Part shown: positions 1 through 48,852 of the stretch, piece by piece | How the letters are laid out: each line of letters opens with the position of its first letter | Position numbering within the stretch: the stretch's first letter is position 1 | Origin: an uncultured Alphaproteobacteria bacterium | Lineage (GTDB): Bacteria > Pseudomonadota > Alphaproteobacteria > Paracaedibacterales > JAKBAR01 | NCBI GenBank assembly: GCA_937896365.1 | Contig: CALBMH010000046.1 | Span: 1-48,852, forward strand | Length of the DNA: 48,852 nucleotides | Reading direction: 5' to 3' | Program-made: the position numbers and the translations under genes | Notes under the pieces: model-generated | The model's input: the letters and a program-made list of their open reading frames with translations, nothing else | What the model was told of the DNA's origin: nothing | The model's database searches: none

Positions 1-1
1 C

Positions 2-757
2 ACAAAGCTCTTTACTTTGCTGAATGGAGGTTTCGATGGCGTTCAAGAGACGATGTGTCTCATCATCTCTATCCTCTTTTTCTTCCAATCTTTCTGACAA
101 AATTTGGGTGTAATTAGAGATCTGGCGTAGAGGTTGGATGAGGTCATGGGAAAAGATAAGAGAAAAATTCTGTAACATTGCATTACTCTCAGCAAGACCT
201 TGCTGTTTAAAAAGAACCTGTTTGCGCTGTGTAATATCCTCACAAAAAACAATACATCCGTGAAGAGTTTCTTGATGGGTATAAATGGGGAAAGATTCAA
301 AGCGCACCCAGCGCTCTTTTCCTTTGTGGCTAAGAGAAAGCTTCATATTTTCACTGCGTGTGCGCTGTCCTTTGAGTGTTTTTTGGATGATGCGCAAAAA
401 CGTTGCAGGGCAGTGGGTTGCTACGTCATGAAGGTAGTGGCCCGCAATTTTAAGACTGCTCTTGGGATCCATCATGCATGCTTTAAACCACTTGTCCCAA
501 GAGCGACTCACGGCTTGAAATTTCATCTCTTTATCTAAAAACGCTATGGCCACAGGAGCGTATGCGACAAATGATCGTGTATAGTGCCACATGAGTTTAT
601 CAATGGAAGAAGGACTTAACCCTTGCCCATTATGGAGAGCAAGTTCGGTTACAAGGGGCTGCATAAATGACAAAAGCCCATTGTTCTTTTTTTCAAAAGC
701 TTCGAACATTTTCTTTGCTGAGGAGCTGCATGGGAGGACGGAGGCCATGTTTTTCAT
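2..757 (-). CDS. PAS-domain sensor histidine kinase, 5' part only (runs off the left edge; absent from the ORF track)
   Basis: Manual translation from ATG 757 stays open to the window edge. It shows a PAS-like region (APVAIAFLDKEMKFQAVSRSW...RWVRFESFPI...CIVFCEDITQRKQ) followed by a HisKA H-box (FSHDLIQPLRQISNY). Confidence 0.88.
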   Translation of the reverse strand, partial: MKNMASVLPCSSSAKKMFEAFEKKNNGLLSFMQPLVTELALHNGQGLSPSSIDKLMWHYTRSFVAYAPVAIAFLDKEMKFQAVSRSWDKWFKACMMDPKSSLKIAGHYLHDVATHCPATFLRIIQKTLKGQRTRSENMKLSLSHKGKERWVRFESFPIYTHQETLHGCIVFCEDITQRKQVLFKQQGLAESNAMLQNFSLIFSHDLIQPLRQISNYTQILSERLEEKEDRDDETHRLLNAIETSIQQSKELC

Positions 758-867
758 ACCTTATAGGGGCTCTTTGTTGTCGTTATAGATTTATGCTGTG
801 GAAAAAACAATATGTTTTGGGGGCGTTAGTGTGTCATTTTTTGGAATTGAGTTGTTAATCGTAAATT

Positions 868-882
868 TTAATCTTATCGTAA
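868..882. promoter_or_regulatory. Near-consensus CtrA box in the kinase/yqgE divergent region
   Basis: TTAA-TCTTATC-GTAA, one mismatch to TTAA-N7-TTAA. Confidence 0.35.
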
Positions 883-929
883 CTTTTGTTCTCTATCATC
901 AATGGTATGAGGTTGTGTGCGAGTATCCT

Positions 930-1532
930 ATGGTCGGTTTTTTTAAATTCCACAGGAACGATGAGAAGTCTTTCTTGAAGGGGTATCTGACAGGGCAGAT
1001 ACTGGTTTCATCACCATTTATGAACGATGCACGTTTTCATAGCGCTGTGATTTACATGTGTGGGCATGACAGGAACGGTGCGATGGGATTTATTATTAAC
1101 AAGCCGTTGCCAAATATTCGGTTTCGTGATCTCTTGGATCAACTTCATATCAAGCATAAAGGAACGACGCTTGAGCTTCCTGTTTACTACGGCGGACCCG
1201 TTGAGGTGGGTCGGGGTTTCGTGCTTCACACATCTGACTATCACCATCCTTCCACTGTGAAAATTAATGAGGAATTTGCCATTACAGCAACATTAGAGAT
1301 TCTCAAGGTTATCGCTGATCAAGAAGGGCCCGAGCAATCGCTCTTGACCCTGGGGTATACAGGATGGTCAGCAGGACAGCTGGAGCAAGAAATCCAAGAA
1401 AACCAGTGGCTTGTCCTCAAAGGAACCAAGGATTTTGTTTATAAAACAATGGTGGATACAATGTGGAATAAAGCTTATGAAAATTTAGGTATTGATCCGC
1501 ACTTGATGACTTTGGAGTCAGGGCGAGCATAA
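930..1532 (+). CDS. yqgE: YqgE/AlgH (DUF179) family protein
   Basis: Motifs F..AVIYMCGHDRNGAMGFIINKP, VYYGGPVEVGRGFVLH and LGYTGWSAGQLEQEIQENQW. ATG 930 is preferred over 798. Confidence 0.92.
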   Translation: MVGFFKFHRNDEKSFLKGYLTGQILVSSPFMNDARFHSAVIYMCGHDRNGAMGFIINKPLPNIRFRDLLDQLHIKHKGTTLELPVYYGGPVEVGRGFVLHTSDYHHPSTVKINEEFAITATLEILKVIADQEGPEQSLLTLGYTGWSAGQLEQEIQENQWLVLKGTKDFVYKTMVDTMWNKAYENLGIDPHLMTLESGRA

Positions 1533-1587
1533 CTTTTGGAAGATTGAAAACTTGGGGGTGCTCAAAACTTGGAAGGACTAGGCTCTT

Positions 1588-2916
1588 TTACTTCTCTATG
1601 ACGTGTTGGAGCATCAAGAATGTGTCGTCAAAGGAAGTGACCTCATGGGGAGATTGGCGTAAAAACGCCACAAAAGGAGAATGGAGTTGGATAGCTCTGT
1701 CTACGTCGGCGTTGCTTCCTGGTTGGAAGGCACCCAGACGAATGAGATCAGCCATATCGTCATAGATGCTGAGTAATTTTTTTGCCTCCGTCATCATCCT
1801 TTTTTGCCTATCATCCAGTGCTACAGACGTGAGACGTGAGATACTTTTAAGAACATTGATGGCTGGATACTGCCCACGTTCAGCAAGGCTACGGTCGAGA
1901 AAAATGTGACCATCCAAAATACCACGCAAAGTGTCGGAGATGGGCTCATTGGGATCATCGCCGTCAACGAGGACACTGAAGAAGGCTGTGATGGTGCCAC
2001 TCCCCTCTAAACCAGGGCCTGCCCGTTCACAGAGTTGCGCCAGTTCAAAAAATGTACTTGGGGGGTAGCCTTTCGTTGTTGGCGGCTCACCTGCTGAGAG
2101 GCCGATCTCCCGTTGGGCCATGGCAAAGCGTGTGAGGCTATCGATGATACATAGGACATTCAGCCCCCGATCACGAAAATATTCCGCGATTGCAAGCGTT
2201 GTGTAAGCCGCTTGGCGTCGCGCAAGCGGAGGGTCATTGGATGTGGCGACCACAAGAATACTTTTCCGGAGACCCTTTGGACCCAGTGTATCTTCAATAA
2301 ACTCGCGCACCTCGCGACTGCGTTCACCGATGAGACCTATGATACAGACGTCACAAAGAGTATTGCGCGCAAGCATCGATAAAAGAACCGATTTACCAAT
2401 ACCAGATCCAGCAAAAATTCCCAAGCGTTGCCCTTTGCATGCGGGAACAAAAGCGTTGAGGGCTCTTACACCAAGATCGATGGGTTGGTAAACTTTTTGT
2501 CTTTGCGTTGCGGATAGAGGTCTGGCTTTTGTACTTATAAGATAAGGCCCTTTGATAAGGTGCCCCTTGGCGTCAATAGGCATGGCAAAAGCATCAAGAG
2601 TGCGTCCGAGCCATTCTTCACAAGGTGCAATAGAATGGGTGCTTTTATGATAGTGGATTCTATCGCCGATGCTTAAGCCTGAGATGGGTGTTGCTAGCAG
2701 GATGGTTGCTTTCTTGTCCTTCAACGCAACAACCTCACCTTGGAACGCTGTATTATTCTTCAAGATGGTTACTTTTGATGCAATACAGATGTCGTTATGA
2801 TCGGCAGATCCTATGACAGACATGCCATGAATGTCGGTAATTTTACCGTAAATCTCATACGCACTGACTGTACCCAGCGACGTTTCAAGGTGTTGAAGAA
2901 AGAGTCTCGTTGTCAT
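1588..2916 (-). CDS. fliI: Flagellar export ATPase FliI
   Basis: Walker A (GQRLGIFAGSGIGKS), IGERSREVREF, DSLTRFAMAQREIGLSAGEPPTTKGYPPS. Divergent from ctrA as in other alphaproteobacteria. Start placed at ATG 2916. Confidence 0.95.
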   Translation of the reverse strand: MTTRLFLQHLETSLGTVSAYEIYGKITDIHGMSVIGSADHNDICIASKVTILKNNTAFQGEVVALKDKKATILLATPISGLSIGDRIHYHKSTHSIAPCEEWLGRTLDAFAMPIDAKGHLIKGPYLISTKARPLSATQRQKVYQPIDLGVRALNAFVPACKGQRLGIFAGSGIGKSVLLSMLARNTLCDVCIIGLIGERSREVREFIEDTLGPKGLRKSILVVATSNDPPLARRQAAYTTLAIAEYFRDRGLNVLCIIDSLTRFAMAQREIGLSAGEPPTTKGYPPSTFFELAQLCERAGPGLEGSGTITAFFSVLVDGDDPNEPISDTLRGILDGHIFLDRSLAERGQYPAINVLKSISRLTSVALDDRQKRMMTEAKKLLSIYDDMADLIRLGAFQPGSNADVDRAIQLHSPFVAFLRQSPHEVTSFDDTFLMLQHVIEK

Positions 2917-2993
2917 AGGATCAAGAGGGGTATCCTCCGCTTTGTGCCTTGGAAAGCTTTCCCCTACATGCAAGCACAGAGTGCAGTAAAAAG

Positions 2994-3040
2994 TAAAGAA
3001 ATGGTTAATTTCTAGGTAAAAAAAGTTAAATATTTATTTA
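2994..3040. promoter_or_regulatory. Cluster of CtrA-like boxes in the fliI/ctrA promoter region
   Basis: TAAA-N7-TTAA (2994-3008, containing ATGGTTAA, the reverse complement of half-site TTAACCAT), TTAA-N7-GTAA (3005-3019) and TTAA-N7-TTTA (3026-3040). Confidence 0.6.
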
Positions 3041-3102
3041 GGTTCCCCCATCTTTTTTTTGTTAGCATGAAATTAAACATCGTTAATGAGATGAGGACTT
3101 TA

Positions 3103-3849
3103 ATGCGTGTTCTTTTAATAGAGGATGACTCAGCAACAGCTAAAGTGCTTGAGGCGACTTTAAGATCCGAGGGCTTTGTTGTTGATATTACTGACCTTGG
3201 TGAGGATGGGCTGGAAATTGGCAAGATCTACGAATACGACGCTATTATTCTTGATCTCGTTTTGCCTGATATGAATGGTTATGAAGTTCTCAAGCGTTTA
3301 AGAGCATCACAAATTAGAACACCTATCCTTATTCTCTCTGGGCTTTCTGAAATTGATGACAAGGTTAAAGGTCTCGGTTTTGGTGCAGATGATTATCTAA
3401 CAAAGCCTTTCAATCGTGTGGAACTTTTGGCACGTGTTCATGCTATTGTGCGCCGCTCACGAGGACATTCAGAATCCATGATCCGTACGGGGCGTCTCCT
3501 TATCAATCTTCAAAGTCGCATCGCGAGTGTGGATGGAGTAGCGCTTCCTTTGACGGGAAAAGAATATGGTATTTTGGAGCTCTTATCTCTTCGCAAAGGC
3601 AATACACTCACAAAAGAAATGTTTTTGAACCATTTATACGGTGGGATGGATGAGCCTGAACTTAAGATTATTGACGTCTTCATTTGTAAACTACGCCGCA
3701 AACTCTCCGAAGCTCTTGGAACTGATGACTACGTCCAAACGGTATGGGGAAGGGGATATGTCTTGCGCGATCCACAAGTGGCTGTCGAAGAACATGTGAT
3801 GACAGCTTCTCTAAAGTCTTCCAAAAATCTAGAACAAATGGCAGGGTAA
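3103..3849 (+). CDS. ctrA: Cell-cycle master response regulator CtrA
   Basis: [13 protein letters not shown]...[17 protein letters not shown]...[33 protein letters not shown]...[11 protein letters not shown] is the CtrA signature. GAGGA RBS precedes ATG 3103. Confidence 0.96.
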
Positions 3850-3928
3850 GTATCCTCTCACTTTTGTTTGACCATTTTACTCTTGACGACGGATATTAAA
3901 TTCCTGCATTAATACGTTGTCTTTCGTT

Positions 3929-4018
3929 GGATGGGTGGTCGAGTGGTTGAAGGCACCGGTCTTGAAAACCGGCAAGGGTGCAAGCTCTTCGTGGGTTCGA
4001 ATCCCACCCCATCCGCCA
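3929..4018 (+). tRNA. tRNA-Ser(TGA)
   Basis: Anticodon arm CCGGT-CTTGAAA-ACCGG, long variable arm, GGTTCGAATC T-loop, encoded CCA. Confidence 0.97.
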
Positions 4019-4122
4019 TTTTTATTTCCAATACAGTGTCTTTCGAGGTCAGTTAGGAGATTGTACATGAGGTTACTTTGAGACTTCATAGGATGTGGGA
4101 TAAACGGGAAGCAGTCCCCATA

Positions 4123-4707
4123 ATGTCTTGTACTCTAAACCCTTCGCCACACCATTTGTCTATTGAGTCAAAAAAGCATCGTGGTTATGTCGCCAGCATT
4201 GCAGGGAGAACCTACCGGTGTCTTGTGGGAAAGAAGGGGTTCCAATTAGCAAAAGATAAAGCTGAAGGAGATGGTTGTACACCTGTTGGGGTATTTCCTT
4301 TAAGACAACTTTTCTACAGACCTGATGTGTATGGAACAGGAGACTTAGTCACATCCCTTGAAACGCAGGTTATACAACCCTTTTTTGGGTGGTGTGACGC
4401 GTCTTCTCACCCAGACTATAACCGTTTGGTTGACTTGCGTCTGTTCGAGAAGGATATAAGTCACGAGAAAATGTGGCGTGAAGACCCTTTGTACAATATT
4501 GTGATCGCCATAGGCTATAACGATGATCCTGTTATAAAAGGGAAGGGAAGTGCGATTTTTATTCATCTTGCGCGTGAGGGGTACAGGGGGACGAGAGGCT
4601 GCATCGCCTTATCAGAATCTGATATGAGGGAAGTTATAACCTACCTATCACCAGGATCAATGATCGTCATTGAGGGGGAGACACCAAGCCCTAGTCTTCA
4701 ATCCTAG
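4123..4707 (+). CDS. L,D-transpeptidase (YkuD-like) family protein
   Basis: EGDGCTPVG, YND.PV..GKGSAIFIH and catalytic GTRGCIAL. Start uncertain (4078-4123). Confidence 0.88.
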   Translation: MSCTLNPSPHHLSIESKKHRGYVASIAGRTYRCLVGKKGFQLAKDKAEGDGCTPVGVFPLRQLFYRPDVYGTGDLVTSLETQVIQPFFGWCDASSHPDYNRLVDLRLFEKDISHEKMWREDPLYNIVIAIGYNDDPVIKGKGSAIFIHLAREGYRGTRGCIALSESDMREVITYLSPGSMIVIEGETPSPSLQS

Positions 4708-4775
4708 CCTTCTCTCGCGCTGCTATCCAACAGCAGTACATCGCCGGGGGTATGGTTCGCTGTTGAAGAAGCTGA

Positions 4776-6200
4776 TTAGCTCACGATCTTATCGTTGATA
4801 GCGAGAACGTATTCTCCTTTTTCGGGGCGTGATGAGATTTTTGATTCGATCGTTTTCTTGAAAGATACGAACTGAGTGAGGTCTTTTTTTGCAAGTTTAT
4901 GGGAAGGCATTGTTTTAATGCTGTTAGGATTGATATGCTTTCCTTTAAAGAGCAAACCGTAGTGGAGGTGTGGACCTGTCGTCGATCCTGTTGACCCAAC
5001 ATGCCCGATGACCTGCCCTTGTGACACCTTCGCTCCCACTTTAATACCAGGAATAATCTTGGATAAATGGGCATACTCCGTTGTATAGTCCCCATGTTTA
5101 ATAGACACATACAGCCCAAAGTCGCCCCAGTACTGGGCTTTGGTCACAACTCCAGCACCCGCTGCAACGACCCGTGTACCATGAGGAGCCCCAAAGTCAA
5201 TGCCTTTGTGAAAAATAGTATAGTTTTTTAATGGATGCATACGATTCCCAAAACCTGATGTGATGCGCAGTCTCGTCACATCTAAGGGCGAACGTAAAAA
5301 TCCCCTAACAACGCATTCTCCTTTATGATTATAGAACGAAACGCCATTCGGTCCTTCATACCGATAAATTTGTTTGAGTTGCCCTCCTGGTGCAAAAGCT
5401 GCATAGAGAAGATTACCGTACTTGACGATCTTACCTGCCTTGTCTTTATACACTTCGTACAAGATAGCAAAATTATTACCATGTTTCGGTTCGTGTTGAA
5501 AATTGACTTCATAAGAAAGAGCTTGAATAGCAGATTTCACAAGAGGAGAAGGCACTCCCTGGTTCACTGCGGCATTATAAAAGCTTGACTTGATTTTTCC
5601 GGCAACGCCTTCTACGCAGCGCTTAAGTTCAACGACCCGCTTTTTAGCGATGAACTTGCCATCTTCTTGCCAAAGAGCAATTTCCTGTTCAGGAGACGAC
5701 CGCCATTCCATTTTTGTGACAATGAATTCTTTACTAATGGGGTCTTTTCTGACAGTGATTTTGATCCCTTGCCCAATTTTCAGTTTCTTAGGATCGTATA
5801 CTTTCTTAATAGCGTCAACCGCAACCTGTGCATGGGATTTGCTTGCACCAGCAGTAACGAGCATACTCTTAAGGGTATCGCCTTTGCCAACAACGAGCAG
5901 TTTCTCTTTATCTCCTTCGTCTTCCTCAACGACTTTTGTTTGTAGAGTGAGATTCGGTTTTTGGACAGGCGCTTTTTTGTCTGCAGGCAACAGGCCGCTG
6001 TCTTGTTCATCTTCTATGGATGAGAATTCTGGAAAAGAAGCGGATCCTGCGTCTTGTTCATCAGCTTCTGCGGTATTCCCATCTATATACGTTGGAGTGA
6101 GGTATGTCAGGTAGTCATGGACTGCAAGAGACACTGCAAGGATAAGGCTGCATACACTGACGACATATCGCTTGGGTATGTTGCGGAAGAACTCTAGCAA
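4776..6200 (-). CDS. M23 family peptidoglycan DD-endopeptidase (MepM/NlpD-like) with N-terminal membrane anchor
   Basis: HKGIDFGAP, YAHLS and STGPHLHY zinc motifs, LysM-like VGKGDTL. TTG start with GGGGAG RBS. Confidence 0.93.
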   Translation of the reverse strand: MLEFFRNIPKRYVVSVCSLILAVSLAVHDYLTYLTPTYIDGNTAEADEQDAGSASFPEFSSIEDEQDSGLLPADKKAPVQKPNLTLQTKVVEEDEGDKEKLLVVGKGDTLKSMLVTAGASKSHAQVAVDAIKKVYDPKKLKIGQGIKITVRKDPISKEFIVTKMEWRSSPEQEIALWQEDGKFIAKKRVVELKRCVEGVAGKIKSSFYNAAVNQGVPSPLVKSAIQALSYEVNFQHEPKHGNNFAILYEVYKDKAGKIVKYGNLLYAAFAPGGQLKQIYRYEGPNGVSFYNHKGECVVRGFLRSPLDVTRLRITSGFGNRMHPLKNYTIFHKGIDFGAPHGTRVVAAGAGVVTKAQYWGDFGLYVSIKHGDYTTEYAHLSKIIPGIKVGAKVSQGQVIGHVGSTGSTTGPHLHYGLLFKGKHINPNSIKTMPSHKLAKKDLTQFVSFKKTIESKISSRPEKGEYVLAINDKIVS

Positions 6201-6396
6201 GTCACACTCCCCTCTTATTGCTCACAAACAAATTAGTTATGAACTAAAAACTTCCGTGAGAAGGTTTTTATAAAATTTCGCTAAAAAAACCAAACACGCT
6301 CTGACCATGCCACGCTTCTGTCTTGTCGTCAACTCTTAAGAGTCAGAGCTTTTCCTAATCTCGTTACAATCTCTTAACAACAGTGCGTTACTTAAC

Positions 6397-7404
6397 CTAC
6401 ATTTCTGTTAAAGGCCAACGAGGCCGTGGCTCAAAGGACAGATCATGGGTGAGTCCTTGCTTGAAACGCTCGACACCTGCCCACGCTATCATCGCCGCAT
6501 TGTCAGTACAAAGATCCAAGGGCGGAGCGTACGCTGTCATAGTATGAGCTCTTGCAACTTCTTTAAGGGCTCCATAGATCGCTTTGTTCGCGGCCACTCC
6601 TCCTGCAATTACAAGGGATGTAGTAGGTACGCGCAGCATATTCACAGCATGATGTGTACGGTCAACAATGCAGTCAATGACAGCTTGTTGGAAGCTCGCG
6701 CAGATATCTTCTCGTGATGCATAGGGGTTTTGTTGAATAAAATGACGCACTGCCGTTTTAAGACCTGAAAAAGAGAAATCACATCCGGCACGTCTGAGCA
6801 GAGGCCTTGGAAAATTGAAAGCTCCGGGGTTACCTGAAAGGGCAAGCTTTTCAATGTGGGGGCCGCCGGGATAGGGGAGATGGAGCATACTGGCAACCTT
6901 ATCAAAAGCTTCGCCAGCGGCGTCATCAATGGTTTGCCCCAAAAGTCGATAGTCACCAAGACTACGGACATCGATGAATTGGCAGTGTCCTCCTGAGGCG
7001 AGCAAGAGGAGATATGGAAAACCAAGTTTGTGGGTGAGACGAATCGTCAGCGCATGCCCTTCTAAATGATTGATAGCGATGAATGGCTTGCCTAAGGATG
7101 CGGCAAGCCCTTTACCGTACATAGCGCCTACGACAATACCACCAATAAGCCCTGGCCCACAGGTTGCTGCGATTGCGCTGATTTCCTCCAATTTGATAGA
7201 CGCTTTCGTGAGTGCTTCCTCGACAAGGGGGGAGAGCTTTTCTAAGTGCGCACGTGCTGCAAGTTCGGGGACAACGCCACCGTAGGCTTTGTGATCTTCT
7301 ACCTGTGAATGCAGCAAGCTAACAAGAATATTCCCGTCGCCATTCACAACGGCAACAGCTGTTTCATCACAGCTCGTTTCAATGCCTAGAATGAGTTTTG
7401 TCAC
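6397..7404 (-). CDS. tsaD: tRNA N6-adenosine threonylcarbamoyltransferase TsaD
   Basis: ILGIETSCDETA, GGVVPELAARAH, NHLEGH, SGGH, DDAAGEAFDK, CTDNAAMIA. GTG start at 7404 likely. Confidence 0.97.
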   Translation of the reverse strand: MTKLILGIETSCDETAVAVVNGDGNILVSLLHSQVEDHKAYGGVVPELAARAHLEKLSPLVEEALTKASIKLEEISAIAATCGPGLIGGIVVGAMYGKGLAASLGKPFIAINHLEGHALTIRLTHKLGFPYLLLLASGGHCQFIDVRSLGDYRLLGQTIDDAAGEAFDKVASMLHLPYPGGPHIEKLALSGNPGAFNFPRPLLRRAGCDFSFSGLKTAVRHFIQQNPYASREDICASFQQAVIDCIVDRTHHAVNMLRVPTTSLVIAGGVAANKAIYGALKEVARAHTMTAYAPPLDLCTDNAAMIAWAGVERFKQGLTHDLSFEPRPRWPLTEM

Positions 7405-7620
7405 TTTCTTTTTCGACCTTCGGCGAGCATACAAGTTTCAACGCTATGCCAGAGTACCTTATCAGACAAGCTTAGATAAGTGGAGACTCATGTAGCAAGA
7501 TCATACTTTTTTAGAGCCTTTTCATGGGTGTTTTTCTAGCCCTGTTCTGTACTTCCACTCCCATTTCCTTTCTTTTTTCTGTTACACTACACAAAAATTC
7601 ATTCTCTGACTCTAGGGTAC

Positions 7621-9060
7621 ATGACAGATCCTGTTATCACACGCTTTGCGCCTTCCCCCACAGGCTATTTGCATATTGGAGGTGCTCGCACCGCTCTTTT
7701 TAACTGGCTCTTTGCGAAACATTTTGGGGGTATGTTCTATTTGCGCATCGAAGACACCGACGTCGTTCGCTCGACGCAGGAGGCTGTGGATGTTATATTT
7801 GCCTCTTTGCGTTGGCTCGGTTTAGATTGGGATGGTGAGGTTGTGTTTCAGCTTCAAAGGGCCGCACGCCACCAAGAAGTCGCCCACAAACTTTTGGCCG
7901 AGGGTAAGGCGTATTACTGTTACTGCACCGCTGAAGAGCTGGAAGCCATGCGCGCTTTGGCAAGGGAAGAGGGCAAAAATCCACGTTATAACGGTTTGTG
8001 GCGTAACCGCGATCCCAAAGAGGCTCCTTGGGATGTTAAGCCAGTGATTCGCCTCAAAGCTCCACAATCCGGAAAGACTGTTGTGGAGGATCACGTTCAA
8101 GGTTATGTGGAAGTGAACAACGAACAGCTCGATGACATGGTGTTGCTCCGCTCCGATGGTACACCGACCTATATGCTCTCTGTTGTGGTCGATGATCACG
8201 ATATGGGTATTACGCACGTCATTCGTGGCGATGATCATTTTACCAACACGTTTCGTCAAAAGCAGTTATATGAGGCCTGTGGTTGGCATGTGCCCGAGTT
8301 TGCTCACATTCCCCTCATCCACGGACCCGATGGTTCCAAGCTCTCCAAGCGCCATGGTTCTCTTGGGACAGAACACTACAAGAACATGGGGTTCCTTCCT
8401 GAAGCTATGTGTAATTATCTTCTGCGTCTTGGTTGGGGGCATGGCGATGAGGAAATCGTTCCAACACCCCGTGCCATTGAGCTTTTTGATTTATCAGGCA
8501 TTGGCAAGTCACCCTCGCGCTTTGATAGTGTGAAACTCACACATCTTAATGGTCACTACATACGAGAAAGGGATAATAAAACGCTTATGGGAGAGCTGAT
8601 ACCGTTCATTGAAAAACGTGGGCATACACTGACACCCGTTTATACAGAGCGCATTCTCAAAGGGATGGACGGTCTCAAACAACGTGCGAAAACGTTGGTT
8701 GAATTGGCAGAGATAGCAGCGCTGTACATCGCCACCCTTCCGTTTGATGATAAAGCCGCAAGACTCTTCACAGCTGATCTTAAACAGATTTTGGAAAAAA
8801 TCGCCGCCCTTTTAACAGATGAAGCAGACTTTTCTCATGCAGGGCTTGAAGCTCTTTTTCGAGCACAGTCTAAAGCATGGGAGGTTAAGCTTGGGGATAT
8901 GGCGCAAGCTGTGCGCATCGCTCTTACAGGACGGACAGTTTCCCCCAGTATTTTTGAGGTGATGGAGATCTTAGGCAAGGCGGAATCATTAGACCGAATG
9001 GTAATGTCTTTGACACGCTTCCCTGAACGCGCTATAGTCTCCTCGACTTCGGCGGAGTAG
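7621..9060 (+). CDS. gltX: Glutamate--tRNA ligase
   Basis: TRFAPSPTGYLHIGG (HIGH), LRIEDTD, KLSKR (KMSKS). The stop codon lies inside the downstream tRNA gene. Confidence 0.97.
   Translation: MTDPVITRFAPSPTGYLHIGGARTALFNWLFAKHFGGMFYLRIEDTDVVRSTQEAVDVIFASLRWLGLDWDGEVVFQLQRAARHQEVAHKLLAEGKAYYCYCTAEELEAMRALAREEGKNPRYNGLWRNRDPKEAPWDVKPVIRLKAPQSGKTVVEDHVQGYVEVNNEQLDDMVLLRSDGTPTYMLSVVVDDHDMGITHVIRGDDHFTNTFRQKQLYEACGWHVPEFAHIPLIHGPDGSKLSKRHGSLGTEHYKNMGFLPEAMCNYLLRLGWGHGDEEIVPTPRAIELFDLSGIGKSPSRFDSVKLTHLNGHYIRERDNKTLMGELIPFIEKRGHTLTPVYTERILKGMDGLKQRAKTLVELAEIAALYIATLPFDDKAARLFTADLKQILEKIAALLTDEADFSHAGLEALFRAQSKAWEVKLGDMAQAVRIALTGRTVSPSIFEVMEILGKAESLDRMVMSLTRFPERAIVSSTSAE
9010..9038 (+). promoter_or_regulatory. 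Sigma70 promoter for tRNA-Met embedded in the gltX 3' end
   Basis: TTGACA (9010-9015), 17-nt spacer, TATAGT (9033-9038), 12 nt upstream of the tRNA. Confidence 0.8.
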
Positions 9061-9127
9061 CTCAGTTGGTTAGAGCAGCGGAATCATAATCCGCGTGTCG
9101 GGGGTTCGAGTCCCTCCTCCGCTACCA
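9051..9127 (+). tRNA. tRNA with CAT anticodon, probably elongator tRNA-Met (Ile2 not formally excluded)
   Basis: Anticodon arm GCGGA-ATCATAA-TCCGC, paired first acceptor position (not initiator type), CCA end. Confidence 0.93.
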
Positions 9128-9269
9128 TTCTTCTTAAATTGTGTTCATATTTTACCTCCTTTTAAGGTTTTTTTATTAGTCTTGAGTAAGAGCAGGCGAC
9201 TTGTCATTGTATGGAGCAAGGTGCCATCTTAAACTTTACGTCAATGCTTAACATGAGAGGAGATTGCGT

Positions 9270-10595
9270 ATGGGACCGGGAGTCGATACGAGAACGGTAA
9301 TGGTCACTTACGGAGGAAAGACCTTTGAGTTGCCTATTATAAGTGGAACATGTGGGCCTGATGTGGTTGATATTAGTCGACTTACAACGGGTACTGGTCT
9401 TTTTACCTATGATCCTGGATTCGTTGCCACAGCGAGTTGTGAATCCAAGATCACGTTCATTGATGGTGATGAAGGCGTTCTACTCTATCGAGGCTATTCT
9501 ATTGATGACCTTGCGAAAAAAAGTGATTTTATGGAAGTTGCCTATCTCCTTTTGAATGGGGAACTTCCCTCAGATGAGGAAAAGCAGGAATTTATTCATA
9601 ATATCACAACACACACACTGCTTCATGAGCAGATGAGAAGTTTTTATCAAGGATTTCGCCGTGATGCTCATCCTATGGCGATTATGGTGGGTGTTGTGGG
9701 AGCCCTCTCTGCTTTTTATCATGACAGCCTGGATATTCACGATCCGGCGCAGCGTGAACTTGCATCCTATCGCATGATTGCCAAAATGCCCACAATGGCA
9801 GCTATGGCTTATAAATACTCTATTGGCCAACCCTTTGTTTATCCGCGCAATCATCTGGACTATGCAAGTAATTTCCTCCACATGATGTTTTCAACTCCCT
9901 GCGAGGAATATCAGGTCGATCCTGTCTTTTCGAAGGCGATGGACCGTATTTTTATTCTCCATGCTGACCACGAGCAAAATGCCTCAACGTCCACCGTGCG
10001 TCTTGCAGGATCAAGCCAAGCAAATCCTTTTGCATGTATTGCTGCGGGTGTTGCAGCGCTGTGGGGGCCTGCCCATGGTGGAGCTAATGAAGCTGTCCTC
10101 AATATGCTGAGGCAAATCGGACATAAACGCAATATCTCCGATGCGATTAAGCGTGCTAAGGACAAAAGTGATCCCTTCCGGCTCATGGGTTTCGGCCATC
10201 GCGTGTATAAAAACTACGATCCTCGTGCAAAAATCATGTCTCACACCTGTCACGAAGTCCTTCACACTCTTGGAAAGAAAGATGATCCTCTTTTAGAGAT
10301 TGCACTAGAACTCGAAGAAATTGCTCTTAAAGATAGCTATTTTATTGAAAAAAAGCTCTATCCCAACGTGGATTTCTATTCCGGCATTATTTTTCAGGCG
10401 CTTGGTATCCCCACATCCATGTTCACAGTGCTCTTTGCTCTTGCCCGCACGGCTGGATGGGTTGCCCAATGGCATGAAATGATTGCTGACCCTATGCAGA
10501 AAATAGGGAGACCACGACAACTTTACAAAGGCTATGAAAAACGCCAATATGTCCCCATCTCTCACCGAGGAAAACAAAAGCAATTCATTGGATAA
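9270..10595 (+). CDS. gltA: Citrate synthase (type II)
   Basis: [72 protein letters not shown]. Confidence 0.97.
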
Positions 10596-11154
10596 ACAAA
10601 ATCACAGTCACCCCCTGCCACAGGGCACTTCTTTCTTTGATCAATGTGTCGATACCTATCTCTCTTTGGCAGGAACGTTTGGTAGTCTGCCATCTTTTTC
10701 TGATATGCAAATGTGTTTGGGAAGTGAATTTTTCGACTCTTTTTCCAATGATATAGGTCTTCTTAGGGCGGCTCTCTACCGTCAAAAACAGCATTTTTTC
10801 AGAATCAAAGCCATCGACTACGATACGATTAAAGAGTTATTCTTTGATCAAATCATGCTTTATTTGGATCTCTGGCTGCCTCACAAGAAGGCTTACAGGA
10901 CTATTATCTTGAGTGCTTTACACGCGCCGCAGGTTTTAAGATCACTCCTTGATCACCATACCTCTCTCCTAAGGCATAGCTTGTTGTCTTTGAAAGCTCC
11001 CCTCCCCCCATGGAAGAGGCCAATCGTCATTTATACGTCCCTAGGAATACTCGCCCTTACCTTAAGGACATGGTTTGAGGATGAAAGCCTTGACCAAGGC
11101 GTGACCATGGCGAAACTGAGTGAACTGCTTGATACGTGTGAAGGTTTGTTGTGA
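10588..11154 (+). CDS. Divergent TetR/AcrR-like protein (alphaproteobacterial type), HTH degenerate
   Basis: [16 protein letters not shown] and [19 protein letters not shown] resemble the 'LM.RFD.L.P.K...W..D.S.D...TMA.L' family. TTG start overlapping the gltA end is assumed. Confidence 0.5.
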
Positions 11155-11264
11155 GAGGTATCACTTGGAGAGTTCACCGCGATGTTTTGTAACATTTCGC
11201 CCCCTTGCTCTTGCCTCATGGGAGCTCTATAAAAAAGCAACGACTTTAAAAGCCCTTTTATTTC

Positions 11265-12650
11265 ATGCCTAAAAACTTTATTGACTCCCTTAAATCCTTT
11301 GATTTCATTGATTTTCGTTTTACCGATATCCTTGGGACATGGCATCATATCACCTTCCCTGTTTCTGAAGTCGATGAAAGCCTATTGAGTGAGGGTATTG
11401 CCTTTGATGGGTCCTCTCTTCCCGCATGGAAAGCCGTCCATGAGTCAGATATGATCCTTAAATCAGACATATCAAGGGTGGTTACTGACCCCTTTACGTC
11501 TCATAAAACAGCGATCGTTCTCTGCGATGTCTTTGACCCTGTAACACAGCACAATTACAATCGCGATCCACGCTCCATTGCTAAGAAAGCAGAAGCTTAC
11601 TTAAAGGCATCGGGTCTAGCTGACGTTGCGTATTTTGGCCCTGAAGCTGAATTTTTTGTTTTTGATAACGTCCAATTTCAAACAGGATCAGAAACGAGCT
11701 TTTATCATTTATATTCTGAGGAACTTCCCTGTGCATCAGGAAAAGAGCCAAATAACGGTTATCGCCCATCTCACAAAGGTGGTTATATGCCTTGTGCTCC
11801 CATTGATACGCTCCATGACATGCGGAGCGATATGGTGGAAGCGATGACGAGCATGGGGCTTGTGATGGAAAAACATCACCATGAGGTTGCGACGGCGCAG
11901 CACGAACTCGGCTTTAAGTTTGGCACACTGACGGTTATGGGGGATGCGTTACAGATCTATAAATACGTCGTGCGTAATGTCGCACGTGATCACGGCCGTA
12001 CGGCAACTTTTATGCCGAAGCCTCTTTTTGGTGATAATGGTTCAGGGATGCACGTTCATCAATCTTTGTGGCGGGATAATGCGCCTCTTTTCGCAGGAAA
12101 TGGCTATGCAGGTTTATCGCAAACGGCCCTCCACTATATCGGTGGAATTTTGAAACACGCAAAGGCTTTGAATGCTTTCACAAATCCCACGACAAATAGT
12201 TATAAGCGCCTTATTCCTGGCTTCGAGGCTCCTGTGATTTGTGCCTATTCAGCGCGCAACCGTTCAGCGTCCTGCCGTATTCCAACAGCCTTCAGCGATA
12301 AAGGAAGACGTGTGGAAGTACGCTTTCCAGACCCCACTGCCTGTGGTTATTTAGCTTTTTCAGCCCTACTCTTAGCAGGACTTGACGGAATTAAGCATGC
12401 CATTGATCCAGGCACAGCTGCTGATGAAAATCTCTTCGAGGATACAGACTATGCAAAACGCTTTCCAACAGTATCTCATTCGTTGCGAGAAGCACTTCAG
12501 GCCTTGGAGCAAGACTATGATTTCTTGTGTCAGGGCAATGTCTTTACTCCTGATTTCATCCAAGCGTATTGTGAGCTTAAGTGGAAGGAAATCTATGCCT
12601 TTGAGCATGCTCCGCATCCCATTGAGTTCCAGATGTACTATAACACATAA
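11265..12650 (+). CDS. glnA: Glutamine synthetase type I
   Basis: FDGSS, RDPRSIAKKAE, HHHEVATAQHE, MPKPLFGDNGSGMHVHQS, NSYKRLIPGFEAP, RVEVRFPD. Confidence 0.97.
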   Translation: MPKNFIDSLKSFDFIDFRFTDILGTWHHITFPVSEVDESLLSEGIAFDGSSLPAWKAVHESDMILKSDISRVVTDPFTSHKTAIVLCDVFDPVTQHNYNRDPRSIAKKAEAYLKASGLADVAYFGPEAEFFVFDNVQFQTGSETSFYHLYSEELPCASGKEPNNGYRPSHKGGYMPCAPIDTLHDMRSDMVEAMTSMGLVMEKHHHEVATAQHELGFKFGTLTVMGDALQIYKYVVRNVARDHGRTATFMPKPLFGDNGSGMHVHQSLWRDNAPLFAGNGYAGLSQTALHYIGGILKHAKALNAFTNPTTNSYKRLIPGFEAPVICAYSARNRSASCRIPTAFSDKGRRVEVRFPDPTACGYLAFSALLLAGLDGIKHAIDPGTAADENLFEDTDYAKRFPTVSHSLREALQALEQDYDFLCQGNVFTPDFIQAYCELKWKEIYAFEHAPHPIEFQMYYNT

Positions 12651-12730
12651 ATGATCCACCCTTTAAAGCACTCTGATAGGAGGATTTGCTTGTGCTGACC
12701 CTTCCTTCATGATAAAAAAGGGGGAAATAC

Positions 12731-12745
12731 TTAACAAAATGTTAA
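12731..12745. promoter_or_regulatory. Perfect CtrA box just upstream of acpP
   Basis: TTAA-CAAAATG-TTAA, 13 nt before the acpP ATG. Confidence 0.5.
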
Positions 12746-12758
12746 AAAAGGAAGAACC

Positions 12759-13001
12759 ATGTCAGATATCGCTTCCCGCGTCAAAGAAATTGTCATTGAG
12801 CATCTGGGGGCTGATGCTTCCAAAGTTGTTGAAAATGCGAGTTTTGTGGATGATCTTGGCGCTGATAGTCTCGATCAAGTAGAGCTTGTCATGAAGCTTG
12901 AAGAGGAGTTTGGTTGCGAGATCCCTGATGACGCTGCTGAAAAAATTACAACCATCAAAGCAGCGATTGACTACATCGAAAACCATAAGAAGGCTGCTTA
13001 A
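12759..13001 (+). CDS. acpP: Acyl carrier protein
   Basis: [15 protein letters not shown] phosphopantetheine site. Confidence 0.98.
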
Positions 13002-13066
13002 GTTTTCACGCTGCTGTGGCCTTAGCGCGTTTGTGCTAAGGCCCTTTTGTTTAAGGGAGGATACAT

Positions 13067-14335
13067 ATGCGTCGCGTTGTTGTTACTGGAATTGGGATGG
13101 TTTCCCCTCTTGCCGGCAACGTTAAGGATTCGTGGCGGCGTCTTTTGAATTCTGAATCGGGTGTGCGCGCTATTGAGGGATTCAAGGTTGACGATCTTCC
13201 GGCCCGTGTTGCAGGGCAAGTTCCCAGATCTCCTGAAGCAAAGTTTGGTGATGCTGATTTTAATCCAAATGCCTATATGGATCCTAAGGACCAACGTAAG
13301 ATCGACACGTTCATTCTCTTCGGTTGCGCTGCTGCAGATCAGGCTATCGTAGATGCGGGGTGGACACCCACAAGGGCCGAAGACCTTGAACGCACGGGGG
13401 TATTGCTTGGGTCGGGTATTGGTGGTCTTGATGAGATTGACCGTACAAGCCAAACGCTCACAGCCTCTGGACCGCGTCGCGTTAGTCCTTTCTTTGTTCC
13501 AGCTTCACTGATTAACCTTATCTCTGGTTATGTGGCAATTAAGCACGGATTCAAAGGCCCTAATCACGCTGTGGTGACAGCCTGTGCCACGGGTGCCCAT
13601 GCTATTGGTGATGCGGCACGTCTCATCCAGTACGGGGATGCTGATGTAATGGTTGCAGGAAGTGCTGAAGCCGCTGTATGTCGCATTGGTGTTGCAGGGT
13701 TTGCAGCCTGTCGTGCTCTCTCAACATCGTATAATGATGCGCCTGAGATGGCATCGCGCCCCTGGGATCGCGGGCGTGATGGCTTTGTCATGGGAGAGGG
13801 CGCTGGTGTCCTTGTTCTTGAGGATTATGAGCATGCGAAAAGGCGTGGTGCTAAAGTCTATGGTGAGGTTATTGGGTATGGTTTATCAGGGGATGCTCAC
13901 CATATTACGGCTCCTGCGGAGGATGGTAATGGTGCCCTTCGTGCGATGCAAGCAGCTCTTAAAAATGCAAGAATTAACACATCTGATGTCGACTATATCA
14001 ATGCCCATGGCACGTCAACCCCTCTTGGGGATGCTATTGAAATGGGGGCGGTGAAGCGTCTTTTTGGTGACCATTCCTTAAAGCTCTCTATGTCTTCAAC
14101 AAAATCTGCCGTTGGGCACTTACTTGGTGGAGCAGGCTCTGTGGAGGCAATTTTCAGTCTCCTTGCTATGCAAGATAACGTCTGTCCTCCCACATTGAAC
14201 CTCTATGAGCCTGATGAGGGGTGTGATCTCGATCTTGTGCCTCTTCAAGCGAAACCCCGTCTGATCAATACAGTCATGTCAAACTCCTTCGGCTTCGGCG
14301 GGACCAACGCCTCACTCATTATGAGAAAAATATGA
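13067..14335 (+). CDS. fabF: 3-oxoacyl-ACP synthase II
   Basis: MRRVVVTGIG, VTACATG, NAHGTST, KSAVGHLLG, SNSFGFGGTN. GGAGG RBS. Confidence 0.97.
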   Translation: MRRVVVTGIGMVSPLAGNVKDSWRRLLNSESGVRAIEGFKVDDLPARVAGQVPRSPEAKFGDADFNPNAYMDPKDQRKIDTFILFGCAAADQAIVDAGWTPTRAEDLERTGVLLGSGIGGLDEIDRTSQTLTASGPRRVSPFFVPASLINLISGYVAIKHGFKGPNHAVVTACATGAHAIGDAARLIQYGDADVMVAGSAEAAVCRIGVAGFAACRALSTSYNDAPEMASRPWDRGRDGFVMGEGAGVLVLEDYEHAKRRGAKVYGEVIGYGLSGDAHHITAPAEDGNGALRAMQAALKNARINTSDVDYINAHGTSTPLGDAIEMGAVKRLFGDHSLKLSMSSTKSAVGHLLGGAGSVEAIFSLLAMQDNVCPPTLNLYEPDEGCDLDLVPLQAKPRLINTVMSNSFGFGGTNASLIMRKI

Positions 14336-14436
14336 GAACGTAAACAAACACGATTGGTGTGCCGAGGTACAATCTTCTAGGTAAGTTCTGCTGCGCCCGT
14401 GGCATCGTGACCATGGATAGTCTCTATGGGCGAGTG

Positions 14437-15474
<1,038 letters not shown>

Positions 15475-15487
15475 TTAAAAAAGTTTT

Positions 15488-16795
15488 TTATTTAAATCTT
15501 ATCTCTTTGCGCAGCTTCACGATACCGGCAATGTTAATCATCATGAGCAGACCACCAGAAAAAGTCATGATAAGAAAGACCTTGCTCTGATCAAAGTACG
15601 CGAAAAAAGGAAAAGCCACCGCCGCGTAGAGATGATACAGTTTCTCGCCGTATGACGGAAGTAAAAAGCGAGCACTTTTCAGCCCCACAGCAAAATACGC
15701 GATAATCGTTGTGTACCCCGCAAGAAAAAAGAAAAGAGACATGAAGTAAGGAATCGCCGGAAAGTATTGACCAAGCGCCGCTGCGACGTACTCAGAAGCC
15801 TGCATAGGCGTGTGAACCTTCCAAAGACCTGTGATGAGAATAACCATCATACTCATGGTGCACACAATGCCATCGGTTAGAATGGAAAAAATAGCCATAC
15901 GCGCTTGACGCTCCGGATGCTGCGTACGTGCCTCACTTTGAATGATGGAATCATAACCAATGCCAATGTCACCGGAGTACACAGCCCGAGATACTCCATG
16001 CTGTGCTGCCATCAAGAACGTGCTGCCTATAAAACCACCGAGGGGCGCGTGCCCGTTGAAAGCTCCATCAAATACGAGAGCGAAGAGAGAAGGGATCTCT
16101 TTGATATTCCATCCGATAACCCACAGACACATCAACACATAGATGATCATAAATGTCGGCATCAGAACGCAGCAGATATTCGCAAGGCGGCTAATACCTC
16201 CCAGCCCACTATAGATGACAGCAGCAAGGAGTGATGCAATCACAAGAGTCTTATTGATGGCGAAGGTTTGGCTGAGCGAATCTGTTACAACTAAAAACTG
16301 AGAGACTTCTACACCATAAATACACAACAAGATTGATGAAATGATGGGGATAGCTTTGATACCGAAGGCATGCTTTAAATAATACATAGGACCGCCATCG
16401 TAGCCACCATGGGCGTTGGGAACACGGTACTTCATCCCTAAATAAATTTCAGAATATTTTATCAGCATCCCCGAAAATGAAGCTATCCAAAGCCAAAAAA
16501 GGGATCCTGGTCCACCAATCAGAATTGCTGTGACAACCCCAACGATGTTTCCAAGCCCCACCATGCCTCCCACAGAAGCAAAATAAAGGCGCAGAGGATG
16601 GGTACCTGTGGCACAGAGCTTTGCGTCTTCATTCAAGTCAACAACAGTTTTTCGGAGTTGTCCCAAAACCTTGAACTGGAAGAAACGTGTTTTTAACGTG
16701 AAATAGATACCAAAGAGGCTGACAAAAGTGAAGCCGATGTATGTCCAAAAAAAATCATCCAAGCGGGCTAAGGTATCGAAAAATATGCTAATCAT
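15488..16795 (-). CDS. Alanine/glycine:cation symporter (AgcS/AlsT family)
   Basis: Multi-TM protein with VGLGNIVGV, GGPGSLFWLW, GGPMYYL, GVSRAVYSGDIGIG and DGIVCTMS. Confidence 0.9.
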   Translation of the reverse strand: MISIFFDTLARLDDFFWTYIGFTFVSLFGIYFTLKTRFFQFKVLGQLRKTVVDLNEDAKLCATGTHPLRLYFASVGGMVGLGNIVGVVTAILIGGPGSLFWLWIASFSGMLIKYSEIYLGMKYRVPNAHGGYDGGPMYYLKHAFGIKAIPIISSILLCIYGVEVSQFLVVTDSLSQTFAINKTLVIASLLAAVIYSGLGGISRLANICCVLMPTFMIIYVLMCLWVIGWNIKEIPSLFALVFDGAFNGHAPLGGFIGSTFLMAAQHGVSRAVYSGDIGIGYDSIIQSEARTQHPERQARMAIFSILTDGIVCTMSMMVILITGLWKVHTPMQASEYVAAALGQYFPAIPYFMSLFFFLAGYTTIIAYFAVGLKSARFLLPSYGEKLYHLYAAVAFPFFAYFDQSKVFLIMTFSGGLLMMINIAGIVKLRKEIRFK

Positions 16796-17178
16796 GGCGT
16801 TTGTGCAAGGTGTCTAGCGACTCTTCTGTCGGTAACATACGAGGACGTTCTCGCTTTCGGGATCGAAGAGATGAAACATGGGTGCAAAGGAGACGTTTAT
16901 ACATAGACACACTAATTATCTAACTTTACATTACCTTGTCAAAAAAAATAACAATGATCCAAAGGAAAACTTAGTAAAGACGTTGTAAATATACAATAGA
17001 AAAGTTAAAATTTTCTTTTTGTTAGAGTTCTTAGCGTGTTCCCATTTTTTTGTGGAGTGAAAAGCTTTTTTTTGTACAAGGTTATGGTGCTTAAATTTTA
17101 AGAAAAATTGAAAATATGTTGAAAATAAAAATCTCATATATCTATGATGTCCCCAAGTAATTTGCATTTTAAAATGTC

Positions 17179-17892
17179 TTGATCGTGTCTCTTCCAAAGA
17201 AAAATCTTGCAGCCGCCTACAGAATACTTTCTCATCTTCATCTCGATGATCATACCTATACGCATCTTTCAGCCCGCTCAACTGCAGGATTCTACCTTCC
17301 TCAGTTCGGTTACCGTTTTAATGAGATCAATGAAACGCTCCTTGTGGAGGTGGACTGCAATGGAAGTATTCTAAACACCCCTAGAGCGGGATTAGACGCA
17401 TTAAATATAACAGGACATATAATTCATAGCGCTATTTATAAGACCCGTCCTGACATCCAAGCGGTCTTTCATCTGCATACGCCTGCCATTGTTGCTGTGT
17501 CTGCGATGCAAGAGGGATTGTTGCCTATTAGTCAGTGGGCACTCCACTTTTATGGTCAAATCAATTATCATGAGTATGGCTCTCTTGCTTTGCAGGATAC
17601 TCAGGGGGATATGATTGCCGGAGATCTTGCCGATAAAATGGTCTTGATGCTGCGCAATCACGGTGTGATCATTTGTGGTCGTACGATTCCTGAAGCTCTC
17701 TTCTACGTTTATCATCTCCAAAAAGCCTGTGAAACACAGTGCTTGGCCCTTGCAATGAATCGGGAGCTTATCCTGCTTGACCATGAGGTATGTCAAAAGA
17801 CCACTAAAGAGCTCTTGTCCTTTGAAAAAGATTTAGGGGCAAGGGATTGGAAAGCTTGGGTAAGGTACTTAGAAAGTTTGGACGCAGTCTGA
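17179..17892 (+). CDS. Class II aldolase/adducin family protein
   Basis: LAAAYR, YTHLSAR, IHSAIYKTRPD, VFHLHT, LRNHG metal-binding histidines. Confidence 0.9.
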   Translation: MIVSLPKKNLAAAYRILSHLHLDDHTYTHLSARSTAGFYLPQFGYRFNEINETLLVEVDCNGSILNTPRAGLDALNITGHIIHSAIYKTRPDIQAVFHLHTPAIVAVSAMQEGLLPISQWALHFYGQINYHEYGSLALQDTQGDMIAGDLADKMVLMLRNHGVIICGRTIPEALFYVYHLQKACETQCLALAMNRELILLDHEVCQKTTKELLSFEKDLGARDWKAWVRYLESLDAV

Positions 17893-18258
17893 TTAAAAAG
17901 TGATGGGCGTCCACTCGAATTTATCCACAAGCCTCTCTTTTCCTTATGTCAAGTATTTTCCCTAATGGCACAGAAAATTTCTTCTCTAATAGACATTTCT
18001 AACAGATACTCATAACAAGAAACCGACGTTTTCCAAGTGTTTCACGGTGTAAGCTTTAAAATGAGGCAATCTTGTTAGGACCCTTGATTTCTCCGATCAT
18101 CACTCCAGAGCTCACATGTTTTTAACAGAGTTATCCACAGATTCTGGGGAAAACGGGTTGCGATCCTTCCTACCTAAAAAGTTATGGATTTCGAGACTAA
18201 AGGCCTGTTCCATCTTGACTTTTTATTGGGGAGGGAGCTGTATTCAAACGAGAGAGGA
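17893..18258. other. DnaA-box cluster: candidate replication origin or DnaA titration site
   Basis: 366-bp non-coding gap between convergent genes. Perfect TTATCCACA at 17921 and 18131; degenerate TTTTTAACA at 18119 and TGGGGAAAA at 18145. Confidence 0.5.
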
Positions 18259-19419
18259 TTAGGATTCAGTATAACTTTTTTCGAGACGGTTCCCAAACTT
18301 TAAAATAACTTCGAGAGGAAGTGTGGCTGTCCACTTCGCTAGATGGTTGACAGTAATGTCGTTGTTTAAAATATCCACAACAGCGCCCTCGTAGACGTAT
18401 TCACTGGGAACATCTGTGATATCAATGGTGATAAGATCCATGGAAATACGCCCTACGATAGGTGCTTTAAACTTCCCGACCATAACAAAGGGGTGATGTT
18501 GCATCGTTCCTGCTTTCCAGGAAAAGCCATCAGCATAGCCAAGGGTGATCGTTGCGATTTTGCGATCGGCATCTGTAAAATAGCTACGACCATACCCAAT
18601 ACTCTCATGGGCTGGAACTGTTTGAATCTGATAAATACGGGACCACAGACGTAGTGTTGTCTTTAAAGGCAAGGAACGAGATGCTGTGCATCCGTAGAGA
18701 GCTATGCCTGGGCGAGCTATGTCGTAGTGGTAATCGGACCCTAAGACAATAGCTCCTGAGTTTGCTAGGCTTAATTGGGGTTTGTAGGAAAGCCTGAGCT
18801 GCTTGACAGCATTAACAAAACGTTTGCGTTGGACTTCATTAAACTCATTTGAAATGTCCTCAGCACATGCAAGGTGACTCATGACAATTTGGACATTAAG
18901 TCTTGAAAGGCTTTCATCAAGAACGTGATGGTGCATACGGTCAAAGCGAAGACCTGTGCGATTCATGCCTGTGTCAATGTGGAGCACAGCAGGCAGAGGG
19001 TCCTCTTTCGCAAAAAAAGCCCAACGTTCGACTTTTTCGATATCGGTCAAGACGGGAATAAAATCATTATAGAGGAATTCTTCTTCTTGTCCTTTCATAA
19101 AACCATTGAGGACATAAATTTTTACGTCTCGGGCTGGCAAAATATGTTTGAGATCGAGGGCCTCATCAAGATAGGCGACAAAGAAGTGACGACAACCCGC
19201 TTCATAGAGTGCCTTCGTACAAGGGGCTATTCCAAGTCCGTAAGCATCTGCCTTTACAACGGCACTACATATGCTGGTGCCTAAGGCCGCTTGGAGTGTT
19301 GCGAAGTTATGTTTAAGTGATCCTAAATCAATGCTAAGACCGCAATAGGCGTACTTGCCTGGCTGATGTTTTGGGAAGGGAATGATCGAAGCAGTGGTCA
19401 TGGGTACTGGTGTGGTCAT
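18259..19419 (-). CDS. alr: Alanine racemase
   Basis: PLP lysine motif AVVKADAYGLG, HIDTGMNRTG, MSHLACA, RPGIALYG, IGYG, GYADG, GRISMD. Confidence 0.96.
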   Translation of the reverse strand: MTTPVPMTTASIIPFPKHQPGKYAYCGLSIDLGSLKHNFATLQAALGTSICSAVVKADAYGLGIAPCTKALYEAGCRHFFVAYLDEALDLKHILPARDVKIYVLNGFMKGQEEEFLYNDFIPVLTDIEKVERWAFFAKEDPLPAVLHIDTGMNRTGLRFDRMHHHVLDESLSRLNVQIVMSHLACAEDISNEFNEVQRKRFVNAVKQLRLSYKPQLSLANSGAIVLGSDYHYDIARPGIALYGCTASRSLPLKTTLRLWSRIYQIQTVPAHESIGYGRSYFTDADRKIATITLGYADGFSWKAGTMQHHPFVMVGKFKAPIVGRISMDLITIDITDVPSEYVYEGAVVDILNNDITVNHLAKWTATLPLEVILKFGNRLEKSYTES

Positions 19420-19422
19420 ACT

Positions 19423-19608
19423 CTATTCTTTCGTTTTGGAAGAGGTCTTTTCAGTGCAATTTGGTAATTCTCGTTGGAACACTTTACTACAATAGGGGCA
19501 CGTAAGGACATCCGTTTTAAACGTTAAATAAACTTTAGGATGTTCAAGCGCGCCATGACTGTCACCACTGCAGGAAAGAGTTTCTGGGATTCTTTCCGTT
19601 AAACTCAT
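19423..19608 (-). CDS. zf-CHCC zinc-finger domain protein
   Basis: C.G....L.HPKVYL......CPYC pattern. The long ORF-track N-terminus crosses the tRNA and is spurious; start 19608 or 19641. Confidence 0.85.
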
Positions 19609-19695
19609 CCTGTTTGATCTCTCCACTGTATTGTTATTCATTTCAATTGGTTTATCTGTCATTTTAAAGTATATAAAAAGATAGTTTTGTACAAG

Positions 19696-19772
19696 GCACC
19701 CGTAGCTCAGCTGGATAGAGCGTTGCCCTCCGGAGGCAAAGGTCAGAGGTTCGAATCCCCTCGGGTGCGCCA
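19696..19772 (+). tRNA. tRNA-Arg(CCG)
   Basis: Acceptor GCACCCG/CGGGTGC, anticodon arm TTGCC-CTCCGGA-GGCAA, CCA. Confidence 0.97.
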
Positions 19773-19784
19773 TAGTCTTTAATA

Positions 19785-20603
19785 ATGAAGAATAGACAAG
19801 GTTTATTAACATATCTTTACCGGATGGGATGTGATTACGCGTACGGTGATAGCCCACGCAGTCGTTTTGATGAAAGAAAAGAATTTTGCAACATATCCGC
19901 GGATTCCCCATGTTTACTTTCCGCTCAACCTCTAATGGATTCTGCTTTTCCGCTTATGCCCCCTATTAAAACAGCAGTCGGAGCCGTGCCATTCCATCCT
20001 GCGTATCAATGCCATACGCTAGAAGAACTTCGCCGTGCTATGGAAGCTTTTGAAGGGTGTCCTCTTAAAGCATCAGCAAAAAATACTGTTTTTTCTGATG
20101 GCAATGTTGATGCCAGTGTGATGCTTGTGGGTGAAGCACCAGGGGCAGAAGAGGACCTTCAAGGAAAGCCCTTTGTCGGGATGAGTGGTCGGCTCCTTGA
20201 TAAAATGATGGCTGCCATCGGTTTGGGACGTAGTGATGTCTACATCAGTAATATTATTCCCTGGCGTCCTCCTGCTAACCGTCCACCGAGTACACAGGAA
20301 ATTGCGGCATGCCTTCCTTTTATAGAGCGTCACATCTATTTGAAGCGTCCGAAGTTCCTCTTGCTTTTAGGAGGTATTGCCACGAAGGCGATTTTGAATG
20401 ATCATGCAGGAATTATGCGGCTTCGGGGGAAGTGGCAGACGTATAAGCCACCGATGGCAGAAGAAAGTTATCCGAGTATTCGTGCGCTTCCAACATTTCA
20501 TCCTGCTTTTTTGCTGAGGTCCCCTGGCCAGAAAGTGCATGCGTGGGAGGATTTGAAGATGCTTAGAACAGCTATGGACGAAGAGCAGACCTTGAACGTC
20601 TAG
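19785..20603 (+). CDS. Uracil-DNA glycosylase family 4
   Basis: [38 protein letters not shown]. Confidence 0.93.
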
Positions 20604-21859
20604 TGCTCGCCCTTGACGTACCCGTGAAAATCACTCTTTCGAAGGGTCATGGACAGTAAAACGCACGCAACGAGGACGGTTGGTAAAATCATTAGTGAGA
20701 AGACATACTGGTCGGTTGTATAAAGGCGCACGCCCATACTATCCATGGCCCCATGCCACTGAAGATCCAGTGTATAGCCAATAATTTGTTGTAGGATCGC
20801 CCCCCCCAGCATGTTCAGGGTATTAACAAAACCGATGGTAAGCCCCGATGTTCGCTGCTCCGATCCAACAAGAGCACCCGAAAAACAAATCATCTCTGCT
20901 CCACATAAGCATCCAATAAGAAGGAAAATTCCCTTAAGTGCTAAGAGTGACAGCGTTTGAGCCACTAACATCAGACTAAACAATCCTAGAAGTCCAATCC
21001 CACATATCTGAATCGTACGCGTAAACATATGATAGCGCTCTGAGAGTGCTGGTAGCGTTAAGCTTCCTACAGCAAGACCGACATACATGAGCATAGTTGT
21101 GCTGGCAGCATCAGATCGAGACATTTGGAACTTCTCAACTAAAAAACTCACACCCCACAAGTCTGCGAGAACAGCAAGAGGTGTATAAAGCCCAATGGCA
21201 AGAAGGGCGTAAATAATAATCGTTTTATTACAGGCGATCTTCTTCATATCCTTCATGAATTGTGCACGATCAAAGTCATTTTGAGAAATTTTTTGCGTAT
21301 CACTAAGAAGAAAATGGATGAGGATAAATAAAAAGCCTCCGAGAACACACGTATAGAGCACAGCTTGCTTCCAACCAAACATATCAACGGCGATTATCAA
21401 AGGGTGACCCGCACCAAGAGCCCCAATCGTTCCAAGTGTTAGCGTTGCTCCCATGAGAGATCCGCGTTTACCGGGTTCAAAGTGATCTGCCACCCATTTG
21501 AGTGCACTCATGAAAGCACAAGCAGAACCTGCTCCAACCAGAATGCGACTCGCTTGTGCTGCGATAAGAGAATGTGTTTGCGTGAGCCAAAACGTTCCTA
21601 AAACACACAGAAAAATAGAAAAAAGAACCGTACGCTTGATTCCTACCCTATCAACAATAAATCCGATGGGAATTTGTAAAAGAGAATAAGCATAGAGATA
21701 GTAAGCTCCCAGCGATGAAAATTCCTCTGCTGTCATGTGAAAAGCGTGACGGAGCTCGTCAGAAATAATGCCTGGAATGACACGCAATAAATACTGGTAA
21801 CAAAAAAATAATGCGATAAAAAACCAGCCGAGAATAGCTTTGGATAATGGATAGGACAT
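20600..21859 (-). CDS. MFS transporter
   Basis: About 12 TM segments with motif A (GFIVDRVGIKR). AGAGG RBS before ATG 21859. Confidence 0.9.
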   Translation of the reverse strand: MSYPLSKAILGWFFIALFFCYQYLLRVIPGIISDELRHAFHMTAEEFSSLGAYYLYAYSLLQIPIGFIVDRVGIKRTVLFSIFLCVLGTFWLTQTHSLIAAQASRILVGAGSACAFMSALKWVADHFEPGKRGSLMGATLTLGTIGALGAGHPLIIAVDMFGWKQAVLYTCVLGGFLFILIHFLLSDTQKISQNDFDRAQFMKDMKKIACNKTIIIYALLAIGLYTPLAVLADLWGVSFLVEKFQMSRSDAASTTMLMYVGLAVGSLTLPALSERYHMFTRTIQICGIGLLGLFSLMLVAQTLSLLALKGIFLLIGCLCGAEMICFSGALVGSEQRTSGLTIGFVNTLNMLGGAILQQIIGYTLDLQWHGAMDSMGVRLYTTDQYVFSLMILPTVLVACVLLSMTLRKSDFHGYVKGEH

Positions 21860-22043
21860 GTACAACCTCTAATTTTATCGAACTAGACAATAGAAAACAA
21901 TGCGGCAAAGCAACAGCCCCACCGCACTGTAGGTCGTAGAATAACGATAAAGAGGGTTATGAAATCCTTACACACGCAGCAACTATAAAAAATTTCAATT
22001 CCAAAATAAATCAAAAAGTGACAAAAACAATTTTTTTCCAATA

Positions 22044-22058
22044 TTAATCACTCTTTAA
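22044..22058. promoter_or_regulatory. Perfect CtrA box upstream of the chemotaxis operon
   Basis: TTAA-TCACTCT-TTAA, about 50 nt upstream of the first gene. CtrA control of che operons is established in alphaproteobacteria. Confidence 0.75.
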
Positions 22059-22109
22059 TAGTTAGTTGATACTATCAACTGCAGATTTGGTATTTATGAA
22101 AAAATAGAA

Positions 22110-22385
22110 ATGACGTCTATAAAACTGCCCGTCAATGCCGACCTAAATCAAGTCGCTGAGCTGAAAGAGCAACTGATCATTGCCTTACAAACGCAAGAAG
22201 CGTTAGAGTTTGATGCCGCGCACGTGGAAAACATGTCAACACCCCTCCTTCAGCTTTTGCTTGTTGTGCAGTCAGCCGCACAAAAAAATCACTTACCACT
22301 TTTTTTTAAAAAGCCATCACAAAGCTTTATGGGGGTCATAAAAAATTTTGGTTGTTTAGACTATTTTGAGGGGTCTCTAAAATGA
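22110..22385 (+). CDS. STAS-domain chemotaxis protein
   Basis: 91 aa with FDAAHVENMSTPLLQLLL STAS pattern; first gene of the che operon. Confidence 0.85.
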   Translation: MTSIKLPVNADLNQVAELKEQLIIALQTQEALEFDAAHVENMSTPLLQLLLVVQSAAQKNHLPLFFKKPSQSFMGVIKNFGCLDYFEGSLK

Positions 22386-22747
22386 CAAAACTCGTTCTTA
22401 CTGTTGATGACTCGCGGACTATACGTGAGATGGTCTGTTTTACATTGAAAAGTGCAGGTTTCGATGTCATTGAAGCCGAAGATGGTCAAAAAGCTTTAGA
22501 TGTCGTGTTGAGAAAAAAACCTGACCTTATTATCACAGATCTCAATATGCCGAATATGGATGGTCTGTCGTTGATTAGGAACTTGCGTGCTATGGATGAC
22601 TTTAGGACAGTGCCTATACTTATGCTCACAACAGAGCATGGGGATGATAAAAAGTCTCAAGGCCGCTCTGCTGGAGCTACAGGATGGATTGTCAAACCGT
22701 TTGATCCTGAAAAGCTCGTCCAAGTTATTGGGAAGGTATGCCCTTAA
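22382..22747 (+). CDS. cheY: Chemotaxis response regulator CheY
   Basis: VLTVDDS, ITDLNMPNMDG, LTTE, GATGWIVKPF. Confidence 0.95.
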   Translation: MTKLVLTVDDSRTIREMVCFTLKSAGFDVIEAEDGQKALDVVLRKKPDLIITDLNMPNMDGLSLIRNLRAMDDFRTVPILMLTTEHGDDKKSQGRSAGATGWIVKPFDPEKLVQVIGKVCP

Positions 22748-22760
22748 AAGGAAATGTACA

Positions 22761-24872
22761 GTGTCAGATATGGAACAATTTAGAACGGTCTTTTTTGAAG
22801 AATGTGCGGACCTTTTAGCAAGCGCGGAAAGTCATCTGTCTCGCCTTGGGGGGAATTCTTTTGACCCTGAAGATATTCACGCTATTTTTAGGGCTGTGCA
22901 CTCTGTTAAAGGGGGTGCCGGTAGTTTTGGGTTTAAAACGCTTGTCGAGTTTTCTCATATTTTTGAGACAGCCCTCGATACTTTACGCAATAATCATAAT
23001 CATCTTACGCAGAATTTTGTTGATCTTTTGCTTCGTGCAAATGATGTACTTAGTATTCTTGTCCAAAATGCAGAGAACAATAACAATGTTCCTCCTGAAT
23101 CAATGGCATCCATTAAAGAGCAACTCTTTGAACTTGTTGATTATGTGCAAAAAGGACAAATACCCTATGGATCTAGGGAAACGGAATCATACAAAGATGA
23201 TAAAGTGAACTCACTGCAGGCTTATACCATATATTTCGAGCCTGCTTTGGATCTGATGCGTTTTGGGAATGAGCCTTATCTTATTTTGCGAGAACTTAAA
23301 AAGCTTTCCTTCGAAGAAACGTATGCGTCACACGCCAATGTCAGTCGCCTTCCTTCTTTAGCCGACTACAACCCCGAAAACTGCTATCTTATGTGGGCGA
23401 TCAATTTGGAAACAGAAGCCTCCGAAGGCAGACTAAGAGAATGTTTTGAGTTTGTCGAGGATGATTGTACACTCGATATCCGATCTCTGTCCTCATCTAA
23501 CATACCTCAATCAAAGTCCTCCCTGCCGCAAGAAGGGGGGGTAAGCACACCTGAAGACGATCCATCGCCGCTTCCCTCCATTCCTTTAACGCAAACAACG
23601 CTCAAAGAAAAAAAACAGACACAAAGGACGGTTCCCTCTTCGTCACAGCAACAATCCAACAGCCAGAGCCAACCTCAGGGGCAAGTGGATCAAAATGTTC
23701 ATTCTATCCGTGTGGAGCTCGACCGCATCGATCGTCTCGTGAATACAGTGGGGGAAATGGTTATTAAGCAAGCGATGCTTTTAGATGCTGCACAAGCTCT
23801 TAAAAGCCAAGCCATAGAGGGTATCTATGACAATTTAACAAAAGGGCTTGAAGAACTGACGCAACACACACGTGAACTCCAAGAAAGTGTTATGGCCATA
23901 CGTGCCCAACCTGTTAAAGCAGTTTTTTCACGTATGCCAAGGCTTATCCGTGAGCTTGCAATACAGCTCGCAAAAGAAGTGCGGATCGATATGTCTGGTG
24001 AGAATACCGAAATTGATAAAACGGTTATTGAGCGCCTTGGAGAACCTCTGACGCACATGATCCGTAATGCCGTGGATCATGGTATTGAATCGCCTGAAGA
24101 GCGACTCCAAAACGGCAAACCTGCTTTCGGTACGATCCAGTTGAGTGCAGAACATAAAAGTGGGCGTATCGTTATTCAGATTGTTGATGATGGACGAGGC
24201 ATTAACCGGGAAAAAGTCCTTAAGAAAGCGAAGACCCAAGGCATTCTTCCAGAAGATGTAACGCCTACGGGAGAAGAGATTGATCAACTGATTTTTCATC
24301 CGGGGTTTTCAACAGCTTCCTCAGTCACAAACATCTCTGGGCGAGGTGTGGGAATGGATGTTGTGAAAAAATCCATACAAGCCCTCGGCGGTCGCATTTC
24401 TATACAATCCATCGAAGGGCAAGGGTGCACCTTTAGTTTGCTTCTTCCTTTGACACTTGCGGTTCTTGATGGAATGATTGTGACCGTGGGTGATGAATGT
24501 TATGTCATCCCTCTTATTCATATTCTTGAAACACTTCGCCCTACGCCCCAGCAAGTCAGTAAGCTCGTTGGAGGTCTTAGCCTTCTCGATCTTCGTGAAA
24601 AGAATATCCCCCTTATTTATTTGCACGATATTTTTAATATTTCCAAAGCTATTCTCAATCCCACAGAGGGTATTGTTGTCGTTCTTGAAACAGAAGGAGG
24701 AGAACAAATGGGACTTGTGGTTGATGATATTGTTTCGCAGCAGCAAGTCGTTCTTAAAAGTTTGGAAGCTAACTATGATCCTATTCCAGGAATTTCTGCT
24801 GCCACAATTCTGGGGAACGGTCGTGTATCACTGATTTTAGATGTTAATATGTTACGTCGTATCAATCACTAA
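22761..24872 (+). CDS. cheA: Chemotaxis histidine kinase CheA
   Basis: Hpt IFRAVHSVKGGAG, SIRVELDRID, HMIRNAVDHGIE, DDGRG, GFSTA...SGRGVGMDVV, C-terminal CheW domain. GTG start with AAGGA RBS. Confidence 0.97.
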   Translation: MSDMEQFRTVFFEECADLLASAESHLSRLGGNSFDPEDIHAIFRAVHSVKGGAGSFGFKTLVEFSHIFETALDTLRNNHNHLTQNFVDLLLRANDVLSILVQNAENNNNVPPESMASIKEQLFELVDYVQKGQIPYGSRETESYKDDKVNSLQAYTIYFEPALDLMRFGNEPYLILRELKKLSFEETYASHANVSRLPSLADYNPENCYLMWAINLETEASEGRLRECFEFVEDDCTLDIRSLSSSNIPQSKSSLPQEGGVSTPEDDPSPLPSIPLTQTTLKEKKQTQRTVPSSSQQQSNSQSQPQGQVDQNVHSIRVELDRIDRLVNTVGEMVIKQAMLLDAAQALKSQAIEGIYDNLTKGLEELTQHTRELQESVMAIRAQPVKAVFSRMPRLIRELAIQLAKEVRIDMSGENTEIDKTVIERLGEPLTHMIRNAVDHGIESPEERLQNGKPAFGTIQLSAEHKSGRIVIQIVDDGRGINREKVLKKAKTQGILPEDVTPTGEEIDQLIFHPGFSTASSVTNISGRGVGMDVVKKSIQALGGRISIQSIEGQGCTFSLLLPLTLAVLDGMIVTVGDECYVIPLIHILETLRPTPQQVSKLVGGLSLLDLREKNIPLIYLHDIFNISKAILNPTEGIVVVLETEGGEQMGLVVDDIVSQQQVVLKSLEANYDPIPGISAATILGNGRVSLILDVNMLRRINH

Positions 24873-24889
24873 GGAGAGAGGAGACTCAA

Positions 24890-25450
24890 ATGGAAGCCCA
24901 TGCCCTTGAAACAACCTGTGCAGAGGAACAAAAAGTACGGCAACAATTTATTACATTTACTGTTCTTGGCAGGGAGTATGGTATTGATATTATGTCCATA
25001 CGTGAAATTAAAGGTTGGACAGAGACAACGACCCTCCCGAATTCTCCCTCCTATATGCGTGGCGTCATCAACTTGCGTGGCACGGTGGTTCCCATTATGG
25101 ATCTGCGAGCGCGTTTTAATATGGGGCAGACCGATGCGAGTAAGAATCATGTGGTAATGATCGTCAACGTGGGGGGTCGTTTAATGGGGGTCCTTGTTGA
25201 TTCCGTTTCAGATATTCTAACCATAAATCAAGATGACATACGCGCCGTTCCTGATGTGGAGGGAGCGAATCACACTGAGATCTTAAAAGGCCTTGTCAGT
25301 CTTGAAAACCGTATGGTCGCTCTTCTCACTCTTGAAAAATTATTTGACAAAAACTTGCAGTTTGATCCAGAGATCCCAACAATCGAGCCACCTGCAGACG
25401 CGACTGTATCTCACTCTTGCAATAATACGAAGGGAGACACGCATGTTTAA
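24890..25450 (+). CDS. cheW: Chemotaxis coupling protein CheW
   Basis: [36 protein letters not shown]. Confidence 0.96.
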
Positions 25451-28106
25451 TCCTTTGGTTGACCGCAATTTTTTCAAGCTCACACTGGCCAAAAGGCTTG
25501 TGTGCGCTTTTTCCATCATACTTTGTATTTTTGCCGGAAACTTCTTTTATAGCTTTATGAAGTTTAAAGGGCTTGAGAAAAATAATATGTACATAGAATC
25601 AACTATCCAACCGTTCCAAGATGCTGTCTTTGATCTTTATTCAGCATTGGTCGACTCAAGAGACCTTGTGACAAGCTTCATTTTTGAACGAGATCTCTCT
25701 TTTAAGGCAACGAATGAGAAAGTGTGGAGGGCCATTACGCAAACAACAGCAGAGGTAGAAAAGCACCTGGCAACCCTTAGGGACATTTCAGGAAATGACC
25801 ACACACAGAACTGGGGAACGGTAAAGAGCCATATGGCTCGCCTCAAACAGGCTGGAGATGCTTTTTGGAAAGGGTTTGAGGAAGGTCAATCCGACACTGA
25901 ATTGCACACCCTCAAGAAAAGCTACGATGCCGCAAATGCTCTTGTGTTTGATACGGTACATGGCAAAATCATTGCTAATGGAACAAGGGGTGATGGCCTT
26001 ATTTATTATATTGCAAACGACATCGAGGCGCTTATTAAAGACACAAAAGACGATATTGCCTCGCTTCGTTTTTCTTCAACCATGTCACTCATACTTAGTT
26101 TTCTCGCAAGTATTTTCATAGCTGCTATCACAATACGGAGTATTCGAACACCCATTCGTCATATGTGCGAGGCTATTGGTCGTTTGGCCTTGGGGGATAG
26201 TAAGCTTGTCGTTACAGAAAGTGCGCGTAGTGATGAAATTGGTGACATGGCCCGTGCCCTTGAGGTTATCCGAAGCAACGGTATTACAGCTGTTCAAGTC
26301 AGATCAGGGTTGGATGCTGTATCGAGTCCTATTATGATTTTAGATCTTCGGGGACACGTTTTTTATTGTAACCTTTCCCTTGTCAGTCTTTTCAGAAGAT
26401 ACAAATCGGCGTTTCAAGGTCAGGGGGTACAATTTAACTGTGAGGATCCTATTGGCCAGTCTCTCCATGATCTCAAGCGTTTTTTAGATCATCAGATAGA
26501 CTTTGAATCTCTTCAAAATTCTTTTAAAGCTCACCTCACTATGGAAGACATTGTCACGGGAGAGATCGTCTTTGAATTCGAAGCCACGCCTATTATGAAT
26601 GAGTTTGGTGAACGTCTTGGGACTGTCGTGGAATGGACCGACCTTACTGAAGAAATTACCGTGCAAAGGGAAGTAGACAACATCGTAACATCTGCAACAG
26701 AAGGTAACTTTGATCTGCGTGTCACTCTTGATAATAAACAGGGCTTTAGGGGAAGCCTTGGCAAAGGCATAAACAATCTTATGACAATGCTTTCAGCCAC
26801 TTTTGGTGATATTCGTTCAATTATCGAGCGTCTGTCGAAGGGGGATCTTGGGGCGCGCGTAACGCAAAACTATCAAGGTACATTCGAAGAGGTGAAAACG
26901 AATCTTAATATAATGGCTCAAACGCTGAACGATACCATGATTCGTGTTTCTGGTGCAGCGCGAGAAATTGGTATGGCTGTGCATGAGATTTCCCTAGGAT
27001 CCCAAGAACTTTCTTTACGGACAGAGCAGCAAGCGGGCAATCTTGAAGAAACAGCAGCATCCATGGAAGAACTCGCTGCTACAGTCAGACAGAACTCAGG
27101 CAATGCCCAGCAGGCAAATCAGTTTGCTTCTGATTCGAGTGCTATTGCAAAAATAGGGGGGTCGGTTGTCCAGGAGGCCATCGTGGCGATGGAGCGTATC
27201 GAGCAATCCTCTGGAAAGATTTCTGAGATTATCGCTGTAATTGACGAAATTGCGTTTCAAACGAATCTTCTTGCTTTAAATGCTGCTGTTGAAGCAGCGC
27301 GTGCAGGGGAGGCAGGGAAGGGATTTGCTGTTGTAGCCGATGAGGTCAGATCTCTTGCACAGCGCTCAGCGCAAGCATCAAAACAAATTAAATGTCTTAT
27401 CATCGATAGTAGTAAACAAGTTCAAGAGGGTGTGACACTTGTCCATGATACAGGGAAGAATTTAAAAGAAATCACAGAGGGTGCAAAGAGGGTTGCGGAT
27501 ATTATTGCTGAGATTGCCGCGGCTTCTTCGGATCAAACCGTTGGTATCGAGCAAATTAATACAGCTGTGAGTCACATGGATGAAATGACACAGAAGAATG
27601 CGGCTCTTGTTCAAGAAAGTAATGCGGCGACACAGTCTCTTCGCGATCAATCCGTACGCTTGCAAGAGCTTATGAGCTTTTTCCAACTACATAACGAAGC
27701 ATCCTTACAAAAAGAAAATCACAGTAGCTCCCATAGTATGATCACAGCTTCTTCTTCTCCTCCTCCTGGTGCTCTCGCCAAAGGGGTTGAGAGCCATAAC
27801 CTATCTAAGGAAAGTACTGGAAAAAATTATGGAAAAGAACCCTCTCCTTATAAAACAGAGACCACGCGCTTTGTAAAAACTCTTTCAAGTTCGAGCACTG
27901 AGAAAAAAAGAGAAAAACTTGTTGTGGGCAAGGCACTTACAAAGAAAAAAAATGACATAGAAAGGGTAGGTGACGCAAGAAAAGGAAGTCCGAGTAATCG
28001 TGCGGGCAGCGTAACAAAAAGAGGGGAAGATGAGAAGACTATCCATCCTCCTTATACACAAAACTCTTATCTTAAAGCTGGAAATACCGACTGGGCCGAG
28101 TTTTAA
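25443..28106 (+). CDS. Methyl-accepting chemotaxis protein (TM-periplasmic-TM-HAMP-PAS-HAMP-HAMP-MCP) with C-terminal pentapeptide
   Basis: [34 protein letters not shown] signalling tip, [13 protein letters not shown], terminal DWAEF. GGAG RBS before ATG 25443. Confidence 0.96.
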
Positions 28107-28159
28107 GAAAAGAAACGGATAAGACAGAGAGCGTCAATGGCGAAAGTACAGATCTCAAA

Positions 28160-29029
28160 ATGACACAGCTTGACGGTGGCGAAGAAACGTTTGGCTCAAC
28201 GAAGGAATTTCCTTTTACAGATGCCGATTTTAAGGATATTAGCCAAAGAGTTATGGGGCTGACAGGTATTGTTCTTCGAGATGAAAAGAAAACGCTTGTC
28301 TACTCCAGGCTTGCTAAACGTCTAAGAGCACTTCAGCTCAGTTCCTTTTCGGACTATTGCAAGCTTCTTCAAAAGAGAGAGGGCACGTCGGAAATAAGTC
28401 TTCTTATTAACGCCATAACAACAAACCTCACGCGCTTTTTCAGGGAAGAACATCATTTTGAGCATATCAAAAACACTGTCCTTCCCGCGCTTGTGGAGCG
28501 TTATAAACAACAACCAACGTATGAAAACCGTCGCCTTCGTTTTTGGTCAGCAGGGTGCTCTTCCGGCGAAGAACCTTATTCTCTTGCCATGACAATTGCT
28601 GCCCATCTGCCTTCTGGTTTCGATGTAAAAATTCTTGCGACGGATATTGATACGAACATGTTACAAAAGGGGAGGGAGGCTCTCTATATTGATTCTTCTG
28701 GAATACCTGACCCATATTACAAAGCTTTTTGTATTCCCCTTCCCGGAGGAGGATTCAAGATCCAGCGCCCTGTATGCGATCTGATCACATTTAAGCAATT
28801 AAATCTCCTCGATGAATGGCCGATGAGTGGGCCGTTTCAAGCGATCTTCTGCCGTAATGTTGTCATCTATTTTAACAAAGGAACTCAAACCAAGATTTTT
28901 AATAAAATGGTCAATTTGATTGAACCTCACGGATGGCTTTATATAGGGCATTCTGAAAGCCTTTTTAAAATATGTGATCGTTTTGAGCTTAAGGGGCGAA
29001 CCATATACAGACAGGGTAGCCAAAGATGA
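28160..29029 (+). CDS. cheR: Chemotaxis methyltransferase CheR
   Basis: TTNLTRFFREEHHF, WSAGCSSGEEPYS, ATDID, IFCRNVVIYF. Confidence 0.97.
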   Translation: MTQLDGGEETFGSTKEFPFTDADFKDISQRVMGLTGIVLRDEKKTLVYSRLAKRLRALQLSSFSDYCKLLQKREGTSEISLLINAITTNLTRFFREEHHFEHIKNTVLPALVERYKQQPTYENRRLRFWSAGCSSGEEPYSLAMTIAAHLPSGFDVKILATDIDTNMLQKGREALYIDSSGIPDPYYKAFCIPLPGGGFKIQRPVCDLITFKQLNLLDEWPMSGPFQAIFCRNVVIYFNKGTQTKIFNKMVNLIEPHGWLYIGHSESLFKICDRFELKGRTIYRQGSQR

Positions 29030-29613
29030 TGCGTTCATCCCAAAAAAAAAGTTTTTTCGATCCTAAGTTTAAGACACAATGCGTTAACATCTTGCCTGGG
29101 GAGTTTTACACAACACGTTCTGATGAAATGATTATGACTATTCTTGGCTCCTGTATTGCTGCATGTGTTCGAGATGTCAAACTCGGTTTAGGGGGGCTCA
29201 ATCACTTTCTTCTTGCCGAACCGCACAGTGACCTTTCCTCTCCAAGCACGCGCTATGGATCTTATGCCATGGAGTGCCTTATTAATGATATTTTGCGTCA
29301 AGGAGGGCAACGAGAGAATCTAGAAGTCAAAATCTTTGGCGGATCTGACTTGATGAATAGCAGCATTAAAATTGGTCAAAAAAACAGTGATTTTATAAAA
29401 AAATATTTACACAACGAAGGTCTCAAAATTGCTGCAGAAGATCTTGGAGGTCTACGTCCGCGACGTATTCATTTTTGGCCTCAGACAGGACGTGTTGTAC
29501 GCCTTGTTCTCCAACCCAGTGAACAACAAAATCTTATGGATACAGAGAAAAAATACACGTCCACCATTAAAAAGAAAGAAGAAAGTCATGGAGACATCGA
29601 ACTCTTTACATAA
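29026..29613 (+). CDS. cheD: Chemoreceptor glutamine deamidase CheD
   Basis: TILGSCIAAC, GGLNHFLL, RYGSYAME, KIFGG, EDLGG. Confidence 0.95.
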   Translation: MMRSSQKKSFFDPKFKTQCVNILPGEFYTTRSDEMIMTILGSCIAACVRDVKLGLGGLNHFLLAEPHSDLSSPSTRYGSYAMECLINDILRQGGQRENLEVKIFGGSDLMNSSIKIGQKNSDFIKKYLHNEGLKIAAEDLGGLRPRRIHFWPQTGRVVRLVLQPSEQQNLMDTEKKYTSTIKKKEESHGDIELFT

Positions 29614-30652
29614 TTTTCAAAAGGTGCGTGTTCTCATCGTTGATGATTCGGTTTTGATGCGCCAAATGATTTCCAATATTCTATCAAGAGACCCAGACAT
29701 TGATGTGGTTGGAGTGGCATGTGATCCTTTTATAGCAAGGGAGCTCATCAAATCTCTTAACCCTGATGTCGTCACACTCGACATCAATATGCCCAAAATG
29801 GATGGTCTTTCTTTTCTTGGAAAGATTATGACGTTGCGTCCCATGCCTGTCGTAATGGTATCGACACTGACGGAAAAAGGCGCAAAAGAAACGCTGCAAG
29901 CCCTTGAAATTGGTGCTGTTGACTATGTTACAAAACCCTCAAGCAATGTGAAGGAAAATTTTGAAAAAATAGCTCATAATCTGTGTTTAAAAGTGAAAAC
30001 AGCGGCTAAAGCACGTATCAAAAATCGTCTTGCAGCAAAAATTAACAATCCCGATCTTGTGATAGAGGGGAACACACTGCCGCAACTAGTCGGGATAGGC
30101 TCGTCAACAGGGGGGGTTGAGGCTCTCACGGAGGTTTTTTTGTCGCTCCCTTCCTCCTGTCCTCCCGTCGTTGTCGTTCAGCATATGCCTGCCGGCTTCA
30201 CAGCAAGCTTTGCAGCGCGCCTGAATAAACAGTGCAATCCGACCATTCAAGAAGTCAAACAGGATATGCCTATTGATAAAGGTAACGTTTACATTGCTCC
30301 GGGGGATAAGCATTTTTGCATAAAACACAGGGGGCATAGCTTTATAGCCGAGCTTCACGATGGCGAGACTGTAAACAGTCATAAACCTTCCGTTGATGTA
30401 CTTTTCTCTTCCATTGCGAAGCTCACGCTTTCAAACGTTTGTGGAATTCTTTTGACAGGTATGGGACGTGATGGTGCTGAAGGTCTTCTTCAGATGCGTC
30501 ATAGTGGCGCCAAGACCTTTGGCCAAAATGAGGAAACCTGCCTTATTTATGGTATGCCGCGTGTTGCAAAAGAGATAGGGGCTGTCCAAAAAGAAATTCC
30601 GCTAAAGAAGGTCGCCTCCGTTATTATGGGACACATATCTGCCACTGTTTAG
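29588..30652 (+). CDS. cheB: Chemotaxis methylesterase CheB (REC plus esterase)
   Basis: VLIVDDS, GSSTGG, QHMP, HKPSVDVLF, LTGMGRDGA. ATG 29588. Confidence 0.97.
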   Translation: METSNSLHNFQKVRVLIVDDSVLMRQMISNILSRDPDIDVVGVACDPFIARELIKSLNPDVVTLDINMPKMDGLSFLGKIMTLRPMPVVMVSTLTEKGAKETLQALEIGAVDYVTKPSSNVKENFEKIAHNLCLKVKTAAKARIKNRLAAKINNPDLVIEGNTLPQLVGIGSSTGGVEALTEVFLSLPSSCPPVVVVQHMPAGFTASFAARLNKQCNPTIQEVKQDMPIDKGNVYIAPGDKHFCIKHRGHSFIAELHDGETVNSHKPSVDVLFSSIAKLTLSNVCGILLTGMGRDGAEGLLQMRHSGAKTFGQNEETCLIYGMPRVAKEIGAVQKEIPLKKVASVIMGHISATV

Positions 30653-30718
30653 AATCCCATCCCCATTGATATGTCTCCGCTCAAAGCTCTCCCGTAAGAT
30701 TATATGGGAAGGTAACAT

Positions 30719-30946
30719 TTATACGCCCTCAATCTCAAACGGTTTTGTGATTGCTTTGTCGTTTGAGATCATAACTTCTTCAATTTTAAGCTGAGCTGTG
30801 CGCAATTGTTGGTCGCAAAACTTCTTAAGACGAATACCGCGCTCATAAGCCTTCACTGATTCATCGAGGGGCATATTCCCCTCTTCGAGTTTGCGCACGA
30901 TTGTTTCCAACGTTTGCAGAGCTTGTTCAAAACTCATGTCTTCCAT
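30719..30946 (-). CDS. xseB: Exodeoxyribonuclease VII small subunit
   Basis: MSFEQALQTLETIVRKLEEGNMPLDESVKAYERG. Confidence 0.95.
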   Translation of the reverse strand: MEDMSFEQALQTLETIVRKLEEGNMPLDESVKAYERGIRLKKFCDQQLRTAQLKIEEVMISNDKAITKPFEIEGV

Positions 30947-31036
30947 ACAGATACCTTCTTAAAACAGATTTTATCTTGACCCAAGTCTATCATTCTCTTT
31001 GTAGAATACCAGACTCATTAATAAGGCTGAGCCCTC

Positions 31037-32764
31037 TCAAGAGCGAATTTTATTTCGAAAAAGATGAATAGACTCTTCAAGGGTTTTTGAAAAACGTTTC
31101 CTTTGAATCTTTTCAGCTAATTCGAGGAGTGTGGTATGGAGGGATGTATCATCGCTCCATACATAATGATGCAACCAAAAGGCAAGATGAACATAGTTTG
31201 GTCCACCATAGGTGATAAGGTTCGTTGCATCATTTGGGATTTTAGGAAGGCCTAATCGCACAGGCAAGGAATATTTAAAATCGTAAGAAAAGAAAACACC
31301 TGTGCTATAAAAACCATAGCTTGTGTAGCCAAGAGAAAGGCTGACTAAAAAGAAAAAAACAGCAATAATCTTTTGCAAAAAGTACCGTTGAAATGGAAAA
31401 CGCGATTTAAAGGAAAAGATTTTTTGATCGCAGGCAGCGTACCCTGAAAACATTATAAAAAACGTTGGGAGCATGATAAACCAGCAAGATGCCGCGCTCA
31501 GTGAGAGGATCACAGCAAGCGTGAGAGGAAAAGAAACGAACTTCCTGCTCCTTGTCAAAAGGGGAGAAATTAGAAAAAGAAAATAAAGGACTCCTCCCAA
31601 AATCCCTGTGCCATGGAACATGTCCACCGCTTGGTTCATGGCCGAGCTATCAAAGCGTCCGAATCCTTCCCATCCTTGCTGCCCTTTTTGATAAAGAAAA
31701 GGAGCATTGCGAAGAATCGCATCGCTCATTTGACCAAATCCAAAACCAGTAAGCAGGCGCCACCACGGGGCATGGAGAAAATCTTGGTAAATGACCTCAA
31801 GAGACGTATAACGTGAGGCAAGGCTTTCACAGAGGTGGAACGTGCTAGCAACGCCAATCGCTGTGAGGATAAGGACGGGCACAAGACAGGCAAGAAATAA
31901 AAACCTTTTGGGCGAAAGGCAACCAGAAAAGAGGAGCAGCGGGCTGAGACAAAGTGCTAAGTAAGCTATTTTACTTCGTGTTAAAAGGATAAGGACGATA
32001 GAGAGAGCGATAAGAAAATGGCGGTAGGTCTTTTTTATTGAGCCGGCAGCAATAAGAAGCAGACAAACAGCTGGACCTATGAGATAGGCTGTAAAGTGGT
32101 AAATGATCCAAGGACTATCGACTTTCCCAAAATAATATGGATGACAGAAAAGTGTTAAGATAGCCAAAGTCATACTGGCGCCTATGAGCGAAAAATCGAA
32201 AGCGCTTTTGAATGCGTGGTTGTTGGATGCCCGGTTTGACTTTTTGTGAGATGCTTGGTTGTACTGGAGGAGGGACACGAAAACAAAGCACGAGAGTATA
32301 AACCAAATGCCAACGGCTCCTTCAGGGTGACCAAACCAGGAAAGCTCTGGTAGGCTTGAAAAGGGCAACATGATAAGCGCTAAAAGTGCCAGCAATCCGA
32401 AAAGGATCTGTAAAAATGACACGTCGATCGTTAAAAAGGCCTTTAGGTCCTCTCGTGAGTATCCTCCTAAGGAGGGTGCCTCTGGGGATATTCTTAAGGA
32501 TTCTTTAAAGGAGCCTGTTAGAGTGATCCAACATAGACCAAAGGCTCCTAAACAAGAAAGCGAGGAAAGAGCAAATGCTACACCTTCCGTATTCATCCAA
32601 ATGCCGAAATGAAGAAACGGAAGGGAGAAGAGATAAACCCAGGGGAGGATAAGGCATATCCCCCATAAACCTTCTAACAAGGTGCTAGGGCTTCCTTTAT
32701 CTCTTGTGTCATTGAAAGAGAAAGAGCGTAAGATGGCTCTCTTCTCCTCAAAACCCTGAATCAT
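31037..32764 (-). CDS. Polytopic membrane protein, O-antigen ligase / Wzy_C-like
   Basis: About 12 TM segments, TRSK motif, periplasmic loop SR...P...LLTGFGFG...SAMNQAVD...GILG resembling the Wzy_C HN...G..G motif. Confidence 0.6.
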   Translation of the reverse strand: MIQGFEEKRAILRSFSFNDTRDKGSPSTLLEGLWGICLILPWVYLFSLPFLHFGIWMNTEGVAFALSSLSCLGAFGLCWITLTGSFKESLRISPEAPSLGGYSREDLKAFLTIDVSFLQILFGLLALLALIMLPFSSLPELSWFGHPEGAVGIWFILSCFVFVSLLQYNQASHKKSNRASNNHAFKSAFDFSLIGASMTLAILTLFCHPYYFGKVDSPWIIYHFTAYLIGPAVCLLLIAAGSIKKTYRHFLIALSIVLILLTRSKIAYLALCLSPLLLFSGCLSPKRFLFLACLVPVLILTAIGVASTFHLCESLASRYTSLEVIYQDFLHAPWWRLLTGFGFGQMSDAILRNAPFLYQKGQQGWEGFGRFDSSAMNQAVDMFHGTGILGGVLYFLFLISPLLTRSRKFVSFPLTLAVILSLSAASCWFIMLPTFFIMFSGYAACDQKIFSFKSRFPFQRYFLQKIIAVFFFLVSLSLGYTSYGFYSTGVFFSYDFKYSLPVRLGLPKIPNDATNLITYGGPNYVHLAFWLHHYVWSDDTSLHTTLLELAEKIQRKRFSKTLEESIHLFRNKIRS

Positions 32765-32779
32765 GTTTTCTTACGAAGA

Positions 32780-33004
32780 CTACTTATCGTTGAATTGGAT
32801 CTGAACGTCGGCAAAAGGTTTGGGTCCTTTGTCATTGTCTTTATACCCTCCATGAGCCTGTTTCTCCAGATTTTTAATCATAGAAGGATGAACGTGGGTA
32901 TGAGTATGAGTATGAACATCAGATGACAGGACTTGAGTTGCTGAATTCTTCCAAACCAGAAGGCCCACTGCCACCAAAAAGCTTAAAAACATGAATTTTT
33001 TCAT
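32780..33004 (-). CDS. Small exported or membrane-anchored protein with His-Thr repeat
   Basis: MKK plus hydrophobic stretch, then HTHTHTHVH. AAGG RBS; co-oriented 15 nt upstream of the ligase-like gene. Confidence 0.65.
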   Translation of the reverse strand: MKKFMFLSFLVAVGLLVWKNSATQVLSSDVHTHTHTHVHPSMIKNLEKQAHGGYKDNDKGPKPFADVQIQFNDK

Positions 33005-33031
33005 TATTACTTTACCTTTTTATATACGGGT

Positions 33032-33076
33032 TTAACCATTCTCTAGGCTAAAAGGAGAAGATGAAGAAAGAGTTAA
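33032..33076. promoter_or_regulatory. CtrA-like sites upstream of the small His-rich gene
   Basis: TTAACCAT half-site (33032-33039) and TGAA-N7-TTAA (33062-33076). Confidence 0.4.
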
Positions 33077-33112
33077 GATCAGAATGAAAGGATTTGTTGC
33101 CCTACTTAGCTT

Positions 33113-34198
33113 CTAGCTTGTTCGTATGACAAGACTGTAACATAAGTCAGAAAGAATACGCTTGATAGGGCTTTCATTGACAGGACTCAGGGCGTCTATT
33201 GCCTTTTTTGCGTAAGTCCATGCTTTGTCATAACTCTTTTGGATGGCTCCTGTGCGATGCATTATATGAAGTGCTGTATCAAGGTCTGAAGGGTCTAGGG
33301 TTTCATCTATTGTCACGCCTGCGCGTGCTATCATGGATTCGAGAATACCGCGCTCTTTTAGGGATCCTTCTTGATACGCAAGGAAGAGAGGAACGGTGAC
33401 CTTGCCCTCTTTAAGGTCATCTCCCATACTTTTTCCTAAGGATTCTGTCTCACCCACATAATCGAGGAGATCATCAATGATTTGGAAAGCCATACCGAGG
33501 TTATAACCAAAATGGTGGAGTGCTTCTTGAACATCACACGACCTGTTAAACAAAGCAGCGCTTATCTCACAGGATGCTGCAAAAAGAGCTGCTGTTTTGC
33601 TGCCTATGATACGAAGAAGAACTGTCTCATCCAACGAAAAGGTTTTGAGATAAGATAGCTGGAAAACTTCTCCCTCTGTAATTGTTTGGGAAACCTTTGC
33701 AAGTATAGGGAGCACACGCTTTTCATTATCTCCCAACATCAACTCAAAGGCCTTTGCAAAAAGAAAATCTCCCACCAGTATTGTTGGTTTGTTTCCCCAC
33801 AAGGCGTTGGCTGTGGGGCGTCCACGTCTAAGCGGAGAGACGTCAACGACATCGTCATGAAGGAGAGTAGCGCTATGAATGAATTCAATGGATGCAGCCA
33901 GCTCAACCATTTTATGAGAGGGTGTTTCCCCAAGAGTTCTGCAGCAGGCAAGGGAGAGAAGAGGGCGCAGACGCTTTCCACCCGCTAAGATAAGATGTTT
34001 TGCTATATCTCCAATGAGCGGAACACGTTGTTCTAGGTGTGTGAGAATGATATGATTTAGCTGAACCAGGTCCGAGTGGCATATCTCTTGAAGATTTTTG
34101 ATGAGAGACTGCGTATTTTGGGAAGGGAGGGTTTTCTTAATTGCAGATAAGTTGGTTGTAAGGGGATGCGTTTGCGCGAGCATGAATGTCAAAGTCAT
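33113..34198 (-). CDS. ispB: Long-chain polyprenyl diphosphate synthase (IspB/DdsA type)
   Basis: GGKRLRP, LLHDDVVD (FARM), RRG, FQIIDDLLD (SARM), DDLKEGK. The true start may be further downstream. Confidence 0.93.
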   Translation of the reverse strand: MTLTFMLAQTHPLTTNLSAIKKTLPSQNTQSLIKNLQEICHSDLVQLNHIILTHLEQRVPLIGDIAKHLILAGGKRLRPLLSLACCRTLGETPSHKMVELAASIEFIHSATLLHDDVVDVSPLRRGRPTANALWGNKPTILVGDFLFAKAFELMLGDNEKRVLPILAKVSQTITEGEVFQLSYLKTFSLDETVLLRIIGSKTAALFAASCEISAALFNRSCDVQEALHHFGYNLGMAFQIIDDLLDYVGETESLGKSMGDDLKEGKVTVPLFLAYQEGSLKERGILESMIARAGVTIDETLDPSDLDTALHIMHRTGAIQKSYDKAWTYAKKAIDALSPVNESPIKRILSDLCYSLVIRTS

Positions 34199-34280
34199 GA
34201 ATTCTTTAGCTTTAATCTACCTTTAAAAGCCGCTAACCTATAGTACAAAATGATCGAGTACACAAAAAGTTAGGATAAAG

Positions 34281-35024
34281 GTGACAGAAGATACTTTTAC
34301 GCAAGATTACCTTCTCAATGGAAAGATCGTTTTGCGCCAGCCTGTTCATGGTTACCGTGTAGCCATCGATCCTGTATTTCTTGCAGCCGCAGTGGATGTA
34401 AAAGAAGGGGAGACTGTTTTGGATATCGGCGCAGGTGTAGGAGCTGCTGCTTTGTGCCTTGCCGTACGCCAACCCAGATGTAAGATCATTGGACTTGAAA
34501 TTCAGCGTGAATACATCCGCTTGGCTGTCCAGAATATTGAACTTAACCACTTGCGCGATCGTGTGGAAATGCTCCACGGTGACTTGCTTAAACCCCCACC
34601 GCGGCTGGCGGCTGGAACCTTTTCTCACGTTATGACAAATCCTCCTTATCTTGAGGGACACCGTGGAAAAAGTTCCCCGAGCGCAGATAAAAATATTGCG
34701 AATAAAGAAACAGAGGTAGACCTTGAATCTTGGGCGCGCTTTTGCCTTTTGATGGTGAAGCCAAAAGGGACGATTACTTTTATCCATAGAGCCGATCGCC
34801 TTGATCATATCATGGTTTATTTTGCAGGAAAGCTTGGCGATATAACGATCTACCCTTTATGGCCTGGGAAGGGGAAGTCAGCTAAGCGTGTTATTGTGAG
34901 TGGAACAAAGAATGTGAACGGTTCTCTTAAGCTTTCTCAGGGTATGTTCCTTCACGGAGCTGACGGTCGTTTCACACGGGAGGCGGAGGCTGTTTTAAGA
35001 GATGGTGAAAGGGTTGAGCTGTAG
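34281..35024 (+). CDS. tRNA1(Val) adenine(37)-N6 methyltransferase-like (TrmN6/YfiC family)
   Basis: QP..GYR..ID.V.LAA, VLDIGAGVG, NPPY. Divergent from ispB as is usual in alphaproteobacteria. Confidence 0.88.
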   Translation: MTEDTFTQDYLLNGKIVLRQPVHGYRVAIDPVFLAAAVDVKEGETVLDIGAGVGAAALCLAVRQPRCKIIGLEIQREYIRLAVQNIELNHLRDRVEMLHGDLLKPPPRLAAGTFSHVMTNPPYLEGHRGKSSPSADKNIANKETEVDLESWARFCLLMVKPKGTITFIHRADRLDHIMVYFAGKLGDITIYPLWPGKGKSAKRVIVSGTKNVNGSLKLSQGMFLHGADGRFTREAEAVLRDGERVEL

Positions 35025-35119
35025 CACTCATCTTAGGTCTTCCTTAGAAAAGTTTTAGGGGGACTTTTCCTTTCAGCTTTGACTATCCATCTTAGAATGA
35101 TTGTTTTTTACATCTGGGT

Positions 35120-35135
35120 TGGTATAAAGATTGCA
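35120..35135 (+). promoter_or_regulatory. Sigma54 (-24/-12) promoter of the flagellin operon
   Basis: TGGTAT-AAAGA-TTGCA matches TGGCAC-N5-TTGCA with correct GG/GC spacing, about 60 nt before the ATG. Confidence 0.72.
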
Positions 35136-35194
35136 TAATGTGTCACTGAACGCACGAAGCGTTTTAACTCTAACCCACAAGATGTGAGGATAAC

Positions 35195-36679
35195 ATGACA
35201 GATATCTCTGCAAATACAAATATTGGTGCTATGGCGGCACGCCGTTACATGGAACGGAATAACCGTATGGCGGGTCTTGCAACACAAGAACTAGCATCAG
35301 GTATGGTGACCTACGACCCATCTCGTAAACCTTCTGAATCTGCTATCGGTGCTCGTTTGGAAGCTAAAATCAGCAACCTAGCTCAGGCCACAAAAAACGC
35401 CAATCAGCTTATTGCTCTGATTCAAATGGGTACAGGTACGCTGGAGACAACGCAAAATGTTATCACCCGTATGCAAAGTTTGACAGGGCAAGCCAATAAC
35501 AACGCCTTGGGTGATAATGAACGAGCAATGCTTGACCAAGAGTATCAGCAACTTTTATCGCAGATTACAAACCTTGCCCAATACACCCGTTGGGGAGATG
35601 TCCAGCTTTTCAATGGTTCGGCCGCCTCGAAGACGGATGATGGTGTTGTTGCTCAAGCGTTTACGGTTAACGATATTACGGCTACTTATGCCAATACGTT
35701 TGCCGCTGCTGCATTCAATACAGCACAAACAACGGGGCCTGTTAACGGTATTATCTCTGACGCAACAGTCGTTTCAAATGGAGCAAACTTTGATGTTACT
35801 GTTACTTACTCAGATGGTAAGGTTTTCTCGGCAACAACGGGTGATCCAACAAACTCTGGCATCCTTTTGTTAAAAAATACTAAGGACGCCAATAACACAT
35901 TAGCGTTCAACTACGCAGTCGATGCTTCTGGTATTACAACAGCAACAAGCTTCCAAAATGCCCTGCGTGGTGTTCTTGGTATTGGTTCAGGTAACCGTTC
36001 AGTCGGCACAAATAGTTCCATTGCCATGTATGCTGGTGCAACAGTTACACCAGGTGCAGCAGCAGCATCAGGTAAGTGGACCATGAAATATGATGTTAGC
36101 AGCACCACAGGTACTTTTAGCATTTCAAACGGTCTTCAAAAGTATACATCCACTGTGACAGCATCAGCGTCTATTACTCAGACGATTAACGTTGGTGCCT
36201 TTTCTGTAGCGCTCAGCGCCTTCAACGGTTCAGCTTCTCTTGGCCAAGTAGGTATGGACGTTACCACAGCTACGACACTCACCATGTCAGGCCAGATTGA
36301 AGAAACATCTTCTGATACTTTGTCAATTACATTTCGCTCTGCAACAGCGTCGTCTTTGAACTTGTCAGGAACCAATGTTTCAACACAATCAAATGCAGCA
36401 ACGGCGGACACATCCCTTAAGTCGGCTGCACGTACAATTAGTACCTTTATTGCAGAGCTCGGTGGTAAGCGAAGCCAGCTGGATTTCCAAGTCGACAACT
36501 TAAAAGTCTCCCAGCAAAACCAAGCCTCGGCAAAAAGTACCTACACAGATACAAATATTGCCGAAGCTACAGAGCGTTTGACGAAGTTTAAGGCTCTTTC
36601 TAATATGTCGAGTTCTGTGTTCTCACAGTCCATCCAAGACGCACAGCGCTTGGCGCAGCTCCTCGATCGTGTCAGTTAA
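35195..36679 (+). CDS. fliC: Flagellin (divergent)
   Basis: N-terminal NTNIGAMAA...NANQLIALIQ...RMQSL..QA...ERAMLDQEYQQL, C-terminal AELGGKRSQL...S...DTNIAEA, Thr/Ser/Ala-rich middle. Confidence 0.92.
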   Translation: MTDISANTNIGAMAARRYMERNNRMAGLATQELASGMVTYDPSRKPSESAIGARLEAKISNLAQATKNANQLIALIQMGTGTLETTQNVITRMQSLTGQANNNALGDNERAMLDQEYQQLLSQITNLAQYTRWGDVQLFNGSAASKTDDGVVAQAFTVNDITATYANTFAAAAFNTAQTTGPVNGIISDATVVSNGANFDVTVTYSDGKVFSATTGDPTNSGILLLKNTKDANNTLAFNYAVDASGITTATSFQNALRGVLGIGSGNRSVGTNSSIAMYAGATVTPGAAAASGKWTMKYDVSSTTGTFSISNGLQKYTSTVTASASITQTINVGAFSVALSAFNGSASLGQVGMDVTTATTLTMSGQIEETSSDTLSITFRSATASSLNLSGTNVSTQSNAATADTSLKSAARTISTFIAELGGKRSQLDFQVDNLKVSQQNQASAKSTYTDTNIAEATERLTKFKALSNMSSSVFSQSIQDAQRLAQLLDRVS

Positions 36680-36689
36680 GTATATTCCT

Positions 36690-36712
36690 CGGTAGGAAAA
36701 TTTTTCCTACCG
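36690..36712 (+). terminator. Stem-loop between fliC and fliD (partial terminator or mRNA stabiliser)
   Basis: CGGTAGGAAAA-T-TTTTCCTACCG perfect inverted repeat; no long U-tract. Confidence 0.6.
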
Positions 36713-36739
36713 TTAGGATAAAATAAGGAAGACTTTTCC

Positions 36740-38584
36740 ATGTCTGAGTTGATCCAAAACGGGGCGAGCCTTATTCAACAACGTACTGATGCTTATGGGG
36801 CTAAGAGGTACACGATCTCCCCAAAGCTCGATACCACAGGTATGGATCCTTCCGAGTATGCGAAATCTGTTGGAGATGTTAGGCGTGCCGAAGCAAAAAA
36901 CTATAAGGACAAAGTGGATGATAATCTCAAGCATATCACAAAGCTGCAAGAGCTTAAGAAACACACAACGACAGTGCGTAACTTTTCTGAAAGTCTAGGA
37001 AATTATTTGGGTGCTAATACCAAGGTGCCTAATCTTTGGAAAGAAAAAATGCCATCCATCGTCTCTTCCAGTGGGGAAAAGGCTGATCATCTTGTTCATC
37101 TTACAGCCACTAAAGAGGCAAATATTCGAGATTTTAAAATCGAAATCCTTCAAATGGCGAAGGCTGATAGCCTGCAAAGTACGAATGCTTTCGCCTCCAA
37201 GACAGCTGGTTTGGGAATCAGCGGGACTCTTACCATTGGTGGAACCAATGTGACTATCACAGATGGAACCAGTGGTACAGTCAACATGAATCTTGAAGAT
37301 ATAAGCAATCTCGTTAACAGTACATTTTCCACAAAAGTACGTATGGACGTGTTTTCTCTTGATGGGACTACTTATGGTTGGCAAATAACAGCGCTTGATC
37401 TTTCTAAACCAGTGGATCTTACGGGTACCTCTCAAACATTATTGAATGGACTCTTCATCCCGAAAGACCCCCTAGATGCGACACTTGCGCGTATTACAAG
37501 TACGGATGCTCTTACATTAAAGTTTAAATACAACGATCAACTTATGAGCCGAAGCGGCAGCAATGTGATTTCAGACCTTATCCCCAATGTAACGTTAGAA
37601 ATCAAAGGAGAAAATACAGGGGCTTTGCTTAGTAAAATTGACTATGCACGCCAAACAGTTGTTGATGGATTTAGTGAATTTGTAAACGCTTATAACGGTC
37701 TTCGTGCTTTTTCAAGGGAGCAAACAGCCTTTGAAGCAGATAAAACAACACCAAAGGAAGGGGCCCATCTCCACAAAAGCTCTATACTTAAACGACAACT
37801 CTTTGACATGGAGAACATCCTAAGCACATGGGTGGAAGGACTCTCATCGACAAATCCAAACACTATTCAAGGTATTGGCCTTAGTATTGGCCAATCTATA
37901 ATTGGGGGGAATCAACAAATCACCTCTGATCTTAGTGGGGATTTATTCCTTGATCTGATTAAGCTTGATCAGATGATTGGAGGCGATAAAATCCATCAAG
38001 TTCTTGCTGTTGTTGGGAATAACGTATCGTCAACAAATGACTATTTCCGTGTGTTCAGTATTCCTGACTTTATGAAAAACAATGCCATTGCCGGGGTACC
38101 TGTTACTGTGAGTTTGCAAAAGCAAAATGGCACGCTAAAGGCGACCCTGTCTGCTACTATTAACACTGTCATGACAAATGTTGATGGGGAATATAAGGAA
38201 GGGGGGCTTATCAATGGCCCTAAAAACACTCCCTTTGAAGGATTTACCATTGCTTGCAAAACAGATAAGGTCTCCGCACTTATTGATAATGGCCCCGCTC
38301 TTTCTACAACAGTTACATCCACACAAGGTGTTCTTACACGTCTTGAAAAGACGTTAGATAGCTATCTAGCCTTCCAAACGGGTATTGTAGATCAAGAAAT
38401 CCAGCGCTTGGAGCAAGAAAATATAAAAAATAACGAACGCTCTGAAAAGCTCGAGCTCCAGGCAAGAATAGAAGAGGAGCGGATTATCAAACAATTTCAA
38501 TATATTCGTGAGATCGAACGTTCCTATCTTTCCATGATGGAAATGATGGACTCTCTCATGGACCTCATGGCAAGTAAAAAATAA
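36740..38584 (+). CDS. fliD: Flagellar filament cap FliD (divergent)
   Basis: Follows fliC. IEILQMAKA, SNVISDLIPNVTLEI, FVNAYNGL, C-terminal coiled coil. Confidence 0.82.
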   Translation: MSELIQNGASLIQQRTDAYGAKRYTISPKLDTTGMDPSEYAKSVGDVRRAEAKNYKDKVDDNLKHITKLQELKKHTTTVRNFSESLGNYLGANTKVPNLWKEKMPSIVSSSGEKADHLVHLTATKEANIRDFKIEILQMAKADSLQSTNAFASKTAGLGISGTLTIGGTNVTITDGTSGTVNMNLEDISNLVNSTFSTKVRMDVFSLDGTTYGWQITALDLSKPVDLTGTSQTLLNGLFIPKDPLDATLARITSTDALTLKFKYNDQLMSRSGSNVISDLIPNVTLEIKGENTGALLSKIDYARQTVVDGFSEFVNAYNGLRAFSREQTAFEADKTTPKEGAHLHKSSILKRQLFDMENILSTWVEGLSSTNPNTIQGIGLSIGQSIIGGNQQITSDLSGDLFLDLIKLDQMIGGDKIHQVLAVVGNNVSSTNDYFRVFSIPDFMKNNAIAGVPVTVSLQKQNGTLKATLSATINTVMTNVDGEYKEGGLINGPKNTPFEGFTIACKTDKVSALIDNGPALSTTVTSTQGVLTRLEKTLDSYLAFQTGIVDQEIQRLEQENIKNNERSEKLELQARIEEERIIKQFQYIREIERSYLSMMEMMDSLMDLMASKK

Positions 38585-38610
38585 AACACAAAGAGAAGAT
38601 AGGTCATTTC

Positions 38611-38973
38611 ATGAACCAGGTACTTAGAAATTACAACCGGTCAAAAACCCTAACGAAGACCCCGCAACAGATGGTGGCTACGGTTTTTGAGCGATGTGCT
38701 TTTTGGATGGAAGGCATGGCAAAATGCCTGGAGGAAAAGAAATATTTTGAGCGCTATCAATATTCTGAAAAAGTTGTGATGGCGTTGACTTATCTCATGC
38801 CGTTGTTTGCAGATGCATCATCTGAACAAAAACAGTTTGCACAAGAGATGAAGGAATTTTGTTTTCTCATTCTCGCCTTTGTGACTGAAATCAACCAGAA
38901 AGAGAACCTATCCCTTTGTAGCGAAACGCGTAGTTTACTCCAGGATATGGCGTCCATTTGGCAAAAGGTATAA
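38611..38973 (+). CDS. fliS: Flagellin chaperone FliS-like protein
   Basis: 120 aa helical protein with Y...TPQQMVATVFER and terminal L..MASIW; fliC-fliD-fliS synteny. Confidence 0.65.
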   Translation: MNQVLRNYNRSKTLTKTPQQMVATVFERCAFWMEGMAKCLEEKKYFERYQYSEKVVMALTYLMPLFADASSEQKQFAQEMKEFCFLILAFVTEINQKENLSLCSETRSLLQDMASIWQKV

Positions 38974-39025
38974 AAGTGAGATAAAATGCTCTCTTAAGAT
39001 ACGAAAGACAGGATACTTTCAATCC

Positions 39026-40069
39026 ATGCGGTTGATTACAGATAACGATGGCATTGATATTCTTCGGGGATCCCTTTGTCAGACCAAGAGCCCCTTTATC
39101 GCTGTTGACACAGAATTTGTGCGCCAACACACTTTTTACCCTGAATTGTCACTTGTCCAAATAGCCTTTGAAAACGAGTGTTACGTCATTGACACACTCA
39201 CGCCTCACTGGAACGCAAAACAACTGAGAGATATCCTCTTCCAAGACTATCTTACTCTCGTTTTTCATTCCTGCCGACAAGATTTAGAAATTTTTTTTCA
39301 TCTTTACAAAGCGTTGCCACAGTGTCTCTTTGATACACAAATTGCGGCTATTTTCATGGGGCTTGGCGAGACGATGTCTTATGATAGGCTTGTGAAGCAT
39401 TATCTGAACTTAACGATTGATAAATCTCAGCAGCATACAGATTGGCTGAGGCGCCCTCTTTGTTTTAAGCAAATCCAATATGCTGCCAGAGATGTCATTT
39501 ATCTTGCTGATATTTATCCGCGTATGATTGCAGACTTAAAGAAAACAGGTCGCTTCGATTGGGCATTGGCTGAGATGAAGTCTCTTTCCAATCCCTCTCT
39601 TCTATCCGTCATGACTTCAACACGACTGTCGCGGATGGGTGTTTCCCGCAATCATTATGGTTTGGCTAGCGCCCTTTTGGCTTTTCGTGATCGACATGCG
39701 AGCATACTCAATATGAACCGTGCACGTTTTTTAAGTGATAAAACTCTTTCCACAATGACAGCCTTTCGCGATATTCACAAACTCCGCGATTTTGCTCTGC
39801 GTACCACGCACCTCGAACAATGGGGCTTAATCGAATCTCTCCTGGAGACCTTTGAAAATCACAAGAACTCGGAGGATACGTCTTCTCCTATGAGCCTCAA
39901 GCAACAAAAAGAGCTTGCGGAGCTTCGTCGTAAGAGAGATGAAAGAGCTGCTGTACTCAATCTTCCCCCTCATTTCCTTGCCAGTACAAGTGATCTCCGT
40001 ACCTCTATTCTCTCTGGAACGGGGCGTCTCTTGACAACCTGGCGTAAAGAGGCACTCGAAGTGTTTTAG
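39026..40069 (+). CDS. rnd: Ribonuclease D
   Basis: IAVDTEFVR..TFYPELSLVQ, VFHSCRQDLE, FDTQIAA, TDWLRRPL...YAARDV. Confidence 0.93.
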   Translation: MRLITDNDGIDILRGSLCQTKSPFIAVDTEFVRQHTFYPELSLVQIAFENECYVIDTLTPHWNAKQLRDILFQDYLTLVFHSCRQDLEIFFHLYKALPQCLFDTQIAAIFMGLGETMSYDRLVKHYLNLTIDKSQQHTDWLRRPLCFKQIQYAARDVIYLADIYPRMIADLKKTGRFDWALAEMKSLSNPSLLSVMTSTRLSRMGVSRNHYGLASALLAFRDRHASILNMNRARFLSDKTLSTMTAFRDIHKLRDFALRTTHLEQWGLIESLLETFENHKNSEDTSSPMSLKQQKELAELRRKRDERAAVLNLPPHFLASTSDLRTSILSGTGRLLTTWRKEALEVF

Positions 40070-40137
40070 AAAGCCTATGGACAACAAGGATTCCTAAGGG
40101 GGGCGATCTCCTTGAAACGAGCCTTTCGCCCATATAC

Positions 40138-42414
40138 CTACATTCCTATGGTCCTCAAAGAAACGTTGGGGTAACCTCCCGATGAAAAGGGTTTGAACGT
40201 CCCAAGGTTTTTAAAGTTAAACTGCAGAAGAACGCCTGTGTCAGGGCGAATATCACGATCGCGGAATTGAGTGCGGTAAACACCAAAGCTCAGTTGGAAA
40301 CAGTCATTTTGATAAACAGCAGAGGCCATGTGAGCACGTGCATTCTTCTCAAGGCGAGAGAGATTTTTGCTCTGGGTAAAGGCAACAGACCACTCATCAT
40401 TTATCTTCGACAGTGCCTGCCAGTTAATTTGATTCATGGGTTGCTTTGAAGGCGTATCGCGCTTATCCACATATACGTATGTGGTATTCACTGTGAAGAT
40501 CGGGTATCCAAAATTTGCTGTTATTTCTGAAAAGCGATTCTGCAATTTATAGCGATCAAAACGACCACGATAATGAAGCCGCATCCATTGGATGGGAACA
40601 AACTGGAGACGTGTCACATAGTCAGAGGCGTTTTTGTGATCGCCAATCAGATCGACACCCTGTCTGTCCAGTCGGTAACTTTGTCCAAGGAAAAGGGTTA
40701 TACGACGGCTACTGCTTCCATAGAGTCCCGTATTCACACCATACACAAAGCGACGCCCCGAATCAGCTCTGTCAAACCCATTCATACGCTCTATGTAAAA
40801 AAGATTCAGATCCTCTAGTTCGCTCAAACGCGAATCTTCATTGGGAATTTTTGCTGGGTTGAGTCCGTTGGGCGATGCCACGACTTGTGCGACTGGTTCC
40901 ATAACATATTGACCAAGGTTTGTCAGACGTACAAAAGGATAGCGCCATGTGACGCTTGTTGTGGGGAATGCACGTCCGGTTGTATAGCTAGGACGGGAGC
41001 TCTGAAATGTTGTCGCATAATCGTGAATGGCGTAGACATCTCCTCGTATTTGAGCATCCAACTCAACAAGCTGTCCCGATGATGTTACATAAGGCAAGTG
41101 AAACTGTCCTTTGACAATGCCCCGTGTACTCGCTTTGGGGGTTGTATTCAGTGTACTTGAACGCCTTGAGAGTGAGAGAAGGTGGCTTTCAAACCCAAAA
41201 CTTTCTCCCAAATTTCCTGGGTCTGACTTATACATGTACTGGGCAAGGGGAAAAACATAAGGAGTCGTCTTAGGGGTGTCTGTCTGGAAAGCATAGGACT
41301 TCACTCCCAAGTAGTTGTTTTTGTGGAATTTCTCCCATTTTGCAAGGGATATCAGATTTTTATTTTGTGCAAAAGTTTGATTATTTCCAATGATATTATA
41401 ACGACGTAAGTACGTGGTATCGCTTGCCCGATTGACCTCGAATGTCAGCAGGTCATGATCTGTCATCTCAAATCGTCCTTTGGAAAGAAGATGGAATCGT
41501 GTTTTGGGCGGTACTGCAGTGGATTGCACTCTTAAGCGGCGCCGATCGAGGTGGCGGGTTTGTGTAAGGCTTCCGTTCAGCTGTATGTCTCCTGCTCGAA
41601 AACCATGACGATACTCTGCAGCGAATATGGGGCCCTGTTTTGTCGTCATAATGGGGGTCATTGTCATGTCATTATGGGGACCGAGGACCCAAAAATAAGG
41701 AACCTTAATCATTGCACCGAGATCTGTGGATTGACCGTACGTGGGCATCAAAAGCCCACTTTTTCGTTTTACTTTAGGATCAGGATGACGGAAATAAGGT
41801 GTGTAAAGAACAGGCATGCCAAACAAGTCCAGGTACACATCATGATAAACCATGATACGGTCCCCATGATCATGAAGAACTTTGTTTGAGCGAATTTGCC
41901 AAAGAGGTACTGGTTTCGTTGCACATATTTTGCAAGGAGAATAGGTCGCCTTGTGAAATATCGTTTCATTACCATGATGCCTATGGCCTTTTTTTGCTGT
42001 GAGGCGTCCTTCATCATTGCTAAGAAGAATACGTACGGGCTCAACAAAACCATTGTCAAAGGTTTCATCCATATCTATCTTTTCGCTAAACAGCGCGTTA
42101 TGATGCTCATCGATCGCAACAACATGTCCCGTGGCTGTAATTTTCTTTGTCTTGCGGTTATAAACAAAACGATCCGCCTTTAAAAACCGCTCAAGAACGG
42201 GGGAGGCAGACGCTTCTTCACTTTTTGTTTCGAACAAAAATGGTTTTTTGTCTTCGGATAGAAATTGACTGATTTCGACACATCCGAAAGCTTCAATGAC
42301 ATCAAGTTTTTCATTGTAGACAACTTTATCAGCCGTGAAATAGAGGGGGTTCTCCGACGCGCTTAAGAAATTGATAGCAAAAAAAACAGAGAAGAAAAAG
42401 GCCCAAACAACCAT
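40138..42414 (-). CDS. lptD: LPS-assembly protein LptD
   Basis: Signal peptide, OstA-like FTADK, YSPCKIC...PLWQI, RKSGLLMP, SDTTYLRRY, IPNEDS, YQNDC, FKNLG. Confidence 0.92.
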   Translation of the reverse strand: MVVWAFFFSVFFAINFLSASENPLYFTADKVVYNEKLDVIEAFGCVEISQFLSEDKKPFLFETKSEEASASPVLERFLKADRFVYNRKTKKITATGHVVAIDEHHNALFSEKIDMDETFDNGFVEPVRILLSNDEGRLTAKKGHRHHGNETIFHKATYSPCKICATKPVPLWQIRSNKVLHDHGDRIMVYHDVYLDLFGMPVLYTPYFRHPDPKVKRKSGLLMPTYGQSTDLGAMIKVPYFWVLGPHNDMTMTPIMTTKQGPIFAAEYRHGFRAGDIQLNGSLTQTRHLDRRRLRVQSTAVPPKTRFHLLSKGRFEMTDHDLLTFEVNRASDTTYLRRYNIIGNNQTFAQNKNLISLAKWEKFHKNNYLGVKSYAFQTDTPKTTPYVFPLAQYMYKSDPGNLGESFGFESHLLSLSRRSSTLNTTPKASTRGIVKGQFHLPYVTSSGQLVELDAQIRGDVYAIHDYATTFQSSRPSYTTGRAFPTTSVTWRYPFVRLTNLGQYVMEPVAQVVASPNGLNPAKIPNEDSRLSELEDLNLFYIERMNGFDRADSGRRFVYGVNTGLYGSSSRRITLFLGQSYRLDRQGVDLIGDHKNASDYVTRLQFVPIQWMRLHYRGRFDRYKLQNRFSEITANFGYPIFTVNTTYVYVDKRDTPSKQPMNQINWQALSKINDEWSVAFTQSKNLSRLEKNARAHMASAVYQNDCFQLSFGVYRTQFRDRDIRPDTGVLLQFNFKNLGTFKPFSSGGYPNVSLRTIGM

Positions 42415-42584
42415 TCGCAGGAGAGTTCACAAGCGCTAATCGAGAATCTGTCTCGATCATAAGACAACATGCAAGGCACCGCAAATAAATTAGCAACGAG
42501 GGTTTGTCCTGATTTGGTGCCGTTTTGGCATTTTTATTCTTGCATGTTTTTTAAATTTGATTATAGTACATCTATAAAGCGCAA

Positions 42585-42659
42585 GCGGGCGTAGCTCAGG
42601 GGTAGAGCATAACCTTGCCAAGGTTAGGGTCGAGGGTTCGAATCCCTTCGCCCGCTCCA
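42585..42659 (+). tRNA. tRNA-Gly(GCC)
   Basis: Acceptor GCGGGCG/CGCCCGC, anticodon loop TTGCCAA, CCA. Upstream TTGCAT-16-TATAGT promoter-like sequence. Confidence 0.97.
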
Positions 42660-42663
42660 TTTC

Positions 42664-44412
42664 TCAATGTTTGTAATCCACTGTTTTCTTTAGTGTCCTT
42701 TGATTCATACTGACGGATATGTCCTTAATTGATCCGATTATTTTTCCCTGATGATCCAGAAGGGTTGCGTTTTCATCAAACATGGCTCCTTTTTTGATAA
42801 GGGATGATACTCCGTATTTAAGGTTTTCAGGTTTAGGTGCATAGTGTCCGCTATTGGTGTTCATCATGATAATCGCATTGTTTTTAAACTGAATTTCTCC
42901 TGCACAAAGAGCATTAGCGCCACCAAGAATAATTGAGTGGATCACACGATTATTAAAATCATTAAAAGGGATTTTGTACGTATCAATAGCAAGTTGTTCA
43001 ATTTTTTCTATTTGCTGCTTCACCAAATCAGGGGCGCTGCTTACACTTGATCTCGCACCGGTGTGAATATAGAGTTGGCCGCGTTCATCAATGGCATAGA
43101 GATAAAGACCATCAAGAACTTTCCCTTCATCGTCTTTGAACACTTTATGATAAGGGATCTTATTTTTAAATAGCACGTGCATATCTTTTAGGGGGATAAG
43201 GCGACGTGGGTCAACCGTCATACTAAAGGTAGGTTTATCCTCTAGCCAAAGGAAATAAGCGAATTTCGACGATGTTTTTGCATAGTCTTTATACTCCATT
43301 ACGTCTGAACGCTTTGCTGGATCAAGGTCTACGGGGATGTCCTGCACCACTTTTGATCGGATGACTTTGTCGTGTTTTTTGTCCATGTTTTTAAACAGCG
43401 TGGCTTTTTCAGAATCTCGTCTTCTTTCAATCTTCTCAGTGGCCATCAGCTTCATTAGATAAGAGGCTTTGGCCTTTGCATTGTTTTTCAGGAGATTTAG
43501 TGTGTAAAACTGTGCTGGGTTGAGCTTTTCTGTTATTTCTTTGCTGAGCAAAAGGTGCTCTGCCTCATCAGCAATGTTGAAGAGTGCATGACTACGCTCC
43601 ACAAGCAGTTCTTTGTTTGTCTTGTCAAGTTGATGGTAATCCTGAACGTGTGCTTTTAAACTTGAGAAGGCAGGCGTGTGGGGTAGACGACCCAAAGCAG
43701 CCTGAGCTATTTTTGAAGCAAACTGTGAATGGGTCTTTAAAAATTCAGGAGACACAGGGCGTTTGGGGCCAAAATAAAATCCTACGGGCGCAATATCATA
43801 CCAAATACGCTCCGGCGTCCACTGTGGTAGAAAACACCGATTATCAACGCACACAATTCCCATATCATGCACTGTATCAAAGTCCTCTTGGTAGGCTTTC
43901 AGGTACTTTATGCGCTCCTCCATCAAGGATTTTAAGATGGTATAGGTATAATAAAACTTCCATTCAAAAAGTGCAGAGAAAGGAGGATTATTGGCGAGGA
44001 TTTTTTCAATGGACCATGAGTTACTCATCCTTTCATGCTCTAAATGGCTGCTACTGTCAATAAAATCCTGTTCTCTCATAAAGTTCTCATAAGTTTCAAT
44101 TTCAAAGGATGCTGGCTTCATGATTTTTATAAAGGACAATGACTCAAAAAAATCCTCATATCCCTGGAAAAGTCCATTAAGTGGCTGCAGATTTTTTTGG
44201 TTTAACCCGTGACTGGGATGCCAGTTTTTGAGAGTCGCTAAAAATATGTTGTCTTTATCTTTCGGCGTTGGGGATTTCATCACAGCCTCATACAAGGCCG
44301 ATGGCCACCATTCATACTGTTCGACGCCTTTGTAGGTATAATCCGAAGCGTAGGCATGCACCATTAACATGATGGCGAAGCTTGGTGGTGCTAGAACTGA
44401 CTTGAAAGACAT
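42664..44412 (-). CDS. Hypothetical, probably secreted protein with C-terminal IQM-like / SGHY domain (candidate effector or toxin)
   Basis: Signal-like MSFKSVLAPPSFAIMLMVHAYA. C-terminal LDP.KR...FAYFLWLE...YLYAID...LYI...IHSIILGG...AGEI....I....TNSGHY.P..ENL. Confidence 0.7.
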   Translation of the reverse strand: MSFKSVLAPPSFAIMLMVHAYASDYTYKGVEQYEWWPSALYEAVMKSPTPKDKDNIFLATLKNWHPSHGLNQKNLQPLNGLFQGYEDFFESLSFIKIMKPASFEIETYENFMREQDFIDSSSHLEHERMSNSWSIEKILANNPPFSALFEWKFYYTYTILKSLMEERIKYLKAYQEDFDTVHDMGIVCVDNRCFLPQWTPERIWYDIAPVGFYFGPKRPVSPEFLKTHSQFASKIAQAALGRLPHTPAFSSLKAHVQDYHQLDKTNKELLVERSHALFNIADEAEHLLLSKEITEKLNPAQFYTLNLLKNNAKAKASYLMKLMATEKIERRRDSEKATLFKNMDKKHDKVIRSKVVQDIPVDLDPAKRSDVMEYKDYAKTSSKFAYFLWLEDKPTFSMTVDPRRLIPLKDMHVLFKNKIPYHKVFKDDEGKVLDGLYLYAIDERGQLYIHTGARSSVSSAPDLVKQQIEKIEQLAIDTYKIPFNDFNNRVIHSIILGGANALCAGEIQFKNNAIIMMNTNSGHYAPKPENLKYGVSSLIKKGAMFDENATLLDHQGKIIGSIKDISVSMNQRTLKKTVDYKH

Positions 44413-44620
44413 AGGCAAACCCAAAATCTTAAATGATATATTATTTTCAAATATAGAGTAAAAATTGTTAATAAATGATTGATAAAATATAGTAACGCCT
44501 AGGATAAGAGTTATTCTTCGATAAAAAAAGCGTGACAGGATAAGGGAGAGGGGCAGAAGAGGTAAGAACAAAAAAATATTGAGCCTTAGACTATTTTCGA
44601 CTAATGTCTCAGTATATTTT

Positions 44621-44711
44621 GGAGAGGTGGCCGAGTGGTCGAAGGCGCACGATTGGAAATCGTGTATACGCTAATCCCGTATCGAGGGTTCGAATCCCTC
44701 TCTCTCCGCCA
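44621..44711 (+). tRNA. tRNA-Ser(GGA)
   Basis: Anticodon arm CACGA-TTGGAAA-TCGTG, long variable arm, CCA. Confidence 0.97.
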
Positions 44712-44811
44712 GTTTACAACGCTCGAACTTTTTGGGCGTCATTTTTCAAGTTCACAAACCACCCTCAGAACCCCAGTATTCATAGGCTTTAGAGCCTTTT
44801 AGTCGTCCGAC

Positions 44812-44919
44812 ACATGCGTACCTAGAGAATCGCAAAATCACCGATTTCACCCCAAAATCTCTCTTTTTACTCTCCGTTTCTCCGTTAGATGCGAACGTCG
44901 GTCGTCAAGGTACGCATGT
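44812..44919. repeat. 12-bp perfect inverted repeat
   Basis: ACATGCGTACCT (44812-44823) and AGGTACGCATGT (44908-44919). Confidence 0.8.
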
Positions 44920-44991
44920 CCAGAACCCTTGAATTTACTGGGTTTTTATAAAACTGGTCTCGAGGTTCGTTATTGGGGCGGAGAATGGCGC

Positions 44992-45014
44992 ATGTACCCG
45001 CAGAGCGAGATTTT
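44992..45014 (+). repeat. 23-bp direct repeat, copy 1
   Basis: ATGTACCCGCAGAGCGAGATTTT; 22/23 identical to 46469-46491. Confidence 0.9.
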
Positions 45015-45061
45015 GATAAAAAGTACTTGCTTTTTTGTCGATTTTCATGTTTACTGAAGTA

Positions 45062-45154
45062 ATGAAATACGCACGCACAAACAAAATTTTTCGATTTAGC
45101 GGCCTCTTGAACCGATCCGGGTTTCAAGGGCATGGCGTATTTTTATCTAATTAA
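45062..45154 (+). CDS. Putative leader peptide (uORF), 30 aa with 4 Phe
   Basis: MKYARTNKIFRFSGLLNRSGFQGHGVFLSN*. Starts about 6 nt after a TTGCTT-17-TTTACT promoter-like element, so possibly leaderless. Confidence 0.3.
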   Translation: MKYARTNKIFRFSGLLNRSGFQGHGVFLSN

Positions 45155-45180
45155 AATTCCCCAATCCTGTCTTCTGAAAT

Positions 45181-45268
45181 CTTCTCGGCTCGGTCAAGAG
45201 GCGAACTTTGAATTTGTTTCGCATTATCGACATCGGTAATGCCTCTAACCAACTTTAAAGCCGAGAGG
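45181..45268 (+). promoter_or_regulatory. Structured cis-regulatory RNA sequestering the SD of the PheS-like gene
   Basis: CTTCTCGGCT pairs with AGCCGAGAGG (covers the SD). Inner helices AGAGGC/GCCTCT, GCGAA/TTCGC and GCATTATCG/CGGTAATGC. Confidence 0.6.
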
Positions 45269-45274
45269 TAAAAA

Positions 45275-46408
45275 ATGACTATCAAAAAAATCAGTATGGA
45301 GCAACTGAGATATGCTCTGAATTTACGTGACTTATCTAATCCAAAGGATGGACATCATGCTATACAGCTTTTGATGCAGGCTATCTTAAAAGCCCTTGAA
45401 GATGCCTGGGAATGTAATATCAAAATTCACAGAGAAAGCCCCATTGTCTCAATTGCAGATAACTACGACCGATTGAATTACCCGAAAGATGGCGCCTCCA
45501 GAAATGTGAGATATACCCGCTATGTCTGCGATACTGCGCTACTGAGAACGCAGGCTTCGGCTATGGTGCCTAATGCCATGCAAGAAATTTCCGATAATAT
45601 GCCAGGCGATGTTTTGATTGCATTACCAGGGTTGACTTATCGCAGGGACTGCGTAGACCGTATTCACTCCGCAGAACCTCACCATCTTGATCTGTGGCGT
45701 TTAAAAAAGGACAGTAAGCTAAACGATAATGACTTGATAGAAATGATTACACTCTGGATGGACGCGGTTTTGCCTGGGATAAAATGGAAAGTTACACCGA
45801 GCCAGCATCCTTACACGCTTAACGGTGTGCAGATTGATGCGCTGTGGAACGAAGAATGGATTGAGATCGGAGAATGCGGTTTGGCTCATCCCGAAATTAT
45901 CAAAGCAAATATTGCCAATTCTGAAGGAATATCCGGCTTAGCTATGGGGTTAGGTCTCGACAGAATTCTAATGGTGAAAAAGAATATTCCAGATATTCGA
46001 TTGATTCGCTCAACTGATCCCCGTGTTCTAGATCAGATGAATGATTTAGCGCCATATAAGCCAGTTTCGTCTATGCCACCAGTCACACGCGATTTATCAA
46101 TTGTTTTGGATGACCACATCAATGATGATGATATTGGTGATGTTGTACGGGAATCTTTAGGTGAAACCTCTGACATTGTGGAAGTTGTGAAAACAATGTC
46201 AGAAACCGCATATGAAGAATTACCCGATCAAGCAAAAAAACGGCTTGGAATTCAACCCGGACAAAAGAACATTTTACTGAGAGTAATTTTGCGCGATTTA
46301 GGTAGAACGCTTACCACCGAAGAATGTAATCAATATCGAGACATTATATACGCTGCTCTCCACAAAGGCACAGAGTGGCATTGGGCATCAAAAGAACCTG
46401 ATAAATAA
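45275..46408 (+). CDS. srmL: Monomeric PheS-related ligase (PheRS-alpha catalytic core plus C-terminal FDX-ACB), resembling the 'PheS-related mystery ligase SrmL' family
   Basis: NYD.L..P....SR...T.Y....LLRTQ.SA, motif 2 GLTYRRD.VDRIH, EIGECGLAHP, motif 3 GLAMGLGLDRILM, FDX-ACB PPVTRDLSIV...YR/LR...RTLT.EE. Family name recalled, not searched. Confidence 0.85.
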   Translation: MTIKKISMEQLRYALNLRDLSNPKDGHHAIQLLMQAILKALEDAWECNIKIHRESPIVSIADNYDRLNYPKDGASRNVRYTRYVCDTALLRTQASAMVPNAMQEISDNMPGDVLIALPGLTYRRDCVDRIHSAEPHHLDLWRLKKDSKLNDNDLIEMITLWMDAVLPGIKWKVTPSQHPYTLNGVQIDALWNEEWIEIGECGLAHPEIIKANIANSEGISGLAMGLGLDRILMVKKNIPDIRLIRSTDPRVLDQMNDLAPYKPVSSMPPVTRDLSIVLDDHINDDDIGDVVRESLGETSDIVEVVKTMSETAYEELPDQAKKRLGIQPGQKNILLRVILRDLGRTLTTEECNQYRDIIYAALHKGTEWHWASKEPDK

Positions 46409-46427
46409 TTGCTAGATACGCGCTAGC

Positions 46428-46461
46428 TCTCACTCTGAAGTATTGTTCTCTGAGGGTGAGA
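46428..46461 (+). terminator. Stem-loop downstream of the PheS-like gene
   Basis: TCTCACTCT pairs with AGGGTGAGA (one G:U), preceded by a GCTAG/CTAGC hairpin at 46411-46427. Confidence 0.35.
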
Positions 46462-46468
46462 TCGTTGT

Positions 46469-46491
46469 ATGTACCCGCAGAACGAGATTTT
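46469..46491 (+). repeat. 23-bp direct repeat, copy 2
   Basis: ATGTACCCGCAGAACGAGATTTT, followed immediately by CTGCTG-17-TAAAAT with an extended -10 TG. Confidence 0.9.
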
Positions 46492-46618
46492 TCTGCTGAA
46501 ATACACCTAATGTGGTAAAATTATACTAGGGAATCCTTAGGTTAATCAGTGAGTTATTTGGTTAAATGATGGTTCATTTCAGGTTCTGTGAGGGCTATAA
46601 ATAAAATGAGGATACAGT

Positions 46619-47128
46619 ATGCAAGTAGAAGTAGTTAAAGCCACCATAGAACAGAAGCCCGTGCTGGCTAATCTATTAGAATTATACGCTTATGACTTCA
46701 CAGAATTTTGTGACTTTGATCTTGGTGACGATGGTTTTTATGGATATGAGCGCCTGCCTTTGTATTGGACAGAGTCAAATCGCTTTCCCTATTTGATTTA
46801 CGTTGACAAGAAAATAGCTGGGTTTATCTTGGTGCAAAAGGGATCGCCCATTTCAGATGATACAACGGTTTGGGATATTTCTGAATTTTTTGTCATGAAA
46901 AAATATAAGCGGCACGGTGTTGGTACTGCAGCTGTTTTGAAGATATGGGAGCAATTTAAAGGCCCATGGCAAGTCAGGGTATTGGTGAGCAATCCAATAG
47001 CTTGTTCATTTTGGTTACGGGCCATTAAAAATTTTACTTTAGAAGCCCCTGCTAAAACTGAGGCAACGATTAAAGAAGAGGACTGGATTATTTACACATT
47101 TGAATCAAAAGATAGGAGCAGCCTATGA
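46619..47128 (+). CDS. GNAT family N-acetyltransferase
   Basis: LANLLELY.YDF.EF, ISEFFVMKKYKRHGVG acetyl-CoA motif, N..A..FW. GAGGA RBS. Confidence 0.9.
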   Translation: MQVEVVKATIEQKPVLANLLELYAYDFTEFCDFDLGDDGFYGYERLPLYWTESNRFPYLIYVDKKIAGFILVQKGSPISDDTTVWDISEFFVMKKYKRHGVGTAAVLKIWEQFKGPWQVRVLVSNPIACSFWLRAIKNFTLEAPAKTEATIKEEDWIIYTFESKDRSSL

Positions 47129-47895
47129 ACGCTCCATTAACAAATTTATACCGCCAAGCCGAAGACTATTTTTTCAGAGGCATTTCCTCAAAATGTTTGG
47201 ATCTGGACGACGGTGCTCATGCTTATATGACCGGTGGCGCGGAACTCAATTTTATTTACATTACACGAAACACAAACGCTCTGGATAAAATTTTAATCCA
47301 AGGCAAGCAGTTTTTCGACCAGGATAACCGTTCTTTTGATGTGATCATTCCACAAGAATTATGCAGGTCTCAAATAGCAGATGTTTTAAACACCATGGGT
47401 TACCCTCAGAAAAGCAAATCCGTTTCAATGGTTGTGGACCTAGATAGATTTGCAATGGACAAAACTGCGAGTTTTGATTCTGAAACTATGGTCAAACCGA
47501 ATGATGATCAATTAAATGACTGGATGATTCCATTGATAGGCGCATTTGAATCAACGATTGAAATTTGTAGGGTCTATGCAGGCACCCATGATAATGCTTT
47601 AAAACGGAATCTTAATCTTCGCCATTTCAGCTTATACAAACAGGAGCAACCAATAGCATCAATCACCCTATCAATGTGTGACAACACCATTGGAAGGATA
47701 GACGACGTGGGCACTCTGCCTGCGTTTCAAGGCAAAGGCTATGCAAGCACGCTCATGCGTTACGTATTATTAGAAGCAAAAAAATTAGGCGCTCGTCATT
47801 GCTTTTTGGAATCATCTGATTCAGGACTTGGAGTCTACCAAAAACTTGGGTTTGAGACCCTCTTTAAAAACAATATTTATTCGAGAGAAAAATGA
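47125..47895 (+). CDS. GNAT family N-acetyltransferase
   Basis: IDDVGTLPAFQGKGYA motif A, VYQKLGF. ATGA overlap with the upstream GNAT. Confidence 0.9.
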   Translation: MNAPLTNLYRQAEDYFFRGISSKCLDLDDGAHAYMTGGAELNFIYITRNTNALDKILIQGKQFFDQDNRSFDVIIPQELCRSQIADVLNTMGYPQKSKSVSMVVDLDRFAMDKTASFDSETMVKPNDDQLNDWMIPLIGAFESTIEICRVYAGTHDNALKRNLNLRHFSLYKQEQPIASITLSMCDNTIGRIDDVGTLPAFQGKGYASTLMRYVLLEAKKLGARHCFLESSDSGLGVYQKLGFETLFKNNIYSREK

Positions 47896-47920
47896 GTTCT
47901 GATATTGCGGTACACAGACC

Positions 47921-48852
47921 ATGCTAATAAAACCTGATCTCAAAGACGAAGAAATTATTGCGTGTTTGCGGGATGCATATGGGCTGACTATAGAAAAAGT
48001 AGTATTTTTGCCACTTGGTGCCGATTTCAACACAGCTGTTTATCGCATTACAACAAGTAACCAAACAGATTACTTCTTAAAATTAAGGAGCGGTAAATTT
48101 TTAGAGGCTTCGGTATCGGTGCCAAAATACTTGGCTGATATGGGTATCAAGCAAGTAATCCCACCTCTTGCAACCAATACAGGGCAACTTTGGACAAGTT
48201 TGGCATCCTTCAAGGCAATTCTGTACCCTTATGTGGAGGGGCATAATGGCATTGACACCAAACTATCAGAAGATCAGTGGGCTCAATTTGGGGTGGCCAT
48301 TAAAAAGCTTCATGAGATCGATATTCCTGCATCAATAACAAAAGATGTACCACGAGAGACGTTCTCTTCCAAATGGCGAGAAACCGTCAAAGCATTTCTT
48401 ATGCGCATTGAACGTGAGGTTTTTGAAGAGCCTGTTGCTGTAAAAATGGCATTGTTTCTAAAATCCAAAAGGTGCGAAATACTTAAACTTGTTGAGCGCG
48501 CTGAAGAGCTTGCGCTCGCAATCCAAAAACAGCCCATCGACTATGTTTTATGCCACGCTGATATGCATGGCTGGAACCTGTTTGTTGATAAAGAAAACGC
48601 TCTTTATATTGTTGACTGGGATACGCTCATCTTTGCCCCCGTCGAGCGTGATTTGATGTTTATCGGCGCTGGTATTTGGGATAGTGGCCTGACAGCCGCC
48701 GAAGAAGAATCACTATTTTATCAGGGCTATGGCCAAACAAAGATAAATCAAGATGTGATGGCCTACTATCGTTTTGAACGTATTATTCAGGACATCGGCG
48801 ACTATTGTGAATACATCTTTCTGTCTGATGAAGGTGGTGACGATCGTATGCA
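47921..48852 (+). CDS. Aminoglycoside/spectinomycin phosphotransferase, APH(9)-like (3' truncated by the window; absent from the ORF track)
   Basis: Manual translation: MLIKPDLKDEEIIACLRDAYG...LGAD...YFLKLR...YVLCHADMHGWN...YIVDWD...APVERDLMFIG...FYQGYG...YYRFERIIQDI. Motif layout matches Legionella APH(9)-Ia as recalled. Confidence 0.88.
   Translation, partial: MLIKPDLKDEEIIACLRDAYGLTIEKVVFLPLGADFNTAVYRITTSNQTDYFLKLRSGKFLEASVSVPKYLADMGIKQVIPPLATNTGQLWTSLASFKAILYPYVEGHNGIDTKLSEDQWAQFGVAIKKLHEIDIPASITKDVPRETFSSKWRETVKAFLMRIEREVFEEPVAVKMALFLKSKRCEILKLVERAEELALAIQKQPIDYVLCHADMHGWNLFVDKENALYIVDWDTLIFAPVERDLMFIGAGIWDSGLTAAEEESLFYQGYGQTKINQDVMAYYRFERIIQDIGDYCEYIFLSDEGGDDRM

Follow-up and report, generated by a model that had tools for sequence, protein, structure and literature searches.

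Organization of the tRNA-Ser island

The window, by which we mean the whole 48,852-nucleotide stretch of contig CALBMH010000046.1 from an uncultured alphaproteobacterium, carries downstream of a tRNA-Ser gene a conserved left arm, a lone gene for a PheS-related ligase (srmL), and a unit of two GNAT acetyltransferases and an APH-family phosphotransferase (Table 1). No phage genes are present in the window, and an Rfam search of it returned only tRNA over cut-off. An ORF of ~580 aa without a Pfam match (42664-44412, minus strand) lies between tRNA-Gly and tRNA-Ser. The product of srmL scores 484.7 bits against the SrmL model NF051887 (cut-off 300). From the sequence it is likely that the short ORF and the folding leader ahead of srmL form an attenuator for this PheS-like gene; a similar short ORF with Phe codons precedes a 74% srmL homolog at another locus (L048, 1728-1835).

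Table 1 Features of the tRNA-Ser island, with positions in the window
Feature	Position	Strand	Evidence
tRNA-Ser(GGA), integration target	44621-44711	+	ARAGORN; Rfam
Predicted attL: T-loop motif, 12 nt, central TC (44705-44706), 17 nt, element-side motif	44688-44728	+	Comparison of 20 attL and 14 far-end sequences; geometry inferred from PMC3783163 (excerpt)
Conserved ~300-bp left arm with nested inverted repeats	44712-45014	+	86-93% identity in 13/13 GTDB motif matches; DNA fold z -2.66
Repeat copy 1, forming the arm's terminal block; divergence of cargo starts there or a few bases beyond	44992-45014	+	
srmL 5' region: 30-aa Phe-containing short ORF (45062-45154) and strongly folding leader	45062-45230	+	z -4.69
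srmL, PheS-related ligase, only gene of the inserted 1477-bp unit	45275-46408	+	NF051887 over cut-off; PF01409 and PF03147
Weak hairpin closing the unit, the extended similarity (41 bp) overlapping its right arm	46428-46462	+	z -1.0, not significant
Repeat copy 2, likely remnant of an older element's arm	46469-46491	+	Reading proposed here
Conserved start of the GNAT/APH cargo unit; adjoins the arm directly in 9 related contexts	46492-46570	+	
GNAT acetyltransferase 1	46619-47128	+	PF00583
GNAT acetyltransferase 2	47125-47895	+	PF00583
APH-family phosphotransferase, cut by the contig end	47921-48852	+	APH(9)-Ia-like, yet under its cut-off

A 23-bp repeat brackets srmL and closes a conserved arm

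A first-pass annotation of this DNA had reported a 23-bp sequence at 44992 and again at 46469, and the pair was borne out: the copies lie on the plus strand, are identical at 22/23 positions and are spaced 1477 bp apart. Chance matches to the repeat were absent from 100 shuffles, and a direct repeat of at least 22/23 appeared in 0/300 shuffles of the island. Weaker similarity continues to the left of the 23-bp repeat, for a total of 41 bp at 78%. The pair is not an assembly slip, because contigs from other runs bridge the junctions of both copy 1 (runs X2 and X9) and copy 2 (X2, X4, and X9) with up to ~3% variation; the X2 contig is identical to the window and could come from the same strain. 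When further copies were sought, direct or inverted and with up to four mismatches, no third was found in the 1.25-Mb, 82-contig genome.

The bracketed segment does have the stated size (~1.48 kb) and a ligase as its sole gene, and it was rightly described as lacking attC-like structure, the regions around copy 1 (z 0.13) and copy 2 (z -1.12) folding like shuffled sequence. Two other details of the annotation were not confirmed. A promoter-like element had been placed behind each copy, and a consensus sigma-70 scan gave 6 sites against 4.6 expected, none of them behind either copy; the hairpin noted ahead of copy 2 is no more strongly folded than shuffled sequence (z about -1).

Comparison with other genomes shows that the 23-bp repeat is the conserved terminal block of a ~300-bp left arm belonging to a tRNA-Ser-linked mobile element family. 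An exact-pattern scan of GTDB contigs retrieved 13 loci, each with the motif once and each with that motif closing the same arm (13/13; identity 86-93%). A tRNA-Ser gene stands directly upstream of the arm in 10 of the 13, the remaining 3 beginning at a contig end, and tRNA-Ser genes of all four anticodon types serve as targets. Among 25 distinct site contexts (15 of which were used to train the site-context profile), the motif closes a full arm end in 22; of these, 9 then enter the sequence found downstream of copy 2, 11 a second type of sequence, and 2 others. The three contexts without a full arm end are copy 2 of the window, a copy in a related genome (G503), and a collapsed single arm in G013. 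In nine arms the sequence found after copy 2 comes next without a break, which makes the 1477-bp srmL unit an insert.

Prophages, mini-islands, and the predicted crossover site

Prophages of ~52 kb are present in two genomes (G016 and G468); each begins at tRNA-Ser plus arm, and its far end consists of a conserved right arm followed by the tRNA 3' tail. Both encode a large serine recombinase (Resolvase, Recombinase, and Zn-ribbon domains), a DUF2924 protein, and a small ORF; the G016 prophage further encodes LexA-like and YqaJ-like proteins (the YqaJ match being weak, 22.8 bits against a cut-off of 22), gpA terminase, portal, capsid, PAAR, tail sheath, and GH108 proteins. The best phage matches of the family recombinase are WO recombinases (46-47%) and that of AcaML1 (45.6%). 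Recombinase-less islands of ~1.7, 1.8, 3.3, and 8 kb (G732, G783, G815, and G496) are closed by the same right end.

Alignment of the ends shows a GTT motif whose distance from a central TC is 12 nt in the tRNA and 17 nt in each of the two element arms. Among rows that were selected by pattern, this 12 versus 17 nt spacing about TC holds in 19/20 attL sequences, one being 1 bp longer, and in 14/14 right arms, 2 of which have a changed centre. A 5-bp shift of the distal motif between attB and attP is described for serine integrases (PMC3783163, excerpt). Element ends that fall at the tRNA-Ser 3' end with serine-integrase spacing imply that the true crossover likely lies ~290 bp to the left of copy 1, and in the window it is accordingly predicted at the central TC (Table 1), in the tRNA gene and not in the repeat. 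The proposal that the 23-mer is the crossover site of every cassette is not upheld, since the element ends map to the tRNA 3' end and most cargo boundaries are without a copy.

The recombinase is complete in G016 and G468, was recognized by similarity in G647, and is partial in G503, G462, and G1204. A linked recombinase is thus found in relatives and is absent from the window's own genome, where no PF07508 or PF00239 match occurs in the 82 contigs. That genome does contain the recombinase companion ORF, on contig C7 (87% to that of G468). The first 1850 bp of C7 comprise an MFS fragment, the companion ORF, and a prs-like gene at the contig start, without a recombinase, and may be the far end of the island; synteny gave no link between C7 and the window's contig C46. 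The two PF00589 genes of the window's genome lie on other contigs and match XerD/XerC best. With no serine recombinase and only XerC/XerD-like tyrosine recombinases to hand, the window's island is likely inert unless a helper phage arrives.

Some smaller features of these elements were also seen. Compared with the phage body, the segment of att site plus arm has opposite orientations in the prophages of G016 (C1 ~293000-345300) and G468 (C1 ~53400-104450), and an inverted copper-oxidase block lies beside the second arm of G468. For one type of right arm, such as that at L107 (~3575-3610), a near-consensus sigma-70 promoter seen by eye lies upstream and points into the att site.

Stacking at tRNA-Ser and forms without srmL

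Modules had been suspected of stacking at tRNA-Ser, and relatives do carry tandem stacks: intact junctions of right arm, att site, and second arm lie downstream of tRNA and arm in four genomes (G965, G1232, G1056, and G1204). G1204 alone has five right-arm junctions in the same direction, delimiting units of ~2.9, 4.8, 1.5, 3.3, and 14 kb; a full arm follows two of these junctions, only the arm start two, and no arm the fifth. This five-unit stack (L192/L193, G1204:C2) stands behind tRNA-Ser(CGA), and an extra, inverted right arm is found 370 bp past its last junction.

Content between the copies also varies among relatives, and a form without the srmL unit exists: two runs gave one contig each that skips it (45010 to 46487 and 44986 to 46469). 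A loose end at 45011 in a further run (X16) may be a chance match of 35 bp and is left out of account. These contigs probably represent sister elements and not excision in the window's genome. The backward joint expected of an excised ~1477-bp circle did not appear in the contigs of 7 runs, contigs being prone to drop rare forms. A second bracketed arrangement exists in G503, where an internal copy follows a MarR-SnoaL module 1.06 kb behind the first copy, and bracketing therefore arose at least twice; the variants of this internal copy are those of the unit behind it and unlike those of the arm ahead. In a profile scan of 36 island loci G503 gave the only internal copy above background, together with weak second-arm ends in G468 and G460, while a degenerate copy at L011 scores below background and is counted as a hint only.

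The motif is present ahead of the GNAT/APH unit in related contexts and absent from the two other srmL loci retrieved, one from a metagenome scan and one from 400 other genomes of the class (1/400). No srmL element with intact ends of its own was found.

Origin of the second copy

We suggest, at a probability of about 0.6, that copy 2 is the leftover of an older element's arm, after a newer srmL element had stacked in front of it, and that the repeat as it now stands in the window is probably a scar. The phage-encoded large serine recombinase would join the attP of a circle to the tRNA-Ser 3' end at the central TC and could use an occupied tRNA again, so that new units would land beside the tRNA, recombinase-less mini-islands being moved in trans. 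An older GNAT/APH element would have been first at the tRNA, and the newer srmL element would have entered in front of it. A later deletion would then have taken the right end of the newer unit, the att junction, and ~260 bp of the older arm, leaving 23-41 bp. Lacking a right end and an att junction, the srmL unit is likely fixed in place and would be removable only by recombination between the two short repeats.

Several results speak against this reading, among them the lack of an srmL element with intact ends and of a serine recombinase in the window's genome. No sign of a right arm or att junction is detectable between srmL and copy 2 (195/300 shuffles score as well), and the flank of copy 2 is not significantly arm-like (97/500 shuffles); nor is the flank of the G503 copy alone (332/500), although that of its sister L011 is (7/500). 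Moreover, the starting points of the two clean internal copies, those of the window and G503, almost coincide, ~20 bp to the left of the motif; this counts against erosion because random deletion does not predict it. This shared start, together with the missing arm remnant left of copy 2, keeps a second, site-specific process alive.

In such a process the block that ends the arm would itself serve as an additional recombination site, independent of the first, at which modules with a copy of their own insert site-specifically, as cassettes do at attI. Apart from the common start of the internal copies, it would account for the frequent change of cargo no more than a few bases from the 3' end of the motif; the arm end also contains an inverted 8-bp copy of the tRNA tail and, in 18/22 arms, an attP-like spacing (GTTCG-17-GG-17-CGAGA) that was noticed after the fact, and arms with the terminal block accompany a single recombinase clade (88-94% to that of G468). 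We nevertheless hold this to be unlikely. The spacer is 1 bp longer in 4/22 arms and its centre varies, copy 2 of the window has a different centre and no matching left motif, and islands of 4-9 cargo genes show no further copy above background. The MarR-SnoaL module bracketed in G503 lacks the right-hand copy in G046 and both copies on contig C18 of the window's genome, and the missing circle joint, with the reservation given above, points the same way. In a wider version, a serine recombinase of WO-type phages would operate a two-tier platform for gene capture that host-associated bacteria of different phyla have in common. Whole mini-cassettes would stack at the 3' end of tRNA-Ser, and single modules, srmL for instance, would enter at a differently centred arm-end site marked by the 23-bp repeat. 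This version is likewise speculative, and we give it a low chance of being right.

Related elements may instead have exchanged their cargo through homologous or microhomology recombination at the arm end they have in common, which would have duplicated the block without any tandem arrangement at the tRNA. The cargo behind the arm is a mosaic in which genes are gained and lost one at a time and are not separated by sites, and blocks are inverted between the two prophages, one breakpoint falling at the second arm of G468, all of which suits exchange by homology. An equal crossover, however, replaces cargo and does not duplicate the block, so that a second, illegitimate join would be needed, whereas the tandem stacks actually observed are a ready source of second arms; we consider this route improbable.

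That the motif is purely a regulator-binding or promoter element ahead of each transcription unit, another suggestion of the first-pass annotation, is very improbable. All 3 sites without a full arm end do precede the GNAT/APH unit, whose expression the block may aid, but the motif travels with the mobile arm and has no other copy in the host genome, is lacking at the two other srmL loci, and is followed by no consensus promoter at either copy; its origin would also be left unexplained. Tandem ends of an IS481/Tn7/Mu-type transposon, proposed since the core begins with TGT, can practically be dismissed, as the genome contains no inverted partner, the unit carries no transposase, and the motif is fixed at the arm end in 22/25 contexts.

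Comparison with known systems

On the traits tested, the helper prophage fits the proposed genus Undavirus of the Symbioviridae, relatives of phage WO (PMC9203015, excerpt), with which the G016 prophage shares the large serine recombinase and PAAR, LexA-like, YqaJ-like, GH108, gpA terminase, and tail sheath proteins; with WO, the recombinase alone was compared. The main text of that paper has 0 occurrences of tRNA and gives genes or intergenic sites as WO targets; a conserved 300-bp arm, satellites, and tandem stacks are not described in the excerpt. Acidithiobacillus phage AcaML1 has the same order at its genome end (small recombinase subunit, large subunit at 45.6%, two small ORFs). It differs in its target, the attB being given as 'srrA' with a 10-bp repeat (PMC3826726, excerpt), which we read as ssrA, and by eye its ends are without a copy of the arm or motif.

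In its working the family resembles SCC composite islands and tycheposon stacks. SCC/SCCmec and the Enterococcus cassette chromosome (PMC6222049 and PMC10581047, excerpts) likewise combine a large serine recombinase and one fixed chromosomal site with multiple att sites and variable cargo; those islands use Ccr and target rlmH or rimL, whereas the family here targets tRNA-Ser and is carried by a tailed prophage. Membership of the Ccr group fails, the family recombinase scoring far below the Ccr cut-offs (CcrB 160 bits against 900). As in tycheposons (bioRxiv 10.1101/2020.12.28.424599, excerpt) and other tRNA-targeted islands (Islander, PMC4383910, excerpt), the tRNA is restored on entry, junctions occur in tandem, and cargo islands may lack a recombinase. 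Tycheposons, in contrast, mostly use tyrosine recombinases (910/937 tycheposon-type elements). The Islander paper of 2014 states, in the excerpt cited, that serine integrases were not known at tRNA genes; exceptions exist, a later one being Paracoccus phage Pami6 at tRNA-Met (PMC6536676, excerpt).

Integrons with their IntI/attI/attC system offer a further parallel, in that the newest module stands beside a fixed platform and the cargo is of GNAT, APH, and MarR type. The array was correctly called non-integron, as it has no integron integrase, no site per cassette, and no attC fold, and the family is not a member of that group; the two PF00589 genes of the window's genome reach 122 and 81 bits against integron-integrase models (cut-off 265), the second being a 168-aa part.

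No description of the arm, the motif, or a tRNA-Ser target was found in the literature searched, which left out most subscription papers. To that extent the family appears undescribed: serine-recombinase prophages and small satellite cassettes that target, and stack at, tRNA-Ser genes with any of the four anticodon types. The attP/attB pair predicted here lends itself to a direct test, and a serine integrase that needs only the conserved tRNA-Ser end could become a genetic tool for symbionts that have none.

Spread and variation of the arm

Across Alphaproteobacteria, Gammaproteobacteria, and the chlamydial phylum, the arm is 80-93% identical. It was present, whole or in part, in 11/62 genomes of the host's order, in 13/205 of the order of a Legionella-titled genome, in 10/36 of the order of a Coxiellaceae-titled genome, in 10/200 of the phylum of a Chlamydiae-titled genome, in 7/41 of another order, and in 11/300 across a class sample, where the centre genome is counted in each tally, record titles are those of the submitters and may reflect mis-binning, and those tallies to which the unscored genomes G715, G864, and G974 belong are lower bounds. 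Such similarity across phyla suggests recent exchange, likely inside shared protist hosts, and the host of the window presumably has a protist-associated lifestyle. Such exchange, if real, would give GNAT/APH, metal-efflux, and toxin-antitoxin cargo a concrete way of passing between these bacteria. In keeping with an alphaproteobacterial host, the window's genome has a two-piece tmRNA.

Viral contigs held no match for the motif, srmL, or the right arm; the arm pattern matched 2 of them, neither with a tRNA or recombinase and only one with a 38-bp match, and no match for the arm was found in plasmids or GenBank phages. The arm more likely holds DNA binding sites than an RNA structure, among them boxes that we take to be candidate IHF-like sites. 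A structured RNA is not supported for the arm, the covariation term being -0.08 kcal/mol across 16 arms and the long stems invariant or broken, and a minihelix formed by right arm and tRNA tail was rejected (z -1.8 to +0.4 in 4/4).

Arms are often truncated or internally deleted. G1198 and G013 have lost the middle and kept the terminal block, and the second arm of G468 begins at position 31 with no right arm ahead of it. In the window's genome, 3/4 tRNA-Ser genes have such an arm behind them; two tRNA-Ser genes there besides that of the window carry an identical start of a second arm type (G000 C23 end, C60 end, C74, and C18), and C74, which overlaps C18, runs on into APH and thereafter MarR and SnoaL. 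At L013 (10862-11096), in an assembly that looks error-rich, an attP-like join of right and left arm lies inverted 1 kb behind the first arm. Between tRNA and arm, L011 has two tandem ~163-bp repeats (3937-4355) with tRNA-tail-like ends, and L022 and L024 have a GIY-YIG gene, flanked by hairpins, as an insertion separating tRNA-Ser from the arm, a similar gene following attR in G016.

Follow-up and report, generated by a model that had tools for sequence, protein, structure and literature searches.

SrmL, a phenylalanine-free relative of phenylalanyl-tRNA synthetase behind a leader with a conserved Phe codon: a candidate inducible backup enzyme on a mobile cassette

The srmL gene found in a contig of an uncultured alphaproteobacterium (genome G000; the window, that is, the whole stretch of DNA analysed, comprises 48,852 nucleotides) encodes a homologue of phenylalanyl-tRNA synthetase (PheRS) that lacks phenylalanine altogether and is preceded by a leader ORF with a conserved Phe codon. 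Neither the absence of Phe from SrmL nor the leader ORF with its putative attenuator stems had been noticed in the first-pass annotation of this DNA. The Phe codon of the putative switch, the lack of Phe in the product and the fold shared with PheRS jointly point to one stress, namely, lack of Phe-tRNA. That srmL responds to a shortage of Phe-tRNA appears very likely, whereas the complete scenario, under which SrmL is an inducible backup PheRS that takes over the loading of Phe on tRNA-Phe upon failure of the housekeeping enzyme, is assigned a probability of roughly 0.55. Thus, a family that has had a name but no explanation gains a specific trigger and, with it, a direct test. The features of the locus, all on the forward (+) strand, are as follows.

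44621 to 44711, + strand: tRNA-Ser(GGA), the likely integration site of the island (tRNA scan; compare the copy in genome G459, below)
44992 to 45014, + strand: left member of the pair of 23-nt direct repeats that flank the srmL cassette (repeat search)
45062 to 45154, + strand: leader ORF of 30 codons, with the putative sensor codons CGA-TTT (Arg-Phe) at 45092-45097 (ORF list, locus comparison)
45102 to 45138, + strand: attenuator arms 1 (about 45102-45115) and 2 (about 45117-45138), predicted to form a local 1:2 hairpin (predicted folds)
45166 to 45202, + strand: arm 3, predicted to pair with arm 2 and arm 1 (open state) or, via 45180-45190, with the ribosome-binding site (closed state; predicted folds)
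45259 to 45269, + strand: arm 4 with the Shine-Dalgarno-like sequence of srmL, predicted to be sequestered in the closed state (sequence, predicted folds)
45275 to 46408, + strand: srmL, encoding a Phe-free class IIc synthetase core and an FDX-ACB domain, 377 aa (ORF, profile and structure evidence)
46469 to 46491, + strand: right copy of the 23-nt direct repeat (repeat search)
46619 to 47128, + strand: GNAT gene, island cargo outside the srmL unit, 12 Phe (Pfam)
47125 to 47895, + strand: GNAT gene, island cargo, 14 Phe (Pfam)
47921 to 48852, + strand: gene of an APH(9)-like phosphotransferase, truncated where the contig stops, with 16 Phe among the 310 aa encoded (profile searches)

In SrmL, the Pfam domain tRNA-synt_2d (residues 46-255) is followed by FDX-ACB (265-365), and no editing domain was detected in the Pfam scan. 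The NCBIfam model NF051887, 'PheS-related mystery ligase SrmL', is matched over its entire length (model positions 1-349 of 349) with 484.7 bits, for a cut-off of 300, and the score with the mitochondrial-type PheRS model TIGR00469 is 140.7 bits, under the cut-off of 258.35. The structure closest to the AlphaFold model (mean pLDDT 84.8) is that of human mitochondrial PheRS (3cmq; Z 32.2, 341 residues aligned, rmsd 3.4), which is also the best fold relative according to Foldseek, and the nearest clusters in the ESM Atlas bear the same family name as SrmL. These results bear out the initial description of a PheS core fused to FDX-ACB in 377 aa, with a mitochondrial-like architecture, and the three profiles proposed at that stage as a check (SrmL, tRNA-synt_2d and FDX-ACB) all match; judging from the domain architecture, the protein would be monomeric. 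The absence of pheT from the window had also been recorded correctly, and the gene had rightly been taken for an extra paralogue belonging to a family without an assigned function, given that the canonical pheS and pheT are located elsewhere in the genome, on contigs C41 and C26, respectively, which rules out SrmL as the only PheRS of G000. A canonical pheS is likewise present in all four further carrier genomes (five of five with G000). The SrmL family is large, with more than 3,000 protein clusters; a contig search with the single SrmL protein as the query recovered 3 loci only. The gene is filed here as SrmL, not as PheRS, although the protein most likely works like a PheRS.

None of the 377 residues of SrmL is Phe. 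Of the 509 ORFs in G000 that span 300 aa or more, srmL is the sole one without Phe, and given a mean Phe content of 4.76% in this genome, the probability of such a sequence arising by chance is about 1e-8. The same feature is seen across the family: 102 of 120 close homologues (0.06% Phe overall) and 71 of the 83 proteins encoded in the collected loci are Phe-free, in contrast to the controls, namely, 5 canonical PheS (5.87% Phe) and 23 viral mitochondrial-type PheRS (6.12% Phe). By contrast, SrmL is not poor in Tyr, Trp, His or Met. The viral sequences used as controls and outgroup derive from 24 contigs (L090-L114), likely of giant viruses, that encode Phe-rich, single-chain PheRS of the mitochondrial type. 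Given that SrmL is Phe-free, its production needs no Phe-tRNA, so that the mRNA would be translatable during the shortage. Among 150 distant representatives, 77 are Phe-free and a tail of proteins contains 6 to 24 Phe residues; SrmL-like proteins in this range include P0130, P0145, P0151, P0160, P0167 and P0179, some of which regain Phe at canonical positions, and in the group of P0186, P0195, P0208 and P0256 the motif 2 loop is lost. In a quick tree, SrmL-like rows form a clade separate from both PheS and the mitochondrial type (SH-aLRT 99), within which rows with and without Phe are intermixed around an unresolved base. The tree does not order the events, so that the Phe-containing rows may be either ancestral or relaxed, and its '1 change' figure leaves aside 27 ungrouped rows.

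Residues of the catalytic pocket were assigned from alignments. The motifs singled out in the first-pass annotation are present as described, HPYT at 178-181, PHHLD at 135-139 (family consensus PHQ.D, position 137 being Q in 78 and H in 39 of 117 proteins) and GLAMG at 221-225. Columns that contain Phe in both PheS and the mitochondrial type are replaced in SrmL by Y64, P135, H178, Y180, L222 and M224. These six replacements cover all the changes of Phe listed in the first-pass annotation. The pocket is therefore 'rewritten', as had been stated, mostly as a by-product of the purge of every Phe, and A223, T181 and G225 are kept. The 24 Phe-containing distant relatives complicate this explanation: 13 of them keep P135, 17 keep H178 and 22 keep Y180, with Phe at position 64 in 17 and at position 135 in 6, and given how common P135, H178 and Y180 are in these proteins, the purge may not account for those particular changes. 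By alignment, A223 and T181 correspond to A294 and T251 of the E. coli enzyme, which we take to be the residues that set the size of the amino-acid pocket. The FPF aromatic loop of PheRS is represented by H178-P179-Y180, with its aromatic character kept. Invariant in all 117 SrmL proteins are R123, D125, H131, E197, G225 and R230, together with A223 and Y180; the motif 2 Arg (R123), the motif 3 Arg (R230) and the Mg-binding Glu (E197) are thus all retained. The invariant ATP-binding residues match Arg204 and Arg321, which bind ATP in Thermus thermophilus PheRS according to PMC8555319. The same source describes stacking of Phe216 of that enzyme on the adenine, and the corresponding position is occupied in SrmL by Pro (P135; 114 of 117 proteins), not by Tyr, His or Trp. 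Furthermore, an invariant Glu200 is found where the pocket Gly stood, and Asp139 where Glu stood. In the anticodon-binding domain, the set of residues that read G34 in human mitochondrial PheRS (Asp364, Phe366, Ser375 and Arg414, with Asp364Gly abolishing charging, PMC7540514) aligns with S309, T311 and N332, with no Arg in the set. Given these changes, canonical recognition of tRNA-Phe by SrmL is not supported by the alignment; the residues in these positions are nearly invariant, which implies that the surface is under selection for something, and it possibly holds tRNA in a different way.

Because Glu200, Asp139, R79 and the anticodon-domain residues do not represent removals of Phe, an altered specificity may apply. 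Together with the remodelled anticodon face and the absence of an editing domain, these residues are compatible with a rather doubtful scenario under which, in a shortage of Phe-tRNA, SrmL loads tRNA-Phe with Tyr, Leu, Met or an analogue, or loads Phe on another tRNA, and ribosomes pass Phe codons at the price of mistranslation. The evidence for the trigger is the same here as for the backup PheRS; substitution would, in addition, work without free Phe, and prephenate dehydratase was not found in four of the five carrier genomes, G000 included, although the assemblies may be incomplete. ProRSx and ThrRS-T2 provide precedents (PMC9437257). However, the prototroph G151 carries srmL too, and a strictly Phe-free sequence is less needed once a little of the substitute enzyme has been made. 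The size-gate Ala and T181 are retained, the loop is still aromatic, and the PheT editing site of the housekeeping PheRS would likely remove Tyr from the tRNA. The non-Phe substrate envisaged in the first-pass annotation is weakened by the Phe codon of the leader and the Phe-free sequence, which tie the gene to the supply of Phe-tRNA and thus argue against an unrelated substrate.

The leader was delineated by comparison of 86 srmL loci, of which 75 include at least 230 nt upstream of the gene and 63 are non-redundant after removal of 12 near-duplicates; L081 (cut start), L090 (viral mitochondrial-type PheRS) and 9 more loci with less than 230 nt upstream were left out of the leader counts, and the mis-anchored L037 and L064 were placed in the held-out set. 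The hexamer CGATTT is present in 41 of the 63 leaders, compared with 1.9 expected. For the 52 anchored leaders, an ATG was identified in frame with this site in 41 cases (compared with 2 and 1 for the two alternative frames) and an in-frame stop 12-26 codons downstream in 48. In the held-out test, the site was located by a matrix built from the 16 nt after both codons and hence blind to the codons themselves; TTT was found in the Phe position in 10 of the 13 held-out loci, preceded in each case by a codon for a residue other than Arg, and the lowest scores were those of the 3 loci without TTT. Altogether, Phe is encoded at the fixed site in 60 of the 63 leaders, by UUU in 53 of these 60, even though the median GC content of the leaders is about 67%; CGA-TTT is also present in both plasmid copies. 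A role of CGAUUU as one side of a stem was rejected, given that the complementary sequence was found 14 times versus 15.9 expected, and in the absence of a conserved pairing partner, the constraint is on the codons, read as codons. L053 and L078 possess a variant leader, with two Phe codons near the start, that was missed by the main matrix.

Arg precedes Phe in 50 of the 60 leaders and occurs one codon earlier in 30 of these 50, a pattern that resembles drug-stalling peptides, and some srmL copies lie near resistance genes. On these grounds, one could propose, as a highly improbable alternative, that the leader senses a ribosome-targeting antibiotic via the Arg-Phe peptide, or is an RNA motif, with SrmL ligating an unrelated substrate and the loss of Phe being incidental. 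Yet ten held-out leaders keep TTT with Gln, Leu, Cys, Ile or Phe where the others have Arg, and on this basis Arg was rejected as the residue that is sensed. Nor would a signal at the level of the peptide require the prevalence of UUU at this GC content, and the loss of Phe, apart from its minute chance probability in G000, recurs family-wide.

The presence of a TAnnnT box in 31 of 50 leaders, located 5-8 nt ahead of the start codon of the leader, compared with 2-7 in shifted controls, suggests that many of the leader transcripts may be leaderless; the consensus promoter scan detected no site before the leader of the window. The Rfam scan of the region yielded the tRNA and chance matches only, with no known leader RNA, and the 6 leader peptides compared with NCBIfam gave no match. 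Contigs from four RNA-library runs cover parts of the cassette at low depth and have no bearing on transcription, strand or level.

The leader region of the window folds better than all 200 shuffled sequences (z = -4.35). The C-rich arm 1, located right after the Phe codon, has a partner inside the leader ORF that beats shuffles in 41 of 49 leaders and a second partner, past the leader stop, that does so in 45 of 49. The resulting stems are predicted to be mutually exclusive and to gate either the srmL start site or a terminator. With a ribosome covering the RNA to 12 nt past the Phe codon, the predicted cost of opening the srmL start is 4.2 kcal/mol, compared with 9.6 kcal/mol once the ribosome is seven or more codons further, and this step is stable over three assumed footprints. 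Over 50 leaders, the direction of the switch is as predicted in 31 and opposite in 14 (Wilcoxon p = 0.01, with related loci not being independent). Terminator-like hairpins were detected by a loose rule in 10 of 52 leaders, several of them clear, so that transcription attenuation seems likely in some lineages. Under the mechanism suggested by these folds, the ribosome would run through the leader when Phe-tRNA is plentiful, and arm 3 would then shut the ribosome-binding site of srmL or, in some relatives, a terminator would form instead. When Phe-tRNA is scarce, the ribosome would wait at UUU and cover arm 1, arm 2 would take arm 3, and the start site would open. The steps that follow are the least certain: the kept ATP-binding residues and the aromatic H178/Y180 loop would activate Phe and load it on tRNA-Phe, and SrmL would be insensitive to the block on the housekeeping PheRS, which is most plausibly imposed by a natural inhibitor.

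The genomic setting of srmL is that of a mobile gene. It is located 0.56 kb behind tRNA-Ser(GGA), and the direct repeats enclose a 1.47-kb cassette that consists of the leader and srmL. Contigs from the public runs X1 and X4 join position 45014 to 46487, with the cassette absent; they represent a related element that is about 10% different and has 11 other letters at the joint. Within the class, srmL was found in only 2 of 401 genomes, and within the order, in 1 of 62 (G000 included in both counts). The copy in G459, located behind tRNA-Ser(TGA), is 96% identical (32 synonymous and 14 non-synonymous codon differences), whereas PheS of that genome is only 48% identical. The record of locus L005, which carries the 96%-identical copy, is that of a freshwater-type metagenome-assembled genome labelled, doubtfully, as a named Rickettsia species. 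Three plasmid records match SrmL, and one plasmid copy comes after a cmx gene; the Corynebacterium diphtheriae plasmid OV884290.1 contains an unannotated partial srmL match (hit H3) that covers 55% of the query. A sequence of about 200 nt with inverted repeats, at 44750-44950 of the window, is seen again in hosts that are not related, close to tRNA genes or to the ends of contigs (also contig C74 of G000, L005, L006 and contig C37 of G439) and is probably the end of an integrative element. Between the tRNA-Gly and tRNA-Ser genes, the window encodes a 635-aa ORF (42664-44571, - strand), of which 581 residues were compared with Pfam and NCBIfam and gave no match. In L127 (contig C68 of G439), from the same genus, GNAT-like cargo (identified by eye) lies behind the matching tRNA-Ser with no srmL.

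The two GNATs and the APH reported next to srmL are real, the APH(9)-like kinase scoring below the APH(9)-Ia cut-off, but a resistance-type neighbourhood is not a trait of the family. Among the 113 nearest-neighbour ORFs scanned, of 118 selected, GNAT was found in 3, MFS transporters in 2 and APH in none; 65 of these ORFs have no family assignment, many of them probably being spurious frames. No conserved neighbours were identified among 200 flanking ORFs, where the largest shared family comes from 4 related loci and many contigs are short, and no PheRS-inhibitor or biosynthetic gene cluster was found beside the srmL copies. A functional link of srmL to the GNAT and APH genes was rejected, given that the neighbourhood is not conserved and the neighbours are Phe-rich. 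By eye, an APH-like gene was also seen further upstream of srmL in L007. The spread of srmL, combined with the varying neighbours, implies that srmL moves as a cassette of its own, which is accompanied by resistance genes in some cases.

The patchy, resistance-like distribution would also fit an improbable scenario in which SrmL destroys or adenylates a Phe-like or Phe-AMP-like inhibitor, or strips a block or a toxic analogue from tRNA-Phe, after which the normal PheRS would be able to work again. Such a function accounts equally well for the Phe-free sequence and the Phe-codon switch and is compatible with the lost adenine stack and the changed contacts with G34. What stands in its way is the full class II set of ATP- and Mg-binding residues, kept along with the tRNA-binding domain at positions invariant over 117 proteins, given that loss of that domain would be expected in an enzyme acting solely on a small toxic molecule; moreover, the literature covered contains no known case of this kind.

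For the backup PheRS, inhibition of the housekeeping enzyme is favored as the trigger by the resistance-like spread, and starvation is kept in play by the failure to detect prephenate dehydratase in most carriers. Several observations count against this scenario: a second Phe-charging enzyme would help little in plain Phe starvation, the adenine-stacking Phe and the G34 readers are altered in SrmL, no PheRS-inhibitor gene cluster is found beside any copy, and the switch runs in the opposite direction in 14 of the 50 leaders. The inhibitor-resistant synthetase paralogue that was one of the initial proposals comes close to this preferred reading. Ochratoxin A is listed as a PheRS inhibitor in PMC7916415. 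It can be proposed, tentatively, that SrmL is either an emergency recoding enzyme, induced by a ribosome stall at UUU, that provides a substitute aminoacyl-tRNA for Phe codons by means of its remodelled pocket and anticodon face, or a widespread resistance gene against an undiscovered natural PheRS inhibitor; if either holds, the leader is a ready-made biosensor for the respective stress. The distribution of srmL over islands and plasmids of different phyla suggests that exposure to some agent depleting Phe-tRNA is common, and a fusion of the leader to a reporter could be used to screen for such an agent. In addition, SrmL offers a bacterial PheRS scaffold that is small, consists of one chain and differs in its pocket.

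Among known systems, SrmL is a full-length match to NF051887 above the cut-off, but that family has a name and no function. In our literature search, with subscription journals largely outside its scope, no account of SrmL, of a Phe-free PheRS or of a Phe-codon leader was found, and none of the papers retrieved names SrmL in this sense; within this scope, the Phe-free sequence and the srmL leader are new features, whereas the family itself was already named. As with the low cognate bias described in PMC4209129, where enzymes making an amino acid tend to avoid it, an enzyme needed in a shortage of a residue avoids that residue; however, the bias there is a statistical tendency, whereas in SrmL the avoidance is near-absolute and, in a synthetase homologue, extends to the active-site aromatics. 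Avoidance of the cognate residue would be extreme in a PheRS homologue that has abandoned even the phenylalanines of its active site.

Of the PheRS families A, B and M distinguished in PMC11580382, the single-chain mitochondrial type (PheRS-M, human FARS2, 3cmq), with its giant-virus relatives, shares with SrmL the core fused to FDX-ACB and is the best fold match over both domains, but SrmL scores below the TIGR00469 cut-off, forms a separate clade, contains no Phe and differs in the adenine-stacking, FPF-loop and G34-reading residues. Resistant auxiliary synthetases (TrpRS1 and indolmycin, IleRS2 and mupirocin, SerRS2 and albomycin) are likewise second, divergent copies beside a housekeeping enzyme; the part of PMC9437257 available includes no PheRS case, and neither does that of the tiarin preprint (bioRxiv 10.64898/2025.12.02.691738), and for none of these enzymes do the sources covered describe a complete loss of the residue that is charged. 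For srmL, unlike these synthetases, no matching inhibitor or producer cluster is known. Streptomyces trpRS1 is reportedly induced by ribosome-mediated attenuation, and srmL is likely to represent an attenuator-controlled kind of auxiliary synthetase. In the pheST attenuator of E. coli, the pheM leader with its Phe codons and mutually exclusive stems precede the PheRS gene. The srmL leader shares with this type of attenuator the Phe codon in a leader ORF and the predicted mutually exclusive stems ahead of a PheRS-like gene, but it contains a single conserved UUU, not a run of Phe codons, is often leaderless-like, and controls an accessory, mobile gene.
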